In this document: one piece after another, positions 1-64,000 of the stretch
Layout: each line of letters begins with the position of its first letter
How positions within the stretch are numbered: position 1 is the stretch's first letter
Origin: Minisyncoccota bacterium
GTDB taxonomy: Bacteria; Patescibacteriota; Minisyncoccia; Phycocordibacterales; UBA918
Direction of reading: 5' to 3'
NCBI GenBank assembly: GCA_021734905.1
Contig: JAIPIB010000003.1
Coordinates: 1,334-65,333, forward strand
Length of the DNA: 64,000 nt
Notes under the pieces: model-generated
The model's input: the letters and a program-made list of their open reading frames with translations, nothing else
Told to the model about the DNA's origin: nothing
The model's database searches: none
Translations under genes and position numbers: made by a program

Positions 1-60
1 AAAGATTGTGAAAGTCAAACTAAAAAGAAATTTTTCATGATTGGTATAAAAGCTATATTG

Positions 61-774
61 TTATTGTTGTGAAGGCTTAGATTTTAATAAAATCTGTAGT
101 GCTTGAGCCTCTGGTGTGTTTGTCTCTAAAAAAACTTTTAATTCAGACTCATCAAGGTAGTGTGATTCTTCTTTAGTGATGATCGAATCATAAATACTCT
201 CAGATGAAGGTGCTGCATTATGATTGGCATAAAAAACATTTATACTTACTTGAGAACTACTTGATGTGAAAAAAATACTTTCTGTAATATTAATAACCAT
301 ATAATCTTCTCCATTTGTCGAATACAAAAGAGATGACTGATTATTTTCGTATGCATTAGAAAGTTCCCAGGCATTTTCATAAAGGAAATCCTTATATATA
401 TCATAATTTTCTTTAACGCTTTTAGCAGAATCGAAAGTTATGCTAAGTTGTAGCCTGTCTGGATATTCAAGACTATAGCTTTCTATTAAACTCATTCCAC
501 TCTCAATTGGAACATCTGTTGGAAAATCCGTTGGTGTATCTGACCCGAAATCAGTTCTTTTACCCTCTATCTCCAGTAAATTTGGTACATTAGTATCAAA
601 AGATTTAGTATCGTTAATAAAATCAACTTGTTTTGGTGCAAAAAAATAATCTTTACCAAGGAAGATATAAGAAGCAATACAAATTAATATTAAAGTTCCA
701 ATAAATGTGGCAATGACAAATTTAATGCTAATTTTACGTTTTAAAATTTTAACTACGTTAATCTGTATGTCCAT
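61..774 (-). CDS. hypothetical N-terminally membrane-anchored protein
   Basis: 237-aa ORF with one N-terminal TM helix (IATFIGTLILICIASYIFL); no recognisable catalytic motif. Confidence 0.4.
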   Translation of the reverse strand: MDIQINVVKILKRKISIKFVIATFIGTLILICIASYIFLGKDYFFAPKQVDFINDTKSFDTNVPNLLEIEGKRTDFGSDTPTDFPTDVPIESGMSLIESYSLEYPDRLQLSITFDSAKSVKENYDIYKDFLYENAWELSNAYENNQSSLLYSTNGEDYMVINITESIFFTSSSSQVSINVFYANHNAAPSSESIYDSIITKEESHYLDESELKVFLETNTPEAQALQILLKSKPSQQ

Positions 775-860
775 ATAAATTATTCATAAGTATTTCACTA
801 AGTTTACTACACAAAATGAATATAAATGCGCTTTATATTGCATAAGTATAAGTTCTGGTA

Positions 861-2084
861 TTAAATTTTTCTCTTTTTTCTGTGAAAAGCTATAGCGAAT
901 CGATGTGCTTCTGCATTTGTGAGAAGAATTGAATCTTTATGCTCTGCAATAAGTTTTCTAGATCCTAAAATATTTTTTGGTTTGTGTTTTTCATCCTTCA
1001 CAACTCCTACAACGGGGATATTATGGCTTAGTTTTTTAAGAAGTCTTTCTGCAACATTAGTTTGAATAGTATTACCATCGACCACAATAAGATTAGGAAG
1101 TGACCATTCATTATGTGCAAGTCTGCGTTCAAGCGTCTCACTTAGAGCCTTGGGATCATTTGGACCGTCACATGTAGTGATAATAAATTTCCGGTAACTT
1201 GCCTTCTCGAGTTCACCACCAATACAAACGGTCATTGCACTAACCATGCTACCACCAGACAAATGTGCTACATCATAAGCTTCGATACGAAAGTTCTTTG
1301 AATCTTGGTATAGCTTTTTGTCATCCGTCACAAGCGCAACATCTTGAATGTGTTTAAGAGCAAAAATTTTCTTCTTGTGTACAGCTGCAATTTCAAATTT
1401 TTCAGATTTTGCAGCCTTCATCATTGCTTTTTCAAGTTCTTTAATAATCTGTTCTTTTTTTCCTTCAAAAAATAATCGTATATGGCGAATTGTTCGATTG
1501 TATTGAATCCTACTTTGCACTTCAGGATATAAACCTATTTGTCTATTGAAATCTACCTGTCCGTTTGCCATTTTAGACCTGATTTTATTAAGCGGTTTAC
1601 TCGTATCGTAAAATTGAAATAACTTACGAACTATTTTTAACGCAGCTCTAAAGAGAGTTCCATTTGGAAAGGGTCCGAAAATATATTTAAATTCGTTTGC
1701 AGTATATTTATCAGACAAGTCTTTACTACGAACAACTAATACACGTGGGAATTCTTCGTTTGTTATTACTAAATTATTGTAACTCTTATCGTCCTTTGAT
1801 CTAGTATTAAAATATGGTCTGTGGGTGCGAATAAGATTCACCTCAAGGAGCATAGCTTCGAGTACTGAGTCTGTTGCTGTCCATTCAACAGTTCTTGCAT
1901 CGTCTACCATTTTTTCAATAAGTACACTTCGTTTTTCAGCAATATTATCATCAAAATAACTTTTAATACGCTGTGCGAGTGACGTTGCTTTTCCAATATA
2001 TAAAATCTCTTTATGTTTTCCTAGAAAAAAATACACACCTGGTGACCCTGGTAATATATTTTTTACGAGGTCTTCTTTTTTCAT
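861..2084 (-). CDS. uvrC: excinuclease ABC subunit C, compact form (GIY-YIG + UVR motif + RNaseH-like endonuclease domain, no C-terminal HhH)
   Basis: N-terminal GIY-YIG (PGSPGVYFFLGKHKEILYIGKA), YIFGPFPNGT and UVR-like FEIAAVHKKKIFAL blocks, endonuclease block IEAYDVAHLSGG. At 407 aa it is shorter than classical UvrC. Confidence 0.8.
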   Translation of the reverse strand: MKKEDLVKNILPGSPGVYFFLGKHKEILYIGKATSLAQRIKSYFDDNIAEKRSVLIEKMVDDARTVEWTATDSVLEAMLLEVNLIRTHRPYFNTRSKDDKSYNNLVITNEEFPRVLVVRSKDLSDKYTANEFKYIFGPFPNGTLFRAALKIVRKLFQFYDTSKPLNKIRSKMANGQVDFNRQIGLYPEVQSRIQYNRTIRHIRLFFEGKKEQIIKELEKAMMKAAKSEKFEIAAVHKKKIFALKHIQDVALVTDDKKLYQDSKNFRIEAYDVAHLSGGSMVSAMTVCIGGELEKASYRKFIITTCDGPNDPKALSETLERRLAHNEWSLPNLIVVDGNTIQTNVAERLLKKLSHNIPVVGVVKDEKHKPKNILGSRKLIAEHKDSILLTNAEAHRFAIAFHRKKRKI

Positions 2085-2112
2085 AAAATTCTATTGGTAA
2101 ATAAACTAGAAA

Positions 2113-4755
2113 TTACCGTCCGTAAAGTGATTTTTTAAGGTATTGCCCTGTAAATGATTTTGAATTTTCTGCAACCTCTTCAGGAGTTCCCTTTGCAACA
2201 AGTGTTCCACCTTTCTCTCCCCCCTCAGGTCCAATATCAATGACGTAATCAGCACATTTAATTAAATCAAGATTGTGTTCAATGACCATAACGGTGTTTC
2301 CCTTGTCGACAAGCTCTTGGAGAATCTCAATTAACTTTTTGACGTCCTCATAATGCAAACCAATTGTTGGTTCATCGAGTAGATAGAGCGTCTTTTGTGT
2401 GTGTGGTCTATAGAGCTCCGATGCAATCTTCACTCTCTGAGCCTCACCCCCAGAGAGTGTCGTAGCACTTTGCCCAAGTTCAAGATAACTAAGTCCGACA
2501 TCCAATAATGATTTCATCCTCTCATGGATTGCGGGTATGTCTAAAAAGAATGCGTCCGCTTCCTCAATGGTCATATGAAGCACATCATCAATGTTTTTAC
2601 CTTTGTAATAAACTTCGAGTGTTTCTTTTGTAAATCGCTTCCCATCACAGACATCACACGTTACGTAGACTGTTGGCAAAAAATGCATTTCTACAGCAAT
2701 TTCACCATTTCCTTGACACGCCTCACACCGTCCACCCTTGACATTAAATGAAAAACGACCTGGTTTCCATCCACGCGCCCGCGCTTCTCCTGATGCGGCA
2801 AAGAGGTCCCGCACGTGTGAAAATGCACCTGTATATGTTGCAGGATTCGATCGTGGAGTCCTTCCGATAGGAGACTGGTCGATAAGTATCGACCGACCCA
2901 AATATTCAGTTCCTGTTACACTTGTTGCATTATAGGTGCGTGCATTCCTATATTTTTTATCAAGACGAGAACGTAGATTTCTATGCAAAATTTCATACAT
3001 AAATGTAGATTTACCACTTCCTGAAACTCCAGTGATCGCCGTAAGTCGTCCGAGAGGAATATCTACGTTTAAATTATTAATATTGAACGCCTTCCCTCCC
3101 TTAATTTTTATTGATCCTTTTTCGCCACTTCTTCGCTCTTTAGGTATTTCTATAGCTTTGTCACCACGAAGGTAATCAAGTGTTATTGATTTTGAAATAT
3201 TTTTTTCTTCTGCCAGAAGTTTTGGTAGGTAATCCGCTACAACCACGTGTCCCCCATGAATCCCTGCACCTGGTCCGATATCTACAAGATAATCAGCAGC
3301 AAAAATAGTGTCCTCATCGTGTTCTACAATAATTATTGTATTTCCAAGATCACGAAGTTCAGTCAGTGTTTTTATGAGTCGATCATTATCTCTTTGGTGT
3401 AGTCCAATTGTAGGCTCATCAAGAACATACATAGCACCAACAAGTCCAGAACCAAGCTGTGATGCAAGTCGTATTCGTTGAGCCTCTCCTCCTGACAATG
3501 TGTTCGCTCGCCTACCCAAAGTCAGATATTCAATCCCAACGTTATTCATGAATTCAAGTCGCTCAATAATCTCTCGTAAAGCTGGCCATGCTATGTCCTG
3601 ATCTTTTTTCGAAAGCTTCAGTTCAGAAATAAATTGTGCCGCTTCACCAATCGTCATGTTTGTAAAATCGACAATATTCTTGCCAAGGTTTTTTCCTCCA
3701 TCTCCTCCAAGGTATACGCGAAGCGCCTCTTTTCTTAATCGCGCCCCGTTACATGCTGAGCAAACATCAATATTAAAGATCCCTGCCGTACCCAGCCCAT
3801 TACATTCTGGACATGCACCATAAGGTGAATTGAACGAAAAAAGACGTGGTTCAACTTCAGGAAATGAGGAACCGTCGATTGGACAAATAAATTTTGCTGA
3901 TAGCAGTCGCTCATCTCCATCTGGTGTTCGGACCTTGACAAGCCCTTTTGATTCACGAAGTGCTAATTCAACCGCCTCAGATAGACGTTCTTTAGCGTTT
4001 TTAGGAGAGTTGATAAATTCACTAACATAGATCTCATCTACAAGAACGTCAATATCATGACGTTTTGTTTTTGATAAAACAATTTTTTCCCGCAACTGTT
4101 TGATTTCACCATCAATTTTCACAACTTCGTATCCTTTTCCAAGAAGGTCATAAAGCATTTGATAATATTCCCCCTTCCTTCCAACAACGAGTGGTGAAAA
4201 AATCGCTACTCTTGCGGAGCTTACTTCGACACCTAAAATATTTTTTGTGTCATTTTTAATTTTCTTAATTTCTCTATCCTCGATTGATTTTTGGATAATA
4301 GATAAAATTTCATCTTGTGATAATTTTTGGATTGGGACATCTGTATCAATACAGTATGGCTGACCTATTCGTGCATACAAAATTCTAAGATAGTCATATA
4401 TTTCCGTTATTGTTGCAACCGTTGACCGAGGGTTCCTTGAAGCAGATTTTTGATCAATAGAAATTGCTGGGGAAAGTCCACTGATTTCATCAACATCTGG
4501 CTTTTGCATCTGCTTCAAAAACTGTCGTGCATATGATGACAGCGACTCGATGTATCGTCTCTGACCCTCCGCAAAGATTGTATCAAATGCGAGGGATGAT
4601 TTTCCACTTCCAGAAAGACCCGTAAATATAACCATTTTGTTCCGAGGTAACTCAACTGATATGTTTTTGAGATTATGCGTCCGCGCACCACGAATAATGA
4701 TTTTTCTATCACCAGGGTCCTCCCATTCTGTTTTTTTCTCTTTTTTGGTTGCCAT
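2113..4755 (-). CDS. uvrA: excinuclease ABC subunit A
   Basis: 880 aa; two ABC ATPase modules ([14 protein letters not shown]; [10 protein letters not shown]), Zn-finger Cys clusters, LSGGE signatures. Confidence 0.95.
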
Positions 4756-4831
4756 ACATTCACCCCTTACGATGGTGCGTAAGGTTTATAAAAACATTAT
4801 ACAGTGATAGACAGTGTTTGGAAACTACGCA

Positions 4832-6169
4832 TTACTTAGGTAATGTAACGACAATATGAGTTCCAACATCACGAATTGACTCAACACCAATAGATCCATC
4901 CATTAGTTCAATGAGTTGTTTTGTAATCCACATTCCAAGTCCTGTCCCAACAGTCTGACTAACCTCGTCTGAACCTACCCTAAAAAATGGAGAAAACAGA
5001 CTTTTTTGATTTTCGGCACTTATACCAGTCCCTGTGTCTTTGACTCGAATTTCAATTCTATCAGTGCGCTGATCAAGCGATACAGTAATACTTCCTGCAG
5101 GAGTGTACTTAATTGAATTACTGACAAGGTTTGTCAACGCCTGAAAAAGTCGTTTCTCGTCAACCATAATAAATAAATCATCACGAATGCCTTCTTGAGA
5201 CAAATTAATATTTTTCTCCTGTGCAGGTCCCTGCATTGCATCAATAACATCGTGAATAGTGCGCTGAATATTTGTACTTGTCTTCTTAACAGAAAGTTTA
5301 CCCGAATGTATCCTTGCAACATCAAGTAGATCACTCACCACAAGAACAAGACGTCCTGCAGCATCCTCAATTTTTTTGGCATGCTCTCGGACATCTTCTT
5401 TTGTATCTTTGCTTTCCCTTATTAAACTAGCGTAGCCTCGCATTGCAGTAAGTGGCGCCCTGAGCTCATGTGCAATCATATTTGTGAACATGTCCTTCAT
5501 CTCATTCGCTTTTTTTGTTTCTCTATACAGATATGCATAGTCAATCAGACGTACATGCCGAATCAAAAGAAACATGACAACACAAAGAATTCCAATGAGC
5601 CAGTAGTAGGCAGTCATAATTCTTGATGCAAAAAGAATATCGATATGTTCAAGTGAAGTCTCAGTAAAAATGTAATAGTCATTATTTCCAGCTGCCTGTA
5701 CCAACCTAACACTTTGCCAATGGCGAACACCTTTGTACGCCATTGGTGTTATGATTGATTCATTAGGATGAACCGCTGCAAATCTAAATGAATTCTCATC
5801 ATGAGCAAGTGTATCAACAAGCTCAGTATCTTGAGATGCAATAATTCGGATAGTTGCACCTTCTTCCTTCGCTACAATGAATTTGATAATGTCAGGGTTA
5901 AGCTCATGGAGATGAGTAATCTCACCCTGGATTCTTTCAGGCTCAAAGTCTACAGCGCTAAGAAAAGAAGCAAAAACGTCATGCACTATCCCGATTCTAT
6001 CCTTTTCAAGTCGTTCTTGATTTTGCTGCGCAGCCTTCAAGAACTGCTGCCCACTTAAAAGAAAAGCTACCGGTATAACAATGATGAGCATGAACGTCAT
6101 CAGAAACTGAGGGTTTTTTCTTACATACCCGTAGCCACTTCTAAGTACGTGTGTTAGTGGGACTTTCAT
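4832..6169 (-). CDS. sensor histidine kinase (orphan; no response regulator nearby)
   Basis: N-terminal TM, H-box HELRAPLTAMRGY, N-box NLVSNSIKYT, G-boxes DTGTGIS and GTGLGMWI. Confidence 0.8.
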   Translation of the reverse strand: MKVPLTHVLRSGYGYVRKNPQFLMTFMLIIVIPVAFLLSGQQFLKAAQQNQERLEKDRIGIVHDVFASFLSAVDFEPERIQGEITHLHELNPDIIKFIVAKEEGATIRIIASQDTELVDTLAHDENSFRFAAVHPNESIITPMAYKGVRHWQSVRLVQAAGNNDYYIFTETSLEHIDILFASRIMTAYYWLIGILCVVMFLLIRHVRLIDYAYLYRETKKANEMKDMFTNMIAHELRAPLTAMRGYASLIRESKDTKEDVREHAKKIEDAAGRLVLVVSDLLDVARIHSGKLSVKKTSTNIQRTIHDVIDAMQGPAQEKNINLSQEGIRDDLFIMVDEKRLFQALTNLVSNSIKYTPAGSITVSLDQRTDRIEIRVKDTGTGISAENQKSLFSPFFRVGSDEVSQTVGTGLGMWITKQLIELMDGSIGVESIRDVGTHIVVTLPK

Positions 6170-6174
6170 AGAAT

Positions 6175-8991
6175 TTAGAGACGAGCAAGAACAGACTCTT
6201 CCTCTCTAACATGCAAACCAAGGAGAAGGAGGACGAGACCAATGGCCGCTATCGCAATCGACGCTATAGCAAAGAGAGCGTTTGTTCTGAAAAATGACGG
6301 ATCTGCTTGAACGGTAATTTTTTCAGTTACTGCCGCATTGGTATACGCCTCAGCTGTCTTAACAAATGGAAGTGGGTTACTTCGCGCCACAACATATCCG
6401 GCGTTGTCCGTTATTCCTGCATACACCTCATGTGTACCATTCTCAAGTTCTTTATCAAGAATGTAACTCCATCCACCATCACTATCTGTTCGTACTGTCA
6501 CAACAATTGGAGTACTATAGATATAAAGCGTAACAAAACTATTTGGTAAAGCTCGCCCTGAAATAATTGCCCGTTTTGGAGTTTCGAGGCCTGTGAGATC
6601 AACGTTGTCTGATAACGCTGTTATCGACTCAACAACAAGAAGATCCTCACGAGTAATTCCTGAATCTTTCGGTGACTCGTAGACTACAAGCGCCTCACTG
6701 CTGCTGTCGTGTGGATTATAGCCCCGTGCGATTTCTGAACCATCCGTAAAACCATCCCCATCCGTGTCAGCAGAAAATGGATTCGTATTATATAGATTTA
6801 CTTCGTCGTAATCAGAAATCTCATCCTTATCTGAGTCCAGTATGACAGCATCTCCAATTCGTTCTTTAAGTATTGCTTCATTTTTTATTGTTACTTCTTC
6901 AAGTTGCGCAGTAACTTGAGAAATGTATGAATTAACATCATTAGCAACACTTTTTCGCTCGTCTTCTTGATTAAAATTTCTTAGTGCATCCTGTTGTATT
7001 TCCTTGATACTCTCCTTAACGCGCTGGCGCTCGTTTTCACTACCAGATCGTTCCGCTTTTGCAAGATCATTAAGCTTACTGTGAAGTGACGACCTGTAGT
7101 CAGTCAAAATTGTTTGGATTTCTGACTTTATCTCATCATCTGCTTCAACAGAATTTATAAATGAATTGACAGCTTGTACATACACTACTTTTGGTGGAGC
7201 TGACTGATCATTATTAGTGACTGAAATGATTTCTGATGCGACTTTAGCTTGTGATTCATCTTTAAATGAAATAAGGGAATCGTCAGCTTTTGTTAGAGTT
7301 TCGATTTTTAATTCCTGCTCAGGAGTAAACGTAGACATCAGCTCATTGTGTACTGTAACCTGACTTTTGCTACCTTCTATAAAGCCATACGGAGATTTAA
7401 CACGTGCGTAGACATCATAATCGCCGTTTGGTGACTCTTTTGTAATCCAAGTATATTTCCATTCTGATGAAGAGACTCTTCTTGCTAGGCCAAGAAATTG
7501 TGCCGTCAATGAACTTCTTGGTTTTGCAAAAATCTCTACTGAATCAACCCTAGGAGCAGTTACAATAATATCAACATAGCCTGAAAACGGACTTTTTTTA
7601 GAGAAATCAATTCCAACACTAGGTTTTAAAAAATCAGTTGAGCTAGAAACTTTTTGCACATACTTCTCCTCGGGCTTTACAATCTCTGTAAGGGTAACAA
7701 CAGGTGACAAAGCCTCAATTTCATTCTTGACAATTACTGTCTTAAGAAGACTCTGGCGAGACTCGTTATTAACAACAGCATGTGCAGTTATCTCAAAACG
7801 TCCGTTTGGAACCTTCTTTGTATTCCAAGTTAAGTGCCAATAATCAGTATCGGAACGAGTGGCAGAGCCTACAAAGTAAGGCGTTCGCGTCTTTTCTCCC
7901 CGAGCATATACTTTTATCTCAGATGCCTCATTAGCCAATATCTTCAAAAGGATACTATTAGAAAGATACCTATCGTTGGGCAAAATAAGGAGAACTTGGT
8001 CTTTATGTTCATTTATTTCAGGGACCATCAAAGGTTCATCATTTTCAACTTGTTTAGTGCCTCCATCGTCATAATTCTGCGTTGTTGTTGCAATTTTCTC
8101 TATTGAATCATCAGTGATTTTTACTAATTCAGAATTAATTTTGTCCTGATTCGTATTGTCCATAATACCATTCTCATCTTTAGGCTCCTCTCTAGGGGAA
8201 ATAATTTCAGGAAGCTTATTCGCCACTGAATATATTGCCGAATCAATCTGCTCATATGAACCATGTAAATTTTTTATAACAGTTCTGAGATTATATTCAC
8301 CATTATCATACTGTCGAGTATCCCAAAGTGATTTCCAATTATTATTATCAATCCGCACCGCAGAGCCAACAGGAATCAAACGGCCATCCTTTTTTCTTTC
8401 TGCAATAAGTTTTACCTCACTTGCGTTACCTACGGAAACAGTAACAGGGACGACATTTGCAAACGGAGTGCCTGTCCCTGGTGAAAGCCTTACAGCAGGT
8501 TGTGTCTCAGTATTCAAGATTCTTGAGGTATCAATGATACCAATAAAATTTGCCTGCTGTGCAGTCCGCGTATAATTCGCACCACTCATGCGACTTTCGG
8601 TTGTTACTTCGGGATCAACAATGTACTGAAGATTCAAAAGTGAAAAAAAGGTCCCTGCGAGTACAAAAAATACACCTGCTATTCTTGCTGCAAGAGCAAC
8701 TGTTTTTGTGTTAAGAGATGGGAATCTGTAAGGCGACAAACAAACAATTTGTAACTGTGCCTTTGTAATCAATTTTTCCTTACTCTTCTTAACAGAGTTA
8801 TCAGTAATTACAATTTTAGGATTCTGTGTACTTTTTAAAAGTTTTACATTAATTTTTTTCTTTGTCTTGACCTTAGCAACATCAATTTTAACCGAAGCAG
8901 TACTTTCTTTTTTTCGAGTTTTTTTCGCCCGCGTTGGCACAGTTTTCGTAATTGCACGTACTGCGGGGCCTTTCTTAGCTTTTACAACCAT
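6175..8991 (-). CDS. large membrane protein with basic N-terminal tail, extracytoplasmic region and thrombospondin-type-3-like Ca-binding repeat
   Basis: 938 aa; KK/RK-rich N-terminus then TM; DTDGDGFTDGSEIARGYNP motif; C-terminal TM (ALFAIASIAIAAIGLVLLLLGL). Confidence 0.5.
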   Translation of the reverse strand: MVVKAKKGPAVRAITKTVPTRAKKTRKKESTASVKIDVAKVKTKKKINVKLLKSTQNPKIVITDNSVKKSKEKLITKAQLQIVCLSPYRFPSLNTKTVALAARIAGVFFVLAGTFFSLLNLQYIVDPEVTTESRMSGANYTRTAQQANFIGIIDTSRILNTETQPAVRLSPGTGTPFANVVPVTVSVGNASEVKLIAERKKDGRLIPVGSAVRIDNNNWKSLWDTRQYDNGEYNLRTVIKNLHGSYEQIDSAIYSVANKLPEIISPREEPKDENGIMDNTNQDKINSELVKITDDSIEKIATTTQNYDDGGTKQVENDEPLMVPEINEHKDQVLLILPNDRYLSNSILLKILANEASEIKVYARGEKTRTPYFVGSATRSDTDYWHLTWNTKKVPNGRFEITAHAVVNNESRQSLLKTVIVKNEIEALSPVVTLTEIVKPEEKYVQKVSSSTDFLKPSVGIDFSKKSPFSGYVDIIVTAPRVDSVEIFAKPRSSLTAQFLGLARRVSSSEWKYTWITKESPNGDYDVYARVKSPYGFIEGSKSQVTVHNELMSTFTPEQELKIETLTKADDSLISFKDESQAKVASEIISVTNNDQSAPPKVVYVQAVNSFINSVEADDEIKSEIQTILTDYRSSLHSKLNDLAKAERSGSENERQRVKESIKEIQQDALRNFNQEDERKSVANDVNSYISQVTAQLEEVTIKNEAILKERIGDAVILDSDKDEISDYDEVNLYNTNPFSADTDGDGFTDGSEIARGYNPHDSSSEALVVYESPKDSGITREDLLVVESITALSDNVDLTGLETPKRAIISGRALPNSFVTLYIYSTPIVVTVRTDSDGGWSYILDKELENGTHEVYAGITDNAGYVVARSNPLPFVKTAEAYTNAAVTEKITVQADPSFFRTNALFAIASIAIAAIGLVLLLLGLHVREEESVLARL

Positions 8992-9045
8992 TGTTATCCA
9001 TTATATAGAAAAAACTGAAGACTTCACCCCTATCAGTGTCAATAA

Positions 9046-11070
9046 CTATTTTAGTGAGTGGCTTTCTAGTGCTTGAATCTCATCACGAAGAATGGCGGCG
9101 GTCTCAAAATCAAGAATTTCAACAGCTTTTTCCATCTGATCTCGTTTATCTTTAATTGTTCCTTTTGGATCCTTTTTATAGAGATCGAGGTCAACAGAAA
9201 GAAGTAGAGATATAGTTTTATCGTGCTCAGTTTTTAGATGTTCAGTTATATCTTTGATTTCCTTAACGATTGTTTGTGGCGTAATCCCATGTTTTACATT
9301 GTGAGCAAGTTGTATATCTCTTCTTCTCTGTGTCTCCTCTACTGCTCGTGTCAATGACTTTGTCATTTGATCAGCATACAGAATGACTCTACCATCAAGG
9401 TTCCTTGCAGCGCGTCCAATTGTTTGAATAAGCGCCGTTTCAGAACGAAGAAAACCTTCTTTATCAGCATCAAGAATTGCTACCAATTGCACCTCAGGGA
9501 GGTCCAGTCCTTCTCGTAACAGATTCACTCCAACCAAGCAATCAAAAACGCCTTTTCGAAATTCTGTAAGAATTTGAATCCTCTCCATAGTTTTAATGTC
9601 ACTATGAATGTATTTAGATTGAATTCCACGCTCAGTAAGAAATTCTGAAAGATCTTCTGCCATTTGCTTTGTGAGTGTTGTTACGAGAACACGTGCGTTA
9701 TTTGCAATTACCTTTACCGATTCCTCAATAAAGTCCTTAACTTGCCCTGGATACCCCCCTCTTTCAGTAATAGGTCGAATATCAATAATTGGATCCACGA
9801 GACCTGTTGGTCTAATTATTTGCTCTATAATTTGACCTTCATCTGTCTCAGCGTGTGTAAATTCATAGGTACCTGGTGTTGCTGATGTGTAAAGACGTTG
9901 CCCAACACGATCCTCAAACTCTGCAAAATTAAGTGGTCGATTATCAATTGCGCTTGGAAGCCTAAAACCATGTTCCACAAGTGTCAGTTTTCTCGATCTG
10001 TCACCGGCATACATACCGCCAATTTGTGGAATAGTGACGTGTGATTCGTCAATGACAGTGAAGAAATCCGGTTTACCGTCTTTTGTGTGCGGAAAGTATG
10101 AAAGCAAAGTGAAGGGCGCTTCACCTTCAACACGTCTATCAAAATGGCGTGAGTAATTTTCTATACCATTGCAATACCCGATCTCACGTATTAAAGCAAG
10201 ATCATGGTCGGTTCGCCTTTTTAAGCGTTGAGCTTCTAGAAGTTTTTCTTCCTTTTCAAATTTTTTCAACTGGACGTCAAGCTCTTTTTTAATATCAACC
10301 ATTGCGTGCTTGCGCTCGGCTTCAGGTGTTACAAAGTGTTTTGCTGGAAAAAGAAAAAAAACTTCACTTTCTTCAATTATTGTTCTTGAAATTGCATCAA
10401 TTTTTGTAATTTCTGTAACTGTGTCTTCGTTAAAGCTTAACCGATATATTACACGCTCATTTGTCGGCATGATCTCGACGGTGTTACCTACCGCTCTAAA
10501 ATGACCTGGAAGTAAGTCTGCATTAGTTCGTTCAAAATACATTCCAACAAGAAGCCTGAGCATCTCAGACCGACTGCTTTTATAACCTTTTTCAATTTTT
10601 TTATGTACTTTTTCGTATTCAATCGGCGAACCGAGCCCATAGATACACGATACTGAGGCTACAATGATTACGTCTTTTCTTGTGAGTAGTGCTTGTGTTG
10701 AGGCGTGGCGAAGGCGATCAATCTCTTCATTGATCATTGCCTCCTTTTCTATATATGTATCCGAGATAGGCATGTATGCCTCTGGTTGATAGTAATCGTA
10801 ATATGAAACAAAATAATGTACTGCATTATTAGGAAAAAAATCCTTATACTCTTGAGCAAGTTGTGCAGCAAGCGTTTTGTTGTGAGCAATAACGAGTGTT
10901 GGCTTTTGTAACTGCGCAATAACATTGGCAGCAGTAAAGGTCTTTCCTGAGCCTGTTACTCCAAACAATGTCTGATGCTTCATTCCTGCTTTACATCCAT
11001 CAACAATTTTTTTAATTGCTTTTGGTTGATCACCAGCAGGTGTTTTTTCTGTTGAAAGCTCGAAATTCAT
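9046..11070 (-). CDS. uvrB: excinuclease ABC subunit B
   Basis: 674 aa; Walker A GVTGSGKTFT, helicase motifs, C-terminal UVR coiled coil. Confidence 0.95.
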   Translation of the reverse strand: MNFELSTEKTPAGDQPKAIKKIVDGCKAGMKHQTLFGVTGSGKTFTAANVIAQLQKPTLVIAHNKTLAAQLAQEYKDFFPNNAVHYFVSYYDYYQPEAYMPISDTYIEKEAMINEEIDRLRHASTQALLTRKDVIIVASVSCIYGLGSPIEYEKVHKKIEKGYKSSRSEMLRLLVGMYFERTNADLLPGHFRAVGNTVEIMPTNERVIYRLSFNEDTVTEITKIDAISRTIIEESEVFFLFPAKHFVTPEAERKHAMVDIKKELDVQLKKFEKEEKLLEAQRLKRRTDHDLALIREIGYCNGIENYSRHFDRRVEGEAPFTLLSYFPHTKDGKPDFFTVIDESHVTIPQIGGMYAGDRSRKLTLVEHGFRLPSAIDNRPLNFAEFEDRVGQRLYTSATPGTYEFTHAETDEGQIIEQIIRPTGLVDPIIDIRPITERGGYPGQVKDFIEESVKVIANNARVLVTTLTKQMAEDLSEFLTERGIQSKYIHSDIKTMERIQILTEFRKGVFDCLVGVNLLREGLDLPEVQLVAILDADKEGFLRSETALIQTIGRAARNLDGRVILYADQMTKSLTRAVEETQRRRDIQLAHNVKHGITPQTIVKEIKDITEHLKTEHDKTISLLLSVDLDLYKKDPKGTIKDKRDQMEKAVEILDFETAAILRDEIQALESHSLK

Positions 11071-11135
11071 AACGTGAGTATACAGTTCACTGGTAAATAA
11101 AAAAAGCCCCGTGGTCCAAAAGGAAGACCACGGTA

Positions 11136-11786
11136 CTAAAATTTAATCGTCTGCTGATTTGAGGAATCATTCCATGATCGCTCCACCTTTTGAAGTGCGG
11201 CGAGAATTTCTCGATACAAAATTGAAAATCGTCGTGCAAGTGGTAAATAAACATTGTATGTCTCATCAACTTTTCGTTTTTGAGACTCAATATCCATTGC
11301 CCACAAAGTCATGAGATTGTCGAGACGATCTGGAAGTTTAAGAATTTGAGCTTCCCGTGGTGCTTCACTTAGCTTGCAGTGGAACTCAAAGTCTCGCATA
11401 CGTTTATCTTCGTTATAGTATGCAAGATCCTCCTCAGATACCCAGAAAACCAGCTGTGCAACATCACTATTGAATCTCTGCGCAAGACGGTCCTGTGTCC
11501 ATCCGGGGATATCTTCCATAATGTCATGGAGAATAGCACCAACGATGATGTTTACATCCCGGACACCCAGGTAAAGAACGATGATCAAAACGACGCGGCG
11601 GAGGTGTTCAAAATATCTTTCGCCTCTTACTCGATACTTATCACGAAACTCCTTTTTTGCCGTATTGTATGCGAACTCTATCAGATGGAACTCATGACTA
11701 TGCCTTGGAAAGATCCGACCTATCACCGAGAAAAACGTTGTACGATCTGGGTGTACTTGAATGAGCTGCTCTATCGTCTCAAGCAT
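11136..11786 (-). CDS. HD-domain protein resembling the RelA/SpoT hydrolase domain (small alarmone hydrolase-like)
   Basis: 216 aa; HLRRVVLI...AILHDIMEDI matches the RSH hydrolase HD motif; no synthetase domain. Confidence 0.6.
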   Translation of the reverse strand: MLETIEQLIQVHPDRTTFFSVIGRIFPRHSHEFHLIEFAYNTAKKEFRDKYRVRGERYFEHLRRVVLIIVLYLGVRDVNIIVGAILHDIMEDIPGWTQDRLAQRFNSDVAQLVFWVSEEDLAYYNEDKRMRDFEFHCKLSEAPREAQILKLPDRLDNLMTLWAMDIESQKRKVDETYNVYLPLARRFSILYREILAALQKVERSWNDSSNQQTIKF

Positions 11787-11837
11787 TTCTTTCTCCTTGC
11801 TTAAGTTAAAGTGTCACCACTGTACCAGATACGTTTC

Positions 11838-13094
11838 TTATGTAAAGGTGCTATTTACAAGAATGCTTTCACGCAGCTTTTTTGTAAAATTAACTATGAA
11901 GTGGAGGTTGTGAATTGATGCTAGGTGTGGACCGAGAATTTCACCAGCTCTAAAAAGATGCGCTACATATGCTTTTGTATAATGCTGTGCAACATATCCA
12001 TCTGAAAGTGAGTCAAGTAGAGAATAATCTGTTGTAAATTTTTCGTTGCGAATATTTATTTTTTTTGTTTCGGGATACATAAAAGTTCCACATGGTGTTT
12101 CCTTCGTAAGTCCCGTGTATACATAAATGCTACCTGTTCTTCCTATCCGCGTAGGTGCAACACAGTCAAACGTATCGCACCCCTGGAGAACACCCTGAAC
12201 AATATCCTCTGGTTCACCAATTCCTAAAAGATGTCGTGGTTTATCTCCTGGCAATATCCCATTTACGATTTTCAGTGATTCTCCCAGATCTTCTTTACTA
12301 AAAGAACCGCCAATTCCAAATCCATCAAAATCCATTGCTGAAAGAGCTTTTGCACTTTCTTCTCGCAAGTCCATATAGCGCCCCCCTTGTACAACCCCAT
12401 ATAAACCTTGAGTTCTTAATGCTTCAAAATTTCGCTTATGAGCCAAAACTGAACGCTTTGCCCAACGATGTGTACGCTCCATTGCTTCCTTTTGATATTC
12501 ATAAGGGGCAGTTGGTGAAGTGCACTCATCGAAAGCAACAATGATGTCTGCGCCTATCGCATGTTGAATTTCAATTGATCTCTCAGCAGTAAAGCGATGC
12601 ATCGATCCATCAATATGTGATGTGAATGTTACACCATCTTCATCAACTATACATAACTTTCCATGATCTTCAGCCTGCTTCTTACTGTAAAGGTTTAATT
12701 CTGATTTAACTGGGACAGAGGTATCACTTTCTACATCACCTTTTGCAAATTTCGTTACCCCCTTTCCAAACGCAGCACCAAGTGAGAAAACCTGGAAGCC
12801 ACCAGAATCAGTCATTGTTGGCATATTCCAGTTTGCAAATGAGTGAATCCCCCCTGCATCTTTGATAATTTTGTGTCCAGGTTGCAAAAAAAGATGATAG
12901 GTATTTGCAAGAGTGACTTGATTACCTACATACTGAGTAAGATCTTCACTCATAAGACTCTTTACACTTCCTTTTGTGCCAACCACTACGAATGCCGGTG
13001 TTTCAATATCACCATGAATTGTATGTATGACACCAGCCCTTGCGAGGGTACCTGACTGATGTTTAATCACCTCAAATCGGACAGGAAGATCCAT
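11838..13094 (-). CDS. tgt: queuine tRNA-ribosyltransferase (tRNA-guanine transglycosylase)
   Basis: 418 aa; TDSGGFQV, AFDECT and LGIGEPEDI Tgt signature blocks; C-terminal extension. Confidence 0.85.
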   Translation of the reverse strand: MDLPVRFEVIKHQSGTLARAGVIHTIHGDIETPAFVVVGTKGSVKSLMSEDLTQYVGNQVTLANTYHLFLQPGHKIIKDAGGIHSFANWNMPTMTDSGGFQVFSLGAAFGKGVTKFAKGDVESDTSVPVKSELNLYSKKQAEDHGKLCIVDEDGVTFTSHIDGSMHRFTAERSIEIQHAIGADIIVAFDECTSPTAPYEYQKEAMERTHRWAKRSVLAHKRNFEALRTQGLYGVVQGGRYMDLREESAKALSAMDFDGFGIGGSFSKEDLGESLKIVNGILPGDKPRHLLGIGEPEDIVQGVLQGCDTFDCVAPTRIGRTGSIYVYTGLTKETPCGTFMYPETKKINIRNEKFTTDYSLLDSLSDGYVAQHYTKAYVAHLFRAGEILGPHLASIHNLHFIVNFTKKLRESILVNSTFT

Positions 13095-13684
13095 TACTTA
13101 ACACTAAGAAGTTCTACAGAAAATATGAGCGTTGAGTTTGGAGGAATCGAACCAATCTGGCGATTTCCGTACGCCATATCACTTGGAATCACGAGGATAC
13201 GCTCACCACCTATTTTCATACCAATCAATCCTTTCTCCCACCCTTGGATAACTTTCCCGGCACCGACAGTGAATGTAAACGGTGTGCCCCTTTCATATGA
13301 GCTGTCAAAACGAACACCGTCCTGTGTAGTGCCGATATAATTTACCGTAACAGAATCCCCATTCTTTACCCCTTCACCGGAACCGATCTTAACATCATCA
13401 ATAACAAGTTTAACTAATTCACCCTCACCCGTTGAAGCATCTCTAAGTGCATTCTCAAGCTCCTTGCTGCTCAGTGGCTTTTCTTGAGCAACTGCAACAA
13501 CAGCGCTCTGTGTCTCAGGTTTTATTGAATCATTCAATGCCAGTGTATTCCCTTGTGTATTGAGTATAGTTAAGACAAGTGCCATGAGGCCTATACTAAG
13601 TAATATACCAACTGCCTCATATTTATTAAATAGATTCATGTAATTTATAGTTATTGGACTATCATAGCTGGGTTCGCAAAACAT
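13094..13684 (-). CDS. FKBP-type peptidyl-prolyl cis-trans isomerase, membrane-anchored
   Basis: N-terminal TM; FKBP domain GDSVTVNYIGTTQDGVRFDSSYERGTPFTFTVGAGKVIQGWEKGL. Confidence 0.8.
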   Translation of the reverse strand: MFCEPSYDSPITINYMNLFNKYEAVGILLSIGLMALVLTILNTQGNTLALNDSIKPETQSAVVAVAQEKPLSSKELENALRDASTGEGELVKLVIDDVKIGSGEGVKNGDSVTVNYIGTTQDGVRFDSSYERGTPFTFTVGAGKVIQGWEKGLIGMKIGGERILVIPSDMAYGNRQIGSIPPNSTLIFSVELLSVK

Positions 13685-13690
13685 GCAACC

Positions 13691-14749
13691 CTACGACTCT
13701 ATATTCACGTTTATGAGACCTTCTGATTGATTTACTTGAAATTCGCTTTTAATGCCACTGAGAATTCGTTTAAATAAAGCTTTAGCGTCTTCATCAGTTG
13801 AAATTCTTGGTTGGCTTTTGCTTTTTAAACTTGAAAATGGTAGAAGTCTATATTCAAGACCTGTATCATGTATTGTCATTTCAACACCAAGACCTTCCTG
13901 AACTTCTTGACTAAAATATTGATCAAAAACAAAATTTCCTAGTGAGTAAAAAATAGGTTTTCCTTTATACAAACCGACGTCTTGGACAACGTGTGGGTGA
14001 TGCCCAATAACAGCATCAACACCATGATCAATTAATAACATTGCGAGCGCCTCCTGGTCATCATTATGAACTAATTGGTACTCATCTCCCCAATGAATAA
14101 AAACAATTTGAACGTCGCTTTCAGTTGCAACAGCCTCAAGCACCTCCTCTAAATGACTTGTATCAATCTTCTGAAAAATTGTATTAAGAAATACGAAACC
14201 AATTTTTTTCTCTTCTAAAGACTTGAATGCAATTGAATATTCATCAAGAGCATTTGGTGTACCTACACATACGAGTAAAAGATCTGAACAGTACTCCCTT
14301 GTGTAGGAGAGTGCTTCATTTCCAAAATCAAGACTGTGGTTATTTGCGAGTGAAACAACATCAAACCCAATATCCTTCAGGTGACTAAGATTTTCTTTTT
14401 CTATTGAAAAACGAAAACTGCCACTTGGTGTCTGGAAATGATCTTTACTAACTATTCCTTCAAAATTACCAACGGTGAGGTCTGCAGAAAAAAGCAAGTC
14501 GACAACATGATCGAATGGGTACATCAGACCCTTATTCTTTGTAAGTGTTTCAACAAAACGACCCAACATAATATCACCAACAAAAAGAATTGTTGGTGAT
14601 ATTTTTTCTGTTTTAGTTGTTTCTGATACAACCACTTCAGGCAGCGCTTGTTCGTATACGGTGTGAGGAATTTTACCGACCACAGGCTGAACAGCGAGCG
14701 CTGACAAGACGACAACGCTATATAAAGTTCGATTACTCAATAAACCCAT
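13691..14749 (-). CDS. CapA/PGA-cap family metallophosphatase
   Basis: ILFVGDIMLGR and ANNHSLDFG calcineurin-like motifs typical of CapA. Confidence 0.75.
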   Translation of the reverse strand: MGLLSNRTLYSVVVLSALAVQPVVGKIPHTVYEQALPEVVVSETTKTEKISPTILFVGDIMLGRFVETLTKNKGLMYPFDHVVDLLFSADLTVGNFEGIVSKDHFQTPSGSFRFSIEKENLSHLKDIGFDVVSLANNHSLDFGNEALSYTREYCSDLLLVCVGTPNALDEYSIAFKSLEEKKIGFVFLNTIFQKIDTSHLEEVLEAVATESDVQIVFIHWGDEYQLVHNDDQEALAMLLIDHGVDAVIGHHPHVVQDVGLYKGKPIFYSLGNFVFDQYFSQEVQEGLGVEMTIHDTGLEYRLLPFSSLKSKSQPRISTDEDAKALFKRILSGIKSEFQVNQSEGLINVNIES

Positions 14750-14769
14750 TTTGATATTTGATACTAACC

Positions 14770-15810
14770 CTAAAGTTCATTACTATGCACATTGTAAAGT
14801 TCTAGGAAAACAAGGAAAAGACTTAGGATCACTGGACCAATAATAAATCCCACAGGGCCAAATAGTACAATTCCGCCCAAGACTGACATAAGAAGCAAGA
14901 ATGGATGAACTTTGTTGCCCCGACTCATTACATATGGTCCAAGTAGATTATCAATGAGTCCAACTGCAAGTGCGCCCCATAGAGCGAGCGCTACAGCAGA
15001 CAGATGCTCCCCTGTTGCAAATAGATAAATAATAGACGGCACGAATACAATTGTTGTTCCAACACCAGGAATAAGAGCACCGAAAGCTGCAATACAACCC
15101 CAAAGGATGGCACGATCAAAACCGAAAATTGAGAGACCCACCGCAGTAAGGACACCTTGAACAATAGCGATAAAAACGCTCCCGAGTGCAACTGATCGCA
15201 CTGCAACTGCTAGTCGTCTTAGTATAAGCTCATCGTCAATATCTTTGAGAGGACTTAGGTACACTAAGTACGTAGTGAAAACTTTTCCATCTCTGAAGAA
15301 ATAGTATGCCGCGACAAGTGTTATAAAAAAAAGAAATATTGTAGATGCAGTTCCAGCAAAAATACTAACCAGGTTACTTGCTACAAAACTAGCGGCTTGT
15401 TGAACTACATCAGTAGTACCGAATGTAAATGTTGGGATTATTTTCTGCAGAAAAAGCTCTGCTTGTGAAAGAAAACCAAGAAAAGAAACACTACTGCTAA
15501 CATTAACGAGTTCATATATGGAAAGTGCTTCACGTAAAATAAATGAAGCTAGAAAAATAAGGGGGAGAAAAATAACCACAACAATCATCACAAGAGAAAG
15601 CAGGGCCGCAAGTGTCGTGCTGTGGTTTGGAATAACATGAATTATTCTTTCATACAGTGGGTAACATATCGTTACAATTATTGCAGCAAGCGCAATAGCT
15701 CCCATAAACGGTGAAAAAAGTTTCCAAACTAAATATCCCGATGCAAAAAGTACTACAAAAAAGAATGTGTGTTCAAGAAATTTTCTAGAAGAAGGACTCA
15801 TACTGAACAT
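14770..15810 (-). CDS. AI-2E family (PerM/UPF0118) membrane transporter
   Basis: 346 aa polytopic membrane protein with AI-2E-like TM topology and conserved Gly-rich C-terminal TM region. Confidence 0.65.
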   Translation of the reverse strand: MFSMSPSSRKFLEHTFFFVVLFASGYLVWKLFSPFMGAIALAAIIVTICYPLYERIIHVIPNHSTTLAALLSLVMIVVVIFLPLIFLASFILREALSIYELVNVSSSVSFLGFLSQAELFLQKIIPTFTFGTTDVVQQAASFVASNLVSIFAGTASTIFLFFITLVAAYYFFRDGKVFTTYLVYLSPLKDIDDELILRRLAVAVRSVALGSVFIAIVQGVLTAVGLSIFGFDRAILWGCIAAFGALIPGVGTTIVFVPSIIYLFATGEHLSAVALALWGALAVGLIDNLLGPYVMSRGNKVHPFLLLMSVLGGIVLFGPVGFIIGPVILSLFLVFLELYNVHSNEL

Positions 15811-16167
15811 TGTATACTGAATTTTAAAATCAACAAAGGCCGGAAAACGAATTCCGGCCTGTGAGTTTATTTCTCAAATTGTTTTTGAGATTGGACTGCT
15901 GCTGATTCTACTGCTTGAAATGATGCAGTGAGTGCGCTATCCAATGCTAAAAACGACTGAGAGAAGAGTGATGACAAATACCAAAGTATGAGTAGCACTC
16001 CAATTGCTCTAAACATAGCTTGAACTATTACAACCTTTACTACGAACGACTGATTCGTAGCCCAAATATTTCTGGTGGTCGCAACTGTCAAACCTCTCCT
16101 TTTATATTATACCATAATTCTTTTATTTTTCAAAATAATCTATCTCCAACAACTTTTATATCCCGCT

Positions 16168-16737
16168 CTACCTCAAGATTAATTCAACGTATTCTTGCAG
16201 TTCATCGTTTGATAGAACTCCCCTTTTGTGTCCAACAAGTATCCCATCTCTGTTATAGAACAGTGTCTCTGGCATTGCATATCCTTCGACTGCCTTATAG
16301 AAATGGTCGCTTTGATCAGCTATAACAACAAGCCCTTCAGGAGTACCAATGAAAGCAAGATACGCTTTCATTGTACTGAGACTCTCCATTCTATTTATTG
16401 CTAAAATCTCGACAGACTCACCTTTTTTCTTCTTCACTTCTGACAAAAGGAGTAACTCAGACTGCGAAAATGGAATCCAGCTTGCCCACGAATTAATGAT
16501 AAGTGGCTTTCCCTTGAAACTAACTAGTTCAATTATTTCACCGTTAATATCTGTATATGGAGAAGCAACGTCGGGATCAATCATCTTAAGGTCATCTGAC
16601 AGACCTGAAAAAATACCTCGTGAAGTCGTATATGAATAGGTTAGATAGCCCGTAATTATAAGAATTCCAACAAGTAAGGAGAGTGTCTTCCAATTATCTT
16701 TAAGTTTCTCTTGCATATCAGGAAACAAGTGCCTCAA
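16168..16737 (-). CDS. thioredoxin-fold TlpA/ResA-like protein lacking the CXXC active site
   Basis: N-terminal TM; GKPLIINSWASWIPFSQSEL occupies the position of the FWASWCxPC motif but both Cys are replaced (I and S). Confidence 0.55.
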   Translation of the reverse strand: MRHLFPDMQEKLKDNWKTLSLLVGILIITGYLTYSYTTSRGIFSGLSDDLKMIDPDVASPYTDINGEIIELVSFKGKPLIINSWASWIPFSQSELLLLSEVKKKKGESVEILAINRMESLSTMKAYLAFIGTPEGLVVIADQSDHFYKAVEGYAMPETLFYNRDGILVGHKRGVLSNDELQEYVELILR

Positions 16738-17285
16738 CCTTTAATAAATAATTCAAAATCCTCTGGAACTTCTCCTTGTAAGGCAGGGACAAGATTGAGG
16801 TCAACAGTTCGTCCATTGAAAGTTGCAGTTATGAGAGCATCCTCATCAGCATCAAATGGAACACTGAAACGCTGAGGTGTAATGACGTCTGCGCAAGATT
16901 CAGCATGATTGATTACCTCAAAGTCAACAGTTACTTGATTTGAGACGACTCCTCCACTTCGAGTAGACCAATTGAGGAGATCACAAGGTGTGGGCATAAT
17001 AATTTCACCAACAATTGTATGCCTTGGAGTAATATAGTAGTGCTTTGCATCAATTCGGGTAATATTTTTATATGGAGAATCACTATCGACAACTTCCGTA
17101 ATTTGAGTTGGCTTCGCTTCTTCAATTTCTGCACGCTTTAAAAATGCAAACACAAACATTCCTGTAATAATAAGTGCTAATACAACCACTGAAGCAACAA
17201 TGCCTTTATGTTCCATAATAATATTTTTAGATAAATAATAAGTTAGTTCATTATACCACCAACAAGCTTGATCCACTGAATACAA
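16734..17285 (-). CDS. hypothetical membrane-anchored protein (true start probably at the internal MEHKGIVA)
   Basis: single N-terminal TM (IVASVVVLALIITGMFVFAFL), extracytoplasmic C-terminal domain with 2 Cys. Confidence 0.4.
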   Translation of the reverse strand: MYSVDQACWWYNELTYYLSKNIIMEHKGIVASVVVLALIITGMFVFAFLKRAEIEEAKPTQITEVVDSDSPYKNITRIDAKHYYITPRHTIVGEIIMPTPCDLLNWSTRSGGVVSNQVTVDFEVINHAESCADVITPQRFSVPFDADEDALITATFNGRTVDLNLVPALQGEVPEDFELFIKG

Positions 17286-17286
17286 T

Positions 17287-18597
17287 CTATTCTACTACAG
17301 ATCCGTCCTTTATTGTCGTTTCGACGTCTCCGTTGTTAATAATAACTTTATAGTTATCGTGTTTCTCTGTAGCTTTTCCGATGTATAGGGTTGCCGTAAT
17401 AAATATTCCAATAAGGATACAGATAGAGATGAAGAACATTTTATATTTCAAAACAAATTCAACAATAATTCTAACTACTCCTTTTGACTCATCCATTTTA
17501 CGAAGTTGCTGGCGTAGGTCCAAGACACCATCATGAATAGGTGCTGCCATGCGGCGATAAAAAATTCTTTCATTTCGGTTCTCAAATTTATTGTCAGTAC
17601 CAATACTCAATTCTGATTGTTTATGGCCCACATCCACACCAGCCAAGGTAAGCATCCGCCGTACATAGGCCTTAACCATCCAAACAATGAGCGCAACAAA
17701 TAATGCAATAATGGCCAGCGTAAGTAACGTTATTTTCACGGGGATAACCCAAAAATATGCTATCGATGTGACACTCATTATCTCATCTACTCCATACGCA
17801 AGTGTCGCGACGGCCTTATATCTTCCTATATCTGTAATGTTGAACTGGCTTTCCCAGGTAAATTGAAATTCACGGATACTTTGCGGTAAAACATTTCCAA
17901 AATGCGTCTGGTAATTTATGGGAATTATTCCTCGTTGGGTCCCCCACATATTAGTTATAATAATGTCGCCACGGGGCTGTAAATGTACATTGCCTTTATT
18001 TTCAAATCTCAAGATGAAATCTGTCTTTGGCTTCTCGATAAAGGTGTCGATTGCTCGAAATTCTCTTATATTTCCAAGCTCGGATACATCTCCCTCAATT
18101 CGTAAAAAAAATAATGTCGTTACCGCTTGTGATGTTCGCACAGCCATTTTTTGACCATCAGATGCGGGGGGTTCTGTCGAAATCAGTATTGCAGCATAGT
18201 GCCCACCAGGTGGTGCGTCTGGGGGAATCTCTACGAAAAATGAAATTTCTTTGCTTTGCTCAGGTTCAATAACTTGCGGATCTTTTGATATTTGAATCCA
18301 TGATGCAAAACTTGTCCTTGTTAAGTCTTCATCAATGAGTGGAACAAACTTACCTTCCCCATTTTCCCCCGTTGCCTTAAAATTTACAACTTCTGCATAA
18401 ACTGTAAGTGGATATGAATTTCCATTCACCACCTTTACGCTACTCTGCCAAATATCTCCAGGGAGTGCTGAAAGTTGAAAAAGTGGCGGAGTGACGCTTA
18501 AAATTTGGCTTTCTTGTGCAAACACACTAATCACAGGAAATAATGTCGCCGTAAGCGCAAGTGTGAAAATTGAAATTTGAAGTATAGATGTACGCAT
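17287..18597 (-). CDS. secreted/cell-surface protein, paralogue of 18597..19664, with extra C-terminal TM segments
   Basis: signal peptide; C-terminal block FWVIPVKITLLTLAIIALFVALIVWMVKAY matches FYVFPIKLILTILSIVILIVGAFAWYSHKRY of its neighbour; DUF916/DUF3324-like architecture (tentative). Confidence 0.5.
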   Translation of the reverse strand: MRTSILQISIFTLALTATLFPVISVFAQESQILSVTPPLFQLSALPGDIWQSSVKVVNGNSYPLTVYAEVVNFKATGENGEGKFVPLIDEDLTRTSFASWIQISKDPQVIEPEQSKEISFFVEIPPDAPPGGHYAAILISTEPPASDGQKMAVRTSQAVTTLFFLRIEGDVSELGNIREFRAIDTFIEKPKTDFILRFENKGNVHLQPRGDIIITNMWGTQRGIIPINYQTHFGNVLPQSIREFQFTWESQFNITDIGRYKAVATLAYGVDEIMSVTSIAYFWVIPVKITLLTLAIIALFVALIVWMVKAYVRRMLTLAGVDVGHKQSELSIGTDNKFENRNERIFYRRMAAPIHDGVLDLRQQLRKMDESKGVVRIIVEFVLKYKMFFISICILIGIFITATLYIGKATEKHDNYKVIINNGDVETTIKDGSVVE

Positions 18598-19664
18598 TAT
18601 TTTTTCTTTAAATCTATATCGTGATCTTTTGCTTCACTTAACGAACCTCTAACATGGACCATTAAATGTTCGCTATCATCTATAGACTCCGAATCAAAAT
18701 ATCTTTTGTGAGAATACCATGCAAAGGCACCCACGATAAGAATTACAATCGAAAGTATGGTCAAGATTAACTTAATTGGAAATACATAAAAGTAACTTGT
18801 ATCCTGCAGTGATGCCCGAGGAGACGAACCGTACTCTACGGTAAGAAATGCTTTGTATTTACCAAACATGCCCTCTGTTGGGACATTCGACACAAAATCA
18901 TATGCACCTCCTGGTGGAATCGTTACATTTTCATCATTAATTGTGAGCGATGCGACCTCCTGCCCCTTTCCATCATAGATAATGATTTCACCAGTTGGTG
19001 TAAGAACTTGATCACCTGGATTCTTAAAAGAATATAGAGCAGCCTCATTATCAGCCTTAGTTACAAAACGATTTATGAAAAATTTTGAAAGTTTTAAAAA
19101 TTCTACTTTCTTTTCACGAATTGTCACCGTGACCACAGTACCTGGAGCTTGTCCGTTTTTTACTTGTTTCTCAGCTTCATTACGATTGTCACCATTACCA
19201 AAACCGATAAATGCATGGTAGGTGCCTGGAACTGCCTGGGGATTGATCCTAAGAGTGAGATCGATTACCTCAACTTTTCCTCGAGGAAGATCAATCCCCT
19301 TTCTACTAATCTCTATCCATGACGCAAGTGACTGCGTACGATCGCTTTCAACTGGTGATAAAAATTCTTCTATGGCACCTTCCTCGCTACGCGAAATATT
19401 GTTAACTGTTGGATAAATAGTCACCGGTTCTCCTCCAATATTTGTGATCGTAATTGCTTTTTTGATTATATCGCGTGACTCGACTATTGAGTCAATCACG
19501 AGAGGTGTTACAGAATACTCTGGAGCCGCCTGTATATGTGCATGCGGAATAGAAAAAATGACTACGCAAGAAATAAATATTTTTTTAAGAAGGCTGTAAA
19601 TCATATCTACATTAAAACATTGGGACGGAGATATATCTAATATTATTCTCATACAAACCCGCAT
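18597..19664 (-). CDS. secreted/cell-surface protein with C-terminal TM anchor and charged tail (DUF916/DUF3324-like, tentative)
   Basis: signal peptide MRIILDISPSQ...AHIQA, beta-rich ectodomain, C-terminal TM + KK tail; paralogue of the upstream gene. Confidence 0.5.
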   Translation of the reverse strand: MRVCMRIILDISPSQCFNVDMIYSLLKKIFISCVVIFSIPHAHIQAAPEYSVTPLVIDSIVESRDIIKKAITITNIGGEPVTIYPTVNNISRSEEGAIEEFLSPVESDRTQSLASWIEISRKGIDLPRGKVEVIDLTLRINPQAVPGTYHAFIGFGNGDNRNEAEKQVKNGQAPGTVVTVTIREKKVEFLKLSKFFINRFVTKADNEAALYSFKNPGDQVLTPTGEIIIYDGKGQEVASLTINDENVTIPPGGAYDFVSNVPTEGMFGKYKAFLTVEYGSSPRASLQDTSYFYVFPIKLILTILSIVILIVGAFAWYSHKRYFDSESIDDSEHLMVHVRGSLSEAKDHDIDLKKK

Positions 19665-21099
19665 CTTGCAAATCTCTTACTAAGATGCGGAAGACAATAT
19701 CTGTCGTTTCACCAGTAACTGGTTGAGAACTATATGACACTTCTTCTGGCGTTGTTGTGCTCAAACGAGCGTACGTGTCAATTGCCGAAAACCTCGTTGC
19801 GTCTCCTTGAAGGGTAGCATCTGTCGTATGATAACCAAAACAGCTTGTTGAAGATGCGTGACAGGCGGCACTCCATGCAGATGGTGCTGCGTTAGTACTG
19901 GAAATTTGTTTTATAACTACTCCTGACGAACTAACCAGATCACCATCCATCGCCATAAGTATTTGATGCCCTTGCGTTCCGTTTGAATCAACGACCAAAC
20001 GATGAGCGCCTTCTACAAAAGTATTAAGTGGAACCTTACCAAATGGTACGGATGTTGGTGTCGTATCGATATCAAGTGTTACTCCAGCAATTACCGTTGA
20101 CGAGGCCACAGCATCCATTGTAAATTGCAAACTCGCTCCCTCTGTTGCAAGAGACGGGTACGATTCTCCTGAATTTGTAAAGACAGGAATATCCTGAGCG
20201 AGACCGTACAGCCTGAAATAGTAGATTTGGTTAACTCGAGGTCCTGCTGACTTAATTGTGAATTCATACTCAGTTGATGCACCTCCTTTGTGTCTAAATC
20301 CTGTGAGATTATCTGATGATTCATTATGAGTTCCACATCCATCACCTATTCCTGAAGCACAGCTGTCAGCATCAGAAATAACTTTTGTAGAGATGACAGC
20401 ATTATCAACACCTCCTCCATCTGCATAACACCAAGTTGATGTAGCGAGGCACGTTGATGAAGCGACGACGTCAAATGGTATAGAGAAATTAGCATACTCT
20501 GAGTACTGAAGTTTGAAACGAACATCGTCACGAGAAATATTTTCCGTCTCCTTAACTGTTACCCTCAATTTCACGATTTGTCCATTTGTAATATCAACCG
20601 GGGTTACATTCTCATTGGCAAGTGGGGTACTTGGTGTCTCATTTGTTTCGTCATCGTAAAACCTCCAATTCTGTGATTTTGGTGTAAAACTAGAAGTACG
20701 TATTTGAGGGTAGTTTGAGTAGATGTCGAGTTTTGTCCCATCCACATCCACCATTCTAAAGCAGTAGTATGTCTCAGCTGTTGCGCCATAGATAGCAGCA
20801 ACGACAATTGAACGATCTTTCGGAGTAACCGAACGATCAACAACAAGGACATCCCCGTCAAATATTTTTGCACCTTGCATAGAATCACCTTCTACGCGCA
20901 CGAAAAACGTTGATGCTGGATGTTTGACGACCAGATCATTAATATCCAAGACCTTTTCAATCAAATCATCGCCAGGGGCAGGAAAACCTGCCTGCGGTCT
21001 AGAACTAAACAATGGAAGCTCTAAATCACTATCTTGAATACCAATTCCTTCAAGTACCACAACATTTGCCTCGTGCCTTTTTATGCTTTTTTCTTTCAT
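19612..21099 (-). CDS. fusion protein: N-terminal LexA/UmuD-type S24 peptidase domain + ~360-aa Thr/Ser/Gly-rich C-terminal domain
   Basis: AGFPAPGDD...HPASTFFVRVEGDSMQGAKIFDGDVLVVDRS aligns with the UmuD/LexA S24 core (GFPSPA...GDSM...DGD). No signal peptide. Continuous 495-aa ORF overlapping the downstream gene by ~50 nt. Confidence 0.6.
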   Translation of the reverse strand: MKEKSIKRHEANVVVLEGIGIQDSDLELPLFSSRPQAGFPAPGDDLIEKVLDINDLVVKHPASTFFVRVEGDSMQGAKIFDGDVLVVDRSVTPKDRSIVVAAIYGATAETYYCFRMVDVDGTKLDIYSNYPQIRTSSFTPKSQNWRFYDDETNETPSTPLANENVTPVDITNGQIVKLRVTVKETENISRDDVRFKLQYSEYANFSIPFDVVASSTCLATSTWCYADGGGVDNAVISTKVISDADSCASGIGDGCGTHNESSDNLTGFRHKGGASTEYEFTIKSAGPRVNQIYYFRLYGLAQDIPVFTNSGESYPSLATEGASLQFTMDAVASSTVIAGVTLDIDTTPTSVPFGKVPLNTFVEGAHRLVVDSNGTQGHQILMAMDGDLVSSSGVVIKQISSTNAAPSAWSAACHASSTSCFGYHTTDATLQGDATRFSAIDTYARLSTTTPEEVSYSSQPVTGETTDIVFRILVRDLQDAGLYENNIRYISVPMF

Positions 21100-21743
21100 A
21101 TCTTATGAGGCTTCATTCTAGCAGACTTCTTCTTATCCCAATCGGCAATATCTGCAGATTTTCTCTCAAGCATCTGCGCATTGCGGATATATTTCTTATT
21201 TTGATGTGGAATTACCTTTAGATATGGAGTATCGTATATTCTTTCAGCAATACTCCATAAATCTTGCTTTGCGAAAATCCATTGTTTTCCAAAACGATTC
21301 AAATTAATCGGTTTTGTATAACCAAGAAGTGTTTTCTCGCCATTCTTTACAAGAAAATATTCATGAAAATATGACATAACAAGCTCCCTCAGAGTTCGGT
21401 ATACTGGATCACGATATCTTAAGACAGCATGATTCGTCTTACTAATTGCGCCGTAGTATCCATTTCTACGAAAAATCGTAACTACATGATCATAATCATC
21501 CTTTGAGGAAACTTTTAAATTAACCACGAGTGGTTTTTCACCCTGAAGAAGTAAACATACTCCAGCAAACATTGCTCCTTCAATACAGTGGGCCTTATTT
21601 TCTCTCAGGACTCTAAGTGGCGACAAGCACGTTTCACCGCTCAACTCGTGATTAAAAGGTATTTTCTCAAGAAATGTTTGAATTTTATCTGGAGTATTCA
21701 GTGTTTGCAGTAATTTATAATCATTGTTTTTATCTAGAAACAT
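21096..21743 (-). CDS. papain-fold (transglutaminase/C39-like) putative cysteine peptidase domain protein; start set to the internal Met
   Basis: Cys...His...Asp arrangement (AHCIEGAMFAGVCL, YDHVVTIF, NGYYG). The longer ORF to 21983 adds a poly-Ser low-complexity N-terminus, so ATG at 21741-21743 is preferred. Confidence 0.45.
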   Translation of the reverse strand: MFLDKNNDYKLLQTLNTPDKIQTFLEKIPFNHELSGETCLSPLRVLRENKAHCIEGAMFAGVCLLLQGEKPLVVNLKVSSKDDYDHVVTIFRRNGYYGAISKTNHAVLRYRDPVYRTLRELVMSYFHEYFLVKNGEKTLLGYTKPINLNRFGKQWIFAKQDLWSIAERIYDTPYLKVIPHQNKKYIRNAQMLERKSADIADWDKKKSARMKPHKI

Positions 21744-22073
21744 ATTAACAATAAGTATACCAGCAAGTCTCCTAAAGACTCCTGGTATTGCAAAGAAAGT
21801 TGAACTGAGGGTAAAGGAAGGTTGTAATAAATCTGGCGATGCAAAAGGTGTGCTCTGTACTAAATTACGAATAAAGTACGAGGATGGAAAGTTTGAAATA
21901 AAAGATAAAAAGAAAATAATGGATAATAGTGATGATGAAGATGAAGATGGTTCAGACACAAGCACAAGTACGTCCAACAGCAACTAGTCACAAAATATAT
22001 AAAACTGCCTTACCATAAGGCAGTTTTATATATATCGCCATTAGTATATAATTCATCTCTAATCTAGATAAAT

Positions 22074-22574
22074 ATGAACTATAAAAAATTACTAATTTTC
22101 TCAATCACTGCGATAATTATTTTCTTTCCAAACAATCAATCATCTGCATATTTCACAACTGCACAGAATGAAATCTTGCTCAATGATGGATCTGGTCTTT
22201 TTCTCATTGAATATTCTTTCAGTAATAAGAAAAACGATATCTCAATGCCTATTCTTGCACAAGAATCAAATTCAAAAAATCGTTCCTTTCTTGAGTATTC
22301 TATTTTCAACAGTCAAGGAGAGACTGTTTCTGGTAAAACAACAGCCATTGTCCTCAGCAATGCACAGATTTTGGATTCGAGATTATATAAAATACCAAAA
22401 GGAACTTTCGGAACATTTACTCTAGCTGTTGTCTTTACTCCAGAAATAAAAGATAAAAAAGAGAAATATCGACTTGAGGTGACCAGTCTCCCTTTTGATT
22501 TTATAGGGCAGGCTCAGCTACAACTAAACCCAAGCGAGCTCCAATACTACACGACGAAATTTCTTCGACTCTAA
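22074..22574 (+). CDS. hypothetical secreted protein
   Basis: 166 aa; signal peptide MNYKKLLIFSITAIIIFFPNNQSSA. Confidence 0.45.
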   Translation: MNYKKLLIFSITAIIIFFPNNQSSAYFTTAQNEILLNDGSGLFLIEYSFSNKKNDISMPILAQESNSKNRSFLEYSIFNSQGETVSGKTTAIVLSNAQILDSRLYKIPKGTFGTFTLAVVFTPEIKDKKEKYRLEVTSLPFDFIGQAQLQLNPSELQYYTTKFLRL

Positions 22575-22593
22575 TCTTAGAGAAATTAGAATT

Positions 22594-23850
22594 TTAGCCT
22601 TTCCCAACATTATCTCCAGCAACCCACCCTGTCGTCCAACAAAGCTGTAATGAATACCCTCCAGAAGGTCTTGCTATATGTAAAACATCTCCTACAACGT
22701 AGAGATTAGTATGCAGTTTTGACCGCATGGTTTTTGTATCTAGTTCCTCAAGGTCCACACCACCATCAGAGACGACAGCCCAGTCATACCCCATTGTCCC
22801 CGTCACTGTAAGTGGAATACCCTTCATTCTGTCTACAATGGCGTTGCGGACAGTTTTTTCAAGACTGTGAGCCTTGCATATCTTTACATCATGAGAAAAT
22901 GATTCCAAGACAGCATCAACAATTCCTTTCTCAAACCATTCTCTAAGCGCATTAGCTAAAGTTTTATTTTGATGCTTTTTAAGAATATCCTGAAGCTTAT
23001 CGCGAACAGCACCGACGTCATCTTTTGGAAAGAGATCAACTACCCCGGTTACTACGCCATTTTTTAGCATTTCTTTAACCTCCAGTGCACTATTTAAAAT
23101 TAATGGGCCAGAGAGACCAAAATGCGTACATAAAACATTGCCTGACTTTGATATTTTTTTTGTTTCTTGTCTGAAAACCACTCCAACATTCTTGAGTGTT
23201 GTCCCTGAGATTCGTCGTACCCACACATCATCAACAACAAGAGGTACGAGATTCGGATTTGATTCATGAACAGTGTGGCCAATTTGAGAAAGCCATGAAA
23301 TTCCCTCACCCGTTGAGCCAGTTTCAGTGTGCGACTTTCCACCACTCGCAACTATATATGATTTGGCAATAAATGTACCTTGTTTTGTTATGATTCCAAC
23401 AATTTTTCCATTAAGCATTTTAAAGCCATCTACGCACGTATCAATGAGTACAGTCACATTATTTTTTTTAATGTACTCAATCATGGTTTGCGTAACATCC
23501 GATGCTTTCTGCGTCTCAGGAAATGCGCGCTTTCTATCTTCAATAATTAGTGGCAATTTTTTGTCTGTAAAAAACTTAAATGTTCTTTGAACGTCAAATT
23601 GTGAAAACGGTGAGTATAAGAATTGCTCTGCATCACCATAATGCCTGAGAAGTTCCCGAATGTTAAACTCAGCGTTAGTTATATTGCACCTACCACCGCC
23701 TGTAATTGAAAGTTTTTTTCCCAAAACAGCATTTTTCTCAATCAGAAGAACATGAAGTCCACGTTCCGCAGCACGCCCAGCAGCCATCATCCCTGCAGGA
23801 CCACCACCGATGACAATAACATCATATGTGTTAATGATTGACATAATCAC
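22594..23850 (-). CDS. HI0933/YhiN-family FAD-dependent flavoprotein
   Basis: DVIVIGGGPAGMMAAGRAA Rossmann motif plus ITGGGRCNITN signature. Confidence 0.8.
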   Translation of the reverse strand: MIMSIINTYDVIVIGGGPAGMMAAGRAAERGLHVLLIEKNAVLGKKLSITGGGRCNITNAEFNIRELLRHYGDAEQFLYSPFSQFDVQRTFKFFTDKKLPLIIEDRKRAFPETQKASDVTQTMIEYIKKNNVTVLIDTCVDGFKMLNGKIVGIITKQGTFIAKSYIVASGGKSHTETGSTGEGISWLSQIGHTVHESNPNLVPLVVDDVWVRRISGTTLKNVGVVFRQETKKISKSGNVLCTHFGLSGPLILNSALEVKEMLKNGVVTGVVDLFPKDDVGAVRDKLQDILKKHQNKTLANALREWFEKGIVDAVLESFSHDVKICKAHSLEKTVRNAIVDRMKGIPLTVTGTMGYDWAVVSDGGVDLEELDTKTMRSKLHTNLYVVGDVLHIARPSGGYSLQLCWTTGWVAGDNVGKG

Positions 23851-23887
23851 GAAATAATAGCATAATCAACCCTCAAATAAAAGAACT

Positions 23888-24601
23888 ATGGAATTCCCCA
23901 TGCGTATCAATAAGTTTCTTGCCCACCAAGGCTATGCCACCCGCAGAAGTGCGGATGCACTTATTGAAAAAGGACGAGTTTTTATAAACGGAAAACCATC
24001 AACTCTCGGACAAAAAGTCACTGAGAAAGATCTTGTTGAAATCAAAGATTTCGATTCAACTAAATTTCGGTATATCCTCTATTATAAACCTCGAGGTGTT
24101 ATCACACACTCACCTGAGGAAGGCGAAATTGATATTATTACTCGTATTCGCAAGGATCACAGCATAACGAATGTCTTCCCCATTGGACGCCTTGATAAGG
24201 ACTCTGAGGGCCTCATACTGCTTACCAATGACGGTAGGGTCACTGAACGTATACTCAATCCTGAACTTGGCCATGAACGAGAATACGAAGTAACCGTAGA
24301 CAAGCGGGTCACACAGAGTCTTCTCAATCGTCTTGCAAAAGGTGTTCTCATAGAGGGATATCTGACAAAACCTGCAAAAGCACTACCTAATAAAGGCAAC
24401 GATCATGCTTTTATCATTACCCTGACTGAAGGAAAAAAACATCAAGTGAGACGCATGTGTGCGGCATTTGGATACCAGGTACAATCTCTCAAAAGAACAA
24501 GGATGCTTGATTTTGAACTGAGATCACTTCGACCGGGGGCGAAATATGAACTAACCTCAAGAGAAGCAAAAACCTTCCAGACCACACTTGGTCTACATTA
24601 G
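23888..24601 (+). CDS. rRNA pseudouridine synthase (RsuA/RluB family) with S4 domain
   Basis: S4 RNA-binding N-terminus (RINKFLAHQGYATRRSADALIEKGRVFINGK), catalytic GRLDKDSEGLILLTNDG. Confidence 0.85.
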   Translation: MEFPMRINKFLAHQGYATRRSADALIEKGRVFINGKPSTLGQKVTEKDLVEIKDFDSTKFRYILYYKPRGVITHSPEEGEIDIITRIRKDHSITNVFPIGRLDKDSEGLILLTNDGRVTERILNPELGHEREYEVTVDKRVTQSLLNRLAKGVLIEGYLTKPAKALPNKGNDHAFIITLTEGKKHQVRRMCAAFGYQVQSLKRTRMLDFELRSLRPGAKYELTSREAKTFQTTLGLH

Positions 24602-25077
24602 TCTTTTGAAGTATTATCTTTACAGTAATCTGCATTAATAACTTTAAACGTTTTGTGGAAGAAGAGATACGCGACAAGGTTTGCGAAAGCAAAAGTTGCA
24701 AAAAGAGCATTAACTTCGAGTGTGTAATTTCGGGAGTTGAAAATTATCTCAATCGTTGGTGCAATAATGGCTATTTCAACAAGAAATTTAATATTAATAT
24801 GTCGTGTTTCTGCATATGAAACAAGAATTTTATAGGCCTTTACGAGGACAATAGTAAACGCAATTGTATGCAGTAACCCTAGCTCGAGCACACTACGTTC
24901 AGGTGCAGAAAGTATAACCTTGGCTGAAGATGATATATCAAAAATTCCAGTAACAAGAGCAAGTACTCCAGCAACAAGAGAACTCACCATATAGAGGACG
25001 AGTGTCAGAGCAACAAAATACACATACCCAGACACGACATAATTCATTACTTCAGCAACAAGACTTTCTTTTTTCAT
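24598..25077 (-). CDS. hypothetical polytopic membrane protein
   Basis: 159 aa, ~4 predicted TM helices. Confidence 0.4.
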   Translation of the reverse strand: MKKESLVAEVMNYVVSGYVYFVALTLVLYMVSSLVAGVLALVTGIFDISSSAKVILSAPERSVLELGLLHTIAFTIVLVKAYKILVSYAETRHINIKFLVEIAIIAPTIEIIFNSRNYTLEVNALFATFAFANLVAYLFFHKTFKVINADYCKDNTSKD

Positions 25078-25217
25078 ACTACATTAATTAATATTAACTC
25101 TTACAAACAAACTTTATATAAATGACGTGGTCGATATGCCAAATCCATTAAAAAACTGCAAATTGGTTAATAGAATTATAATCATACAGGAGATTAATAT
25201 CTAGAGAGTTTGTACAC

Positions 25218-25249
25218 AAAAACCGCATGACCAGAGGTCATGCGGTTTT
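25218..25249. terminator. stem-loop terminator downstream of cspA (bidirectional A-run/T-run)
   Basis: AAAACCGCATGACC-AGAG-GGTCATGCGGTTTT. Confidence 0.6.
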
Positions 25250-25263
25250 ATAAGTGATTTGGT

Positions 25264-25467
25264 TTATGCGAGCTGTACATTGACAGCAGCAAGTCCCTTA
25301 TCTCCTTCCTCAACTTCATATGTCACAGCATCACCTTCTTTAAGTGAATCGTACATAAGTCCGTCGGCGAGTGATCGCGCGTGGAAGAAAAGATCCTTGT
25401 CGCCTCCCTCATCGGGAGTGATGAAACCAAATCCTCGGTCAGTAAGACGAGCGATTTTTCCCTTCAT
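25264..25467 (-). CDS. cspA: cold-shock protein (CspA family)
   Basis: 67 aa; RGFGFITPDEGGDKDLFFH cold-shock domain RNP motifs. Confidence 0.9.
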   Translation of the reverse strand: MKGKIARLTDRGFGFITPDEGGDKDLFFHARSLADGLMYDSLKEGDAVTYEVEEGDKGLAAVNVQLA

Positions 25468-25626
25468 TGATCTATCATTTATTGAATAATCAAAACCGTT
25501 GTGCTACTGATCCGACTAGCTCAGGCCCCTGTTTTGTACCGACTATATTACCACACAATAATAAATTGTCGATATTAAACAGCAATACTGGGGATTACTT
25601 CTGTTTCTTATCGTGCTATTGACTTT

Positions 25627-26121
25627 TTGACACATTGCTGTATAATGAAAGAGATAGTTCCCTCTTTAGTTCTAGCCCCAAAGTATGTCATGTCAGGCAG
25701 TGCCCATTATACTTTGTATAATATTATCTTTATGAATAAAGCCTTTTTCTATCTATCAATACATACAGCTCTTCTAGCTGTGCTATTCACAGTGCCGACA
25801 GCAACATTTGCAGACGAAACGTTTAATGTAGGTACCGTAATGACCACTGCAACATTTAGATTTAACAATGAAAATTGGTTTACTGTAGAACATCCCAAAA
25901 TTGCCACATTTACCATACAGGACGACGGAAGTTCGTATGGGATGACAGAGACAGGAATTTCATTTATCCAATACAATGTTCCAAATCAAATTGGCGCCAG
26001 GATCCAGAGATTTGAAATCCAGGACCACTATCACTATATTGTTGATGGAACCATTACGTACTCTCTTGGAGATTTCTCTGTGCAGCTTGCACAAGCATAT
26101 TCAAAATCACTTTCAACATAG
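25627..26121 (+). CDS. hypothetical secreted protein (probable start at the internal MNKAFF)
   Basis: signal peptide FYLSIHTALLAVLFTVPTATFA. Confidence 0.4.
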   Translation: MTHCCIMKEIVPSLVLAPKYVMSGSAHYTLYNIIFMNKAFFYLSIHTALLAVLFTVPTATFADETFNVGTVMTTATFRFNNENWFTVEHPKIATFTIQDDGSSYGMTETGISFIQYNVPNQIGARIQRFEIQDHYHYIVDGTITYSLGDFSVQLAQAYSKSLST

Positions 26122-26179
26122 TTTATGGTCAAAAAATCACTGGTTCCCAGTGATTTTTTTGACCCAGCACTCAATACTG

Positions 26180-26767
26180 CTAGATACTTTTTACGTAACC
26201 GAGCATCGTGTCAGCATCACTCACTTCAAATGGGTCTGATTCACAGTTATCGCTGAATCCCGGCTCAATAAATACTTTTTTTATTTCACCGTTATCAACA
26301 AACATACTGTATCTCCATGACCGACTGCCAAATCCTAGATTATCTTTTTTTACGAGCATCCCAACTTTTTCAGTAAATTCGAATGAACCATCTGGAATAA
26401 GCTGTACTTTGGTAACTCCTTGCCCCCTACCCCACTCATACATGACAAATGGATCGTTGACGCTCACACAGTAAATTGCATCAATACCAAGTGCTTTAAA
26501 TTCCTCAAACTTGGATTCATAGCCTGGAAGATGCGTTGATGAACATGTAGGTGTATATGCTCCTGGCAAAGCAAAGACAATTACCTTCTTTCCAGAGAAC
26601 ATTTCGTCTGTGGTTAACTCTCCCCACTCTGCATCAATAGCTGAACAGAGACCTGTTTGAACTTCGTGTGGCACACGAACCTTAAAAGTAACTTCTGGTA
26701 CCTGCTTTACAAAATTTTCTTCTGTCATATTTTCAATAAATATTATTGTGGGTAAATCAAATTTCAA
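26180..26767 (-). CDS. peroxiredoxin, Prx5 subfamily
   Basis: VIVFALPGAYTPTCSSTHLPGY peroxidatic Cys motif. Confidence 0.8.
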   Translation of the reverse strand: MKFDLPTIIFIENMTEENFVKQVPEVTFKVRVPHEVQTGLCSAIDAEWGELTTDEMFSGKKVIVFALPGAYTPTCSSTHLPGYESKFEEFKALGIDAIYCVSVNDPFVMYEWGRGQGVTKVQLIPDGSFEFTEKVGMLVKKDNLGFGSRSWRYSMFVDNGEIKKVFIEPGFSDNCESDPFEVSDADTMLGYVKSI

Positions 26768-26860
26768 TCAAATCTGAGCTTTTCATTTTATACTATTTTT
26801 CCAATCCAACAAATATGACCAAATTGGTGGATTATTAAACACAACAAACACACGGATAAT

Positions 26861-27526
26861 CTAGAAGCGCAAATAAGTATTTCCAAAATTAGTCTTTATT
26901 CTAATAATTCCTAGTAATCCTAGAAATGTAACAAAAGCTATACCGCGAGAAGTTTTTGATCTAAAGAGGTCTCTATAAAAATTTTGTATAGATTCTGAAA
27001 AACCTTGAAAATCTCCAGCAATAACACTTGCAATCATGGATGGAATTTTTTGTTTGTCTTTATGTCCGTTCTCTCGATCATCATTCTTCTTTTCGTTCTG
27101 ACCTTCATCGATATTTTCTTTCTTCAAATCATCCTCAACAGCAATTTTCTTTATTGGCTTTATCAATGCATCTGTAGCAATCTTTTTGTACGGTGACTCA
27201 GAAACCTCGCTATAAATAAATGGCCGTGCATCAACTGTCGTTGTTGCTTGTGTCGATTTTTTTGAGCTACTTTGAGTATTACTGGTTGACACTGTCGGTG
27301 AAACAGGCGATGTCTGTACATACGTCTTGCCATTATTTGCCGTAAGCTTAAAATTTATAGAAGACATCCCGACGTTTTTTGATACGCCAACTGTATGTTG
27401 CGTAAGTGTGAAATTTGTACTTGAAAGTACTGCATGGACAGTGTGATATGGAATACTTACCAAACACAAAAGACCAAATGCGGCTCCCAATAAACCTTTT
27501 ATTCTATATTCGCTGCCCTGAAACAT
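26861..27526 (-). CDS. Ser/Thr-rich secreted protein with C-terminal TM anchor
   Basis: signal peptide, STSNTQSSSKKSTQATTT tract, C-terminal hydrophobic segment. Confidence 0.4.
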   Translation of the reverse strand: MFQGSEYRIKGLLGAAFGLLCLVSIPYHTVHAVLSSTNFTLTQHTVGVSKNVGMSSINFKLTANNGKTYVQTSPVSPTVSTSNTQSSSKKSTQATTTVDARPFIYSEVSESPYKKIATDALIKPIKKIAVEDDLKKENIDEGQNEKKNDDRENGHKDKQKIPSMIASVIAGDFQGFSESIQNFYRDLFRSKTSRGIAFVTFLGLLGIIRIKTNFGNTYLRF

Positions 27527-27527
27527 A

Positions 27528-29612
27528 TTATATGTTTAGATTTTCAGACGCCGCCTCATCCACAACTTCATTCTCAGCATTCACTGTCTGCACTTCTTCA
27601 ATAACTTCCTCCACAACTACTTCCTGAAGATATGTATCTTCTATACTCTCTTCATCACTTAGAGCATCTTCAGATACCTCTAAAACCTCTTCAATTTCCT
27701 GAACAGGTTCACTGCTTGCCGCAGGAACCTCCTCTTTCATCTTCTCTATAAGATTTCGATCTTCTTGATGCAGTTTCTTGAGATTTTCAATTTCATTTCT
27801 AAGTATGCGCACATCGTTTTCAAGTCTTTCGGTTCGTGCAAAATAATTTTCTACTTTTGCATTGAGTTCTTTAATTGCTTCAACAACAACAGCGATAATA
27901 TTTCGTGTGTTAACTGAAAGATACTGACCACCGTCACGGACGACCTCAGGAAGTATCAATTGGAGTTCTTGTGCAATAAATCCAATTTCCGTTTGTTCAC
28001 CAAATCGTTCTTTGTCCCTCCACTCATAGCGGACTCCGCGAAGTTTTAAGACGGTATCAAGCGCATTATCAATACCGTGAATATTTTTCTTAAGATTTTC
28101 ATCTGATGGATCTCGTATAATATTTCCATTTGCATCCGTTGTAAGATTTGTCGCGCCTCCCTCAAGATCTGAGGACTGTATTGAACCACGCACAGTTAAC
28201 GTTGGAATTCCGAAATTAATATCACCAGTATTAATGCTCACATCAGGATCATTGAAACTATCTCCATTATTCGTGGTAAATCTAAGGTCTGCAGGAGTCG
28301 TGAGGCTCACGTACATTTCATCCGTTCCAAGCCCCTGCAAATCAAACGTTAAATCATTGGGTAGAGAGGAGTCATAGAGAAGTGACAAGACATCTTCGTC
28401 TGTTCCAAAGCTGAAACCGGAAGTATCTCCAACCTTTAGTCCAGCCTCAAAATATGAAACATCTCCACTCTCAACATAAAATGCCCCTGCAAAAGAATTA
28501 ATTGTATCTTCTAAGTTCGTAAAGCTTGATGCACTAATTTCTCCACTTGAAACAGTAAGCCCACCTGAGAGGACCTGCACACCACTTAACATATTAATAT
28601 TGAAAAATTGGTCAAATCCTTCGCCCAGAGCAGTACTTGTAAGTGTCACATTCCCTATTCCACCAGATCCACCAAGTAAAAATGATGGGCCGTTTAACGG
28701 GTCATCTCCCTCAACGCCGACAGCATTTGCAATAAGCTTGAGTGAACCGGGAGTTTTAATATTCACAACATTATTTACTATGGCGTTGCCGTACATTCCA
28801 ATCATAAGGTCATTCATTCCGAGGTTTTCGTCAGCGGTGTTTGTAAAAAGAGAAAGCCCCCCTGTGGTGGTTCCAAATAATACCCCCTTTCCATCTGCAA
28901 ATTGAATATTCCCAGCAAAATACGAGTTCTCAGGGCTGAGCATTTTGAACACCCCATTATTAAGCACAGAGAGCATTTGCGTACCTCCGCTCACTATATT
29001 AAGAAGATCCCCTTCACCTTGCTGATTGAGTGTAAAGAGTGTACTAGCACTAGAAGTGCTCAGATTAAAAAGATGCCCAGCACGTAAAAATGCTGATGCT
29101 TGAAGACCGTCTAAGAGATCACTATTAATTGCATATCCAGACGAACCAAGACGCTCTCGTGGTGTCATTTCAGTGTCACTTCCAACTTTCATTCCGAGAT
29201 AATAAGTGTCATCATTAAAATCAAGATCATCGAACTCATTCCCAATACCTGACCCAAGCATCACCTGAAACGAACCATTGGACACATCTACGGAAGGGTA
29301 AATACCCTCCCACAAAACAGTACCTGTTGCAGCTTCGTCATATATTTTAAATACCATATCATACGACCCTGTAAGTTGTGATCCACTAGAATTAGCTAAA
29401 GTTCCTGAAAAAGGAATCTGTGCATTTATACCAACACCTGCAAATGTACTACTCGGAAATATGAAAACAAGAAAACCAAGAATGAGAAAAATGAGCACGC
29501 GATGTAAATCAAAAGACTGTGCTGGCATACTACTATCATACGACTCGCCACAATAAAGACAAGAATTATCTCTGTGGTGTAACCTTTGATCAGGTATGTC
29601 AATGCCAGTCAT
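27528..29612 (-). CDS. cell-surface fibre protein with C-terminal peptidase-S74 intramolecular chaperone auto-processing domain and acidic coiled-coil tail
   Basis: N-terminal TM/signal; Gly-rich fibre region; SDENLKKNIHGIDN...LRGVRYEWRD...GFIAQELQLILPEVV matches the S74/endosialidase-chaperone catalytic Ser-Lys motif (SDxxLKxNI). Confidence 0.7.
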   Translation of the reverse strand: MTGIDIPDQRLHHRDNSCLYCGESYDSSMPAQSFDLHRVLIFLILGFLVFIFPSSTFAGVGINAQIPFSGTLANSSGSQLTGSYDMVFKIYDEAATGTVLWEGIYPSVDVSNGSFQVMLGSGIGNEFDDLDFNDDTYYLGMKVGSDTEMTPRERLGSSGYAINSDLLDGLQASAFLRAGHLFNLSTSSASTLFTLNQQGEGDLLNIVSGGTQMLSVLNNGVFKMLSPENSYFAGNIQFADGKGVLFGTTTGGLSLFTNTADENLGMNDLMIGMYGNAIVNNVVNIKTPGSLKLIANAVGVEGDDPLNGPSFLLGGSGGIGNVTLTSTALGEGFDQFFNINMLSGVQVLSGGLTVSSGEISASSFTNLEDTINSFAGAFYVESGDVSYFEAGLKVGDTSGFSFGTDEDVLSLLYDSSLPNDLTFDLQGLGTDEMYVSLTTPADLRFTTNNGDSFNDPDVSINTGDINFGIPTLTVRGSIQSSDLEGGATNLTTDANGNIIRDPSDENLKKNIHGIDNALDTVLKLRGVRYEWRDKERFGEQTEIGFIAQELQLILPEVVRDGGQYLSVNTRNIIAVVVEAIKELNAKVENYFARTERLENDVRILRNEIENLKKLHQEDRNLIEKMKEEVPAASSEPVQEIEEVLEVSEDALSDEESIEDTYLQEVVVEEVIEEVQTVNAENEVVDEAASENLNI

Positions 29613-29655
29613 TCTGCATTCTATGACTAAAAACTGACCTCTGCTCAGGCGATCC

Positions 29656-30273
29656 CTAATACCAAACTGGCGTACAACTAACAGATCTCTGGTTAAAGCA
29701 ACCGCATCCAGAACACCACGAGCTTGAGCCCGCTATCGATTCATTACAATAATTTATCGAGGACTGATTGCCCGTACACGGAAAGCTTGAAACACAACCT
29801 GATTGAAGATTGGGACATTGGTAATGCCTAAGTGTTGGCGGCGGCGCTGGAGGAAACGATGTGTAACATGTCGATCCAATGCAAAAACGTGATGCCGTCA
29901 CACTATTTACACCAGAAATACTATTCCCGTTCATATTCAAATTCATAGTTGCAGTATGGTTCCCAAGATTATCAGTCCCTCCCCCTAATTCACTCATCCA
30001 CTTACCAGCTACCGTTGAATAAATATCATTCGCCGTTACATTACCTGCAGTGGTAAGACTTCCTGCAGTAAAATCACCAGTCTTCGTCTGTGCAGTTGCA
30101 CTTGTGTTAATTGGCGCACTCACATTACCACTGGGCGGTGGAAGATTTGGTGGTGTCCACGTGGTAGCAAACACATATGAAATACTGAATGCAAATATAA
30201 GAACTATTGCTGAGACGAATGATGTTTTGTGGGGTTTATTGAGCATAATCATTTTCAAAAACTTGGATCTCAC
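29656..30273 (-). CDS. secreted protein with Cys-rich C-terminal module (13 Cys in the last ~70 aa)
   Basis: signal peptide (FVSAIVLIFAFSISYVFA), Pro-rich linker, then FCIGSTCYTS...CPNLQSGCVSSFPCTGN...CNESIAGSSSWCSGCGCFNQRSVSC. Confidence 0.45.
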   Translation of the reverse strand: MRSKFLKMIMLNKPHKTSFVSAIVLIFAFSISYVFATTWTPPNLPPPSGNVSAPINTSATAQTKTGDFTAGSLTTAGNVTANDIYSTVAGKWMSELGGGTDNLGNHTATMNLNMNGNSISGVNSVTASRFCIGSTCYTSFPPAPPPTLRHYQCPNLQSGCVSSFPCTGNQSSINYCNESIAGSSSWCSGCGCFNQRSVSCTPVWY

Positions 30274-30847
30274 TTGCAGTGAATTCCTTTATATCTTTTA
30301 TATTTTCAATTGCTGTAATCGTAATGAGATTGCCGACTTGTATATTGCTAACTTCAGTAGGAATCAGTGAAAACGGTGTTGGTGGAGTTGGGAGAGATGT
30401 TGCTCCTATACTTGATGTGGCAACTGCAAAAGCTTCCATCTCTGCTCGCATAACCTCCTGACTTTTTTGTACGAGTGCCAGAATTTTCGTATTAGGGCCG
30501 ATAACAATAATACGCTCATTGAGTTCTGGATCTTCAAAAGGACTTAGAGAATTTACCCGTACTGAAATAAGGTTCTCCTTAATCTCAGTGACATTCCCAG
30601 AAACCGACCGAATATCATCAGAAGTAATGAACACACTGCCGAGATTGCTGTCTAAAACTCTTTTCTTTGCAGCGTCAAAACCTTCTTGATAATAGGATTC
30701 GGGTGAACGAGATTCTTCCTGTTGAAGAGGAGGCTCTTTGAAGTATAAAAACGTTAAACCTATGCCTATGATGAGGCCAAGAAACACTAGTAATATGTTA
30801 AAAAACATATGGTACGGGTGCGTATGTACATCCTGTTGATTCAACAT
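30236..30847 (-). CDS. hypothetical membrane-anchored protein; first gene of the fibre operon
   Basis: N-terminal TM (FFNILLVFLGLIIGIGLTFLYF), 203 aa. Confidence 0.4.
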   Translation of the reverse strand: MLNQQDVHTHPYHMFFNILLVFLGLIIGIGLTFLYFKEPPLQQEESRSPESYYQEGFDAAKKRVLDSNLGSVFITSDDIRSVSGNVTEIKENLISVRVNSLSPFEDPELNERIIVIGPNTKILALVQKSQEVMRAEMEAFAVATSSIGATSLPTPPTPFSLIPTEVSNIQVGNLITITAIENIKDIKEFTASEIQVFENDYAQ

Positions 30848-30997
30848 ATTTCTATTATGTATAGTATAACTTTAATATCCTTAAATATACTAAAATGTTG
30901 TTGATAAAAATCAGTCCGTCGGCGTATATCGTGTAGTTTGCTATTTTTATATTTTTGTGGTAAAAAATAATCCCACCAACCGTTTTGGGAGAAGAAA

Positions 30998-31345
30998 TTG
31001 CATAAAGACAAGCGTGAGTTGAATCAATTGAAAAACATAGCCGGCAGAATCTTGTGCGCACTTGAAAGCACTGGAGGATCGGCCGCAACAAAGCTCTTGC
31101 AGCGGCGACTGCATGAGCGAAACGGCAAAGACTACAGTCTAATCGAAATCGATCGTGCCTGCACAGTACTTGCGCAGGAGTCCCTTATCACGACGGAAGA
31201 TTCCTCAATGCATACGCTGACTGATTCAGGCAGGCGTGTTGTATCTGAAATCATAATTCTGTCGGAGAAGAGGCCCTCCCCACACAGGAGATTCACTCGA
31301 CAAACCTACAGTCCGTCCCAGGTACAAGTATCCGCAAGTCCTTAA
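30998..31345 (+). CDS. hypothetical protein, possible winged-helix DNA-binding fold; TTG start
   Basis: ORF begins at TTG with a GGGAGAAG RBS-like run upstream; weak similarity only. Confidence 0.3.
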   Translation: MHKDKRELNQLKNIAGRILCALESTGGSAATKLLQRRLHERNGKDYSLIEIDRACTVLAQESLITTEDSSMHTLTDSGRRVVSEIIILSEKRPSPHRRFTRQTYSPSQVQVSASP

Positions 31346-31506
31346 ATGGACACACCTGATACACCGGCGCATCCTCGGATGCGCTGTTTTTATTCACTCA
31401 AATTACTAAATACACGACACACTATTGCTATTTCCTTATTTTTTGGCACAATCAATGAGTTCTAATTCTGTAGAGTAGCGATAGATGAATGAATAAGGTG
31501 TACCAT

Positions 31507-31577
31507 TGCCCGATCGTCTAATGGTAGGACACATGGTTTTGGTCCATGGAATCGAGGTTCGAGCCCTTGTCGGGCAG
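31507..31577 (+). tRNA. tRNA-Gln (anticodon TTG)
   Basis: cloverleaf folded by hand: acceptor TGCCCGA/TCGGGCA with U1-A72 (typical of bacterial tRNA-Gln), anticodon stem CATGG/CCATG, loop TTTTGGT, T-arm CGAGG-TTCGAGC-CCTTG; no encoded CCA. Confidence 0.85.
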
Positions 31578-31585
31578 CAGTTAGT

Positions 31586-31651
31586 AAAAATCCGCAACAA
31601 GCGGATTTTTGCGTTACTGCTGCAACGACAGAACAGTCTGGGAGACTGTTC
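31586..31651 (+). terminator. two consecutive perfect stem-loops after tRNA-Gln
   Basis: AAAAATCCGC-AACAA-GCGGATTTTT (31586-31610) and GAACAGTCT-GGG-AGACTGTTC (31631-31651). Confidence 0.6.
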
Positions 31652-31840
31652 GAAAGGGCTCGAAGACCTTGCCAGATATTTTATGACGTAAGGAAATAAA
31701 ATATCGACAAGATATACTACCTATGTAATGGGAGAGACCTTTTGTCAGGCAGCAATGCATAGAAATTACGAAATTTCTGTTTCATACTCACAACTCTGTA
31801 CGATGTAGGCTTCTTCATCTTATTAATTTGATATACTTTT

Positions 31841-32467
31841 ATGATGAAATTATTTAAACAGTTTTCACTATCAAATTTAAGTCTTACGGTTCGATTTCTT
31901 ACTGTATCTGATGCAGTTCTTTCAGTTGGTCTCGGACTCTTCGGTCCTATTTTTGCTATCTATATCACTCAACAAATTGAAACCGAAAATATATTAGGTG
32001 TCATTGGTATAGGAACTTCAATATATCTTTTTATGCGGAGTATTGGTCAAATGCCGCTAGCGATAATTATTGATAAAATCAAAGGCGAAAAAGATGATTT
32101 TTACGTTCTTTTAACTGGAAGCATTATTTTTATCATTGTGCCTATACTGTACATATTTATTTCTGAAGTATGGCATCTTTTTGCTATACAATTTATTTAC
32201 GGACTAGGAGCAGCGTTAGTATCACCAACATGGCTTGCGATATTTACGCGACATATCGACAAAGGAAAAGAAGGTCTTGAATGGGGTATATATCAAACCA
32301 CTGTCGATATGTCAGGAGCAATTGCTGCGCCAATAGGTGGTTTCATTGCATCATTGTACGGGTTTACAGCTGTTATGATTTCTGCGTCTATAATTGCAAC
32401 AATCAGTAGTATATTTATTTTTGCAATACGAGACGATCTGCGCTTAAAAAATAAACCAAATAAATAA
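31841..32467 (+). CDS. 6-TM membrane protein resembling the C-terminal half of an MFS transporter (half-size or truncated)
   Basis: 208 aa, six hydrophobic helices, MFS-like loop GQMPLAIIIDKIKGEKDD; no N-terminal six-helix half. Confidence 0.5.
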   Translation: MMKLFKQFSLSNLSLTVRFLTVSDAVLSVGLGLFGPIFAIYITQQIETENILGVIGIGTSIYLFMRSIGQMPLAIIIDKIKGEKDDFYVLLTGSIIFIIVPILYIFISEVWHLFAIQFIYGLGAALVSPTWLAIFTRHIDKGKEGLEWGIYQTTVDMSGAIAAPIGGFIASLYGFTAVMISASIIATISSIFIFAIRDDLRLKNKPNK

Positions 32468-32525
32468 TCAGATCTGTGTCTAATACTATTGTAGTAGGAC
32501 GAGAATCTTACTACGTATCTTAATT

Positions 32526-33251
32526 ATGAACCCAAAATTACTGCCAATTACTGCAATTACAAAAAAGGATATCCTAATTCTGGAAGACGCCTCGGCACCA
32601 TTAGTAATTAGTCTTCCTGTACACGACATAATTGATGCAACATGGGTTCGTCTTACGTCAGAAAATAAAAATTTATATGAGGCACCACTGGTACGCTTTA
32701 TAGATTTTGTGGAAGATGATTATGAAATCCGTTTACGCACAGCAACCGACATAACCTACAAACATGTAGTTGGTCTTCGTAATACAGTTGATTTTTTAGA
32801 TAAAATTCCAAAAGAACAACTCTTTCAAGCTCTAACGGCTATTGCTATAGTAAAAACTAGTGATAATTTCACTATACTTGTAGAACGGGATACTGGTGAC
32901 TGGCCACACTCACTTGAACTTCCAGGTACATTCATTCGAACACATATTTACGAAAAAGGTCTTTACGAATCAACGTTGGATTTTTTACACGGTGACCTTG
33001 GAATTGCAAAAATGGACATCAAAAATCATTCTTTGATTGGAATTCTTGATTACATTTCAATTTGCGAAATGATGCTTGTGTATCAAATCAATCTATCCAT
33101 ATCTTTTAATGAACTCACTAAACTGTCACCAAAAAACATCTTTTCCTTACCAAAAGGTTACACCACCGAGAAGCATCTGAGCTTCTTTGAACTCCCTCTG
33201 CATGTACCTACACAGACAGTGCTCAATACTAACTTTAACCACCAATTTTAA
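32526..33251 (+). CDS. hypothetical protein
   Basis: 241-aa ORF, no confident motif. Confidence 0.4.
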   Translation: MNPKLLPITAITKKDILILEDASAPLVISLPVHDIIDATWVRLTSENKNLYEAPLVRFIDFVEDDYEIRLRTATDITYKHVVGLRNTVDFLDKIPKEQLFQALTAIAIVKTSDNFTILVERDTGDWPHSLELPGTFIRTHIYEKGLYESTLDFLHGDLGIAKMDIKNHSLIGILDYISICEMMLVYQINLSISFNELTKLSPKNIFSLPKGYTTEKHLSFFELPLHVPTQTVLNTNFNHQF

Positions 33252-33276
33252 TACTTCCGCGTATTTATTGCCTCCT

Positions 33277-33402
33277 ACAGGTCCGACCTGTTTAGTGTCC
33301 ACAGTCTGCGTAAAACTTTAGTTTTTTACTAAGGTCTGACCTTTGTAGTGACCAATTCTAAATTTTTAGAATACTTATCTAGTTTCCACAGGTCCGACCT
33401 GT
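33277..33402. promoter_or_regulatory. cluster of operator-like inverted repeats upstream of the HD-domain gene
   Basis: ACAGGTCCGACCTGT at 33277-33291 and again (as CACAGGTCCGACCTGTG) at 33387-33403; related AAGGTCTGACCTT at 33331-33343; TTCTAAATTTTTAGAA palindrome at ~33355-33371. Confidence 0.55.
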
Positions 33403-33446
33403 GCAGGATTCTCTAATATCTCGCTGTTTGTTGCCGTTGATATACT

Positions 33447-33478
33447 TAAAGTTCAAAATAGTCTCTCAAGTGCTATAA
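33447..33478 (+). promoter_or_regulatory. sigma70-like promoter with extended -10 (TGcTATAAT) for the 33509 gene
   Basis: TTCAAA-N16/17-TGCTATAAT about 30 nt upstream of the ATG; followed by a TACTGTA direct repeat. Confidence 0.5.
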
Positions 33479-33508
33479 TTACTGTATTACTGTAGTAACA
33501 TATGGTCT

Positions 33509-34252
33509 ATGTTCCGAGAATCACTAAAATTAGTTAAGAATGAGAAGGAAGAAAAAAATGAGCTTGCAGCACTTATGGAAAGGCGTGAGGTTCTTTTTCA
33601 TGAACTACTCCAACTGCCTGCGGTAAAGGAAGCATCTCTGCTCTTAGATAAATTACCTAAGCTTGTATATCACACAAAAGAACACACTTTCGGTGAAGAT
33701 GGTGTCATTGCTGAAACAATTCTCTTCGGTCTCGCTGACAACATTTCACGCGGAGCACTAGAGCAACAAGTTATCGCAGCTGCATGGCACGATGTTGGAT
33801 ACCTTGAGCAATACACAAACAATGAACCTGTTGCAATAAAACTTTTCACAGAAAGTGAGGCCTACAAGCAACTTGGTCCAGACATTCGCGATGAAATTGC
33901 TGCAAATATTGCAGATACAGCAATGGTCTTTAAGGATACTGGACCACACCTGCACATGTCACACAGCACCCTTGGATACATGATGGATGCAGATGTAAGT
34001 AATTTTGGAAGAACTGATTTTGAAGAGTGTAAGAAAAAAATAGCTCTTGAGACTGGCGTTGATCTTAGTGACCCAGCGCAGGAAGAAAAAATGGACAGAT
34101 TTGTTATTAACTTACTTGAGAACCACACATGGCACACCGAAGGTGCTCGAAAACTACGTGAAGAACAGAAACAAAAAAATCTTACATCTTTACGTTCTAA
34201 GTATCCAGATCTTAAGTCTGGATATGAAATCAAAGAAAGAAAAGCCGCGTAA
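33509..34252 (+). CDS. HD-domain phosphohydrolase
   Basis: H...H...HD arrangement (YHTKEHTFGEDG...AAAWHDVGY). Confidence 0.55.
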   Translation: MFRESLKLVKNEKEEKNELAALMERREVLFHELLQLPAVKEASLLLDKLPKLVYHTKEHTFGEDGVIAETILFGLADNISRGALEQQVIAAAWHDVGYLEQYTNNEPVAIKLFTESEAYKQLGPDIRDEIAANIADTAMVFKDTGPHLHMSHSTLGYMMDADVSNFGRTDFEECKKKIALETGVDLSDPAQEEKMDRFVINLLENHTWHTEGARKLREEQKQKNLTSLRSKYPDLKSGYEIKERKAA

Positions 34253-34356
34253 TCTTGATTTGAAAACACCAGCACCCAATCACAACAAAGAATACTCTCT
34301 TTGATGTTTGGTAAAGTTATCTTTACACACACATAAACACGCTATAGAATGCAAAT

Positions 34357-34569
34357 ATGCAAGAAAGTATACAAAATGAGGTGTCTCAATATCGAGCAAA
34401 CTTAAACGTAACGCAAGAAGAACTTGCGTGCGCTGTTGGGGTAAGTCGACAAACCATCATTGCGCTCGAGAAAGGTAATTATACGCCATCAATTCTTCTT
34501 GCACTTAAAATTTCACATTTTTTTAATATCCCAATCGAAACTTTATTTTCAATATCATATGAAAAATAA
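34357..34569 (+). CDS. XRE-family (Cro/C1-type) HTH transcriptional regulator
   Basis: 70 aa; [30 protein letters not shown] helix-turn-helix. Confidence 0.8.
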
Positions 34570-34921
34570 TTTACTTGAGATACTCACCACACTTTGTTTG
34601 ATCATTATTGCTATATTGCTTCTTAATCCTTTTGATTTTTGGATGCCTGACATGATGGTACTAGGAATGCTTGCCGGAGCACTCGTCCTTTTTGGTATCT
34701 TCGCAAGCTTCATTCTTCGTGAAAAAACTATCGATGAACGTGACGCAATGCATGAGACACTCGCTGGAAGAAATGCTTTTCTTGCTGGTTCAACAGTTCT
34801 TATACTAGGTACAGTAGTTCAAGGATATACACACTCAGTCGATCCTTGGCTCGTTATTGCACTTATTACCATGATTGTTGCAAAATTCATGTCAAGAATG
34901 TGGAGTGATACAAACCTGTAA
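34558..34921 (+). CDS. small membrane protein translationally coupled to the XRE regulator
   Basis: ATG at 34558 overlaps the XRE stop by 12 nt; 121 aa, 3-4 TM helices; XRE + small membrane protein pairs are common. Confidence 0.5.
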
Positions 34922-34936
34922 CTCAACTATCCCCAA

Positions 34937-36613
34937 TTGAAATGTAAAGTTAACTTTACATTTCAAACTATCCAAACTATACTGGCATACATGCATGTAT
35001 ACAAAAAAATCTTTTTGATAAGTACTCTTATATTATTACTTGGGTTTTGCTACTACATTTTTTCGCCTTTATTTATAAAAATATCTATTAATGATGTTTT
35101 GCCTGTTGAACGGACCACGAGCTCCACTGACACTGCAATAATCCCTGACGTTACACGATACCCGATTACTGGAACATCTGGACATCCAGCACAAGGAACT
35201 GTTCAGCTTATTACTACTGATACGGAAAGGGTTATCCGCTATGAAGATTTTAAAACAATCAATGGACCTGATTTATTTGTCTATCTTAGTAAAGATATTG
35301 ATGGAAAGGAATTTATTAATCTAGGAGAAATTAAGGGAACTGAAGGCAACATTAACTATCTTATCCCTTCTGATGTTGACCTAGCAACATACCACTACGT
35401 TCTAACCTGGTGCAAACAATTTGGCGTCCTCTTTAACTACGCAGATATTATGTCTAACTCATCATCAACAGAAATTACGCAAACAACTTCAACCGACAAC
35501 ACTTCTACACAAACTTCGAGTGAAGTATCACCTTCAATTACGGTGCCCCCAGCTGCACCTGTTATAAAAAAGACAGCTCTTCTTGCGAACGGATGCTTCT
35601 GGTGTGTTGAAAATGACCTAAAAAAAGTCACTGGTGTCATTGATGTAATTTCTGGGTATGCAGGGGGCAACACTGAATCGCCGACATATAAAAATTATAC
35701 AGAAGGCGGACATCGTGAAGTTGTACTTGTTACTTATAACGCCTCAGAAATTACCTTCGCAAATTTAGTTGAACACATAATTAAGCATGGCGACCCAACA
35801 GATTCTCAAGGATCATTTAATGATAGAGGGGAGGAATATGCTCCTGCAATTTACTACGAGAATAGTACTGAAAAAGCAGAGGCCGAACGTGTTATTCAAG
35901 CAATTGATATGCTCGGGATTTTTAATAATCCACTCCCCCTTCCTGTATTACCACGAGCAATCTTTTGGCCAGCAGAGGATTACCATCAAGATTATGCAAC
36001 GAAGAACCCTATCAGATATACCTATTATAGAAGTGCTTCAGGCAGAGATAGTTTTATTAAAAAATACTGGAGCGGTTCAGAAAATACATTTGTCGTACCG
36101 AAGCTTGAAGTTGAGTCTGGTGCAATATTACCCAGTGATGTCATTTCGAAAGAAGAATCTTGGACACAATTTTTAAAACCTTCAAATGACATTCTCCAGT
36201 CACTTCTTACTCCACTTCAATATAAAGTGACTCAAAAAGACGGAACTGAAAGCCCTTACACAAATATCTACGACAAACTTTATGATGATGGAGTTTATGT
36301 AGATATTGTTTCTGGTGAGCCTCTCTACCTATCAAAAGACAAGTACGATTCTGGAACTGGATGGCCTTCCTTTGTTAAACCCATTTCTCTAGAGGCGGTA
36401 ACACTCAAGGAAGATAACGGTTTGTTCTCGAAAAGAACTGAGGTTCGATCAAAATATGCTGACTCACACCTTGGACACGTCTTTGACGATGGGCCTGCTG
36501 ATCGTGGTGGAAAGCGCTACTGTATGAACTCAGCAGCATTACGATTTATACCTCGCGATATGATGGAACAAGAAGGCTATGCTTATATCTTTCCACTTAT
36601 GGATACCGAATAA
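34937..36613 (+). CDS. msrAB: membrane-anchored DM13 domain + peptide-methionine sulfoxide reductase MsrA + MsrB tri-domain protein
   Basis: N-terminal TM; DM13 block (GHPAQGTVQLI...FKTINGPDLFVYLS...YHYVLTWCKQFGVLF); MsrA GCFWCVE active site; MsrB RYCMNSAALRF/HLGHVFDDGP motifs. Confidence 0.85.
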   Translation: MKCKVNFTFQTIQTILAYMHVYKKIFLISTLILLLGFCYYIFSPLFIKISINDVLPVERTTSSTDTAIIPDVTRYPITGTSGHPAQGTVQLITTDTERVIRYEDFKTINGPDLFVYLSKDIDGKEFINLGEIKGTEGNINYLIPSDVDLATYHYVLTWCKQFGVLFNYADIMSNSSSTEITQTTSTDNTSTQTSSEVSPSITVPPAAPVIKKTALLANGCFWCVENDLKKVTGVIDVISGYAGGNTESPTYKNYTEGGHREVVLVTYNASEITFANLVEHIIKHGDPTDSQGSFNDRGEEYAPAIYYENSTEKAEAERVIQAIDMLGIFNNPLPLPVLPRAIFWPAEDYHQDYATKNPIRYTYYRSASGRDSFIKKYWSGSENTFVVPKLEVESGAILPSDVISKEESWTQFLKPSNDILQSLLTPLQYKVTQKDGTESPYTNIYDKLYDDGVYVDIVSGEPLYLSKDKYDSGTGWPSFVKPISLEAVTLKEDNGLFSKRTEVRSKYADSHLGHVFDDGPADRGGKRYCMNSAALRFIPRDMMEQEGYAYIFPLMDTE

Positions 36614-36627
36614 TATATAATTCTTAT

Positions 36628-36999
36628 ATGAGTAAAATACTTGAGTTACTAAAAATAACAGGAATACCAGTTGTACTCGCATCACTGTGTTGCCTATCCC
36701 CTATTATTCTCGTTCTTTTAGGTGTTTCAACAGTGAGCTTCGCATCTTCGCTTTCTGATACATTTTATGGTGATTATAAATGGGCCTTTAGACTCGTTGG
36801 CCTTCTAGCATTACTTCTATCTCTTGCCTATTATCTCCGTCGTAAAAAAGGAATTTGTACCATAGACGACGTTAAACGAAGACGCAATGAAGTTATAAAT
36901 TACCTCGCGCTAACTGTCGTGGGAGGTGTCCTTGGATATATCTTTTTTCTCTATGTCGTTGTTCACTATACAGGCGTCTGGCTTACACTTTGGAAGTGA
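36628..36999 (+). CDS. small 3-TM membrane protein with MerT-like CC motif in TM1
   Basis: LASLCCLSPIILVLLG resembles the MerT TM1 motif (ASACCLGPLVL); additional Cys in the loop (KKGICT). Confidence 0.5.
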   Translation: MSKILELLKITGIPVVLASLCCLSPIILVLLGVSTVSFASSLSDTFYGDYKWAFRLVGLLALLLSLAYYLRRKKGICTIDDVKRRRNEVINYLALTVVGGVLGYIFFLYVVVHYTGVWLTLWK

Positions 37000-37040
37000 T
37001 CAAGTATTCAAATAGTTAAACTGATGTCTCGTGTCTGTAA

Positions 37041-37463
37041 CTATTTCCAAAAGACAGTTACAAAAACTCCAAGTGTTACAAGCATCCCTCCAACCACATT
37101 TCCCATAGTCGGTTTTTCAGCAAGGAAGACAAATGCCAAGACTATTGTGAGTGCAATACTTATCTTATCAATTGGGGCGACTCGCGAAACTTCTCCGAGC
37201 TGTAACGCTTTGTAGTAGAAAAGCCATGAGACTCCTGTTGCAAGTGCAGAAAGAAAAATGAAAATATAGGAGTATCTTGATATTTTAAACATATCTGAGG
37301 CATTGCCCTGAATAAAAACAATCGTCCATGCGAAAAACACAATGACAATAGTTCTGAGTGCAACGGCAAGATTACTATCGACGCCCTTAATGCCAATTTT
37401 TCCAAAAATAGCAACGAGAGAAGCGAAGAACGCAGACAGGAGTGCATAAATTGCCCAGTTCAT
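37041..37463 (-). CDS. EamA-like (DMT superfamily) 4-TM small membrane protein
   Basis: 140 aa; YKALQLGEVSRVAPIDKISIALTIVLAFVFL EamA signature. Confidence 0.6.
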   Translation of the reverse strand: MNWAIYALLSAFFASLVAIFGKIGIKGVDSNLAVALRTIVIVFFAWTIVFIQGNASDMFKISRYSYIFIFLSALATGVSWLFYYKALQLGEVSRVAPIDKISIALTIVLAFVFLAEKPTMGNVVGGMLVTLGVFVTVFWK

Positions 37464-37478
37464 ATACGAATTATTATA

Positions 37479-38123
37479 TCATTCTTGCACTCCTGTCTGC
37501 CTTCTTGCTCTCATATACAATACAAATATTCCGATGAGGACGACGAGAGCGACTGAGATTTCAATGTAAGTTTCGACTTGTGATGATTGTTCAATAAGTA
37601 TCATTAGTGCCTCCAACCCAATATAGCCAGCATAGAGATAGAAACTATCTCTAAAAATTGTTCCTATAAATGTCGATACAACAAATACACGAAGTGGAAT
37701 CTTGAGAAGACCAGCACCAACAGAAAGAAGAACACTTGGAACAAATGGGAGTGCTCTAAAGATTGTGAGTAAAACGTAGTCCTTAAATCCGTTTCCGAGT
37801 TTACTACCAAGGAGATCAACGTCGTTTTGTGTCACATTGAAAAATCGACCAAATTTATTAATAACAAAATCTTCAGATTTGCTCGCAATCGCATAGACGA
37901 CAAGTGCACCAAGAGTCTTCCCACAGGCACCAATAAGAACAAGTGGAACAAGTGCATACAAAGTACGCTCCTGCACTGCAGCAAAAGACCCAAGGACAAC
38001 CATAACAGTTGGAGATGGTATAGGGGCAACAACTTCTTCAACAAATGAAGCAAAGAAAGCAAACGCCTCGAGTGAGAGTGTATGAATAGTCGAAATAAGG
38101 ATTTCTTCCAGATATAAAAACAT
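37479..38123 (-). CDS. DedA/VTT (SNARE-associated) family membrane protein
   Basis: 214 aa; conserved DedA core (GACGKTLGALVVYAI...RALPFVPSVLLSVGAGLLKIP). Confidence 0.75.
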   Translation of the reverse strand: MFLYLEEILISTIHTLSLEAFAFFASFVEEVVAPIPSPTVMVVLGSFAAVQERTLYALVPLVLIGACGKTLGALVVYAIASKSEDFVINKFGRFFNVTQNDVDLLGSKLGNGFKDYVLLTIFRALPFVPSVLLSVGAGLLKIPLRVFVVSTFIGTIFRDSFYLYAGYIGLEALMILIEQSSQVETYIEISVALVVLIGIFVLYMRARRQTGVQE

Positions 38124-38161
38124 AGTGACTCAAGTATATCAACTACGACAGTAAATGTGTA

Positions 38162-39214
38162 TTACTTTCCACTTCCATAATATTCCTTCAATAATTTCAC
38201 ATGACCTTCATACGTTGACGAACAGTGAAATCCGGCCTGTTTATCATGAAAATAAAACATACAATCAGTCTTTCGTGGATTAAGGGCAGCCAAGATTGAG
38301 TCAATTGATGGATTCGCTATAGGAGATGGAGGGAGACCGGAGTTTTTGTAGGTATTATATACTGATGCAATATATTTATCTGAGGGAACAACTTTCGGCC
38401 ACCATGTAGCCACATCTTTACTCCCCTTTGCATACTGGAGCGTTGCATCAATTTGCAAATTCATATCGATAAATAACCTATTCCAGATAACTCCAGAGAT
38501 AAGTCGCATATCAACAAAATCATACGCTTCACGCTCAAGCATAGATGCTATGGTTAATATATCTGCAAGAGGAACCTGTTTCTCAGTATCATCTCCATAT
38601 CGAGAAAATACCTCATCATCAAATCTTTTAATGATCAGTGTTGAAACATCATTCGGTGTTGCACCACGAGCCACTGTGTATGTGCCTGGGAAAAATTTAC
38701 CATCTGGGATTTCTGGAGCTGTATTAATAATTTGATCCAAAAATTCCTGCTTCGATGACGTATCCCATTTTAGAATTTCTGCAAAATGGTCTGCTATTTG
38801 TTCTTTCCGTTCACCTGGCTCTATAACAAGGAGTCTGCTGGAGAGTGAGGCAATATTCTGGTACAACCCCACGAGTGCAAGTTTTCCAAGTGCATGTTCA
38901 ATCCAACCTGTCTTCGACGCAACAATTCCTTCCTTTAACATACGATCTTCAAAATATAACTCTACCAGCGGACTCTCAATAATTTCTTTCCGTATTGGGT
39001 AAACTCCAACTGGAAATTTTTGAGTAAATTTCTGCATTTCATCAAAGGCTATACCTCCAGTATCAGGGATGTATTCTTGTGCCTTTTGCTTCCCTAAAAG
39101 GACAAAAAATACAACACTTACAGCGAATAGAATCAGTACAAGGATACTTAGAAAATATACTGTTTTATATACGATTTTTTTATTTGCACAGGTTTTTAAC
39201 TTAGATAAATGCAT
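38162..39214 (-). CDS. mltG: endolytic murein transglycosylase MltG (YceG family)
   Basis: N-terminal TM, YceG-like domain with NRLFIDMNLQIDATLQYAKG and SPIANPSIDSILAALNP blocks. Confidence 0.75.
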   Translation of the reverse strand: MHLSKLKTCANKKIVYKTVYFLSILVLILFAVSVVFFVLLGKQKAQEYIPDTGGIAFDEMQKFTQKFPVGVYPIRKEIIESPLVELYFEDRMLKEGIVASKTGWIEHALGKLALVGLYQNIASLSSRLLVIEPGERKEQIADHFAEILKWDTSSKQEFLDQIINTAPEIPDGKFFPGTYTVARGATPNDVSTLIIKRFDDEVFSRYGDDTEKQVPLADILTIASMLEREAYDFVDMRLISGVIWNRLFIDMNLQIDATLQYAKGSKDVATWWPKVVPSDKYIASVYNTYKNSGLPPSPIANPSIDSILAALNPRKTDCMFYFHDKQAGFHCSSTYEGHVKLLKEYYGSGK

Positions 39215-39223
39215 ATTCTTTTA

Positions 39224-39859
39224 CTATTTCATATCCATTTCAACAAGCTTCCAACCACACGTGCCACCTTGTGTCTTCCCAACATATTCCAGATGCGCAA
39301 CACCAGCATTTTTCATTCGTTTAACATACAGAAATGTAAACATAAGATCACGGATACTTAGCATCCTGTTGTCACACATATATGAAATCATGAGATTAAT
39401 AAATATTGTATGTGACACAACAATGACCGATTCGTACGTACCTTGCAACGACTCAAGATATCTAAGTGCTTTTTTGGCACGTCCACTTATATCAAACGGA
39501 TTTTCGGCATCCTCATATCTCCACGAAGGATCATTTCTATGAAGTACTGAGAGCACAATATACCAAAATGTACCTGGGCCAAAATGAGATTTTCCAGACA
39601 ATTTTGAAGGTCTCATTATTTCATAAAAAAGATTATCTTGTTTTGCAGACAATCCAACACAAGAGCCGATTATTTTTGCTGATTCAACTGCGCGAGTATA
39701 TTCACTCGTTAGGAGCAAATCTGGATTTACCCCCCTTAAAAGCTCTCCTGTCGTCAGTACAGCTTCCTTTCCACCCTCTGATAATCCGGTATTTGGTGTT
39801 TGATGAATATGTTTTTTATTTAACTCAGTCTCACCATGGCGTACGAAATAAACATGCAT
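39224..39859 (-). CDS. histidine phosphatase family protein (phosphoglycerate-mutase-like)
   Basis: VYFVRHGETELN catalytic RHG motif, second His in C-terminal part. Confidence 0.7.
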   Translation of the reverse strand: MHVYFVRHGETELNKKHIHQTPNTGLSEGGKEAVLTTGELLRGVNPDLLLTSEYTRAVESAKIIGSCVGLSAKQDNLFYEIMRPSKLSGKSHFGPGTFWYIVLSVLHRNDPSWRYEDAENPFDISGRAKKALRYLESLQGTYESVIVVSHTIFINLMISYMCDNRMLSIRDLMFTFLYVKRMKNAGVAHLEYVGKTQGGTCGWKLVEMDMK

Positions 39860-39870
39860 AAAAAATAAAA

Positions 39871-40914
39871 CTACACTAACTCCTTACAATGTTCCACGAG
39901 GAGCAACTCAAGCGGCAACTCAGGTACAGAGCATCTATTGATATAATCGCCCATATCAAGTGCTTTTATCATAAGATGCGAATTAATTGAAGTAACAGAA
40001 TCAGCAGCATACTCAGAGATGAATGCCATATCTTCAACACCATATTGTTCAGTGCATGTCTTCAAGCTCCCTGGATTATGTCGCAATATGATAATACTCC
40101 GGAACCTTTCAAGAAGAAGCGTATAAAAAAGTTTCATATCTGCATGAGCCTCGTGTGCTTTCGCTAACGCTTGAAGGCCTTTTTCGACATCCTTTGTTGC
40201 AAAAGCAGTAAGTACTTCTTGCAATAAAATATTTTTAGGTGCACCAACAACTTGAGACACCTCATCAGTTGTCAAAGATGTATCTGTTGAGGCCATCATC
40301 ACTTTCTGGGTAATTCCGAGAGCATCCCTATATGAACCGTCGGCAGCGAGTGCAATGACGTCAGCAGCGCTCGAATCAAGTGAAAATTTTTCTTTTTTGG
40401 CGACACTCAAGATTACTTCCCGAAGTTCTGCACGGGTAGGGGCACGGAACTCAAAAACCTGACATCGTGATGTAATCGTATCAAGGAGTTTATCTTTTTC
40501 TGTAGTAGCAAGGATGAAAATAACATGTGACGGTGGCTCTTCAAGTGTCTTCAAAAGCGCATTGAACGCTTCTTTAGTAAGCATATGAACCTCATCAATA
40601 ATATATACCTTGTACGGTGATTCATAAGGCAGTGTATGAACTGATTCCTTAAGTTCACGAATATCATCAATACCACGGTTTGATGCAGCGTCTATCTCAT
40701 AGGTATCAACATCATGTGCTCCAACTGCTCTAGCAAAAATTCGAGCAACAGACGTCTTCCCTGTCCCTCGTGATCCAGTAAAAAGCAGTGCATGGGGAAT
40801 CATGCCTTTTTCAAGAGAACCCGCTAAAACATTAACAATATGGTCCTGATTACAGACATCCTCGAATGTCTCGGGCCTGTACTTTCTATACAGTGCGAGT
40901 GAAATATCGGTCAT
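39871..40914 (-). CDS. dnaX: DNA polymerase III subunit gamma/tau (short form, domains I-III)
   Basis: RPETFEDVCNQDHIV...LLFTGSRGTGKTSVARIFA AAA+ clamp-loader motifs, SRC/sensor blocks. Confidence 0.85.
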   Translation of the reverse strand: MTDISLALYRKYRPETFEDVCNQDHIVNVLAGSLEKGMIPHALLFTGSRGTGKTSVARIFARAVGAHDVDTYEIDAASNRGIDDIRELKESVHTLPYESPYKVYIIDEVHMLTKEAFNALLKTLEEPPSHVIFILATTEKDKLLDTITSRCQVFEFRAPTRAELREVILSVAKKEKFSLDSSAADVIALAADGSYRDALGITQKVMMASTDTSLTTDEVSQVVGAPKNILLQEVLTAFATKDVEKGLQALAKAHEAHADMKLFYTLLLERFRSIIILRHNPGSLKTCTEQYGVEDMAFISEYAADSVTSINSHLMIKALDMGDYINRCSVPELPLELLLVEHCKELV

Positions 40915-40934
40915 ACTAACAGTATATCAGAATC

Positions 40935-41768
40935 TTACTGAACATCATCCCAAGCTTCAAGGATTGCCAAAACATCATGTTCCAAACTCGAACTCTTGAG
41001 TATTGCTATTCCAACATCAGATCGCGCACCACTGCTCTCAAAGGCTCCGACGAAAGTATATTTTGCCTCGTCAGTGTATCCCTGTTTGCCTCCTATAAAC
41101 CGCTTATTTTTCTGAAGAGGATTGTTATTCACATAGCCTGTCCTTGCGTCAATATATGTATTCAGTTTCGTAATATCCAAAATAAGTGGTACAGATTCTT
41201 TAATACGCGAATAAAACAGAGCTAAATCTGTAATTGTAGAAACATTCTTAGGACTCAGTCCTGTTGGTTCAGAAATCAATGTATCGCGAAGCCCGATCTC
41301 TCCAACAAGCGATGTCATCAATAAATCAAATTCAGATCCAAAAAATCTCTCTATAGCAACTCCTGCGTCGTTCGATGATTCAATAAGTAAAGGAAAGAGA
41401 AGTTCGTGTGGCGTCGTATCCATTCCTACAATAAGTTTGCCGGATCTCCCCTCAGCATAAGTGTCATTTGCTAAAATAATGAATTTTTCGTCTTTTTTCA
41501 CACTTTTCATGACCAATGCACCTGTAAAGAGCTTTGTGATTGAGGCAATTGGATGTATCTCACCGAGATTTCTTCCGTCAAGAACTACTCCTGTTTCTGG
41601 GTCAAAAACAGCCCACGTATCTGTTGTGAGTTCTGACGGTAAAATTTGGTAGTTTCTTTCTCCATCCTCAGCATGAGTAACCTCAGTTTTTTCTAACGGC
41701 ACCATCATGAGGCTCATCATTATGATACCTACAGTAACAACACTAAAGAAAAATAATTTCTGTATCAT
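40935..41768 (-). CDS. D-alanyl-D-alanine carboxypeptidase (peptidase S11)
   Basis: signal/TM; SITK (SxxK) and SND (SxN) motifs. Confidence 0.75.
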   Translation of the reverse strand: MIQKLFFFSVVTVGIIMMSLMMVPLEKTEVTHAEDGERNYQILPSELTTDTWAVFDPETGVVLDGRNLGEIHPIASITKLFTGALVMKSVKKDEKFIILANDTYAEGRSGKLIVGMDTTPHELLFPLLIESSNDAGVAIERFFGSEFDLLMTSLVGEIGLRDTLISEPTGLSPKNVSTITDLALFYSRIKESVPLILDITKLNTYIDARTGYVNNNPLQKNKRFIGGKQGYTDEAKYTFVGAFESSGARSDVGIAILKSSSLEHDVLAILEAWDDVQ

Positions 41769-41809
41769 AATTAAACTGTTGACTAAACCGCCCTAAAGAT
41801 GTTTGGGAA

Positions 41810-42313
41810 CTATTTTTTAGTCTTTACTGCTGGTTTTACAACAGCTTTCTTTACCGGAGCTTTTTTCTGAGCTACTTTCTTTGGAGCAGACTTAGCAACA
41901 ACCTTTTGCGCTTGCTTTGCAATGCTTTTTTTTGCTGTGTCCAAAACCTTCTTAACTGTTTTACTCTTTTGAAGTTTTGCCCAATGATCACCCATTTCCT
42001 TCTTAAAATCTTTTACTTCACCTGCAGTAGCGTTTTTAACAGTTCCATATGCACCACTTGCAGCCTCAACAAGAGCTCGGTATTCTTCTTCAGTAATAGT
42101 CTCAGCTTTTTCAAGAGCTTCAAGTACTTCGCCCTTTGCTTTCAATACCCACCCTTTTACTTTCTTTCTATTCTGTTTTGATTCCTTACTCCCATACAGA
42201 AAATATGCACCTGCCGCTGTTACTGCAGCTGCAGTAAGTCCAAAACCAATACCAACCTTTGTTGCTGTGCTCATATCCTTACCCTTTACGGTTTTTACTT
42301 TTTTTTGTGCCAT
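41810..42313 (-). CDS. Lys/Ala-rich basic protein with N-terminal TM and histone-H1-like KKAxK C-terminal repeats
   Basis: 167 aa; TM (VGIGFGLTAAAVTAAGAYFLY); C-terminus AKQAQKVVAKSAPKKVAQKKAPVKKAVVKPAVKTKK. Confidence 0.45.
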   Translation of the reverse strand: MAQKKVKTVKGKDMSTATKVGIGFGLTAAAVTAAGAYFLYGSKESKQNRKKVKGWVLKAKGEVLEALEKAETITEEEYRALVEAASGAYGTVKNATAGEVKDFKKEMGDHWAKLQKSKTVKKVLDTAKKSIAKQAQKVVAKSAPKKVAQKKAPVKKAVVKPAVKTKK

Positions 42314-42323
42314 ATTATTTATA

Positions 42324-42644
42324 TTATTCTTTTATTGTTAATTCTGTTCTTCTCTTTTCAGATTTTTTAGTTGACCTTCCTCCATGTTCTGTATGCCAAG
42401 GAGATGCTCCTAATATACTCTTTAGAAGCCTCTTAATAAAGCCATCTTCAGTGAAATATGCCCTAAACTGACCAATGTCTTCAGCAATAATCTCAGTCCC
42501 CTCCTCAATACGGTTCAAGATACGTCGTAATGACTTAATAGCTTTAATGACATGGAAAAGGACAATGCAGAGAAGTGCTGTAAACACGATGACAGCAATA
42601 CCTGTGATGAAGAAAAAAATATTCGCATGTAATACATCACTCAT
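42324..42644 (-). CDS. small membrane-anchored protein (DUF948-like, tentative)
   Basis: 106 aa, N-terminal TM followed by charged helical region. Confidence 0.4.
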   Translation of the reverse strand: MSDVLHANIFFFITGIAVIVFTALLCIVLFHVIKAIKSLRRILNRIEEGTEIIAEDIGQFRAYFTEDGFIKRLLKSILGASPWHTEHGGRSTKKSEKRRTELTIKE

Positions 42645-42678
42645 AGGTATAGTATATCAGACTCTGGACAGCTCCTCC

Positions 42679-43707
42679 TCAGTTTGTTTTAAGAAAGTTG
42701 TTTACAACCTCCTCAATCTCACCACTTGATTCTTTATCCATGAGCAGAGCGCGCAGCTCTTTTGCACCATCAAAATCGTTCACGTACGCTTTGTAATGTT
42801 TCTTCATCAAAGAAAAGTTTTTGAACGGAAGAATTTGTTCAAATAATCTTGTATGTTCAATCATTACCTTGAGGCGTGTAGTGATATCTATCTTTCTAAC
42901 TTCCTGTCCTGGATTAAAAAGCCACGGGTTACCGAAAATTGCTCGCCCGAGCATAACTCCATCTGCGCCAAACTCATTAGCCTTCAAATATGCGTCTTCA
43001 AGCGACATGACATCGCCATTGCCCAAAATAAGTGTCTTTTCTTTACCCTTGTTTACCGATCTCCACGCATCATTCTGTATCTCATTGCGTATGTGCACAG
43101 CTTCACGAATATGTTCCCATCGGGCCGGAACCTTGGACATTTCCTTTCGTGTTCGTACATGAATCGTGATAGCTGCTGGGTTCTCGCTCAGTAGTGCTGG
43201 AAGCCATGTCTCGAGCTCATTCTTATTGTAGCCAATACGTGTCTTAACTGAGACTGGGAGCCCACCCGCACCTCGTTTTGCAGCACAAATAATCTCTCTT
43301 GCAAGATCTGGTTTTCGTATCATTGCAGAGCCACACCCCTGTTTTTCAATTGTTCGATCTGGACATCCCATATTAATATCAATTCCATCAAATCCAAGCT
43401 TTAAACAGAGAGCAGCCGCTTGTTCCATATACTCAGGATGTGAAGAAAAAAGTTGGGCAACTATCGGTCGCTCGGCTTCTATATATAACAAATCTGCCAT
43501 GAGTTTTTCTTTTCCTTCCTCTGAGGCACGAATAAGACCATCTGCTGACACGAATTCTGTCCACATTACATCAGGACCTCCAACCGTTCCATCATGACGT
43601 ACATGAGATGAATACTTTGCAATAATTTGTCGAAACGACGCATCGGTAACATTAGCTAACGGCGCAAGTACTATGATCGGTTTTTTTAATCTGTTCCAAA
43701 ATGACAT
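42679..43707 (-). CDS. dus: tRNA-dihydrouridine synthase
   Basis: LAPLANVTDASFRQI and DINMGCP Dus motifs. Confidence 0.85.
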   Translation of the reverse strand: MSFWNRLKKPIIVLAPLANVTDASFRQIIAKYSSHVRHDGTVGGPDVMWTEFVSADGLIRASEEGKEKLMADLLYIEAERPIVAQLFSSHPEYMEQAAALCLKLGFDGIDINMGCPDRTIEKQGCGSAMIRKPDLAREIICAAKRGAGGLPVSVKTRIGYNKNELETWLPALLSENPAAITIHVRTRKEMSKVPARWEHIREAVHIRNEIQNDAWRSVNKGKEKTLILGNGDVMSLEDAYLKANEFGADGVMLGRAIFGNPWLFNPGQEVRKIDITTRLKVMIEHTRLFEQILPFKNFSLMKKHYKAYVNDFDGAKELRALLMDKESSGEIEEVVNNFLKTN

Positions 43708-43710
43708 ATA

Positions 43711-44574
43711 TTATTCTTCATTCTGCTCTATAGACTCTTCATGCACATCCAATTCCTCATTTACAAAAATTTTGTTGTTGAATCGTGCGTCAATGTAGTT
43801 AAAATTACCTGGTTTAATGTGAGCAAATTCCTTTGCTGAAAGGACTGATTGAAGATTATCAAATGACTGGTTGAGGTCTTTCCATTTTGCAACGTAAATC
43901 ATACCGCCGCCATTAACAAAAAATTTGATATCTCCAACACCTGTATGTACAAGAGATGTAATACGAAAACCTAGTTCTTTATTCGCTCGTGCAATAAAAT
44001 TATCGATGTCAGACAGCACAGCTTCTTCAATAACCGAACCCGACATAATTGAATCTATATCTTCAACATAATGGCGAACAAGAGTCCCTCCATGGAGAAG
44101 TGGCGCAGTTGCAAAGGCATAGCCTTTAACATCAATAAAATAGCAGGGCTCGTCATCTTTCTCATATATGCACCACAGTGCATGAGGCGCAAATTCTTCA
44201 AACGAAACTTCTAGCGTCTTGTTTGATGGATGTGTGATTTCAATATTATGAATTCGAGGAGTCTTTTCAATTACTTCAACAATCCGGTCGTGTGGGTAAA
44301 AATACACAAAGCGCTTCGGAACAACCAAGTAGTAAGCACCCTGAAGCTCACCATTAACACTATTTCTAATTTCATCATGCGAGATAGTCTCACCTCCACG
44401 AATGACAACATCGTTGATTGTAAAAAATTCAAGTCGAGTAACGTACCAAATAAGAACAATCCCTAATACAACAAGAAGTAGCTTCAGAACTCCAAAGAAA
44501 ATTTGACGCGCGAATGAAGTCTTCTCTTTTGCGCGTATTCTTCCTCGCGTTTTTTTTCTTTCAAAAAATCCCAC
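43711..44574 (-). CDS. ftsQ: cell division protein FtsQ/DivIB-like (POTRA domain)
   Basis: basic N-terminus, single TM, POTRA-like region (FTINDVVIRGGETISHDEI...EFAPHALWC). Confidence 0.65.
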   Translation of the reverse strand: MGFFERKKTRGRIRAKEKTSFARQIFFGVLKLLLVVLGIVLIWYVTRLEFFTINDVVIRGGETISHDEIRNSVNGELQGAYYLVVPKRFVYFYPHDRIVEVIEKTPRIHNIEITHPSNKTLEVSFEEFAPHALWCIYEKDDEPCYFIDVKGYAFATAPLLHGGTLVRHYVEDIDSIMSGSVIEEAVLSDIDNFIARANKELGFRITSLVHTGVGDIKFFVNGGGMIYVAKWKDLNQSFDNLQSVLSAKEFAHIKPGNFNYIDARFNNKIFVNEELDVHEESIEQNEE

Positions 44575-44576
44575 AT

Positions 44577-45839
44577 CTATTGAATTACATCTGTTCCCAT
44601 AAATGGAATAAGTACATCAGGAACTTTTACAGTTCCATCTTCTTGTTGAAAGTTTTCGACAAGTGAGACAAGAATTCGTGGAGTTGGAATGGCTGTACAA
44701 TTTAAGGAGTGCGCATACCGTAGCTTTCCTTCCGTATCCTTATAGCGAATGTTAAATCGACGTGTCTGGAAATCATGGAAGTATGATGCGGAACTAATCT
44801 CACGGTATTTTTCTTCACCTGGAACCCAAAGCTCAATATCATATTTTTTCACCTGTCCCTGCCCAAGATCACCTCCACAGTTAATGACCGTACGGTACGG
44901 AATGCCCAGTGACTCAATAAATTCCTCAGTATTTTTATTCAACCACTCGTGCCACTTTACTGATTCCTCATGACTTGCTTCGCAAAGAAGTACTTGCTCG
45001 AGCTTATAAAATTCATGCACGCGAATAAGTCCCTTTGTATCTTTCCCGTGACTTCCTGCTTCACGACGAAAACATGGAGAGAACGAAAGCCATTTGATTG
45101 GGAGATCACTTTTTTCGATAATGTCATCAGCATAATACCCCATCGTCGAAACCTCTGCCGTTCCCACAAGATAATCCTCGTCTTGCGTTTTATAAACATC
45201 TTCAGCGTCATTAGGAAGATGTCCTGTTCCATACAGATTACTCTTACGAACAATTGCCGGAACAATGAGTGGATCAAAACCTCGGTCTAAAAAGAATTTT
45301 TGTGCATAATTCCAAATTGCCCACGATAGGCGTGCACCATTCTTTTGGAGGTAGTACCCACGAAATCCATGAACCTTTGTACCACGCTCAAAATCAACCA
45401 TTTTAAGAGCTGTCATGATGTCTGTGTGACTTTTTGGAGTAAACGGAAATACTGTCTTTTCTCCCCATGTCTTTATCTCCTTGTTATCAGAATCATCCTT
45501 TCCTACTGGTACTGACATGTCAGGAATATTCGGGACCTGCAACATCAGCTCTTGCCATTTTTGCATAACTTCCTTTAGCTCTTCCTCTTCTTTTTGAATC
45601 TCATCCTTCAAAATCTTCATCTCAGCAATAAGTTGTGCTCGTACAGACTCATCGGTGGCAAGTGCAACCTCACGAGAAACGGTATTCTGTTCTGCTTTCT
45701 TTGCCTCTACTGACAATAGCATTTGTTTACGTGTGTCATCGAGTGCAACAAGACCATCAAGATCAACAGTCATACACTTCTTAGCAGCACCCATTTTGAT
45801 AAGGTCAAGATTCTCTCGTATGAATTTTATATCCAACAT
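44577..45839 (-). CDS. serS: seryl-tRNA synthetase
   Basis: 420 aa; N-terminal coiled coil, class II motifs (FRREAGSHGKDTKGLIRVHEF; GTAIPTPRIL). Confidence 0.95.
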   Translation of the reverse strand: MLDIKFIRENLDLIKMGAAKKCMTVDLDGLVALDDTRKQMLLSVEAKKAEQNTVSREVALATDESVRAQLIAEMKILKDEIQKEEEELKEVMQKWQELMLQVPNIPDMSVPVGKDDSDNKEIKTWGEKTVFPFTPKSHTDIMTALKMVDFERGTKVHGFRGYYLQKNGARLSWAIWNYAQKFFLDRGFDPLIVPAIVRKSNLYGTGHLPNDAEDVYKTQDEDYLVGTAEVSTMGYYADDIIEKSDLPIKWLSFSPCFRREAGSHGKDTKGLIRVHEFYKLEQVLLCEASHEESVKWHEWLNKNTEEFIESLGIPYRTVINCGGDLGQGQVKKYDIELWVPGEEKYREISSASYFHDFQTRRFNIRYKDTEGKLRYAHSLNCTAIPTPRILVSLVENFQQEDGTVKVPDVLIPFMGTDVIQ

Positions 45840-45890
45840 ATTATTGAAACTAGTCTTTTATTATACGCATCTTTAAAAATTACTCAAAAA

Positions 45891-45916
45891 ACAGCAACGT
45901 GTGTGCGTTGCTGTTT
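45891..45916. terminator. stem-loop terminator between the 123-aa ORF and serS
   Basis: AACAGCAACG-TGTGTG-CGTTGCTGTT flanked by A/T runs. Confidence 0.5.
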
Positions 45917-45929
45917 TCAGTGAGCGCGC

Positions 45930-46301
45930 TCACTGTCGCCTTTCCTTCTCAACAAAAACAAAACCCTGTCTTCCGTTACAATCAAGAAGTAATTCGGTAC
46001 ACCATGCTTCCGGAATCGGAGTCTCGCCGTCCTTTCCAAGTGTACTGATCTGAAGCATTCCTTCCACACCATCCACATACTGAACCAGTGACACATAATC
46101 CAAATCATTGGAAAGTAGCGGCATTAATCTTGAAGTGAAATTCTCAAGATCTCCAGATTGAAATGGAAAATATTTGAGACTTTCGAGATAGGAAAGAAAT
46201 GCATTCAGATCAATTAAATTTGACTCTGGTATTACAAGAACACACGCAACATTGTTGATTAGTATACTTCTTGAAAAGAAGTTAACTTCATGCGGTACCA
46301 T
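45930..46301 (-). CDS. hypothetical protein
   Basis: 123-aa ORF; no confident motif. Confidence 0.3.
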   Translation of the reverse strand: MVPHEVNFFSRSILINNVACVLVIPESNLIDLNAFLSYLESLKYFPFQSGDLENFTSRLMPLLSNDLDYVSLVQYVDGVEGMLQISTLGKDGETPIPEAWCTELLLDCNGRQGFVFVEKERRQ

Positions 46302-46398
46302 TTTGCTCTCCCAAGGAACATAAATTTAAATGAACAATAAGACCTTCGGTGTAAAATGTCAAAGAGGATAGTCCACGGCGTGATACACTTTTTTAAGT

Positions 46399-47259
46399 AT
46401 GGATTACCCTATCCAAAAACTCACAGTAGACGAATTCCCTCCTCTACTTTGTGAAATTCCTAAACCTCCTAAAGAACTATATCTTAAAGGGACCCTACCA
46501 CCGCAAGGCACTTCGTGCCTTGCGGTGGTAGGGTCCCGTAATTACACAAATTATGGAAAGCAAGTAGTTGAATACCTCATCAGCGGACTTCGAGGATATC
46601 CTATTTCAATAATTTCTGGACTCGCACTCGGTATTGACTCCCTTGCACACACAGCAGCTCTAAGTACAGGTCTCCATACACTAGCGGTGCCTGGATCAGG
46701 AATAGATGATACGGTCATTTACCCACGCAGAAACCTTACTCTTGCACAACAAATACTTGGGCAAGGTGGTGGCCTTCTCAGTGAATTTGAACCGACCTTC
46801 AGAGCAACACCATGGTCTTTTCCACAACGCAACCGAATTATGGCTGGATTGTCTCACGCAGTCTTACTCATTGAAGCAAGCGAACGTTCAGGCACGCTTA
46901 TTACCGCTCGACTCACTGCAGACTATAACCGAGAACTACTTGTCGTCCCCGGTAACATTTTTTCAGAAAATAGTGCAGGCAGTCATCAATTCCTTAAACT
47001 CGGCGCAACCCCAGTAACAACTCCCGAGGATATTTTGATCGCCCTTAATATTGATGAAAAAATTGAAACACAAACACAAAATCAGCTCTTCACTGAGGAA
47101 GAGCTAACCATCCTCAACCTCCTCTCCGAACCAAAGGACAGCGATACGATAATTCGTCTCTTTCCTTCATCACCACAAGAAACAGTCACACTCCTCATGC
47201 ACATGGAACTCAATGGACTCATTACCGAACAGAACGGGGTGTTTTATCGTACTACTTAG
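46399..47259 (+). CDS. dprA: DNA processing protein DprA (Smf)
   Basis: LAVVGSRNYTNYGKQVVEYL...ISGLALGIDSLAHTAAL Rossmann-like DprA core. Confidence 0.85.
   Translation: MDYPIQKLTVDEFPPLLCEIPKPPKELYLKGTLPPQGTSCLAVVGSRNYTNYGKQVVEYLISGLRGYPISIISGLALGIDSLAHTAALSTGLHTLAVPGSGIDDTVIYPRRNLTLAQQILGQGGGLLSEFEPTFRATPWSFPQRNRIMAGLSHAVLLIEASERSGTLITARLTADYNRELLVVPGNIFSENSAGSHQFLKLGATPVTTPEDILIALNIDEKIETQTQNQLFTEEELTILNLLSEPKDSDTIIRLFPSSPQETVTLLMHMELNGLITEQNGVFYRTT
46489..46537. repeat. perfect inverted repeat (23-bp arms, 3-nt loop) inside the dprA coding sequence
   Basis: GGGACCCTACCACCGCAAGGCAC-TTC-GTGCCTTGCGGTGGTAGGGTCCC; GC-rich against an AT-rich background; in-frame, encodes GTLPPQGTSCLAVVGS. Confidence 0.9.
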
Positions 47260-47267
47260 CTACTTCT

Positions 47268-48098
47268 TTATATCACCCTCCTGAGTGTCCCATCTTCCTG
47301 CATTTCCACAGCCTCAACATTTTTGATGCTATGGTCTCCGGTATCTTTCTCTAGTGCGACGCTCATGTAGTTTTCATGTCCAAATGCAAGAATATTGACT
47401 CGTTTATCTCCACTCGCTTTCTCTCTCGCAAACTCTGCGAGACGTTTCATGTTCTTAAACTGTGTCTCGTAGAGCTCTTCCGATGTCACAATTGATGGGT
47501 CAATTTTCTTTGCCTCTTCAGCATGCGCGTCGAAGTTTGCTCCCCACGAGCCCTTGTCATCCTTCGAAACAATTTCTTTAATCTTCTCAAACATTCGTCT
47601 TGTTTCATTTCCTACCTTTTCCCAATTTACTTTGGGAAGATATGCGGGTGAGTTGAATGCACTCAGAATGAGTTGATTCTTGCTTCCAAGAGATAATGTA
47701 TCGAGTGTGCGAACATATCCTTCACCAACTTTCGTCGCTAGCTCCATGCCAGTCTTTTCATGAAGAACAACTTCAATACCTCGTGCCTTTGCAATATCAA
47801 CGTATATCTTCGCTGTTTCGAGCGCGCGCATCTGTGTACTTGAAACCGCATACACTACATCTTCATCAGCACTAAATGTCTCAAAGAACTTCTCAGCTTC
47901 CCTCTGTGCGAGCTCAACTCCGGCTGGTGGCAAGTCAGGAACCTGTTCCTCTAGATTCATATCTGCCTCAGGATTTTCGGAAGCAAACGCTTCTGCGTAA
48001 CTTGCATAGGTGGCTTTTGAATGCCTAATAAAAAAGACTCTCATCCTTTTCTCTATCTCAACACTTTCATTACTTTTTCCTTGCTCAAAACCAAACAT
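47268..48098 (-). CDS. divergent histidine-phosphatase-superfamily-like protein
   Basis: FFIRHSKATY (RHG-like) near the N-terminus and ILAFGHENYM near the C-terminus; weak. Confidence 0.4.
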   Translation of the reverse strand: MFGFEQGKSNESVEIEKRMRVFFIRHSKATYASYAEAFASENPEADMNLEEQVPDLPPAGVELAQREAEKFFETFSADEDVVYAVSSTQMRALETAKIYVDIAKARGIEVVLHEKTGMELATKVGEGYVRTLDTLSLGSKNQLILSAFNSPAYLPKVNWEKVGNETRRMFEKIKEIVSKDDKGSWGANFDAHAEEAKKIDPSIVTSEELYETQFKNMKRLAEFAREKASGDKRVNILAFGHENYMSVALEKDTGDHSIKNVEAVEMQEDGTLRRVI

Positions 48099-48107
48099 AT
48101 AAAATAA

Positions 48108-51100
48108 TTATTTTCTTTTAATCACCCACACTACCCCATTATCTGCATCCACCTCGACAAGGTCGCCGTCTTTGAGGACTTGCGTGGCTATTTTTGTGCC
48201 CACCACACAGGGTATCCCGAGCTCACGGGAAACTATTGCAGCGTGACACACCACCCCGCCTTCATCGGTCACGATTCCTGAACACTTTTTCATTGCAGGG
48301 ACATAGTCTGGTGACGTTGCATACGTGATCATAATGTCACCTTCAGCAACATGAGCGAGATCTGCTTTTACAAGTACCATCTTCACTCTCCCCTGTACCC
48401 TTCCCGTTGATGCTGATGCCCCTTTAATTTCTTCAGTGTCACTCACTTCCAGTGATGCAAGTTGTATCCCAAATTCTTTAAGCATCTCTTCCGTTACCGC
48501 TGTGGGAGAAAAATGGGTATTCCCCTGTATTGTAAGGAGTCCACATCCGCTACTACGACGTTCTATTTCTGCAATCTCTTCTGGCGAAAGTGTTTCTCCT
48601 CTATATGCCTCTTCGGGGGTCATGAGGTGTGCTATCTGCCCAAGATTTGGAAGTGTTCGTGTGATGTATTCGAGATACACCCTATCACCCTCATCTGAGT
48701 ATTCCTGTGTCTCCTTGCGCACCTTGAGAGCTTTCACACGCAAATCCTCTGGCATACCCTCCCTGTCAGGAATGACAAAAATATATGCCATCGGCCCCCA
48801 CCACCGCATGTAGTGGGTATAGAATGATTTCAAATCTCCTGACGATGAGATATGCTTCTCTCCATTCAAATATGGAAGAAGTTCTTTCCAGTGTGTATAA
48901 AAATCTTCAATGACAGTATCGAGAATAGAAGGATTATCAATAATCCCTTTCACAATACGGTCAAAGATAGTCTTGAGTTCATCGAGGTCGTAGTACACAT
49001 CGAGAACCCCTCGCTCGTTACGCACAAAAAGCATGTTCTTGATATTGGTGTCGTGAATATACTCATCAAAACAATCTCTGTTTGATTCATTCCAAACATG
49101 AGCATAAAACATCGAATGCTCGCGACTCATGTATTTTGAAAGAACAATTTCTTTTTCCTCCGCTCTCTTCAACACCCGCACCACCCCATTATCCGCATCT
49201 ACCTCGACAAGGTCGCCGTCTTTGAAGGTTTTTGTTCCAAATTTTGTACCAATAACACAAGGCTTTTTTAGTTCGCGCGCAACAATGGCTGCGTGACAAA
49301 GCAGACCACCTCCATCAGTCACAATGGCCCCCGCTTTCTTCATAAGTGGAACAAAATTTGGATCGGTCATTCCAGTGACAAGAATTTCACCCTCAGCAAT
49401 CTCTGCACTTTTGTAGTTTTTAATAACACGACATACACCTGTGACCTTACCTGGAAAAGCTGAATTTCCTTTCAGTACTCCTTCTCCAGAAGCTTTGCTC
49501 CATTCTGTCTCAATATCATCGGCAATTTGCTCATCGAGGATCTGATATCCATTTTCATCAGCATACACCCCGCATCTTTTGTATCGATTCTGTAAAACTT
49601 CTGGTGAGATTTTTGTTATTCCATTTACAATGTCGTATGCCTCGTAGCTGAGTGCAAACATGAGTTGTTCCTTCGTGTACCTGTCCTTAATATCATCAAT
49701 AACACGCATTATGATTGCATCAATATCGAGAAAAAGTGTTTCAGAATAACGGCGGGCATCTTCAAATTCCCTAAAGATGACTTGCTCTTCTTTCCCCGAA
49801 AGAAAATTTGAAGCAGTCTTAGAAGCAACCTGACATGCAGTATAAAAATCATAAAGCTTTTTCAGCTCATTAAGATGATCAAAAAAATTCGCCGCATCCA
49901 GATTTTTTGACATCTCACGTATTGCATCTGCAGTATCTTTAAATTTTTGAATCCAGGTCGTCCTAAAAATCTCATCTTTTGCTCTTCCGGCTAGATACAA
50001 TCCAAGCTCTTCATATTCATTTGAAGGCAGATATGCTGTCGCTGCACCGTCATGATATGAAATATATACGAAGCTTAAATTCTTTCCAAAAAAATCATTG
50101 AAAGTCTTGAAATACCCGTTTGCCGCAATCGAGTAATGAAGCAGAGAAAAAGGACCAGCCCAGTCAATCTGACAATCTGTTAGCTTGAGTTTCTTGACAA
50201 TGTCCGTATCTGCCAAATTACTGTTAGACTCAGAAATGTCTGAAAGGGTCGTAATCGGCCGACTCTGCACGATGTAGAACTTCCCCGCCCGCCCACCTTC
50301 GGCATTCGGACATGCCTCATACGCCCATTCAATGTCACAGGGAAAACCGTAGTGATTCTCTATGTGTAAAATAAGCTCTGATAGTTCAAGAATTTGTGAC
50401 TCGGTAAGTACCTGTGACGATGCCTTTGGCTCAGGGATTGTTTGCCACTCGTTTCCCCCCGCTTCACCGACTCTATAGAGGGCACGTGTCTGTGTGCTCA
50501 CGTTGATATCAATAATCTCTCGTGGACTCTTCCCCACGACATAGCTATCGGGAGTGACTTGTCCGGAGACAATGGCTTCACCGAGACCAAAACCCGCTTC
50601 GATGATGAGCTGGTTTCTGTCTTCGGTGACCGGATGCACTGAGAAGGTAATGCCAGAGACTTCACTCTCCACCATTTTCTGCACCACCACCGCAACTGAT
50701 ATTTTAGAATCGTGGAGTCCTTGTTCAAATCGATAGAAGATTGCCGAGGGGTGAAGAGTGATGCCCAACAGCGCTGTACGTTCTCAAGGAGTGTTGCTCC
50801 GGTTGTATTGAGAAAACTATCGAGTTGTCCTGCCCACGCCGCGCTCGCAGAGTCCTCTGCAGTTGCACTTGATCGGACAGCGACGAATGGAGTATTGAGA
50901 CTTGCAAATGAGGTGTTGACGAGGAGGGCAATATCTTCTGGCATTTTTGCCTCAAGAATGAGTTTCTGGATTGTCTCTGAAGCATACTCAGTCGTGTGCA
51001 TTGCTTTTGTATCAACACCGTGGAGAATTGAGTCAATTTCCACATTGAGGTCTGTCTCTTCAAGGAAACGCTCAAAAGCGCTTGAGAGCACAACAAAACC

Positions 51101-51229
51101 AGGGGGGACGGGGATTCCTGCTTGGGTCATTTCTCCAAGGGAGGCGCCTTTACCGCCCGCAATTCCTGCGTCGTGTCTGCCTAGCTCCCCGAATACTCGT
51201 ATGAGTTCCATAGGCTCAAATTGTATCAC
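48108..51229 (-). pseudogene. PEP-utilising enzyme (PPDK_N ATP-grasp domain + two tandem helical/swivel-His mobile-domain modules), interrupted by a frameshift near 50745-50752
   Basis: ORF 50498..51229 encodes the ATP-grasp N-terminus (GGKGASLGEM...VAVRSSATAEDS...CWASLFT). ORF 48108..50768 continues in another frame (AIFYRFEQGLHD...) and carries two PEP-utilisers motifs (TDGGGLLCHAAIVARELKKPCVIG and TDEGGVVCHAAIVSRELGIPCVVG). The junction lies at a CCCC homopolymer. Confidence 0.6.
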
Positions 51230-51316
51230 AGAAATTAATAACTTTCACCAATGCCCTAGACTTTACTTAAAATGTTACTTTTCTTACCCTACTCAAGAGC
51301 AGAAAAGCTCTAATGA

Positions 51317-51943
51317 ATGTATAATAACAAACATGATCTTGAGTTATTTAAAAAACAATTTATCCGGGAAGAACTTGGTATCACCGACGAATACGGAAGC
51401 ATTTTCACATTTATAGACTTCGGAAATGTGAATAAGAAGTTAGAAATCAATATCGCTCTGCTTAAAGACTTTTCATATTATTTTTCATTAAGTACTCGTT
51501 TTTATTACGGACACGACCCAGCGAATATAGGTTCAATGGGGTTTTTAAGAAAGACAAGGGATATTTTTGGAAAGAGCAAGGTTTTTACAAAACCACTCCA
51601 AAAGGTTAGACATCATCTCAAAGACAACGAAAGAGAAACGAACACGCGGAACCTTTTTCATGATACTGACGGTGACTACATTTTGCTTCCTAAATGTAAT
51701 TTTGATGTTGAAATTTCAGTTGATGCAATAAAGCTTTCAGAACACTATGATACATTTTGCCTTTTCTCGGGTGATGCCGATTTTGTATACTTAAATAGCT
51801 ACCTTAGGAATAAAGGAAAGAAAATAATTTTGATTAAAGGAGGGCACATAACTGATAATCTTCGTAAATCTGCAGACAAGGTAATTAATGCTCAGAACAT
51901 TAAAAAATATATTACGCAAACAAAGCAAAAACCTGGCGGTTAG
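51317..51943 (+). CDS. NYN-domain (LabA-like/PIN-like) protein
   Basis: FIDFGNV...CNFDVEISVDAIKL...FCLFSGDADFVYL...KKIILI NYN motifs. Confidence 0.7.
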   Translation: MYNNKHDLELFKKQFIREELGITDEYGSIFTFIDFGNVNKKLEINIALLKDFSYYFSLSTRFYYGHDPANIGSMGFLRKTRDIFGKSKVFTKPLQKVRHHLKDNERETNTRNLFHDTDGDYILLPKCNFDVEISVDAIKLSEHYDTFCLFSGDADFVYLNSYLRNKGKKIILIKGGHITDNLRKSADKVINAQNIKKYITQTKQKPGG

Positions 51944-51953
51944 CCAGGTTTTG
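51927..51953 (+). terminator. rho-independent terminator overlapping the NYN gene stop
   Basis: AAAACCTGGC-GGTTA-GCCAGGTTTTG. Confidence 0.65.
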
Positions 51954-52060
51954 CGGATTGTAAACCCGAATCCTCGGGCAGGTATATACACTATATATAA
52001 GATATGCCGAAATGCAAATGACTTATGGTGGTAATCTGTAGCGTTTCTGACACTTCTTAT

Positions 52061-52089
52061 TTGACACAATAGCTATTACCTAGTATCTA
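52061..52089 (+). promoter_or_regulatory. sigma70-like promoter of topA
   Basis: TTGACA-N17-TATCTA ending 9 nt before the topA ATG. Confidence 0.5.
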
Positions 52090-52097
52090 TTGAGTGC

Positions 52098-54458
52098 ATG
52101 AGCCAAACACTCGTTATTGTTGAATCACCAGCAAAAGCTAAGACTATCGAAAAATACCTTGGTAAAGGCTATACCGTTCGTGCGTCTGTTGGTCACGTTC
52201 GTGACCTTCCTAAAAGTAATAAGGATGCCGTAGATATAGAAGGTGGTTTTATTCCACACTATATTCAATCTTCAGGAAAAGAGAAGGTTATTAAAGAACT
52301 TCGTGCAGAAGCAGGAAAAGCTGACTCTGTTCTCCTTGCAACTGACCCCGACCGTGAGGGCGAGGCAATTGCATGGCACGTTGCGGAACTCATTAAGGAT
52401 GCAAACAAAAATCAGAAGCGTATCGTTTTCCATGAAATCACCGAACCTGCAGTAAATGAAGCTCTAAAACATCCACGCGACATTGACATGCACCTCAAGG
52501 AAGCTCAGGAGGCACGAAGAGTGCTCGACAGACTCGTAGGCTACGATCTCTCTGGCTTAATTTGGAAAAAAGTTCGTTACGGTCTTTCTGCTGGACGAGT
52601 ACAATCACCTGCGCTCCGTATCATTATGGAACGTGAGCGTGAAATCCGTGCATTTATACCAGAAAGTTACTTTGTATTATCTGCTCTTACAAAGACACCC
52701 AGTAAAACCGACCTAGCACTTACTTGTTCTATTGAACCACGAGAAAAAGATGAAGCGGAGCGCATTGTGAAAATTGGAGAGACACATCCATGGGAAATTA
52801 AAAACATAAAGGAAACTGAACAAAAAAGAACTCCACGACCTCCCTTCACGACATCAACACTTCAACAAGTCGCCTCAACGCGCCTTGGCTTTTCTCCTTC
52901 ACGGACAATGGGAGCGGCTCAGAAATTATATGAATCTGGACACATTACATACATGCGTACTGATTCAACAACAATGAGTGCGCTTGCCCAAAAAGAAATA
53001 CTCTCCCTTCTCACGAAGGAATACGGAAAAGAATATGTCACCGCGAGAACATACAAAACAAAAAGTAAATCTGCTCAAGAGGCCCATGAAGCTGTGCGTC
53101 CAAGTAACTTCTCAAAGCGATCTGCTGGAATGACTGACGATCAGAAAAAACTTTATACATTAATATGGGAGCGTGCGGTTTCATCTCAAATGGCAGATGC
53201 TATCGTCAAGCGCACAAAAATAATTGCAAATGTTACCGAATGTTCAGAGACTATTCCTGATTTTTCTACAAACGGTTCACGAATTATGTTCCCCGGATGG
53301 CTTGCTGTAGACACACGTGCGCGCGGAGAAGACACTGAAGTGCCAAAGCTTAATACTGGCGACAAACTCTCACTCACTGAAATGCTTTCAGAAGGAAAAG
53401 AAACTCAGCCACCGAGCCGATATACAGAAGCCGGACTTATCAAAGAACTTGAGAAACGAGGCATTGGAAGACCGTCAACGTATGCATCTATCATGAAGAC
53501 AATTATTGATCGTGGCTACGTAGAGAAAGTTGGAAAGACACTTACTCCAACAGACACTGGCGATCTAGTCTCTTCATTTCTTGAAGAACACTTCGCAAAA
53601 TATATTGGTGATGATTTTACAAGCGAAATGGAAAACGAGCTCGACGAGATCGCAAACGGTACGCGTGGCTACACCGAAACACTCACTGAATTTTATACTC
53701 CTTTTAGTGCTGCTGTGGCTGCCAAAGAACACATTGATAAAATTACAAATCTCGGCGCAGGTCCGGAGGAATTCCCCTGCCCGACATGCGGAAGTGGAAT
53801 GGTCATCAAGCTTGGACGTGGCGGTAAATTTCTTTCATGCGATACCTACCCAGTATGTGACGGAGCAAGAATGATTGATGGTTCTCAAATAAAAGATGAC
53901 GAGCCACTTGGAAGACATCCAGAAACTGGTGAAGATATCTTTCTTCTCAATGGACGCTTCGGTCCGTATGTACAACTGGGACCTACTCCAGAAAAAATAA
54001 AAGGTAAAAAGTCCATAACGCCAAAGCGAGCGAGTGTTCCAAAAGAAAAATCTGTTGCTGATGTCACTCTTGAAGATGCGGTTCATTATCTAATCTTGCC
54101 TCGTGAACTCGGTCTTCATCCAGAAACACAAGAACCCATCATTGCAAATACTGGACGCTTCGGTCCATACATTGGCCATGTTGGCGATTTTCGTTCACTG
54201 AAAGGTGATGATACGCCATATATCATCAGTTTCGAACGTGCTCTAGAAATACTTAAGGAACCGAAGAAAATGCGCTCCGGCGAAAAACTACTCAAGGAAG
54301 TAGGGCTTCATCCAAAAACAAAGAAAATGTTGAAGGTTTTTGAATCAAAGTCAGGACGATATATGAAACGTGGTTTTGCTCGAATATGGCTCCCTGACGA
54401 AACAGATGTCGCCAAATTTTCTGTTGAAGATGCACTAGCTCTTCTTACTAAAAAATAG
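52098..54458 (+). CDS. topA: DNA topoisomerase I
   Basis: 786 aa; Toprim N-terminus (LVIVESPAKAKTIEKYLG), catalytic Tyr region, C-terminal Zn-ribbon (CPTCGSG...CDTYPVCDG). Confidence 0.95.
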   Translation: MSQTLVIVESPAKAKTIEKYLGKGYTVRASVGHVRDLPKSNKDAVDIEGGFIPHYIQSSGKEKVIKELRAEAGKADSVLLATDPDREGEAIAWHVAELIKDANKNQKRIVFHEITEPAVNEALKHPRDIDMHLKEAQEARRVLDRLVGYDLSGLIWKKVRYGLSAGRVQSPALRIIMEREREIRAFIPESYFVLSALTKTPSKTDLALTCSIEPREKDEAERIVKIGETHPWEIKNIKETEQKRTPRPPFTTSTLQQVASTRLGFSPSRTMGAAQKLYESGHITYMRTDSTTMSALAQKEILSLLTKEYGKEYVTARTYKTKSKSAQEAHEAVRPSNFSKRSAGMTDDQKKLYTLIWERAVSSQMADAIVKRTKIIANVTECSETIPDFSTNGSRIMFPGWLAVDTRARGEDTEVPKLNTGDKLSLTEMLSEGKETQPPSRYTEAGLIKELEKRGIGRPSTYASIMKTIIDRGYVEKVGKTLTPTDTGDLVSSFLEEHFAKYIGDDFTSEMENELDEIANGTRGYTETLTEFYTPFSAAVAAKEHIDKITNLGAGPEEFPCPTCGSGMVIKLGRGGKFLSCDTYPVCDGARMIDGSQIKDDEPLGRHPETGEDIFLLNGRFGPYVQLGPTPEKIKGKKSITPKRASVPKEKSVADVTLEDAVHYLILPRELGLHPETQEPIIANTGRFGPYIGHVGDFRSLKGDDTPYIISFERALEILKEPKKMRSGEKLLKEVGLHPKTKKMLKVFESKSGRYMKRGFARIWLPDETDVAKFSVEDALALLTKK

Positions 54459-54490
54459 AGACGTTTGTTATCTTTGCAACTGGATGTAGA

Positions 54491-56077
54491 ATGGGTTACA
54501 TGACTACCGAAGATGTTCAAAAAATCACTCAGCACATGTACTCACCGAGTACTGCAGATATTGAACTAATCACAAAAGCATATGATGTTGCTGAGCAAGC
54601 GCACGAAGGACGGTTTCGATACTCGGGTAAGCCCTATTTGTCTCATTTAACTGAGACAGCTCGAATGCTTGCAGAAATTGGTATGGGGGCGCACACCATT
54701 GCAGCTGGACTTCTTCATGACACTATCGAAGATACCGACCTAACTCCTGAAGAACTTCAAAAGGAATTCGGAGATGAAATATTTTTCCTTGTTCAAGGAG
54801 TAACAAAGCTTGGTTCTGTTCGTTATTACGGAAGCGACCGTCACAACGAGAGTTTACGTAAACTCTTTGTAGCAACGAGTCAAGACATTCGTGTTTTAAT
54901 TATCAAACTCATAGATCGTCTGCATAACATGCAGACGCTCCAGTATGTACCAAAAGAAAAACAACTCCGTATAGCGAGAGAAACTCTGGAAATCTATGTC
55001 CCCGTAACACACCGACTAGGAATGGGTCGAATCCGAAAAGAACTTGAGGATTTAGCATTTCCCTATGTATACCCCGAAGAATTCAAGAAGATTACTGACC
55101 TCACAAAGCATATTGTAAAGAAGAGTGAGGTTGACCTTGAAAAATCACGAAAAACATTACAAAAGAGACTTGCTGAGGCTGGCATTCGCGATTTTCATAC
55201 CTCATACCGTGCAAAGGGAATGTATAGCCTCTACCAAAAACTCAAGCGAAGGGAGTGGGACATGGACAATATCCATGATTTTTTAGCAATCCGCATCGTT
55301 GTTCCAAGCATTGAGCAGTGCTATCAAGTACTTGGTATTGTCCATGAATTATGGAGACCTCTTCCGCAGCGTGTAAAAGATTATATTGCTTTTCCAAAAC
55401 CTAACGGTTACCAGTCTCTTCATACAACTGTCATTACTACAAATAGTACGATTCTCGAGGTGCAAATTCGTACAAAAGCTATGCATAGTGAGGCTGAATA
55501 TGGGATTGCATCTCATATTATGTACAAAAATATCCAACAAGGAAAAAAAGAAACAATATCAGGAGGTGCTAAATCTTGGTTTAGCACACTTGTACCATCA
55601 CTTTTTCGTCCTTTTATATGGAGAGCCTCGAAGAATGCTGAAACACAAACGCAAATGATTAAGGAGGAACACGAGCACAAACAAAAAATTCCTCATTGGA
55701 TACAAGAAATTGCAAGTGCTCACACGACAAATGACAGCTCAAACGAATTTTTTGATGGACTTAAGGATGATTTTTTCTCCTATCGGATATTCGTATTCAC
55801 TCCTGAAGGAGATGTTGTCGACCTCCCTGTTGGCGCTTCACCAATTGATTTTGCGTATGCTATTCATTCAGACATTGGTGACCACACTTCAGGAGCAAAG
55901 GTGAACAATAAACTTGTTGAACTTGATACAAAACTTAATAATGGTGACATCGTAGAAATTATTAAAAATAAATCAAACAAGCCAACCCAAAAATGGCTTT
56001 CATATGCCAAAACATCACTTGCACGCAGGAGAATTCGCACAGCTCTCACCTCACAAAATGAGGTTCATCATAAGTAA
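54491..56077 (+). CDS. rel: short bifunctional RelA/SpoT homologue (HD hydrolase + synthetase + TGS; no ACT/RRM)
   Basis: HD (AAGLLHDTIEDT), synthetase core (YRAKGMYSLYQKL...LAIRIVV...GYQSLHTTV), TGS (IFVFTPEGDVVDLPVGASPIDFAYAIHSDIG). Confidence 0.85.
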   Translation: MGYMTTEDVQKITQHMYSPSTADIELITKAYDVAEQAHEGRFRYSGKPYLSHLTETARMLAEIGMGAHTIAAGLLHDTIEDTDLTPEELQKEFGDEIFFLVQGVTKLGSVRYYGSDRHNESLRKLFVATSQDIRVLIIKLIDRLHNMQTLQYVPKEKQLRIARETLEIYVPVTHRLGMGRIRKELEDLAFPYVYPEEFKKITDLTKHIVKKSEVDLEKSRKTLQKRLAEAGIRDFHTSYRAKGMYSLYQKLKRREWDMDNIHDFLAIRIVVPSIEQCYQVLGIVHELWRPLPQRVKDYIAFPKPNGYQSLHTTVITTNSTILEVQIRTKAMHSEAEYGIASHIMYKNIQQGKKETISGGAKSWFSTLVPSLFRPFIWRASKNAETQTQMIKEEHEHKQKIPHWIQEIASAHTTNDSSNEFFDGLKDDFFSYRIFVFTPEGDVVDLPVGASPIDFAYAIHSDIGDHTSGAKVNNKLVELDTKLNNGDIVEIIKNKSNKPTQKWLSYAKTSLARRRIRTALTSQNEVHHK

Positions 56078-56298
56078 AAAAATGAGCTGCGTACCAAAAT
56101 CGATTAGAACTCCCATACAACCTCCTTTTAATGTTTGTCCGCACCGCCAACCAATTGCTTGAGTGCAAGATATTTTATATGAATCACATTAAAAATGTTT
56201 TTCCTTAGCCACACAGATGATGTGGCACTTCAAAGAACTTCACACATTATGCATAAATTATTGAATAACTCAATTATTTACCAGTATCCGACTTTTTA

Positions 56299-57507
56299 CT
56301 ATAGTGAAAAATTCTTTATAGAATACATATCTGAAGAGTCATCTTCTTCTGATTGTGCCTGGATGGTTTGAGGGTTACTTTCTTCAATTCTTTGATTTTG
56401 AACTGCTTGCTGAATAGGTTCCGACTCTGTCAATTGATATTCTGTTTCAATCAAATCATCTTCTATTTCAGTACCTTCTGGGACCTCAAGTGTGTCATGT
56501 CGAGTATACACATCCTCATCAACTGGAGCCTCTGCAAGTAATTCTTCTTCAGGATTATTAAGTACTGGTATTTCATCATTGGGTTTAATTTCCGGAGTCG
56601 GGACTTCATCTGCACTCACAAGTGGCGTTGCTGCTGTGACATGCGCAAGAATTTTTCTATCAGTATTTCCATTAGCAGATTCAGCTTTATGCACCATTTC
56701 AAGTAACTTTCGAAGATCCTCTGGTGCAAAGTAGTCAATAGTAAGTTTACCGCCAAAATCAGTTTTAAGAATTTGTACTCGTGTTCCGAATGTTTCTGTA
56801 AATTGTCTTTCAATTTCGATAAGTTCTGGATCAGAATTTTGCCAGTCCTTCTTCCGAACTTTATCAGATGCTATTTTTCGAGTAATACGCTCCACCTCAC
56901 GCACAGAAAGTTTTTTGAGTAGAATCTCTCGAAAAACAACATCTTGTTCTACTTGTCTATCGTTAAGCATAAGTAGCGTTCTTGCGTGTCCGTCAGAGAT
57001 ATCGTTCACTCGTAATGCGTTTAGAATCACTTCCGGAAGTCCGAGAAGTCGGATTGAGTTAGATACATATTCACGACTACGTCCAACCTTTTGTGCAACT
57101 TGTGCATGTGAGAGGCCGAATTTTTCAGAAAGTTGCTTAAACGCGAGAGCGCGGTCGACCGCATTAAGATCCTCTCGTTGTAAATTCTCGATAATTGCAA
57201 GCTCAAGCTTCATGAGCTGCGACTCCTCACCAGAACGGATAATAACCGGCACTTGAGCAAGGCCAGCTAGTTTTGAAGCTCGAAGTCTCCGTTCTCCAGC
57301 AATAAGTTCATACTCAGTAGAAAAAGCTCCGTTCTCGGCCATTATCTCCCGGCGAGTTACAACGAGTGGTTGCAAGATCCCGTACATTCGAATCGATTCA
57401 GAGAGCTCCTGAAGTTTATTTGGATCAAATTCACGACGTGGTTGGAATGGATTTGGAACAACTTTTTCCACCTCAATCCAAAAAATTGAATTACTTTCGT
57501 ATGCCAT
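56299..57507 (-). CDS. ParB/Spo0J-like protein with long acidic C-terminal tail (orphan; no parA adjacent)
   Basis: ParB box FQPRREF...GILQPLVV...YELIAGERRLRASKLAG, HTH LSHAQVAQKVGRSREYVSNSIRLL. Start set to the internal Met at 57507 because the longer ORF overlaps the tRNA-like element. Confidence 0.7.
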   Translation of the reverse strand: MAYESNSIFWIEVEKVVPNPFQPRREFDPNKLQELSESIRMYGILQPLVVTRREIMAENGAFSTEYELIAGERRLRASKLAGLAQVPVIIRSGEESQLMKLELAIIENLQREDLNAVDRALAFKQLSEKFGLSHAQVAQKVGRSREYVSNSIRLLGLPEVILNALRVNDISDGHARTLLMLNDRQVEQDVVFREILLKKLSVREVERITRKIASDKVRKKDWQNSDPELIEIERQFTETFGTRVQILKTDFGGKLTIDYFAPEDLRKLLEMVHKAESANGNTDRKILAHVTAATPLVSADEVPTPEIKPNDEIPVLNNPEEELLAEAPVDEDVYTRHDTLEVPEGTEIEDDLIETEYQLTESEPIQQAVQNQRIEESNPQTIQAQSEEDDSSDMYSIKNFSL

Positions 57508-57583
57508 AGCGACATTGTAGCATATGATATATTCCCAGCCTGTGTATAATTTGATACACTTCGGATGACGTTCTTCCCAGTGT

Positions 57584-57713
57584 GCCGGGATGGCGGAATT
57601 GGTATACCGTGAATCAGTGCCCCGCACTGATTCACCAACTCAAAATCGTGTATCGAAAGGTTTGAGGGCTGAAACAATATGGGGTATTGTTTCAGGAGGT
57701 TGTCGAGATTTTA
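57584..57713 (+). other. degenerate partial copy of tRNA-Leu (5' two-thirds) interrupted by two perfect 27-nt hairpins, ending in conserved AGGAGGTTGTCGAGATTT
   Basis: GCCGGGATGGCGGAATTGGTATAC matches tRNA-Leu positions 1-24 (21/24); AACTCAAAATCGTGT matches the anticodon loop region; AAGGTTTGAGGG matches variable/T-stem; hairpins at 57609-57635 and 57669-57695; no 3' acceptor complement found. Confidence 0.7.
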
Positions 57714-57730
57714 TTATTCGTGTTCATAGT

Positions 57731-57812
57731 GCTGGAGTGGCGGAATTGGTATACGCGCGCGACTCAAAATCGCGTTCCGCAAGGATTGAGGGTTCAAGTC
57801 CCTCCTCCAGCA
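57731..57812 (+). tRNA. tRNA-Leu (anticodon CAA), type II
   Basis: acceptor GCTGGAG/CTCCAGC, D-arm GCGGAATTGGTATACGC, anticodon stem CGCGA/TCGCG with loop CTCAAAA, 13-nt variable arm, T-arm GAGGG-TTCAAGT-CCCTC, discriminator A. Confidence 0.85.
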
Positions 57813-57963
57813 CTGTGAACGAGAATTAAAAAAAATTATACAACCTGAACAGAATTCGTAGAATTCAAGTCCCTCTCCCGGCACAGCGCTTCTTAACTAA
57901 GTATCTATCCCTGAATACAAAAAACCCGTCGTAAAGTACGGGTTTTTCGTACTGCGACGGATT

Positions 57964-58569
57964 CTACCTTCTGCAAAGCATGTTATATGTTTGAGCTGAC
58001 TTTCTCTCCCTAAGCCATGTACCAACGGACTCATTGCCGACAGCAATTTCATTAGTGGTCGCCCAATCCAAACCAGTTTTGCCATGACGAAAAAGACAAT
58101 GGCCAAAACGTGCAACATCAAACTTGCCGTCACAAGGCTCAACAACTTTCTCAATTGCAAAATATGGCTGAAAGCTATTTCGGCGATATCGCAGCTTGAG
58201 GGTAATTTCCGAAAGAACAGGGACAAGGACCTTATTTGGAGTGACGGTATAGATGAGCTCTGTTCCTCCTTTTTCCTCGGGAACTTCTTCAATCTGACCG
58301 TCAGCAATACGGGCAACAGAAACCCAATGCACGGTCTCTGCTACCATCTCTGACCCATGAGCAAAGCTATGAAAGCCACTTGGGACTTTAGAGATGAATT
58401 TGTGATACGCAAGAATAAGTTCCCCAGAAAATTTACGCACAGCGGGTGCAAAAACAGTTCGAACCAATCTTCTCTGAAGTCCGTCGCGCAATCCTGCGAT
58501 AGGCTTTTCCGCAGAGTCCCAAATTTGTTTTAAGACGAGTACTTCTGGCGTACTTGTTGTGATAATCAC
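57964..58569 (-). CDS. hypothetical protein
   Basis: 201-aa ORF divergent from miaA; not confidently assigned. Confidence 0.4.
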   Translation of the reverse strand: MIITTSTPEVLVLKQIWDSAEKPIAGLRDGLQRRLVRTVFAPAVRKFSGELILAYHKFISKVPSGFHSFAHGSEMVAETVHWVSVARIADGQIEEVPEEKGGTELIYTVTPNKVLVPVLSEITLKLRYRRNSFQPYFAIEKVVEPCDGKFDVARFGHCLFRHGKTGLDWATTNEIAVGNESVGTWLRERKSAQTYNMLCRR

Positions 58570-58705
58570 GGATCACCTCCATTTGTTTAATTTGAGAAAT
58601 AGCAAGACCTCAATCCAAGTCAAATCCTACGCTATCCGTGTACAAATGCAAATTCATCCTCACACACGCGTTACAAGCACACCTAAATATGATATACCTG
58701 CACTC

Positions 58706-59596
58706 ATGAGCAAGTCAAAAGTATTAGTTATAGTAGGACCTACAGCATCGGGGAAGACTTCCCTTTCTATATCTCTCGCCAAAAAATTTGACGGTGAGAT
58801 TACTTCTGCTGACTCACGACAAGTTTATAAGGGGCTTGATATAGGAACTGGCAAGGTTACTAAGGGTGAAATGGAGGGTGTTCCACATCATCTTCTTGAT
58901 GTAGTATGCCCTGAAGAAACCTATACCGTCGCGGACTTCGTCCGCGACGGTCGAAATGCCATTACTGACATACACTCTCGTGGGAGACTTCCCATAATTG
59001 TCGGTGGAACATTTTTTTATGTTGATGCTCTTTTGGGTAAAATTGTTACACCAGAAGTTCCACCAAATCAAAAACTGCGAGCTGAGCTAGAGGATTGCTC
59101 GAATGAAGATCTTTTTTTAAGATTACAAGAAAAAGATCCTAAGCGGTCAAAAAACATTGACCAGCACAACGGCCGGAGACTCATCCGTGCACTTGAGATC
59201 GTGGATTCGCTAGGCTCTGTCCCAAAGATCCATGTTGAAGAACTTTATGATGTGCTCACGCTTGGTATCGCGATTAATCGCGATACCCTCAAAGAAAATA
59301 TCCACACTCGTCTTGCTGACCGATTAAAAACAGGAATGCTTGAGGAAGTTACTGAGCTACATAAGGCAGGACTTTCATACGAAAGACTTTCAGAGCTTGG
59401 AATTGAATATCAATACCTCAGTAAATTTATACAAGGAAATATTTCAGAAGATGAAATGCGACAACAAATTGAAACAAAAAGTTGGCAATACGCAAAACGT
59501 CAAATGATGTGGCTAAAGCGAGACAAGACGATACAATGGGTGAAATTGGATGAATTGGAAAAAATTGATACGTTAGTAAATAAATTTTTAAGATAG
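58706..59596 (+). CDS. miaA: tRNA dimethylallyltransferase
   Basis: P-loop VLVIVGPTASGKTSLSISLA then DSRQVYKGLDIGT. The ORF-track start at 58559 is an upstream in-frame extension; Met at 58706 is the likely start. Confidence 0.85.
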   Translation: MSKSKVLVIVGPTASGKTSLSISLAKKFDGEITSADSRQVYKGLDIGTGKVTKGEMEGVPHHLLDVVCPEETYTVADFVRDGRNAITDIHSRGRLPIIVGGTFFYVDALLGKIVTPEVPPNQKLRAELEDCSNEDLFLRLQEKDPKRSKNIDQHNGRRLIRALEIVDSLGSVPKIHVEELYDVLTLGIAINRDTLKENIHTRLADRLKTGMLEEVTELHKAGLSYERLSELGIEYQYLSKFIQGNISEDEMRQQIETKSWQYAKRQMMWLKRDKTIQWVKLDELEKIDTLVNKFLR

Positions 59597-59710
59597 ATGT
59601 TTTTTTAATACACTCTACGTCACGAGTTGCTAAACAAATTGCTTCGCAAACCTGTAATTTGTTAAGCACTCTCGACCCCGACTCGCTTGCCTACCGGCAT
59701 CGCTTCGTCT

Positions 59711-59772
59711 CCCGCAGAGGTAAAAGAAAAAGAGCATGCAAATGCATGCTCTTTTTCTTTTACCTCTGCGGG
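59711..59772. terminator. 62-nt perfect palindrome (29-bp arms) abutting and overlapping the 3' end of tRNA-Trp; bidirectional terminator candidate between miaA and tRNA-Trp
   Basis: CCCGCAGAGGTAAAAGAAAAAGAGCATGC-AAAT-GCATGCTCTTTTTCTTTTACCTCTGCGGG; last 4 nt overlap the tRNA acceptor 3' end. Confidence 0.7.
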
Positions 59773-59839
59773 CCCACGTGGAATCGAACCACGGCCACTG
59801 GTTTTGGAGACCAGCATTCTACCTCTAAACTATAGGCCC
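59769..59839 (-). tRNA. tRNA-Trp (anticodon CCA)
   Basis: minus-strand cloverleaf: acceptor GGGCCTA/TGGGCCC, anticodon stem CTGGT/ACCAG with loop CTCCAAA, T-arm CGTGG-TTCGATT-CCACG, discriminator G. Confidence 0.8.
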
Positions 59840-59889
59840 AGACGTCAACCATAGTACGGGAAACGGATACTATGGTCAACGGAAGACTC

Positions 59890-60744
59890 CTAGCTCCTTA
59901 CCAGAACATCCCAATGATCTCCCTCTTGCGCATAAATAGTTCCATCAGGCGCTGTATACATAGTGGCTCCGTCACTCCTAACTCCAGAATTTTTATAGTT
60001 TGTGATTATATATGTATTAAGCTTTGGGTTCATGCGAGCATCATATTTATACCCATTTCCATGACTTGTTGCTCCTGCGGCATGACCACCTGTGGACTCT
60101 GTTCCTCCGGTAATTGTTACATCACAATTACAATCTCTTTTAAGGTCAATTGCATCTTTAATAGTGGCGTCTCTTATCCCTTGAAGTGACGTACATCCTG
60201 ACGTTCCACTGCAATCAGCTTGTACTTTTCCTCCTGAACTAGTGACCGAAACATTTGCTGCTGTAAGACGATTGACAGCGTCATCTTGTGACAATCCACC
60301 TCCCTTTCCGACTGAAGCAACAGAGGGGGCTTGTGAAGACTGAGATGTTGCACTTGGAATTCCTGGTACACATTGAATTTCATTCCAAGGACCAAGGAGA
60401 GCTCCTTCGTTAAGGAGAAGTTTGAGTGCAGTATCAACGATAAGGTATCCAGAGAGAAGAATAACAAAACCAACCACTGAATTCGTCATCGTCGTACGCG
60501 CCTGAGATATTGCTTCAGTTGAACCACCAGACATAACCATTTTCATCCCTCCGAACGCAAACATGAGTGCGATAATGGTCGCCATAATTCCAATAAACCA
60601 TGAAATGAGTTTTTGTCCGAGCTCAACAAAATCACACGCTTGACAATCTGGACCATCACAAGGAACAATCCCTTCTCCAGCAAACGTCAACGCAGGAACT
60701 GATATAAGTAGTGCAAGAAAGACTACGAGTAAGGTGCGTTTCAT
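59890..60744 (-). CDS. fusion of Patescibacteria-type T4SS pilin-like (TrbC/VirB2-like) domain with C-terminal LAS-type (M15-like) zinc peptidase-like domain
   Basis: signal peptide, IVPCDGPDCQACDFVELGQKLISWFIGIMATIIALMFAFGGMKMVMSGG + second TM (pilin-like pattern); C-terminus TSHGNGYKYD (SxHxxGxAxD-like) and EGDHWD (ExxH-like). Start taken at MKRTLLVV (GGTGAG RBS); ORF-track 5' extension to 60990 rejected. Confidence 0.55.
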   Translation of the reverse strand: MKRTLLVVFLALLISVPALTFAGEGIVPCDGPDCQACDFVELGQKLISWFIGIMATIIALMFAFGGMKMVMSGGSTEAISQARTTMTNSVVGFVILLSGYLIVDTALKLLLNEGALLGPWNEIQCVPGIPSATSQSSQAPSVASVGKGGGLSQDDAVNRLTAANVSVTSSGGKVQADCSGTSGCTSLQGIRDATIKDAIDLKRDCNCDVTITGGTESTGGHAAGATSHGNGYKYDARMNPKLNTYIITNYKNSGVRSDGATMYTAPDGTIYAQEGDHWDVLVRS

Positions 60745-60836
60745 ACTCACCATCTTATCATGTTCCTTTGTAACACTTTTACTAAACAGTGAATTGTGGT
60801 ACTTTATAACCTGTCTCTCGGGACATTCAGATACAT

Positions 60837-60893
60837 GCGTCGGTGGCAGAGTGAGAAAGTCTGGTAGACTTTCGCAAGAGGTTGTCGATATTT
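60837..60893 (+). other. 17-nt exact copy of the tRNA-Tyr 5' end followed by a hairpin and conserved AAGAGGTTGTCGATATTT, ~140 nt upstream of tRNA-Tyr
   Basis: GCGTCGGTGGCAGAGTG identical to tRNA-Tyr positions 1-17; hairpin GAAAGTCT-GGT-AGACTTTC (60855-60873); motif shared with the tRNA-Leu upstream element. Confidence 0.7.
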
Positions 60894-60993
60894 CGTTGAG
60901 AAATATCATACAATCTGAACAGCGCCTGTAAGGCGGTAACGAAGTCAAATGCCTGTTATAATCAAAGCGTCTTTGATGACAGGTCAACATAAT

Positions 60994-61076
60994 GCGTCGG
61001 TGGCAGAGTGGTCAATTGCAGGAGACTGTAAATCTCCCGGATTTATCCTACGCAGGTTCAAATCCTGCCCGGCGCA
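60994..61076 (+). tRNA. tRNA-Tyr (anticodon GTA), type II
   Basis: acceptor GCGTCGG/CCGGCGC, anticodon stem GGAGA/TCTCC with loop CTGTAAA, long variable arm, T-arm GCAGG-TTCAAAT-CCTGC, discriminator A. Confidence 0.85.
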
Positions 61077-61085
61077 CATTTTAAG

Positions 61086-61106
61086 GCACCCCATTTGGGT
61101 GCTTTT
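61086..61106 (+). terminator. stem-loop plus T-run immediately after tRNA-Tyr
   Basis: GCACCC-CATTT-GGGTGC-TTTT. Confidence 0.5.
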
Positions 61107-61226
61107 AAAATGTGTGACAGGAGGAAGACACTCAATGTGTCTTCCGTCAGGATTTGAAAAGGTTGCCAGCGATTTTGAAGAATGAAAAATCGTGGCAACC
61201 TGTACCGGTCATGTAATGACCAAAAT

Positions 61227-61242
61227 TCCTGCCCGGCGCACA
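61227..61242 (+). repeat. 16-nt direct repeat of the tRNA-Tyr 3' end (att-like)
   Basis: TCCTGCCCGGCGCACA occurs at 61063-61078 (tRNA 3' end) and again at 61227-61242; the intervening ~150 nt contains three hairpins. Confidence 0.8.
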
Positions 61243-61246
61243 AAAC

Positions 61247-61276
61247 TTGACAATACGCCATTTTCAGTGCAATATA
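61247..61276 (+). promoter_or_regulatory. sigma70-like promoter for the 77-aa ORF
   Basis: TTGACA-N17-CAATAT(A) immediately after the att-like repeat; strong GAGGAG RBS before the ATG at 61314. Confidence 0.5.
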
Positions 61277-61313
61277 TTTTTAGTTAGCCCTTATCACAAC
61301 CTGAGGAGATATA

Positions 61314-61547
61314 ATGAATACTGCCACTGAGGAACTGTTCCAGATGGACACTTTGCAAGCAAAGCTCATGCAAGAATCCATGCGGGATCTTCAAATCACA
61401 AGTGGTGATGTTGGAAAGGTATTTGTCTTGAGAAACGGAGAGCAGGCCGGTGAGATAATTACTCGCGAATCTTTCGCCACCATCCCCGTCTTCGAAATAC
61501 ATGCGTGGGTTGTAGTCAGCGAATTTGACATTAATACGTTGGACTAA
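61314..61547 (+). CDS. small hypothetical protein (77 aa)
   Basis: good promoter, GAGGAG RBS, and strong downstream terminator. Confidence 0.5.
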   Translation: MNTATEELFQMDTLQAKLMQESMRDLQITSGDVGKVFVLRNGEQAGEIITRESFATIPVFEIHAWVVVSEFDINTLD

Positions 61548-61569
61548 ACCGCTGTAACCAGGTCAACCA

Positions 61570-61629
61570 AGCTCCAGCGGGGAAAACAACCACAGTTGTC
61601 TTCCCCGCTGGAGCTGTTTTCTTTTTCTG
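61570..61629 (+). terminator. long rho-independent terminator
   Basis: AGCTCCAGCGGGGAA...TTCCCCGCTGGAGCT (15-bp stem with inner ACAAC/GTTGT) followed by GTTTTCTTTTTCT. Confidence 0.7.
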
Positions 61630-61859
61630 ATATAAAAAAGGCCAGCGGGATTGCTGGCCATTGGTATGGTTACCAAACTTCGGTAAACCTTTTAATTTTT
61701 TAGGTTTTCTGGGTCCTTCACATGAAACTCGTTCTGATCGCCGCCTTTTTAATCGTCATCCAAAGATGAAGCAGAGCGAACTCCTGGGCGTCGATAATAA
61801 TTTTTGTACTCAACTCTGAATCCTAGTGTAGAAACTAGATACAAAAGTTTGAGATTCTT

Positions 61860-62426
61860 TCACAGATACTTTAGTCGAAGTCCTTCATTTTTTAAGTCAC
61901 ACAATGAATCGTATATGTCATGCATTACAACCCGCAACATCCGAAAATGTGTAAAGTTGTGTGCCACACACCCGTCTGCAATGAAGTTGTGCTCACCCTG
62001 TGTATACAGGTTAAACACTGGTTCAGTTGTTCCGGTTGGCGCAATACTCTTGATACAAGAATGTGCCGCTTTTGACGAACTGATGCGCATGATGCTGTCA
62101 CCTGGACTGAGCTTTTTAATCGACTGATATCCTTTATCAGTCATAAAGCTATGGCCCAAAGTACAGATCATTCCAACATCATCTGATTCAAAAGTTACAT
62201 TGACCAGTGGTGCTGGTTCGTGAACCAACTTGCGAGTGATTCGTCTTGGGACCAAAATGCCCTTTTTGTATGACAGAACCATTTCCCCTTCGGACAAATC
62301 TCCGATAGGAATTTTGCCACTCGGTGTTTCTATAAGTGTAGACTTGGGGAAACAATCCCAAGAATATTCAATACCTCTGGTACCTGCGCCTGGCAAATCA
62401 TTATCTACGTCAGAGTGCTTACCCAT
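61860..62426 (-). CDS. free-standing Hint/mini-intein-like (bacterial intein-like) domain protein
   Basis: block A CFPKSTLIETPSGKIPIGDL after a 24-aa leader; block B TLGHSFMT; blocks F/G EPVFNLYTQGEHNFIADGCVAHN; 31-aa tail after the HN beginning with Phe, not Cys/Ser/Thr. Confidence 0.7.
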   Translation of the reverse strand: MGKHSDVDNDLPGAGTRGIEYSWDCFPKSTLIETPSGKIPIGDLSEGEMVLSYKKGILVPRRITRKLVHEPAPLVNVTFESDDVGMICTLGHSFMTDKGYQSIKKLSPGDSIMRISSSKAAHSCIKSIAPTGTTEPVFNLYTQGEHNFIADGCVAHNFTHFRMLRVVMHDIYDSLCDLKNEGLRLKYL

Positions 62427-62652
62427 GATTGTTTCCTTTCAAAGAACAGTCTAGACCGTTTTATGAAGCCGGTCAAAACGCTTCACGATGAAACAGAAAC
62501 ATTTCTATCTCACCGATAGTTTGACAATACCACTTTTTACTGTTTTGTCAAAATACTATCAGCTCATTTTATTAAAAATATATTGTAGAAATTCAGTGTA
62601 TTTTCTTTCTATATAAATCTAATCTATCGGTCAAGATCGATCTTCAACCAAC

Positions 62653-63825
62653 CTACTCTGCAACGTTACCATCAATTACTTCAGGAACATTTTTAGTCGT
62701 TGTTGGCATATCAAATTTACCATCACTATCCAAAATAATATTGTAGTGACGTTGAAATTTAATATCTGAATGTTGTATTTCATCAGACAAAGATGGGTCA
62801 CTTATTATACCAAGTGCACCAGATAATGTTATTGCGACAATCCATACAACTCCCAGACTAAGTGCTTTTATTGCAGTGAAAAGATTTCTTCCAGCAAGAA
62901 GGCTTCCTCCAGCTACAATGAGAACAATCAACGGGATCAACGCAGAAACAATGACCGCACATAAAAAGACATATCCAAACGGATCCGATAATATGATATG
63001 CGATACTTCTTTGATACTTGGATCAGTCCATCTACTATCAGCCATCCATAACATACTCGAAGTAACTACGAGCCCAGCCAGACTGATGGCCCCAACAAGC
63101 ACCAAGGCAAATCCAACGACATACCTAATGACCACGGCCAATGTACGGACGACAACACCAAGAAGATTGAAAATCTTCGTAAGGACTGGATAAATGCCTC
63201 CCCATGTATTTTTAACTCCAGCTTTCAAATTATTAGTATCAACCTCATCTACCTTTTTTTTTACTCGCTCAGTAATCTCCTTAAGAGTCATTTTTTCACC
63301 ACGCATTGCATATTTCTGTGTTGTTGTTTCTGCAGCAGGAACAACAAGCCAAAGAATAATATATGCAAGAATACCGAACCCACTAATGAATACTGAAAAG
63401 ATAAAGATGAGTCGGACAATGACCGGATCAATTTCAAAATATCGGGCGACTCCAGAAGCGACTCCAGCAACAACAACATCATCAGTATCACGGTAAAGAC
63501 GTTTCTTTGTGTCAGTTGTATTTAACTGTACACTTTCGTTACGTGAACCAGCATTTTCTCCTTCTTCATCAAAATCGTTGGGGCTACCCATTTCTGCAGT
63601 TACTTGCATGACATCACTACTCGTTACAGCACTTTTCTCACTACGCTTTCGTGCAGTAAATTTCTCAGCAATTGCACCCTCCATATCTTCAACAATTTCA
63701 CTAAGATCATTAGTTCTTGCTAGTTTTTGTCTAATAGCTTCAAGATATATCGAGAGAGTGTCAAACGCGTCTTGCTCTATTGCAAAGACAGAATTTCCAA
63801 GTGTTATATTAATTACTTTTTTCAT
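62653..63825 (-). CDS. PspC-domain membrane protein
   Basis: YRDTDDVVVAGVASGVARYFEIDPVIVRLIFIFSVFISGFGILAYIILWLVVP PspC domain, then several TM segments. Confidence 0.75.
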   Translation of the reverse strand: MKKVINITLGNSVFAIEQDAFDTLSIYLEAIRQKLARTNDLSEIVEDMEGAIAEKFTARKRSEKSAVTSSDVMQVTAEMGSPNDFDEEGENAGSRNESVQLNTTDTKKRLYRDTDDVVVAGVASGVARYFEIDPVIVRLIFIFSVFISGFGILAYIILWLVVPAAETTTQKYAMRGEKMTLKEITERVKKKVDEVDTNNLKAGVKNTWGGIYPVLTKIFNLLGVVVRTLAVVIRYVVGFALVLVGAISLAGLVVTSSMLWMADSRWTDPSIKEVSHIILSDPFGYVFLCAVIVSALIPLIVLIVAGGSLLAGRNLFTAIKALSLGVVWIVAITLSGALGIISDPSLSDEIQHSDIKFQRHYNIILDSDGKFDMPTTTKNVPEVIDGNVAE

Positions 63826-64000
63826 AATGTTTTATTAAGGTGTTAACAGATGTGTCGAGTGTTTTCCATGAATCCCCAAGTGTTGATAATACTAAATGTC
63901 CTTCTTTTGTTATGACGTACATTTTTCGTGGAGGTCCACTCTTACTTTCTTCCCACGAATACGAGACCAACCCATATCGTCTTAACCTAGAAAGTAATGG
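63809..64000 (-). CDS. PadR-family transcriptional regulator, C-terminal part only (5' end beyond window edge)
   Basis: manual minus-strand translation gives ...LSRLRRYGLVSYSWEESKSGPPRKMYVITKEGHLVLSTLGDSWKTLDTSVNTLIKHYEKSN*, matching the PadR wing/helix consensus; stop overlaps the PspC-gene start by ~17 nt. Confidence 0.65.
   Translation of the reverse strand, partial: PLLSRLRRYGLVSYSWEESKSGPPRKMYVITKEGHLVLSTLGDSWKTLDTSVNTLIKHYEKSN

What the first reader, a model, noticed from the sequence alone, without database searches (positions are those of the whole stretch)
57584..57713. tRNA-Leu pseudo-copy with two inserted 27-nt perfect hairpins directly upstream of the intact tRNA-Leu
About 150 nt upstream of tRNA-Leu(CAA) the sequence re-plays the tRNA: positions 1-24 (GCCGGGATGGCGGAATTGGTATAC, 21/24), the anticodon loop region (AACTCAAAATCGTGT vs GACTCAAAATCGCGT) and variable/T-stem (AAGGTTTGAGGG). 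It is interrupted by two perfect hairpins of identical length (27 nt: 12-bp stem/3-nt loop and 11-bp stem/5-nt loop), has no 3' acceptor strand, and ends in AGGAGGTTGTCGAGATTT. This may be a disrupted older tRNA copy hit twice by a hairpin-forming mini-insertion, a tRNA-like leader or decoy, or the footprint of an element that targets tRNA genes. The alternative start of the ParB-like ORF overlaps it.
Basis: seen in the sequence. Interest (0 to 1): 0.7.

Follow-up and report, generated by a model that had tools for sequence, protein, structure and literature searches.

The report
tRNA gene nested inside split tRNA
The "pseudo-tRNA" is the front part of an old tRNA-Leu gene that was split by a 195-base structured insert carrying the working tRNA-Leu, and that insert belongs to a widespread hairpin-module family at tRNA genes of Patescibacteria that I could not find in Rfam 15, in phage or plasmid records, or in the papers I searched.

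Summary
The pseudo-copy (57584-57668) does have a matching 3' end (T-loop, T-stem, acceptor; 57864-57883). It lies downstream of the intact tRNA-Leu(CAA) (57731-57813). The locus is therefore one old tRNA-Leu(CAA) gene enclosing a second, intact one.

The outer gene sits directly behind the promoter that drives a simple tRNA-Leu in relatives, and it is 90% identical to one such gene. It is broken twice:
- A 27-nt CCC-loop hairpin, shared with the disrupted tRNA-Leu copies of three other genomes.
- A 195-nt insert at tRNA position 53/54.

The insert is a three-hairpin module: a GGG-loop hairpin; P1 with base AGGTTGYC...RCAAYCTG; a linker CTGWACNG; and P2 with a GTA loop running into the T-loop. 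The intact tRNA sits on a long stem at the tip of P1.

The same module flanks tRNA-Tyr and tRNA-Gln in this window. Its stems covary strongly, and G·U pairs favour the tRNA-sense strand. Rfam, phage and plasmid records and the literature I searched show nothing like it.

The inner tRNA is most likely the working gene, cut from one composite transcript. The module's own function is unknown.

The parts
57543..57550 (+). Extended -10 promoter element TGTATAAT, inside the conserved block cTGTGTATAATTTGATAcAC
   Evidence: The same block lies just upstream of the simple tRNA-Leu(CAA) in L005, L008, L132, L133, L134 and L136, and of the disrupted copy in L135. Promoter function is inferred. The sigma-70 scan did not list it because there is no -35 element.
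57584..57668 (+). 5' part of the outer (ancestral) tRNA-Leu(CAA): acceptor GCCGGGA, D arm, hairpin 1, anticodon loop CTCAAAA (anticodon CAA at 57641-57643), variable arm and T-stem 5' strand GAGGG.
   Evidence: Direct repeats D1 and D2 against the intact tRNA. It is 90% identical to the simple gene of L136, against 77% to its own inner tRNA. Its acceptor is the same as in L001 and L136.
57609..57635 (+). Hairpin 1: 12-bp perfect stem with a CCC loop. Together with its flanks (CGTGA...TCACCAA) it replaces the D-stem 3' strand and anticodon-stem 5' strand (GCGCACGA).
   Evidence: It is identical in L131. L026 and L132 carry it at the same site with changes on both arms that keep the pairing.
57669..57863 (+). 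195-nt insert between tRNA positions 53 and 54 of the outer gene
   Evidence: Its boundaries follow from the outer T-stem GAGGG (57664-57668) and from the T-loop and T-stem TTCAAGT CCCTC (57864-57875). Relatives have uninterrupted genes at this site.
57669..57695 (+). Hairpin 2, the first hairpin of the module (here called Hg): CTGAAACAATA-TGGGG-TATTGTTTCAG
   Evidence: The same hairpin type (CTrAAAC...GGG loop...GTTTyAG) directly precedes the module in L060, L048, L103, L113, L026 and L135.
57697..57730 (+). P1 5' arm (AGGTTGTCGAGATTTTATTA) running into the leader strand of the stem that carries the inner tRNA
   Evidence: Inverted repeats I1 and I2, the MFE fold, the family pattern, and 14 of 16 leader-trailer positions paired.
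57731..57813 (+). Intact inner tRNA-Leu(CAA), acceptor GCTGGAG/CTCCAGC
   Evidence: ARAGORN. Rfam tRNA model, 60 bits.
57814..57846 (+). Trailer strand of the inner-tRNA stem, then the P1 3' arm (...AAATTATACAACCT)
57845..57866 (+). Linker CTGAACAG and hairpin P2 (GAATTC-GTA-GAATTC). The last three bases of P2 (TTC, 57864-57866) are T54-C56 of the outer T-loop.
   Evidence: Covariance-model hit at 57822-57865, 20.5 bits, E = 4.7e-4. It matches the family consensus.
57864..57883 (+). 3' part of the outer tRNA-Leu: T-loop TTCAAGT, T-stem CCCTC, acceptor TCCCGGC and A73
   Evidence: Direct repeat D3 (86% to the inner 3' end) and inverted repeat I7 (10 of 10 with the outer 5' end). The MFE fold closes the whole 300-nt domain with this acceptor helix.
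57916..57951 (.). Hairpin with flanking A and T runs: the likely terminator of the composite transcript
   Evidence: Inverted repeat I3, 14 nt, 93%. It is homologous in L007, L134 and L135. The consensus scan did not list it.
60838..61242 (+). Second case of the same architecture: tRNA-Tyr(GTA) (60994-61077) lies between a 5' fragment of itself (60838-60854) followed by a module (60855-60935), and a downstream module (61160-61220) followed by a copy of its 3' end (61221-61242).
   Evidence: Covariance-model hits of 53 and 61 bits. Homologous arrangement in L005 and L134.
31631..31752 (+). Degenerate module downstream of tRNA-Gln(TTG): a GGG-loop hairpin, an antisense T-arm piece, the P1-P2 unit (31666-31732) and a decayed copy of the tRNA 3' end
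   Evidence: Covariance-model hit of 33.9 bits, E = 5e-8.

Best explanation
What it is. The reported stretch is the 5' 85 nt of the ancestral tRNA-Leu(CAA) gene of this Paceibacteria (Parcubacteria/Patescibacteria) chromosome. That gene is split. Its last 20 nt lie 195 nt further on, beyond the intact tRNA.

Two insertions break the outer gene:
- A 27-nt CCC-loop hairpin sits at the junction of the D arm and the anticodon arm.
- A 195-nt insert sits between T-stem position 53 and T-loop position 54.

The 195-nt insert is one copy of a three-hairpin structured module:
- a GGG-loop hairpin;
- a long hairpin P1 with the conserved base AGGUUGYC/RCAAYCU;
- the linker CUGWACNG;
- a short hairpin P2 with a GUA loop, whose 3' arm is made of the T-loop bases.

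Here the tip of P1 carries a complete replacement tRNA-Leu(CAA) on its own leader-trailer stem. The module belongs to a large family that sits in or beside tRNA genes, always in the sense orientation. It is accompanied by sense and antisense pieces of the neighbouring tRNA, and an intact tRNA copy is always kept next to it or inside it.

How it works (inferred).
1. The ancestral promoter transcribes the whole roughly 380-nt unit up to the hairpin at 57916-57951.
2. The RNA folds into nested helices: outer acceptor and T stem, hairpins 1 and 2, P1, and the inner cloverleaf.
3. The inner tRNA is released by RNase P and 3' processing, probably helped by a double-strand-specific cut in the long P1/leader-trailer helix.
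4. The two outer pieces are left as a base-paired by-product that cannot act as a tRNA.

The module itself is a duplicative structured element whose hairpins are kept by selection on the sense single strand, most simply the RNA.

Shown: the anatomy, orthology of the outer gene, recurrence of the module, covariation, strand asymmetry, and absence from Rfam 15 and from the phage and plasmid records searched.

Inferred: transcription, processing, that the outer gene is non-functional as a tRNA, and how the module spreads.
For: Anatomy:
- The repeats and inverted repeats define the outer 5' and 3' parts and the insert.
- The 313-nt region folds to -128.8 kcal/mol, z = -9.1, with the outer acceptor helix closing the domain and the inner cloverleaf on top of a long stem.
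- With both insertions removed, ARAGORN calls tRNA-Leu(caa).

Orthology of the outer gene:
- Synteny TopA-RelA/SpoT-ParB-tRNA-Leu-MiaA is conserved.
- The same TGTATAAT block precedes simple genes in L005, L008, L133, L134 and L136.
- The outer gene is 90% identical to L136's gene, against 77% to its own inner tRNA.

Related disrupted copies next to an intact tRNA-Leu occur in L007, L026, L131, L132 and L135. The outer 5' and 3' parts enclose the intact gene in L131 as well.

The module family:
- The motif recurs at tRNA-Tyr (twice) and tRNA-Gln in the window. These, with the Leu copy, are the only four covariance-model hits below E = 1e-3 in 64 kb, and all are on the + strand.
- The metagenome pattern scan reached its 120-stretch limit.
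- P2 is fully paired in 102 of 122 distinct copies, against 7% when the arms are re-dealt among copies. There are 47 different P2 arm sequences.
- On 52 aligned copies, 90.7% of cells are paired against 74.9% after shuffling. The covariation score is 0.384 against 0.112, with 0 of 500 shuffles as high, and all five P2 pairs change on both sides.
- Where an intact tRNA was called within about 300 nt of a copy (about 55 of 131 copies, most 50-120 nt downstream of it), it was on the same strand in all but one case, and 13 isotypes are involved. In 27 copies an exact copy of at least 16 nt of the sequence that follows P2 lies within 700 nt upstream; in 21 of these it is inside the called tRNA, so P2 is followed by a copy of that tRNA's T-loop-to-3'-end.

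Spread: an identical 92-nt block sits at two different tRNA loci in L097. Modules are nested inside the hairpin loops of other modules in L026 and L028.

Single-strand structure: G·U pairs number 50 on the sense strand against 11 on the antisense strand in P1, and 164 against 38 in the upstream hairpins.

Not a described family: no Rfam 15 match, no blastn match in phage or plasmid records, and nothing in six literature searches.
Against: - There is no expression or processing data, so every RNA-level step is inference.
- The outer copy is better conserved than a dead gene should be. A 46-nt stretch including hairpin 1 is identical between the window and L131, whose MiaA proteins are only 66% identical. 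The outer stems also remain paired. This argues that the outer shell has a function I have not identified.
- No enzyme that could move the module was found, and no clean target-site duplication or terminal repeats define a transposon.
- In the sample in hand, only this genome has a tRNA inside P1, so the nesting could be a one-off rearrangement rather than a property of the module.
- The G·U strand asymmetry fits single-stranded DNA as well as RNA.
- The taxonomic range of the 120 metagenome hits was not established.
Confidence: 0.6

Rival explanations
1. The outer shell and its modules are a selected, cis-acting RNA domain rather than a broken gene plus a selfish insert. In this view a tRNA-shaped outer helix (acceptor and T stem) and the hairpins act as a handle or scaffold for RNase P, 3' processing or RNase III, as a decoy, or as a regulator of maturation of the enclosed tRNA.
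For: - Hairpin 1 and its flanks are identical over 46 nt between the window and L131, although MiaA is only 66% identical.
- Hairpin 1 shows compensatory changes in L026 and L132.
- The outer acceptor (7/7), T stem (5/5) and variable-arm stem all remain paired.
- The ACTCAAAA anticodon-loop block is invariant in all 18 aligned sequences.
- The structure is on the sense strand.
- The same enclosing arrangement is found at tRNA-Tyr, and in L131 and L005.
- Leader-trailer pairing is usual for this tRNA in the clade: 12-15 of 16 positions are paired, even in simple genes.
- The hairpin 1 loop (CCCC in the window, UCCCA in L026) is complementary to the hairpin 2 loop (GGGG, UGGGA) in both genomes.
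Against: - Close relatives manage with a plain gene behind the same promoter (L005, L008, L134, L136).
- The disrupted copies differ widely in what they keep. The 3' acceptor is absent in L007, L026 and L135. The 5' acceptor is absent in L132. The module is largely deleted in L131.
- In L026 and L007 the disrupted copy is identical to the intact copy over 25-28 nt. That fits gene conversion rather than selection.
- No partner protein or ligand is known.
Confidence: 0.2
2. The outer gene is a functional tRNA with introns. Hairpin 1 and the 195-nt insert are removed from the RNA, and the locus yields two tRNA-Leu(CAA) species.
For: - The insert is a clean interruption at position 53/54, and the outer stems are intact.
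- ARAGORN accepts the sequence as tRNA-Leu(caa) once both insertions are deleted.
- Group I introns are common in Patescibacteria tRNAs (PMC13011429).
- In L007 the 35-nt hairpin in the anticodon loop is a clean insertion.
Against: - No group I or group II intron model, nor any other Rfam model, matches.
- Hairpin 1 is not a clean insertion. It replaces GCGCACGA by CGTGA...TCACCAA, so the D stem and anticodon stem cannot both form after removal.
- No bulge-helix-bulge motif is evident at the junctions.
- Every genome examined keeps an intact copy beside the disrupted one.
- Most family members keep only the ends of the tRNA, so they could never give a tRNA.
- In 95 complete Patescibacteria genomes only Asn and Asp tRNAs were missing, and group I introns explained those.
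Confidence: 0.07
3. The repeats are scars of site-specific integration. One or more integrase-driven elements entered the tRNA-Leu gene at the T-loop, brought a copy of the tRNA 3' end, and were later almost wholly deleted.
For: - The T-loop-to-3'-end segment is directly repeated after the intact tRNA.
- It is repeated exactly in many family members, which is the classic attL/attR picture.
- The T-loop is a known crossover site for tRNA-targeting integrases (my own knowledge of that literature).
Against: - No integrase or element body is present. Only 50 nt lie between the intact tRNA and the repeat. The eight large ORFs between 52 and 64 kb that I scanned against Pfam are housekeeping or unassigned and include no integrase.
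- 5' fragments upstream of the tRNAs are not produced by 3'-end integration.
- The outer and inner acceptors differ and each pairs with its own partner, so the intact gene lies inside the insert rather than at one junction.
- A scar would not keep three covarying hairpins in over 100 loci, nor a sense-strand G·U bias.
- No phage or plasmid record matches.
Confidence: 0.07
4. The locus is a tandem duplication followed by random decay, and the hairpins are chance palindromes of no significance.
For: A duplicated tRNA gene next to a working one is free to decay.
Against: - Both exact hairpins were absent from 100 shuffles of the window.
- The same hairpin 1 sits at the same site in four genomes.
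- The module recurs with covariation in more than 120 loci.
- The 5' and 3' parts enclose the intact gene rather than lying in tandem with it.
Confidence: 0.03

Closest known systems
[quoted passage not shown] 2026, PMC13011429)
   Same: The host phylum is the same. Both interrupt tRNA genes, and standard tRNA finders miss the interrupted gene.
   Different: Those are self-splicing ribozymes of over 200 nt in the anticodon loop (35/36 and neighbouring positions) of the only gene copy, and Rfam models detect them. Here the insert is at 53/54, matches no intron model and carries a whole tRNA, and an intact copy is always present. That paper does not mention these modules.
Archaeal non-canonical tRNA introns and split or permuted tRNAs (Thermoproteales, Nanoarchaeum; my own knowledge)
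   Same: Insertions lie in D-loop, T-loop and other non-canonical positions. Leader-trailer helices flank the tRNA body. Pieces of a tRNA are held together by an added helix. Intron-like units appear to have moved between tRNA genes.
   Different: Archaeal introns are defined by a bulge-helix-bulge motif cut by the splicing endonuclease, and the interrupted gene is the functional one. No such motif is evident here, the host is a bacterium, and the interrupted copy looks non-functional as a tRNA.
Intervening sequences and processing stems of bacterial rRNA operons, cut by RNase III (my own knowledge)
   Same: Extended hairpins are inserted into loops of stable-RNA genes. A long leader-trailer helix encloses the mature RNA and offers a double-strand nuclease site.
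   Different: These are known for rRNA, not tRNA. They do not carry a second copy of the host gene and have no conserved P1-linker-P2 core.
Transcribed structured repeat elements (REP/BIME, Neisseria Correia elements; my own knowledge)
   Same: They are short (about 100-150 nt), dispersed, non-coding and hairpin-forming, have many copies, are co-transcribed with neighbouring genes, and in some cases are strand-specific.
   Different: Those elements are not tied to tRNA genes, do not carry sense and antisense pieces of the neighbouring gene, and have defined terminal repeats or an associated transposase. None of these was found here.
Integrative elements that target tRNA genes (attL/attR repeats of the tRNA 3' end; my own knowledge)
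   Same: The T-loop-to-3'-end segment is directly repeated, and an intact tRNA is preserved.
   Different: There is no integrase and no cargo. 5' fragments and antisense copies are present, and the intact gene lies inside the insert.
GOLLD RNA with an embedded tRNA (Weinberg et al. 2009; my own knowledge)
   Same: A tRNA sits inside a larger structured non-coding RNA, and the RNA is associated with tRNA loci.
   Different: GOLLD is about 800 nt, is phage-linked and has an Rfam model that does not match here.

Membership tests
Canonical bacterial tRNA gene (the outer copy) | Cloverleaf recognised by ARAGORN or the Rfam tRNA model | tested here: not met
   Only the inner gene is called, including in ARAGORN's intron mode on the whole locus. 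A tRNA-Leu(caa) call appears only after the 195-nt insert and about 26 nt of hairpin 1 are deleted.
Canonical bacterial tRNA gene (the outer copy) | Paired acceptor, T and variable-arm stems, and an anticodon loop of 7 nt | tested here: inconclusive
   The acceptor (7/7), T stem (5/5), variable-arm stem and CTCAAAA loop are intact. The D-stem 3' strand and anticodon-stem 5' strand are replaced by CGTGA...TCACCAA.
Group I intron in a tRNA gene | Match to the group I intron covariance model (P3-P9 core) | tested here: not met
   There is no such hit at the gathering threshold or at E up to 10 in 57400-58100.
Group I intron in a tRNA gene | Insertion in the anticodon loop of the functional gene copy | tested here: not met
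   The insert lies between positions 53 and 54, and an intact copy is present.
Archaeal-type bulge-helix-bulge intron | Two 3-nt bulges separated by a 4-bp helix at the exon-intron junctions | tested here: inconclusive
   None was seen by inspection of the junctions GAGGG|CTGAAAC and GTAGAA|TTCAAG or in the MFE fold. No dedicated search was run.
Archaeal-type bulge-helix-bulge intron | A splicing endonuclease and an RNA ligase encoded by the genome | not tested
   Only 64 kb of the genome is in hand.
Integrated element at a tRNA gene (attachment-site scars) | Direct repeat of the tRNA 3' segment flanking the inserted DNA | tested here: met
   57793-57813 vs 57864-57884, 86%. The repeat is exact in many family members.
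Integrated element at a tRNA gene (attachment-site scars) | An integrase gene and element cargo between the repeats | tested here: not met
   Only 50 nt separate the repeats. None of the eight large ORFs between 52 and 64 kb that I scanned against Pfam is an integrase.
MITE/REP-like repeat element | Many dispersed, similar, short non-coding copies | tested here: met
   There are 4 copies in the window and at least 120 stretches in metagenomes. An identical 92-nt block sits at two loci in L097.
MITE/REP-like repeat element | Defined terminal inverted repeats and a target-site duplication, or an associated transposase | tested here: not met
   No constant termini or short duplication were seen at the clean insertions (window Leu at 53/54; L005 Tyr D-loop). 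No transposase was identified.
The three-hairpin tRNA-locus module defined here (membership of the window's Leu insert) | P1 base AGGTTGYC...RCAAYCT followed by CTGWACNG | tested here: met
   AGGTTGTC at 57697 and ACAACCTGAACAG at 57840-57852.
The three-hairpin tRNA-locus module defined here (membership of the window's Leu insert) | A P2 hairpin of 5-6 bp with a GTA loop, whose 3' arm runs into the T-loop TTC | tested here: met
   GAATTC-GTA-GAATTC at 57852-57866, followed by AAGTCCCTC. Covariance-model hit of 20.5 bits.
The three-hairpin tRNA-locus module defined here (membership of the window's Leu insert) | A GGG-loop hairpin immediately upstream, and sense orientation relative to the tRNA | tested here: met
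   Hairpin 2 at 57669-57695 has the loop TGGGG, and all parts are on the + strand.
Any described RNA family (Rfam 15) | A covariance-model match to the module | tested here: not met
   No family other than tRNA or 5S rRNA reached its threshold in the window or in seven typical family loci.

The most novel reading that the evidence does not exclude
Many tRNA genes in Patescibacteria are embedded in a previously unrecognised class of modular structured RNA. A three-hairpin unit, together with sense and antisense pieces of the host tRNA, builds a tRNA-shaped outer shell around or beside the real tRNA. The units spread between tRNA loops through a single-stranded (RNA or ssDNA) intermediate. The shell is functional, for example as a processing handle, a decoy for tRNA-binding enzymes or nucleases, or a maturation switch in which the antisense piece pairs either with the real tRNA 3' end or with its copy. 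The window's tRNA-in-tRNA locus would be the most complete example.
Probability: 0.3. Interest if true: 0.9.

Novelty: new variant of a known kind. Interest (0 to 1): 0.75.

Why it matters
If this holds, tRNA loci in a very large and poorly understood bacterial group carry a conserved, covarying RNA module that Rfam 15 and the papers I could search do not describe.

- It would explain odd 'tRNA fragments' and long intergenic regions in otherwise streamlined genomes.
- It would give annotators a model for recognising disrupted tRNA copies.
- It raises testable questions. How are tRNAs cut out of nested precursors in organisms with few RNases? Can a small non-coding element spread specifically into tRNA loops while always preserving a working gene? 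Do tRNA-shaped shells act as processing handles or decoys?
- A complete tRNA gene sitting inside the T-loop of another tRNA gene is, to my knowledge, not a described arrangement in bacteria.

Tried and rejected
- **Rfam.** I scanned the whole window at gathering thresholds, 57400-58100 at E up to 10, and seven typical family loci at E up to 1. Only tRNA and 5S rRNA were found, so known ribozymes, introns, GOLLD, ROOL, T-box and Y-RNA-like families are set aside.
- **Viral contigs.** The family pattern gave two hits. Both are chance matches inside coding-like sequence, with no hairpin.
- **Phage and plasmid records.** blastn with a typical module found nothing.
- **Genome-collection scan with MiaA.** It returned only three distant loci at 44-46% identity. 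These were useful only for showing a plain tRNA-Leu with the GCCGGGA acceptor in a Saccharibacteria genome.
- **Promoter and terminator scans.** Neither the conserved TGTATAAT block nor the 57916-57951 hairpin was listed. Promoter-like hexamers inside the module were dismissed because P1 length varies.
- **Diversity-generating retroelement idea** (template and variable repeat). Rejected because the differences between outer and inner genes are not adenine-specific (by inspection).
- **TIGR/box C-D guide arrays** (PMC12045711). The module has no consistent box C/D pair and is not arrayed.
- **Integron attC, dif/Xer, IS200/IS605 and IS91 end structures.** I considered these from memory. The conserved bases do not fit, and none explains the tRNA pieces.
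- **Literature.** Six searches found no description of the module or of nested bacterial tRNA genes.
- **The 201-aa ORF at 57964-58569.** It has no Pfam match and is also present in relatives with a plain tRNA gene, so it is unrelated to the locus.
Full report
**1. What is in the sequence**

ARAGORN and Rfam find one intact tRNA-Leu(CAA) at 57731-57813.
- 57582-57607 repeats the acceptor and D arm (88%).
- 57638-57673 repeats the anticodon loop, variable arm and T-stem 5' strand (81%).
- Two perfect 27-nt hairpins lie at 57609-57635 and 57669-57695. Neither occurred in any of 100 shuffles of the window.

TTCAAGTCCCTCTCCCGGCAC at 57864-57884 repeats the T-loop, T-stem 3' strand and acceptor 3' strand (86%). 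TCCCGGCACA is also a perfect 10-nt complement of the start of the upstream copy. The outer acceptor (GCCGGGA/TCCCGGC) differs at three positions from the inner one (GCTGGAG/CTCCAGC), and each pairs perfectly with its own partner.

The locus is therefore one tRNA-Leu(CAA) gene split between positions 53 and 54 by a 195-nt insert (57669-57863) that contains a second, complete tRNA-Leu(CAA). The 313-nt region folds to -128.8 kcal/mol (z = -9.1). The outer acceptor helix closes the domain, and the inner cloverleaf sits on a long stem. If the insert and about 26 nt of hairpin 1 are deleted in silico, ARAGORN calls tRNA-Leu(caa).

**2. Host and orthology**

The window is a bacterial chromosome encoding TopA, RelA/SpoT, ParB, MiaA, a type IV secretion pilin and PspC. 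The closest MiaA (98%) is from a 'Candidatus Pacebacteria' MAG. Other close MiaA proteins are from Kaiserbacteria and Parcubacteria. That MAG's locus (L004) is identical to the window over the stretch compared.

The gene order TopA-RelA/SpoT-ParB-tRNA-Leu(CAA)-MiaA is conserved in eleven further loci. In L005, L008, L133, L134 and L136 a plain tRNA-Leu(CAA) follows a conserved cTGTGTATAATTTGATAcAC block. In the window the same block (TGTATAAT at 57543-57550) sits just before the outer 5' end. The outer gene is 90% identical to L136's plain gene over alignable columns, but only 77% identical to its own inner tRNA. The outer gene is thus the ancestral resident and the inner one a replacement.

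**3. The same locus in relatives**

Five other genomes have a disrupted tRNA-Leu copy next to an intact one. The arrangements differ:
- **L007:** the outer 5' part carries a clean 35-nt hairpin in the anticodon loop, followed by the intact gene.
- **L026:** the copy is heavily interrupted, with modules nested in its D-loop, a homologue of hairpin 1, and a module before the T arm. The intact gene and miaA follow.
- **L135 (closed genome CP064968.1):** outer positions 1-47 are followed by a module, then the intact gene.
- **L131:** the disrupted copy carries a hairpin 1 identical to the window's. A stem-flanked intact gene follows, and then a 21-nt copy of its 3' end. The 5' and 3' parts enclose the intact gene here too, but the module is mostly deleted.
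- **L132:** the intact gene comes first, followed by a disrupted copy with a hairpin 1 homologue and a complete T arm.

The four copies with hairpin 1 share a derived change. CGTGA...TCACCAA replaces GCGCACGA, which is the D-stem 3' strand, position 26 and the anticodon-stem 5' strand. Hairpin 1 is therefore old. Its stem shows changes on both arms in L026 and L132 that keep the pairing. A 46-nt stretch around it is identical between the window and L131, although their MiaA proteins are only 66% identical. A dead gene should not be that well conserved. This is the main reason I keep a functional-shell rival at 0.2.

**4. The insert is one member of a large family**

Reading that locus showed the same plan:
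- tRNA-Tyr (60994-61077) is preceded by its own first 17 nt (60838-60854).
- It is followed by a copy of its last 19-22 nt (61221-61242).
- A hairpin module lies next to each of these fragments.

The shared core is AGGTTG(C/T)C - hairpin - (G/T)ACAA(C/T)CTG(A/T)AC.G - a 5-bp hairpin with a GTA loop. A pattern scan for this core gave only two chance hits in viral contigs.

In those hits the parts not fixed by the pattern behave as conserved structure:
- P2 is fully paired in 102 of 122 distinct copies, against 7% when the arms are re-dealt. There are 47 different arm sequences, and every pair position shows all four Watson-Crick types.
- The interior of P1 folds far better than shuffles, with a median z of -4.6.
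- On a 52-sequence alignment, 90.7% of cells pair against 74.9% after shuffling. The covariation score is 0.384 against 0.112 (0 of 500 shuffles), and sliding the partners drops pairing to 35-53%.

A covariance model built from that alignment finds four hits below E = 1e-3 in the 64-kb window. All are on the + strand and all are at tRNA loci. Two are at Tyr (61 and 53 bits), one is at Gln (34 bits), and one is at Leu (20.5 bits, with P1 split by the inner tRNA). tRNA-Trp has none.

**5. Context of family members**

- An intact tRNA was called within about 300 nt of about 55 of the 131 copies. It was co-oriented in all but one case, and most of these copies lie 50-120 nt downstream of it. Thirteen isotypes are involved.
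- In 27 copies the sequence that follows P2 has an exact copy of at least 16 nt within 700 nt upstream. In 21 of these that copy lies inside the called tRNA, so P2 is followed by a copy of that tRNA's T-loop-to-3'-end.
- In this downstream context, an antisense copy of the same segment usually lies between the terminator-like hairpin and the module. It is often interrupted by a GGG-loop hairpin of the form AGAAAG...CTTTCG.
- Other copies follow a 5' fragment of a tRNA that ends in the D arm. The intact tRNA then lies downstream (L029, L129, window Tyr, L005 Tyr).
- A third context, to which the window's Leu insert belongs, has the T-stem 5' strand, a CTrAAAC...GTTTyAG hairpin, the module and then the T-loop (L060, L048, L103, L135).
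- The 3' arm of P2 regularly ends in T54-T55(-C56) of the tRNA piece that follows.
- Modules also sit inside the loops of other modules' hairpins (L026, L028).
- In L097 an identical 92-nt block lies at the tRNA-Lys(CTT) and tRNA-Leu(TAG) loci, 890 nt apart. The block runs from the antisense T-loop through P1, the linker and P2 to the T-loop. At the Lys locus it carries the Leu-type T-loop. That is evidence of recent copying between different tRNA loci.
- Among all loci in hand, only the window and its near-identical MAG have a tRNA inside P1.

**6. RNA or DNA?**

G·U (G·T) pairs are much more frequent on the tRNA-sense strand than on the other strand. The counts are 50 against 11 in the interior of P1, and 164 against 38 in the hairpins just upstream. 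A structure selected in duplex DNA, such as a cruciform or symmetric protein sites, would show no such bias. The structure therefore acts in the sense single strand. That is most simply the RNA made together with the tRNA, although a sense-strand ssDNA intermediate is not excluded.

**7. How the locus most likely works**

The following steps are inferred.
1. Transcription starts after the conserved TGTATAAT.
2. It runs through the outer 5' part, hairpins 1 and 2 and the P1 5' arm, then through the inner tRNA, then through the P1 3' arm, the linker, P2 and the outer 3' part.
3. It ends at the hairpin at 57916-57951. No terminator-like site lies in between on the + strand.

The inner tRNA stands on a helix that continues its acceptor stem, with 14 of 16 leader-trailer positions paired. 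The same kind of leader-trailer pairing (12-15 of 16) is found for this tRNA in most relatives, plain genes included. Together with P1 this gives a roughly 40-bp interrupted helix, a plausible double-strand nuclease substrate. RNase P and 3' trimming would finish the tRNA.

The outer pieces cannot form a normal D or anticodon stem, so they are not a tRNA.

**8. What the module is**

I commit, with moderate confidence, to a duplicative structured element of tRNA loci. It is tolerated because an intact tRNA is always kept or brought along. How it moves is not known, and neither is whether the tRNA-shaped shell has been put to use.

**9. What it is not**

- **Known RNA families.** No group I or II intron, known ribozyme, T-box, GOLLD, ROOL or Y-RNA-like family matches.
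- **Integrase scars.** There is no integrase or cargo, 5' fragments and antisense copies are present, and the intact gene lies inside the insert.
- **TIGR/box C-D array**.
- **Chance**.

The recent survey of tRNA introns in Patescibacteria describes only group I introns in the anticodon loop and does not mention these modules. It also shows that tRNA sets are otherwise complete in 95 closed genomes. That fits modules never occupying the only copy of a gene.

**10. Verdict**

- The finding leads to a widespread, covarying module family at tRNA genes of Patescibacteria that I could not find described, and to a tRNA-inside-tRNA arrangement that I cannot find described for bacteria.
- The function of the module and of the conserved outer shell remains open.

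Noticed in passing
window 60838-61242: tRNA-Tyr(GTA) lies between a 17-nt copy of its own 5' end and a 19-22-nt copy of its 3' end, with one hairpin module on each side. There is also an antisense T-arm piece (61114-61159) that carries its own small hairpin. The 409-nt region folds to -169 kcal/mol (z = -8.5). L005 and L134 have a larger version spanning about 820 nt.
   Followed up: partly
window 31631-31752: Downstream of tRNA-Gln(TTG) lie a GGG-loop hairpin (AGAACAGTCTGGGAGACTGTTC), an antisense T-arm piece, a degenerate module (34 bits) and a decayed copy of the tRNA 3' end.
   Followed up: partly
window 59620-59880 (minus strand): tRNA-Trp has no module but sits between long perfect hairpins: a 13-bp stem upstream (about 59844-59880) and a 26-bp stem directly after its 3' end (about 59712-59768). 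A segment follows (...GCGAAGCAATTTGTTTAGCAACTCGTGA) that resembles a second conserved module seen after tRNA-Lys in L011 and in L106.
   Followed up: no
window 57609-57635 and 57669-57695; L026 4167-4193 and 4219-4245: The loop of hairpin 1 is complementary to the loop of hairpin 2 in both genomes: CCCC with GGGG in the window, and UCCCA with UGGGA in L026. This could be a loop-loop contact, or just a consequence of hairpin 1 being an inverted copy of the GGG-loop hairpin type.
   Followed up: no
flanks of tRNA-Leu(CAA) in the window, L005, L007, L131, L132, L134, L135: The 16 nt before and after this tRNA are complementary at 12-15 positions and include N73, even in plain genes. The acceptor stem is thus extended by a leader-trailer helix, which is unusual for bacterial tRNA genes.
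   Followed up: partly
L097 300-480 and 1190-1370: An identical 92-nt module block sits at two different tRNA loci (Lys-CTT and Leu-TAG) 890 nt apart. At the Lys locus it carries the Leu-type T-loop.
   Followed up: yes
window 61860-62426 (minus strand): A 188-aa ORF has weak Hint and intein-splicing domain matches and no recognisable host protein around them. The same ORF is called in the related MAG.
   Followed up: no
L133 4289-4998: In one relative a free-standing LAGLIDADG endonuclease ORF (193 aa), preceded by a long perfect hairpin, lies between the plain tRNA-Leu(CAA) and miaA.
   Followed up: no
window 56299-57627 (minus strand): The 442-aa ORF that overlaps the finding is an artefact of taking the first GTG. 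ParB starts at the ATG at 57507 (402 aa), 77 nt before the outer tRNA.
   Followed up: yes
L134 3515-3585: In a relative with a plain tRNA-Leu, a GGG-loop-type hairpin and module remnants lie in reverse orientation between parB and the tRNA promoter. The covariance model gives 17 bits on the minus strand.
   Followed up: no

Follow-up and report, generated by a model that had tools for sequence, protein, structure and literature searches.

Introduction

Integrative elements at tRNA genes, among them prophages, ICEs and archaeal integrated elements with tRNA fragments at their borders, restore the interrupted gene with a T-loop-to-3'-end segment of their own and displace the native 3' end downstream as a direct repeat, and successive events stack such ends. 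The unit described here, a non-coding sequence of about 85 nt made of three hairpins (H1, H2 and H3), shares these traits, as direct repeats of the tRNA 3' end were found at both borders together with a restored gene. It differs from integrative elements in that the insert is only about 150 nt long and has neither an integrase nor a complete T-arm core at the junction, and in that it occurs at 19 isoacceptors and at non-tRNA loci, with 5' stumps, D-loop insertions and whole-gene cargo. No integrase gene or remnant was found within the inserts of 140-190 nt, and no recombinase recurs among the neighbouring ORFs. REP/BIME sequences and REPINs, which RAYT transposases mobilise, and the palindrome-associated elements derived from IS200/IS605 are, like the unit, short hairpin repeats that are non-coding and lie between genes or inside operons. 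They further share with it the lack of terminal inverted repeats and of a regular target duplication, an asymmetric (extrahelical) hairpin feature and an arrangement in mosaic clusters. Unlike them, the unit is strongly biased towards the T- and D-loops of tRNA genes and is accompanied by duplicated parts of its target; it also has an apparently low copy number and divergent copies, and RAYT-like genes occur with a different palindrome. Internal inverted repeats, an asymmetric internal loop, conservation of H1 and H3 in structure only and hairpin-adjacent junctions are traits that recall single-strand systems, and by analogy the unit resembles REP/RAYT, IS200/IS605 and integron attC; no membership test places it within any of them.

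MITEs, such as the Rickettsia palindromic elements and the Correia elements, are likewise small, structured and non-autonomous and may overlap gene ends; the unit differs from them in lacking terminal inverted repeats, in targeting RNA genes and in that a second copy, and not tolerance of the insert, preserves function. The group I introns that interrupt Patescibacteria tRNA genes come from the same phylum and are also tRNA interruptions that confuse annotation, but they exceed 200 nt, are self-splicing and lie in the anticodon loop (35/36), whereas the unit is 85 nt long and lies in the D- or T-loop, with interrupted copies alongside intact ones. The Intron_gpI model (RF00028) had no match in the window (the whole 64-kb stretch of DNA analysed) at the gathering threshold or in 57400-61400 at E<=10; the same tool did detect such an intron in 23S of locus L127. 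Nor was there an anticodon-loop insertion whose removal leaves a continuous tRNA, as the junctions lie in the D-loop (tRNA-Tyr) and the T-loop (tRNA-Leu), and other parts of the outer tRNA copies are lost or mutated. The SegB homing cassettes of phage T4 (PMC2330249) are selfish, tRNA-linked and co-convert the flanking tRNA, and small GIY-YIG ORFs lie by stumps in two of our loci (L002 and L133); unlike these cassettes, the element copies studied here are without an endonuclease gene. Insertion elements that are miniature and non-coding are already known, as is integration that targets tRNA genes and restores them, and we take the unit to be a new form of these kinds. In the literature we found no account of tRNA genes nested or split in company with such an element; PMC13011429 and PMC11270868 treat introns and rRNA insertions only.

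Results

The window, which comes from a Patescibacteria bacterium, carries four tRNA genes according to ARAGORN and Rfam, those of tRNA-Gln (31507-31578), tRNA-Leu(CAA), tRNA-Trp (59768-59839, minus strand) and tRNA-Tyr(GTA). The intact tRNA-Tyr gene lies on the plus strand at 60994-61077 (58.4 bits). An initial annotation of this DNA had noticed that the first 17 positions of this gene recur exactly upstream of it, and the copy in fact extends to 19 nt, as ATGCGTCGGTGGCAGAGTG comprises two leader bases and tRNA-Tyr positions 1-17. Exact occurrences of ATGCGTCGGTGGCAGAGTG in the window number two, at 60835-60853 and 60992-61010, which puts the self-copy 157 nt upstream of the intact gene, and 100 shuffles gave no match with up to two mismatches permitted. 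On the other side, AATTCCTGCCCGGCGCACA (61224-61242) is a 19-nt copy of the 3' end of tRNA-Tyr, 164 nt downstream of the gene, and forms a direct repeat with 61060-61078 (D2, 95%). With a copy of its 5' end upstream and one of its 3' end downstream, the intact (inner) tRNA-Tyr is, as read from the sequence, flanked on both sides by the stumps of an older (outer) copy.

The features of this locus, all on the plus strand, follow one another closely. The promoter-like TGGTACTTTATAAC lies at 60797-60810, upstream of the outer tRNA-Tyr start; a counterpart, ATGGTACTTTATAG, occupies the same place upstream of the outer tRNA-Tyr copy of the relative L167, and the box is probably the original tRNA-Tyr promoter. 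The outer 5' stump (60835-60853) runs into element copy A, the first three bases of whose H1 hairpin (GTGAGAAAGTCT-GGT-AGACTTTCGCAA, 60851-60877) overlap the stump. The central hairpin H2 (60880-60915) reads GGTTGT-C-GATATTTC / loop / GAAATATC-AT-ACAATC, and is followed by the junction TGAAC-AG and the H3 hairpin CGCC-TGTAA-GGCG (60916-60936). The hairpin GAAAGTCT-GGT-AGACTTTC and the ensuing AGGTTGTCGATATTT (60879-60893) that had been reported here are present, and AGGTTGTCGATATTT proves to be the 5' arm of H2. Copy A scores 78.6 bits with a covariance model of H2 plus H3, and the region 60848-60940 adopts a three-hairpin fold of -31.2 kcal/mol (z = -3.7). Beyond it lie a degenerate candidate remnant of the outer T-loop and T-stem (GTCAAATGCCTG, 60944-60955, weakly assigned by comparison with the inner GTTCAAATCCTG) and, 32 nt upstream of the intact gene, a putative extended -10-like sequence (TGTTATAAT, 60954-60962).

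Behind the intact gene comes a long palindromic terminator-like hairpin (61068-61121, inverted repeat I1) that includes the tRNA-Tyr 3' end and its complement. It is followed by an H1-like hairpin, GGAAGACAC-TCAA-TGTGTCTTCC (61123-61145), within an inverted copy of the acceptor and T-arm, a layout also present in L158 and L084, and by an exact antisense copy of the tRNA-Tyr T-loop and T-stem (CAGGATTTGAA, 61148-61158, inverted repeat I2). Element copy D (61161-61221) has a beta-type H2 (GGTTGCCAGCGATTTT...AAAATCGTGGCAACC), TGTAC and the H3 hairpin GGTCA-TGTAA-TGACC; it scores 59.1 bits with the covariance model, copy D itself being among the model sequences. The outer 3' stump (61222-61242) consists of a T-loop remnant, the 3' strands of the T-stem and the acceptor, and ACA.

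The near-identical motif reported at tRNA-Leu was found again, as AGGTTGTCGAGATTT adjoins that gene at 57697-57711, and in the window the shared motif has two exact matches and two with two mismatches against 0.41 expected. Here too the features lie on the plus strand. The promoter-like box CTGTGTATAAT (57540-57550) belongs to an outer tRNA-Leu(CAA) with the acceptor GCCGGGA, which runs from position 1 to the 5' strand of the T-stem (57584-57668), retains the anticodon arm, with CAA kept, and the variable arm, and has an extra hairpin at 57609-57635. Copy C of the element follows, with H1 (57669-57695) and the 5' arm of H2 (GGTTGTCGAGATTTT) together at 57669-57712. The intact (inner) tRNA-Leu(CAA), with the acceptor GCTGGAG, lies inside the H2 loop (57731-57813), its leader and trailer being mutually complementary (I1). 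Beyond it are the 3' arm of H2 (ATACAACC), TGAAC-AG and H3 (GAATTC-GTA-GAATTC) at 57838-57866, a split model hit that spans 57785-57866, and the stretch from the T-loop to the 3' end of the outer tRNA-Leu (TTCAAGTCCCTCTCCCGGCACA, 57864-57885), which pairs with the outer GCCGGGA. The two H2 motifs are thus adjacent and form one hairpin at tRNA-Tyr, and stand on either side of a whole intact tRNA at tRNA-Leu. Since the outer acceptor is self-complementary (GCCGGGA/TCCCGGC) and yet differs from that of the inner gene (GCTGGAG/CTCCAGC), the outer tRNA-Leu was once a working gene of a different allele.

The remaining two tRNA genes had been described as free of this design, which holds for tRNA-Trp and not for tRNA-Gln. 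Downstream of tRNA-Gln, the plus-strand region 31631-31754 contains an H1-like hairpin, an antisense T-loop (31654-31664), a diverged, beta-type element (31661-31733) and a 3' fragment of tRNA-Gln (31734-31754); the element scores 42.2 bits with the covariance model, of which the sequence itself is part. At tRNA-Trp there is only a long palindromic terminator that includes the last six bases of the gene, and it is the sole one of the four tRNA genes of the window without an element copy. Across the 64 kb, the covariance model of H2 plus H3 finds four copies, which lie only at the tRNA-Tyr, tRNA-Leu and tRNA-Gln genes. A window match at 16404 with two mismatches was rejected as an element, as the model gives no hit there. 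Features that the initial annotation had missed are the copy of the tRNA-Tyr 3' end, the tRNA-Leu 5' copy through the anticodon arm with its 3' end downstream, the second shared motif ATACAAYCTGAACAG and the tRNA-Gln copy.

The JGI metagenomes were scanned with the exact pattern GGTTGTCGAKATTT-N(5-35)-ATACAAYCTGAAC, which fixes 26 bases of H2, and 84 stretches with the unit were obtained, two of the matches lying on one 1.03-Mb contig (L082 and L104). The invariance of H2 among these stretches is partly imposed by the pattern; the observations on H1, H3 and the distal part of H2 are independent of it. The motif AGGTTGTCGAKATTT is the 5' arm of H2 and ATACAAYCTGAAC its 3' arm, and ATACAAYCTGAACAG is the reverse-complement partner of the first motif. 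The stem of H2 is conserved in sequence (GGTTGT-C-GAKATTTT / AAAATATC-AT-ACAACC) and has an asymmetric internal loop that is conserved; some variants show covariation in a distal stem, and the length of H2 ranges over 36-56 across copies. H3 has a variable stem of 4 bp, in which both sides change in 4/4 pairs and 97% of cells are paired, and its loop is TGTAA in 57/69 copies. H1 is a hairpin with a variable stem whose sequence differs in nearly every copy; in type I copies its base has the consensus YTGARAA...TTYRCAR, with a frequent A.G mismatch. Folding is better for the plus strand in 55 copies and for the minus strand in 13, and G.T pairs number 8 vs 2 A.C pairs. Terminal inverted repeats are absent, as the ends (H1 and H3) are mutually unrelated and the inverted repeat (H2) is internal. 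Some insertions are clean and without target duplication (tRNA-Tyr of L167, 15|18; tRNA-Leu of the window, 53|54), and at others there are long direct repeats of 19-88 nt, the 88-nt repeat being that of L090. Copies within one genome (the window; L095; L082/L104) differ in H1, the H2 loop and H3.

Rfam 15 contains no match to the unit, as a search of the whole window at the gathering threshold and of 57400-61400 at E<=10 returned tRNAs only, the sub-threshold hits being unrelated. A group I intron, self-cleaving ribozyme, tmRNA, RNase P and T-box were rejected, there being no model match, and a hammerhead, whose core was compared by eye, fails at G8. An integron attC site (RYYYAAC/GTTRRRY) was rejected by inspection, the order of the arms being wrong, and dif, parS, a DnaA-box and an uptake sequence were rejected for want of resemblance or for wrong copy number. 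Viral contigs scanned with the pattern gave no match. Among the MiaA loci of other species (n=80, 872 kb) the unit was found in L001 only, so the family is restricted to one Patescibacteria clade, in which it is a conserved and uncatalogued element. The neighbouring ORFs of the 84 loci include no transposase, integrase or nuclease gene linked to the element, the recurring neighbours being L10/L12 and unrelated genes only, and no TnpB, IscB or IS110 ORF recurs within 2.5 kb of it. A RAYT-like ORF occurs in 8 loci; the copy in L165 is flanked by CCTAGGAGAGTCCTAGGG palindromes, without H1-H3.

Among 75 unique metagenome copies, 31 lie within 300 nt of an intact tRNA gene, and these genes belong to 19 isoacceptors; the fraction is a lower bound, as many contigs are short. 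Fourteen of the 31 are downstream of the tRNA on the same strand, seven upstream on the same strand and ten on the opposite strand (opposite orientation to the host tRNA is seen, for example, in L118 and L139). The target at tRNA genes is the T-loop around TTC, and a T-loop or its complement is fused directly to the border of the element in about 20 of 69 copies, compared with a background of 0.7%. The sequence TGAAC directly 5' of H3 reads as complementary to the universal GTTCR of T-loops. In the type II layout (13 loci), the intact tRNA is followed by a terminator-like hairpin and the complement of the acceptor 3' strand, often with an H1-like hairpin inside, and then by the complement of the T-stem and T-loop, H2, H3 and a sense copy of the segment from T-loop to 3' end, which often equals the gene's own. 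In these loci the 3' arm of H3 merges with T54-C56, and the antisense segment tracks the T-loop sequence of each tRNA. Fold-back priming at H2 as a source of the inverted tRNA arms was rejected, as the left side has no inverted H3. A simple insertion in a second tRNA copy is seen in L085. Outside tRNA genes, the unit lies in sense orientation in the rplJ-rplL spacer of 12 loci, where the last codons and the stop of rplJ are encoded by the 5' arm of H1, and in rRNA spacers either between 23S and 5S (sense) or behind the 5S gene, whose 3' end is duplicated there.

The closest species-representative genome, L001, whose MiaA is 65% identical, carries at the syntenic tRNA-Leu a unit whose H3 is identical to that of copy A; this unit lies within an outer tRNA-Leu that is shredded, and the intact inner gene is upstream of it. 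L167 and L170 (MiaA 66-68%) have a clean tRNA-Leu behind the CTGTGTATAAT box and the leader of the window's outer copy, and the outer tRNA-Leu of the window is orthologous to the intact gene of L167; the tRNA-Leu of L167 and L170 is an orthologous empty site. The site is filled in the window, L169, L082, L145 and L001, with a different arrangement in each. In L145, three tRNA-Leu(CAA) copies are nested within one another, and the allele GCCGGGA, broken in the window, is intact there. At tRNA-Tyr, L167 (MiaA 68%) has the same design as the window, with an exact 24-nt self-copy followed by H1-H2-H3 (82 bits); the insertion lies at the same D-loop position and is followed by positions 18-42 of the outer gene. 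The D-arm of tRNA-Tyr differs between the window and L167, and each stump matches the gene of its own genome, which points either to sequence still being copied from one to the other, by gene conversion or renewed duplication, or to selected identity. Downstream of the L167 gene are three successive units, each displacing a further 3' end. Over about 68% MiaA divergence, orthologous copies have been retained and show compensatory changes. The absence of the 17-nt match from sister genomes, which had been named as what would speak against a systematic origin, was not observed; besides the L167 design, the only near-identical genome, an NCBI MAG (99.9%, labelled Candidatus Pacebacteria), carries the same tRNA-Tyr copy. 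No polymorphism against the window was seen there, a genome so close being uninformative on this point. In L002 a small GIY-YIG ORF lies between a 5' stump and the intact tRNA-Tyr, and in L133 one lies directly upstream of tRNA-Leu; these ORFs are a separate agent.

Discussion

The recurrence of a three-hairpin unit in split tRNA copies of many isotypes strongly supports the earlier suggestion that a systematic mechanism rather than chance is at work. Of the candidates then put forward, a hairpin mini-element and a tRNA-targeting mobile element fit best, in view of the T- and D-loop sites and the orthologous empty tRNA-Leu site. We propose, with about even confidence, that the unit is a non-autonomous insertion element directed at the T- and D-loops of tRNA genes and that duplicated or imported tRNA parts keep the gene functional. 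The proposal builds on the observed anatomy, family, target bias, empty and filled states of an orthologous site, and cargo; against it stand the absence of a linked enzyme gene, of terminal inverted repeats and of a regular short target duplication.

According to this proposal, an ancestral tRNA-Tyr beside its original promoter would have been split in its D-loop by the ~85-nt element, and the self-copy of 17-19 nt would be the left stump of the split gene and the left junction of the insertion. The working tRNA-Tyr would be a complete copy 60 nt beyond the element, and a second, diverged element would have entered the T-loop region on the 3' side, with the old 3' stump after it. At the other locus, an older tRNA-Leu would have been split by the unit, with the whole working tRNA-Leu carried in the H2 loop. 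The preferred landing sites may be the T-loop and the D-loop, the most conserved tRNA loops, and also other highly expressed loci. Since an insertion into an essential tRNA gene present only once would kill the cell, arrangements would persist only where a working copy is kept or brought along. Three such forms are seen, in which the 3' part is duplicated and has its own terminator (type II), the 5' part is duplicated, or a whole tRNA is carried in the H2 loop, and repeated rounds would yield nested or serial gene copies. Movement may occur at the DNA level through folded single-stranded hairpins, with an enzyme acting in trans; the identity of stump and gene may be kept by gene conversion or recurrent duplication, and the hairpins may be retained because mobility requires folding or because folding corrects itself. 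As copies within a genome differ, there is no sign of recent bursts.

A more far-reaching version is possible, and we hold it only tentatively: that the units are self-compensating mobile cassettes that home to the universally conserved T- and D-loops of tRNA genes and carry whichever tRNA piece, be it the 3' part, the 5' part or the whole gene, the host needs to survive, with the hairpins and target-complementary arms serving as the recognition device for an enzyme in trans, and that through them tRNA alleles of ultra-small bacteria are continually replaced and exchanged horizontally.

The main rival, which we regard as rather unlikely, is that the unit is a cis-acting structured RNA module of stable-RNA and ribosomal-protein transcripts, such as a signal for processing, stabilisation or insulation to which a conserved protein binds. 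The tRNA segments would then be selected pairing arms and not scars, for example in alternative hairpins that hold the antisense segment off the tRNA. The better folding of the plus strand, with its 8 to 2 excess of G.T over A.C pairs, and the conserved A.G mismatch of H1 fit an RNA role equally well, and the persistence of orthologous copies with compensatory changes, set beside the divergence of copies within genomes, looks like selection for function. Covariation in H1 and H3, the maintained sequence and asymmetric internal loop of H2, the sense orientation at the 12 rplJ-rplL loci and between 23S and 5S, the agreement of the antisense segment with each tRNA's own T-loop and the identity of stump and gene in two lineages point the same way. 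The module reading is harder to reconcile with the occurrence of the unit in both orientations relative to the tRNA, with its place behind a terminator-like hairpin in type II and with clean orthologous genes that function without it, and on its own it leaves the disrupted copies of another allele and the nested triple copies unexplained. The two readings are compatible, as a mobile element that is old may have been kept because it serves a function. That the unit instead serves as a promoter, with TTGTCG as -35 and TATCAT as -10 or, on the opposite strand, CTTACA-16-TATGAT, was a candidate of the initial annotation that we reject as the explanation of the motif and consider highly improbable. 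In copy A the spacing is 16 nt, which keeps some promoter activity of that copy conceivable; both hexamer pairs score 9/12, and some tRNAs lie just downstream on either strand (L137, L109). Across copies, however, TTGTCG is a hairpin arm separated from TATCAT by 11-31 nt, where a sigma-70-type promoter has a fixed 16-18 nt, 14 of the 31 tRNA-linked copies are downstream of a tRNA on its own strand, others take either orientation, and the L001 unit sits inside an old gene, with the working one upstream of it. The promoter-like boxes that are conserved have other positions, 57540-57550 and 60797-60810, and the motif was not found upstream of other genes in the 64-kb window.

We also judge it improbable that the stumps are attL/attR-type scars of integrase-mediated elements (prophages, ICEs or satellites) shrunk to about 150 nt, the hairpins being former arm or accessory-protein sites. 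Direct repeats of tRNA 3' ends do flank an insert that restores the gene with its own terminator, and successive 3' ends are displaced in L167; yet more than 80 loci with inserts of only 140-190 nt show no integrase remnant, the same core occurs in 19 isoacceptors, 5S and rplJ-rplL, the T-stem 5' strand that an attR core should have is absent from the right junction, 5' stumps and D-loop insertions are unlike attachment at 3' ends, and no viral contig matches. Free-standing GIY-YIG cassettes, or the uptake and recombination of foreign tRNA alleles, might have produced most of the tRNA fragments, with the unit as a passive neighbour. This is very unlikely, for although GIY-YIG ORFs lie beside the stump in L002 and upstream of tRNA-Leu in L133, and the inner tRNA-Leu is of another allele than the outer, neither the loci of the window nor most element loci have a GIY-YIG gene, and the breaks in the tRNA copies coincide exactly with the element borders. 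A guide-type RNA scaffold, like omega RNA or the IS110 bridge RNA, whose tRNA-matching flanks direct a nuclease or recombinase encoded elsewhere, would account for a conserved scaffold with variable flanks antisense and sense to the T-arm of the neighbouring tRNA, for the merging of the H3 3' arm with target sequence and for the complementarity of TGAAC to GTTCR. The idea is based on resemblance alone, and we give it very little credence, as no locus has an adjacent TnpB, IscB or IS110 gene, Rfam offers no match and type I copies lack target-matching arms.

If the insertion reading is correct, tRNA genes of these reduced genomes are sites of recurrent invasion and replacement rather than static single-copy loci, and preserve layered fossils of up to three nested tRNA-Leu copies. 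This would bear on tRNA annotation, on estimates of tRNA gene content and on the inference of horizontal transfer in Patescibacteria. The family would add a conserved, structured nucleic acid of ~85 nt outside Rfam, with clear covariation and a marked preference for T-loops, and would make it testable how a non-coding unit recognises a structured target and yet spares its host; were an enzyme partner found, the result would be a recombination system specific for hairpins or loops, whose recognition module is compact and portable. In other Patescibacteria, the same layout is seen with unrelated or diverged cores after tRNA-Trp and tRNA-Leu genes, and tandem arrays, mixed arrays and clusters of related cores occur.

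Further insertions in the tRNA genes

Besides the three-hairpin element of about 85 nt, the tRNA genes harbour other hairpins and insertions. Within the outer, older split copy of tRNA-Leu, an extra hairpin at 57609-57635 of the window is also kept in a second genome (L082, 4164-4190), with a compensatory change between the two, GTGAATCAGTGC/GCACTGATTCAC versus GTGAATCAGTCT/AGACTGATTCAC. A further conserved unit, CTGTCCACTCAT..GG.TTTA...CCTCAATGAGTCTTGCGA.AG, forms a T-arm insertion in the outer tRNA-Leu of locus L001 (3486-3558) and in the tRNA-Tyr of L167 (9359-9429, minus strand), and constitutes a fourth core family, whose members at these two loci are matched only weakly by model R1. Upstream of miaA, in a stretch from another source (L145, 38-500, minus strand), three copies of tRNA-Leu(CAA) are nested in the fashion of Russian dolls. 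Two additional simple GC-rich hairpins, CCTGCCTGCCGTCAGGCAGG and CCTGTCTGCCGACAGGCAGG, lie in the D-loop and anticodon stem of its copy 1, and a hairpin of the same kind is found at 4551-4570 of L133. In L001 (10260-10520), a tandem array of tRNA-Leu(CAG) 3'-end units is interrupted in the published sequence by a string of N; such arrays probably break short-read assemblies.

Long palindromes resembling terminators accompany tRNA genes of the window (59600-59790, minus strand; 61068-61121; 31574-31623). Their stems reach into the final 6-17 bases of the tRNA, so that the terminator is followed by a sequence complementary to the 3' strand of the acceptor. The leader of the inner, intact tRNA-Leu is complementary to its trailer over some 17-29 nt.

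Protein genes and other elements

Small GIY-YIG nuclease ORFs of about 75-80 amino acids (Pfam PF01541, E = 6e-12) were identified immediately upstream of an intact tRNA-Tyr (L002, 6800-7018) and an intact tRNA-Leu (L133, 4658-4831); in L002, the order is a 5' stump with a hairpin in its D-loop, the nuclease ORF and the intact tRNA-Tyr gene. Directly downstream of the tRNA-Tyr locus of the window, a 188-aa ORF on the minus strand (61860-62426) matches Hint/intein-splicing domains of a bacterial intein-like protein, and is also kept in the 99.9%-identical sister genome. The product of the gene separating tRNA-Trp from tRNA-Tyr (59890-60744, minus strand) is a secreted protein and contains a type IV secretion pilin domain (PF18895); this pilin/tRNA-Tyr neighbourhood is conserved in L167-L169.

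In L165, a putative RAYT/IS200-like Y1 transposase-type ORF (2690-3349), assigned by its motif YHIYNRG ... LMPNHFHLL alone, is flanked by palindromes of its own, CCTAGGAGAGTCCTAGGG. This clade thus has a second system of hairpin repeats, unrelated to the three-hairpin element. Similar ORFs occur in L096, L114, L131, L163, L164, L100 and L073. Another element-bearing genome (L127) carries a group I intron in its 23S rRNA gene (7576-7867; Rfam, 87.5 bits).

Follow-up and report, generated by a model that had tools for sequence, protein, structure and literature searches.

tRNA genes are the classic landing sites for mobile DNA but always, as far as is described, through kb-scale elements that bring an integrase. 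In the tRNA-gene-targeting integrative elements and genomic islands of tyrosine integrases (Reiter 1989, Williams 2002 and Islander, as summarised in PMC9897764), an insert of 9-120 kb regenerates an intact tRNA and leaves a partial tRNA copy at its far end. The breakpoints fall in the stem-loops (T-loop, anticodon loop) that classically serve as core sites, and the repeat runs slightly past the tRNA end. Tycheposons of Prochlorococcus (bioRxiv 10.1101/2020.12.28.424599) carry a tRNA-specific tyrosine recombinase plus replication genes and kb-scale cargo; tandem elements are separated only by partial tRNA copies, degenerate remnants persist, the tRNA-proximal zone is hypervariable in hosts with streamlined genomes, and newcomers are modelled as inserting next to the tRNA and pushing older elements away. 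Integron arrays (IntI, attI, attC) consist of co-oriented cassettes in variable order, some of them ORF-less, that are bounded by imperfect-palindrome sites and inserted at the proximal site. CTXphi-type IMEX elements use a folded single-stranded attP with host XerCD.

The locus described here lies in a 64,000-nt stretch of DNA (the window) from a Minisyncoccota bacterium (GCA_021734905.1, contig JAIPIB010000003.1, positions 1,334 to 65,333). An intact tRNA-Tyr(GTA) gene was identified on the forward strand at 60994-61076/77 (ARAGORN; Rfam 58 bits). The original prediction was that a 16-nt repeat of the tRNA 3' end, about 150 nt downstream, is the att-like signature of integrase-mediated insertion, enclosing a mini-element or remnant with three hairpins and no ORF, or marking the left end of nested or tandem insertions in an island that may continue beyond the window. 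The observation itself is confirmed. The 16-mer TCCTGCCCGGCGCACA has exactly two matches in the window even when two mismatches are allowed, at 61063-78 (the last 16 nt of the gene) and 61227-42, whereas shuffled sequences are expected to give 0.01 matches and none of 100 shuffles gave two. The repeat extends to 19 nt with 18 identical (61060-78 and 61224-42), and covers the end of the T-loop, the T-stem 3' strand, the acceptor 3' strand, the discriminator and two trailer bases. A chance repeat or assembly artefact, for which nothing speaks beyond the short length of the repeat, is effectively ruled out, since the sequence is identical in two independent Logan assemblies (the contig of the second starts exactly 30 nt after the repeat) and the same architecture appears in GTDB MAGs and in JGI/ENA contigs made with different assemblers.

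The 148-nt insert contains the three hairpins as predicted (61086-106, 61123-45 and 61160-201) and a fourth at 61207-221 (GGTCA-TGTAA-TGACC). Only two weak open frames overlap it, a 78-aa frame at 60949-61185 (+) that reads through the tRNA itself and a 67-aa frame at 61058-61261 (-), and neither was called as a gene on the public contig. Hairpin 1 (61086-61106) is terminator-like (GGCACCC/GGGTGC followed by a T run) and is the centre of a 54-nt imperfect palindrome (61068-61121) that includes the acceptor 3' strand of the tRNA. It is followed by a degenerate antisense copy of the acceptor 3' strand plus discriminator and two trailer bases (61111-61121, TGTGTGACAGG; 9 of 11 pairs), and by hairpin 2 (61123-61145), which has a 9-bp stem and a tip sequence, CTCAATG, shared with modules at two related loci, L132 and L040 (L numbers designate the sampled loci of related tRNA genes). 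The segment 61148-61233 is a conserved module core comprising an antisense T-loop/T-stem CAGGATTTGAA (61148-58), hairpin 3 (61160-201), GTAC (61203-06) and hairpin 4 (61207-21). The antisense copies at 61111-21 and 61148-58, which the original prediction missed, allow the insert to pair either with the 3' third of the tRNA itself or with the distal repeat.

Also missed was a counterpart on the other side of the gene. The first 17 nt of the tRNA plus two leader bases, ATGCGTCGGTGGCAGAGTG, are repeated 157 nt upstream at 60835-60853 (positions -2 to 17, ending in the D-loop) with 19 of 19 identical; 36 nt match at 78% identity, the weaker similarity continuing to 60870. The intervening upstream unit, termed type A (60854-60993), has hairpins at 60852-76 and 60887-907, a TGTAA-loop hairpin (stem 60923-26 / 60932-35), a decayed T-loop/T-stem copy GTCAAATGCCTG (60944-55) and an extended -10 box TGTTATAAT (60954-62) that probably serves the tRNA. 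By visual comparison, it is homologous to the first upstream unit of L026.

On the distal side, a promoter-like motif CTTGACAATAC (61246-61275, +) directly abuts the repeat, and precedes a 77-aa ORF (61314-61547, +). This ORF has no Pfam hit and no homologue other than itself among 5.8 billion proteins; it is a possible cassette gene, but as an orphan it is uninformative on whether it is a widespread one. The public contig (75 kb) extends 9.7 kb beyond the window and holds PadR, a sugar transferase, ClpB, an IscS-like gene, IF-2, RbfA and two tRNAs, the genes being housekeeping ones, with no third copy of the repeat at up to three mismatches. None of the Pfam hits recorded on the contig is a recombinase, although about 20 of its genes have no hit on record. 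The two outcomes that had been named in advance as counting against an integrase-bounded island are largely borne out: no further repeat or integrase was detected in the available sequence (61 kb upstream and 12.7 kb downstream), and in relatives the repeat is part of a conserved structured tRNA-trailer module. The interpretation is only partly supported. This is a genuine duplication of the tRNA 3' end of the kind made when inserted DNA regenerates the end and displaces the old one, and the enclosed 148 nt is an ORF-less mini-element, but an integrase-mediated island running past the window end is not supported.

The insert belongs to a conserved, covarying, ORF-less module family. The core alignment comprises 17 sequences from Tyr, Trp, Leu-CAA, Leu-TAA and Val contexts; 94% of its cells are paired, against 65% in shuffles and 25-52% when partners are slid, and 15 of 18 pairs show compensatory changes. 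A covariance model, R1, gives 48 hits, of which 39 lie on the same strand within 700 nt downstream of a tRNA (Tyr, Trp, Gln and four Leu types), usually starting 50-80 nt after the tRNA end, and each module ends in the 3' end of its own tRNA. The window core scores 75.5 bits (E = 4e-12), and is 75% identical to a module behind a tRNA-Trp (L025) and 72% to one behind a tRNA-Leu (L041); its identity to modules behind Trp and Leu genes ranges from 67 to 75%, against 49% on average and 58% at most for shuffled sequence. A second module family (GGGGTCG..GTGAC) ends at T55|C56 followed by the 3' end of each tRNA. The TGTAA hairpin was considered as a copy of the Tyr anticodon arm, but this was rejected since the same hairpin precedes the 3' copies of Trp, Leu and Val genes. 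No known RNA family was found, as only tRNA reaches threshold in Rfam 15 in the window and in module-bearing loci.

Two further loci in the window are informative. A second family member (31579-31754, +) lies behind tRNA-Gln (31507-78), with a terminator palindrome, a perfect antisense T-arm AAGGGCTCGAA (31654-64), an R1 core (31654-745, 55.5 bits) and a decayed 3' copy (31734-54). At 57584-57885 (+), a tRNA-Leu(CAA) is nested, such that an older gene copy (57584-668, acceptor GCCGGGA) is split after its T-stem 5' strand by a 195-nt insert (57669-863) holding the functional tRNA (57731-813, acceptor GCTGGAG/CTCCAGC), and resumes at 57864-85 (TTCAAGTCCCTC + TCCCGGC). The outer 5' and 3' pieces pair with each other at 7 of 7 positions, but with the inner gene at only 5-6 of 7. 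Attempts to generalise this pairing test to other loci found only this tRNA-Leu to be informative.

The repeat is one instance of a lineage-wide, two-sided phenomenon, and the duplications have a strict polarity across related CPR bacteria. Among 70 related tRNAs, the 5' half is repeated upstream in 11 and downstream in 0, and the 3' half is repeated downstream in 21 and upstream in 0 (exact matches of at least 14 nt). Among 277 tRNAs there are 32 and 22 exact 16-mers on the correct side and 0 on the wrong side, all within 641 nt. Of 209 non-redundant tRNAs, 62 (30%) show self-homology in their flanks, with sharp steps at position 16/17 and at 55-60, such that 5' copies break at the D-loop and 3' copies start at the T-loop. 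The loci were sampled around Tyr, Trp and Leu genes, so the range of tRNA types is biased. The distribution is patchy, with a 3' copy at 13 and a 5' copy at 9 of 75 tRNA-Tyr genes.

Close relatives differ by whole units. L099 equals L119 plus a 181-nt unit immediately after the tRNA, with 98% identical flanks, although gain versus loss cannot be polarised for this pair, and units occur in different orders in L053 and L099. Arrays reach three units. In L099 the displaced copy keeps CCGACGC, the functional allele of L119, and in L147 the displaced copy has a different T-stem from the tRNA. In L132 (at least seven cassettes) and L160, the same tRNA-end-like boundaries, followed by the same promoter motif, separate cassettes whose ORFs are orphans. 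The 3' side of tRNA-Tyr is hypervariable and non-syntenic in relatives, while the upstream pilin gene is conserved.

No tyrosine-recombinase signature occurs in 1.18 Mb around the 277 tRNAs, and no kb-scale islands bounded by tRNA-end repeats were found within roughly +/-7 kb of each locus. A screen for a recurrent neighbouring enzyme family returned only syntenic housekeeping genes (pilin, ParB, ClpB, MiaA, RelA/SpoT). Beyond the contig, the screens were limited to a signature pattern and neighbour clustering, neither of which would find a novel or serine recombinase. Viral contigs were scanned for attP. The 16-mer has 18 viral hits, one in a phage tRNA-Arg and 17 inside long open frames with no extension beyond the 16-mer, most in high-GC contigs, a number that by a rough estimate is about what chance would give in a collection of this size; the boundary-plus-promoter motif and two module motifs gave no hits. 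No autonomous parent and no circular form was seen.

Compared with integrase-type elements, the tRNA locus has the direct repeat with one intact tRNA and the T-loop breakpoint, but the inserts are 50-200 nt, with no called gene in the window insert and no integrase detected. One conserved core serves many tRNA identities, about 30% of the sampled tRNAs are affected, and 5'-end copies broken at the D-loop, an atypical class, are as common as 3' copies. As in tycheposons, tandem modules are separated by partial tRNA copies (L099, L132 and L160) beside a hypervariable proximal zone, but no hallmark gene was found and the units are miniature structured DNA or single orphan ORFs with their own promoter. 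Relative to integrons, no intI was found, the cassettes carry their own promoters instead of a common one, and the platform is a tRNA gene; imperfect palindromes with an extrahelical hairpin are present, but are tRNA-derived and, as far as they were inspected, do not match the R/L-box attC consensus. The resemblance to IMEX elements is an analogy only: an element-borne inverted repeat could fold into a duplex mimicking the chromosomal target, allowing a tiny element with no recombinase of its own to integrate, but the target would be tRNA loops and not dif. Non-autonomous att-flanked elements (CIMEs) and MITEs offer a parallel as short, gene-less units presumably mobilised in trans; however, CIMEs are kb-sized remnants of ICEs, and MITEs have terminal inverted repeats and short target duplications of fixed length, whereas here the flanking repeats are 11-40 nt, variable in length and specific to each tRNA. 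No prior description of such an insertion mode at tRNA genes was found in the literature searched.

The explanation considered best, held with no more than even confidence, is serial insertion of short cassettes that regenerate the tRNA end. In this view, the 16-nt repeat is the outer boundary of a roughly 165-nt, ORF-less, strongly structured cassette whose position corresponds to an insertion in the T-loop; it supplies its own copy of the tRNA 3' third and a terminator hairpin, so that the gene stays intact, and the previous 3' third is pushed downstream, where it survives as the 16-19-nt copy. An empty site would join the tRNA-Tyr end directly to AAACTTGACAAT. The cassette belongs to a family found in the same place behind many different tRNA genes of Paceibacteria-type CPR bacteria, with a counterpart class upstream. 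Units would pile up in tandem, the extra unit lying next to the tRNA in the one array where a recent gain may be seen, and where the same boundaries separate promoter-bearing orphan-gene cassettes, tRNA flanks would become hypervariable cassette arrays. The analysis establishes the duplications and their absolute polarity, the loop-position breakpoints, the covarying core shared across tRNA identities, the unit-sized presence/absence between close relatives, the displaced copies that keep an older allele, and the absence of any detected recombinase in cis. That the units are, or were, mobile is inferred, as is insertion by an unidentified recombinase acting in trans at the near-universal T-loop and D-loop sequences. 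Such a recombinase may act on folded single strands, because the sense-hairpin-antisense palindrome of each unit rebuilds a duplex copy of the tRNA end; a 150-180-bp double-stranded circle is physically awkward, and a folded single-strand route would be needed, which is pure inference. Hairpin covariation is equally expected for a functional RNA or for palindromes kept by templated repair, and the evidence from nesting rests on one clearly informative locus.

Three other explanations were weighed, each of which appears unlikely. A classical att scar, in which a phage or island integrated at the tRNA-Tyr 3' end by a tyrosine integrase and the 148 nt are its deleted remnant or the left edge of an island whose integrase lies beyond the window, accords with a repeat that starts in the T-loop and runs 2 nt past the tRNA end, as in classical attL/attR pairs (Williams 2002 as cited in PMC9897764), with the documented accretion of degenerate elements and partial tRNAs in tycheposons, and with the non-syntenic or orphan downstream genes. 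However, no third copy at up to three mismatches and no recombinase Pfam hit is on record in the 12.7 kb downstream or 61 kb upstream, the 277 related tRNAs show no tyrosine-integrase signature and no kb-scale repeat pair, and no viral attP was found; the same 90-nt core lies behind at least eight tRNA identities at a fixed offset, which random deletion remnants would not produce, and 5' copies upstream are equally common.

Alternatively, the units may be functional structured RNAs, either tRNA leader/trailer domains or separate tRNA-like RNAs with roles such as processing control, decoy or sensor, whose helices must match the ends of the tRNA and whose repeats are kept by selection and are not a result of insertion. 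The strong covariation and conserved loops (TGTAA, CTCAATG), the fixed distance and strand, and antisense segments that track the sequence of the functional tRNA are consistent with this, as are the two mutually exclusive, very stable folds, which resemble a switch and of which the second is cloverleaf-like with an acceptor-type stem ending in the cognate discriminator. The patchy distribution, whole-unit differences between close relatives, tandem repetition in different orders, many decayed or interrupted copies, a core placed after a terminator-like hairpin with a T run, the lack of an Rfam match and the occupation of the same position by several unrelated module families argue against it. 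Local replication or repair artefacts, with selection on the tRNA leaving only outward-facing copies, could arise by hairpin-driven template switching and slipped-strand duplication; the palindromes are what quasi-palindrome correction would build around a terminator, no enzyme was found, and short direct repeats allow unequal crossing-over that could reorder units. This does not explain a shared non-tRNA core of about 90 nt behind at least eight tRNA identities in many species, displaced copies with a different allele from the functional gene, or orphan-gene cassettes bounded by the same sequences. Simple tandem duplication was rejected because the sequence next to the copies does not continue the native flank, only 2 nt matching in the window and 38 nt in L025.

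A more far-reaching possibility, which remains speculative and is considered less likely than not, is that these are a previously unrecognised class of miniature tRNA-loop-targeting cassettes in CPR bacteria, 50-200 nt long and with no enzyme of their own, each carrying a palindromic copy of a tRNA end that folds into a duplex mimic of its target. They would insert at the universal T-loop or D-loop through a host or trans-acting recombinase, in the manner of integron attC or CTXphi attP, and together with promoter-bearing orphan-gene cassettes would build integron-like arrays on tRNA genes, a route of gene gain in organisms thought to have very few mobile elements. Whether mobile or not, the partial tRNA copies will confuse tRNA annotation and island-finding tools in these genomes. 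If the units are functional RNAs, they are a new family of tRNA-matched leader/trailer structures. If instead they are mobile, they would give a concrete handle for finding the enzyme, and reveal a minimal insertion system and a source of genome plasticity in ultra-reduced symbiotic bacteria.

An intact tRNA-Tyr(GTA) gene is located at 60994-61076/77 of the window, as identified by ARAGORN and supported by a score of 58 bits against Rfam. The 16-mer TCCTGCCCGGCGCACA occurs exactly twice in the 64 kb, at 61063-78 and 61227-42, even when two mismatches are allowed. Shuffled sequences predict 0.01 matches, and none of 100 shuffles gave two copies. The repeat extends to 19 nt with 18 identical positions, and covers the end of the T-loop, the 3' strands of the T-stem and acceptor stem, the discriminator and two trailer bases. 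The three hairpins described in the original prediction are present at the positions indicated, with a fourth at 61207-221, and no gene was called in the insert on the public contig. Thus, the predicted duplication of the tRNA 3' end is confirmed. It is also extended, since a counterpart on the other side of the gene had been overlooked: the first 17 nt of the tRNA plus two leader bases are repeated with 19/19 identity 157 nt upstream, at 60835-53. The overall layout is therefore a 5' fragment, 157 nt, the full tRNA, 164 nt, and a 3' fragment.

The possibility that the repeat is an integrase scar at the edge of an island, as originally proposed, was examined on the public contig (Logan SRR12088351, 75 kb), which runs 9.7 kb past the end of the window. 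This additional stretch contains PadR, a sugar transferase, three hypothetical genes, ClpB, an IscS-like gene, IF-2, RbfA and two tRNAs, and no third copy of the 16-mer at up to 3 mismatches. None of the precomputed Pfam hits on the contig corresponds to a recombinase, although about 20 genes have no hit on record. The 16-mer has 18 matches in viral contigs, of which one lies in a phage tRNA-Arg, while the other 17 sit inside long open frames, do not extend beyond 16 nt and were treated as chance matches. A further repeat copy and an integrase gene had been set as the test of the island reading, which fails by this criterion within the sequence available. The proposed interpretation is therefore supported in part: the repeat is att-like and encloses a mini-element, but its reading as the boundary of an integrase island is not supported. 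In a second sample, contig SRR12088350_37445 begins at window position 61273, exactly 30 nt after the last base of the repeat copy, which would be k-1 if the assembly used k = 31. This start fits an assembly-graph branch at the cassette boundary, and hints at strain-level heterogeneity there.

The organism is a Patescibacteria (Paceibacteria or 'Pacebacteria') MAG, and the closest species representative has a MiaA that is only 65% identical. In 32 syntenic loci from related genomes, many tRNA genes (Tyr, Trp, Leu, Cys) carry exact copies of their own ends in their flanks, and each copy matches its own species-specific tRNA sequence. The arrangement is lineage-wide and strictly polar. Of 70 tRNAs with full flanks, the 5' half recurs upstream in 11 and downstream in 0, whereas the 3' half recurs downstream in 21 and upstream in 0 (exact matches of at least 14 nt). 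A scan of metagenome contigs anchored only on the tRNA-Tyr 5' sequence gave 108 unique loci; of the 75 with both flanks, 9 have a 5' copy upstream and 13 have a 3' copy downstream, none has a copy on the wrong side, and most have neither. Over all 277 tRNAs (1.18 Mb), there are 32 and 22 exact 16-mers on the correct side and none on the wrong side, all within 641 nt. A sensitive self-comparison of 209 non-redundant tRNAs found flank homology in 62 (30%). The upstream homology covers positions 1-16 and drops at 17 (the D-loop), while the downstream homology is absent before about position 28 and rises steeply at 55-60 (the T-loop). T4SS-pilin-like genes are by far the commonest neighbors of these tRNAs (178 copies in 91 loci, among loci L021-L172), often as tandem paralogues just upstream of tRNA-Tyr, a link to a DNA-uptake or secretion pilus that may or may not be meaningful.

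The 148-nt insert is a member of a conserved, structured family. The tRNA is followed by a terminator-like hairpin, an antisense copy of the acceptor 3' strand, a second hairpin and an antisense copy of the T-loop/T-stem. Next come a long hairpin closed by AAGGTTGCC/GGCAACCT, the sequence GTAC, a 5-bp hairpin with a TGTAA loop and, finally, the sense 3' copy. This order recurs in relatives, in which antisense acceptor copies lie downstream in 28 of 73 tRNAs, against 6 of 70 in the upstream control, and antisense T copies lie downstream in 22 of 73, against 3 of 70. The TGTAA hairpin is not a copy of the Tyr anticodon arm, since it also precedes the 3' copies of Trp, Leu-CAA, Leu-TAA and Val genes, and its 3' arm is the start of the copied T-loop. 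An alignment of 17 cores from five tRNA identities contains 18 base pairs, with 94% of cells paired (65% in shuffles, and 25-52% when the partners are slid) and with compensatory changes in 15 pairs.

The covariance model built from this alignment scores the insert of the window at 75.5 bits (E = 4e-12) and finds 48 members in about 1.1 Mb. Of these, 39 lie on the same strand within 700 nt downstream of a tRNA (Tyr 20, Leu-CAA 10, Trp 7, Leu-TAA 2, Leu-TAG 2, Leu-CAG 1, Gln 1), usually starting 50-80 nt after the tRNA end. The core in the window is 75% identical to a module behind a tRNA-Trp and 72% identical to one behind a tRNA-Leu, compared with 49% on average and 58% at most for shuffled sequence. 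The tRNA-Gln of the window also carries a family member, being followed at 31579-31754 by the same trailer module (core at 31654-745, 55.5 bits) with a perfect antisense T-arm and a decayed 3' copy. This module was missed by the exact-match screens, so the 30% frequency is probably an underestimate. At least one other module family (GGGGTCG..GTGAC) occupies the same position, ending precisely at T55|C56 and followed by the 3' end of each neighboring tRNA. No Rfam family matches any of these modules.

Upstream units of a second kind ('type B') follow the same design, with a sense 5' copy, a perfect hairpin of about 15 bp whose stem differs between species, and a degenerate antisense copy (z from -4.3 to -7.1). 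The same sense-hairpin-antisense theme is seen at 59711-59772 of the window, where an unusually long perfect palindrome of 30 bp with a 2-nt loop directly abuts, and overlaps by about 5 nt, the 3' end of tRNA-Trp (minus strand, 59768-59839), taking in the last acceptor bases. In three related loci (L022, -198 to -1; L025, -234 to -1; and L115), copies upstream of tRNA-Tyr reach tRNA position 36/37 and are followed by a homologous insert of about 100 nt (GAGTCGCCCNCCGGCGACAC...), after which TAAATC.. resumes. This arrangement resembles an intron-like insertion in the anticodon loop of a pseudo-copy. In L025, the duplicated block is 75 nt at 100% identity and includes 38 nt of upstream flank.

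Comparison of related loci provides evidence for insertion and turnover. Locus L099 equals locus L119 plus one 181-nt unit placed directly after the tRNA, with flanks that are 98% identical, and units occur in different orders in locus L053 and L099. The inserted DNA brings its own tRNA segment. In L099, the functional acceptor strand is CCGGCGC, while the displaced copy keeps CCGACGC, which is the functional allele of L119. In locus L147, whose tRNA is identical to that of the window, a homologous module ends in a copy with a different T-stem. In the window, the functional tRNA-Leu(CAA) is nested inside the T-loop of an older, diverged copy of the same gene (57584-57885). The older copy (57584-668, acceptor GCCGGGA) runs through the D-arm, anticodon loop and variable arm to the T-stem 5' strand, and carries a 30-nt hairpin insert between its D-arm and anticodon arm. 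It is then interrupted by 195 nt that contain the functional gene (acceptor GCTGGAG/CTCCAGC), and resumes at 57864 with TTCAAGTCCCTC + TCCCGGC. The two outer acceptor strands pair with each other at 7 of 7 positions, but with the inner strands at only 5-6 of 7.

In locus L132, which is syntenic with the window (pilin gene, then tRNA-Tyr), the tRNA is followed by at least seven co-oriented cassettes of 0.4-1.7 kb. Each of these ends in a variant of the tRNA-Tyr 3' third, followed by the promoter and palindrome CTTGACAATACACTA..TAGTGTATTG. A module of the same type as in the window, with the same boundary, lies 2 kb out, and locus L160 is similar. The repeat in the window is also followed by this motif (61246) and then by a 77-aa ORF. 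The conserved promoter with a palindrome heads each small-gene cassette (window 61246-61275 and 62520-62560; L132 5910, 6931, 7980, 9711, 10374 and 10783; L160 700, 1243 and 2984), and a variant (TTTGACAATACCAC) lies between the Hint and PspC genes of the window. It looks like a shared operator, so one regulator may control all the cassettes. The cassette ORFs are orphans with essentially no Pfam hits, and the 77-aa ORF matches only itself among 5.8 billion proteins. The 77-aa, Hint and PspC genes of the window have no counterparts downstream of tRNA-Tyr elsewhere, whereas the upstream pilin gene is syntenic in dozens of loci. The Hint gene (61860-62426, minus strand), next to the cassette zone, encodes a stand-alone 188-aa protein with Hint_2 (N-terminal) and Intein_splicing (C-terminal) hits but no host extein. 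It looks like a free-standing Hint or mini-intein-like gene, with no homologue in the other loci.

No enzyme that could account for insertion was found. A tyrosine-recombinase signature that matches XerD and lambda Int control peptides gave no genuine match in 1.18 Mb, and clustering of neighboring ORFs showed only syntenic housekeeping families, although these screens would not detect a novel or serine recombinase. Additionally, no kb-scale element is bounded by the repeats within roughly 7 kb on either side at each locus, and no viral contig carries the boundary or the module motifs.

The best-supported reading is serial insertion of short cassettes, at the T-loop on the 3' side and at the D-loop or anticodon loop on the 5' side, that carry a replacement tRNA end (plus a terminator or promoter) and displace the old end. 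While the duplications themselves are observed directly, the mechanistic steps of this model are inferred. Rival explanations are a functional leader/trailer or tRNA-like RNA, local template-switch duplication without mobility, and a classical deleted prophage. The logic of the model is that of attP/attB integration and of tRNA-proximal accretion, as described for tycheposons and for classical islands, but in miniature and without an integrase in cis; no prior description of such a system was found in the literature searched.

Folding supports two alternative pairings, either of the tRNA 3' third with the antisense segments (DNA fold, z = -10.4) or of the antisense segments with the distal repeat (RNA fold, z = -7.9). 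Because each unit holds a sense-hairpin-antisense palindrome, a folded single strand could present a duplex copy of the target, as integron attC sites and the CTXphi attP do, which would avoid the problem of forming a 150-bp double-stranded circle. Moreover, because the T-loop and D-loop are nearly universal sequences, one trans-acting system could serve many tRNAs.
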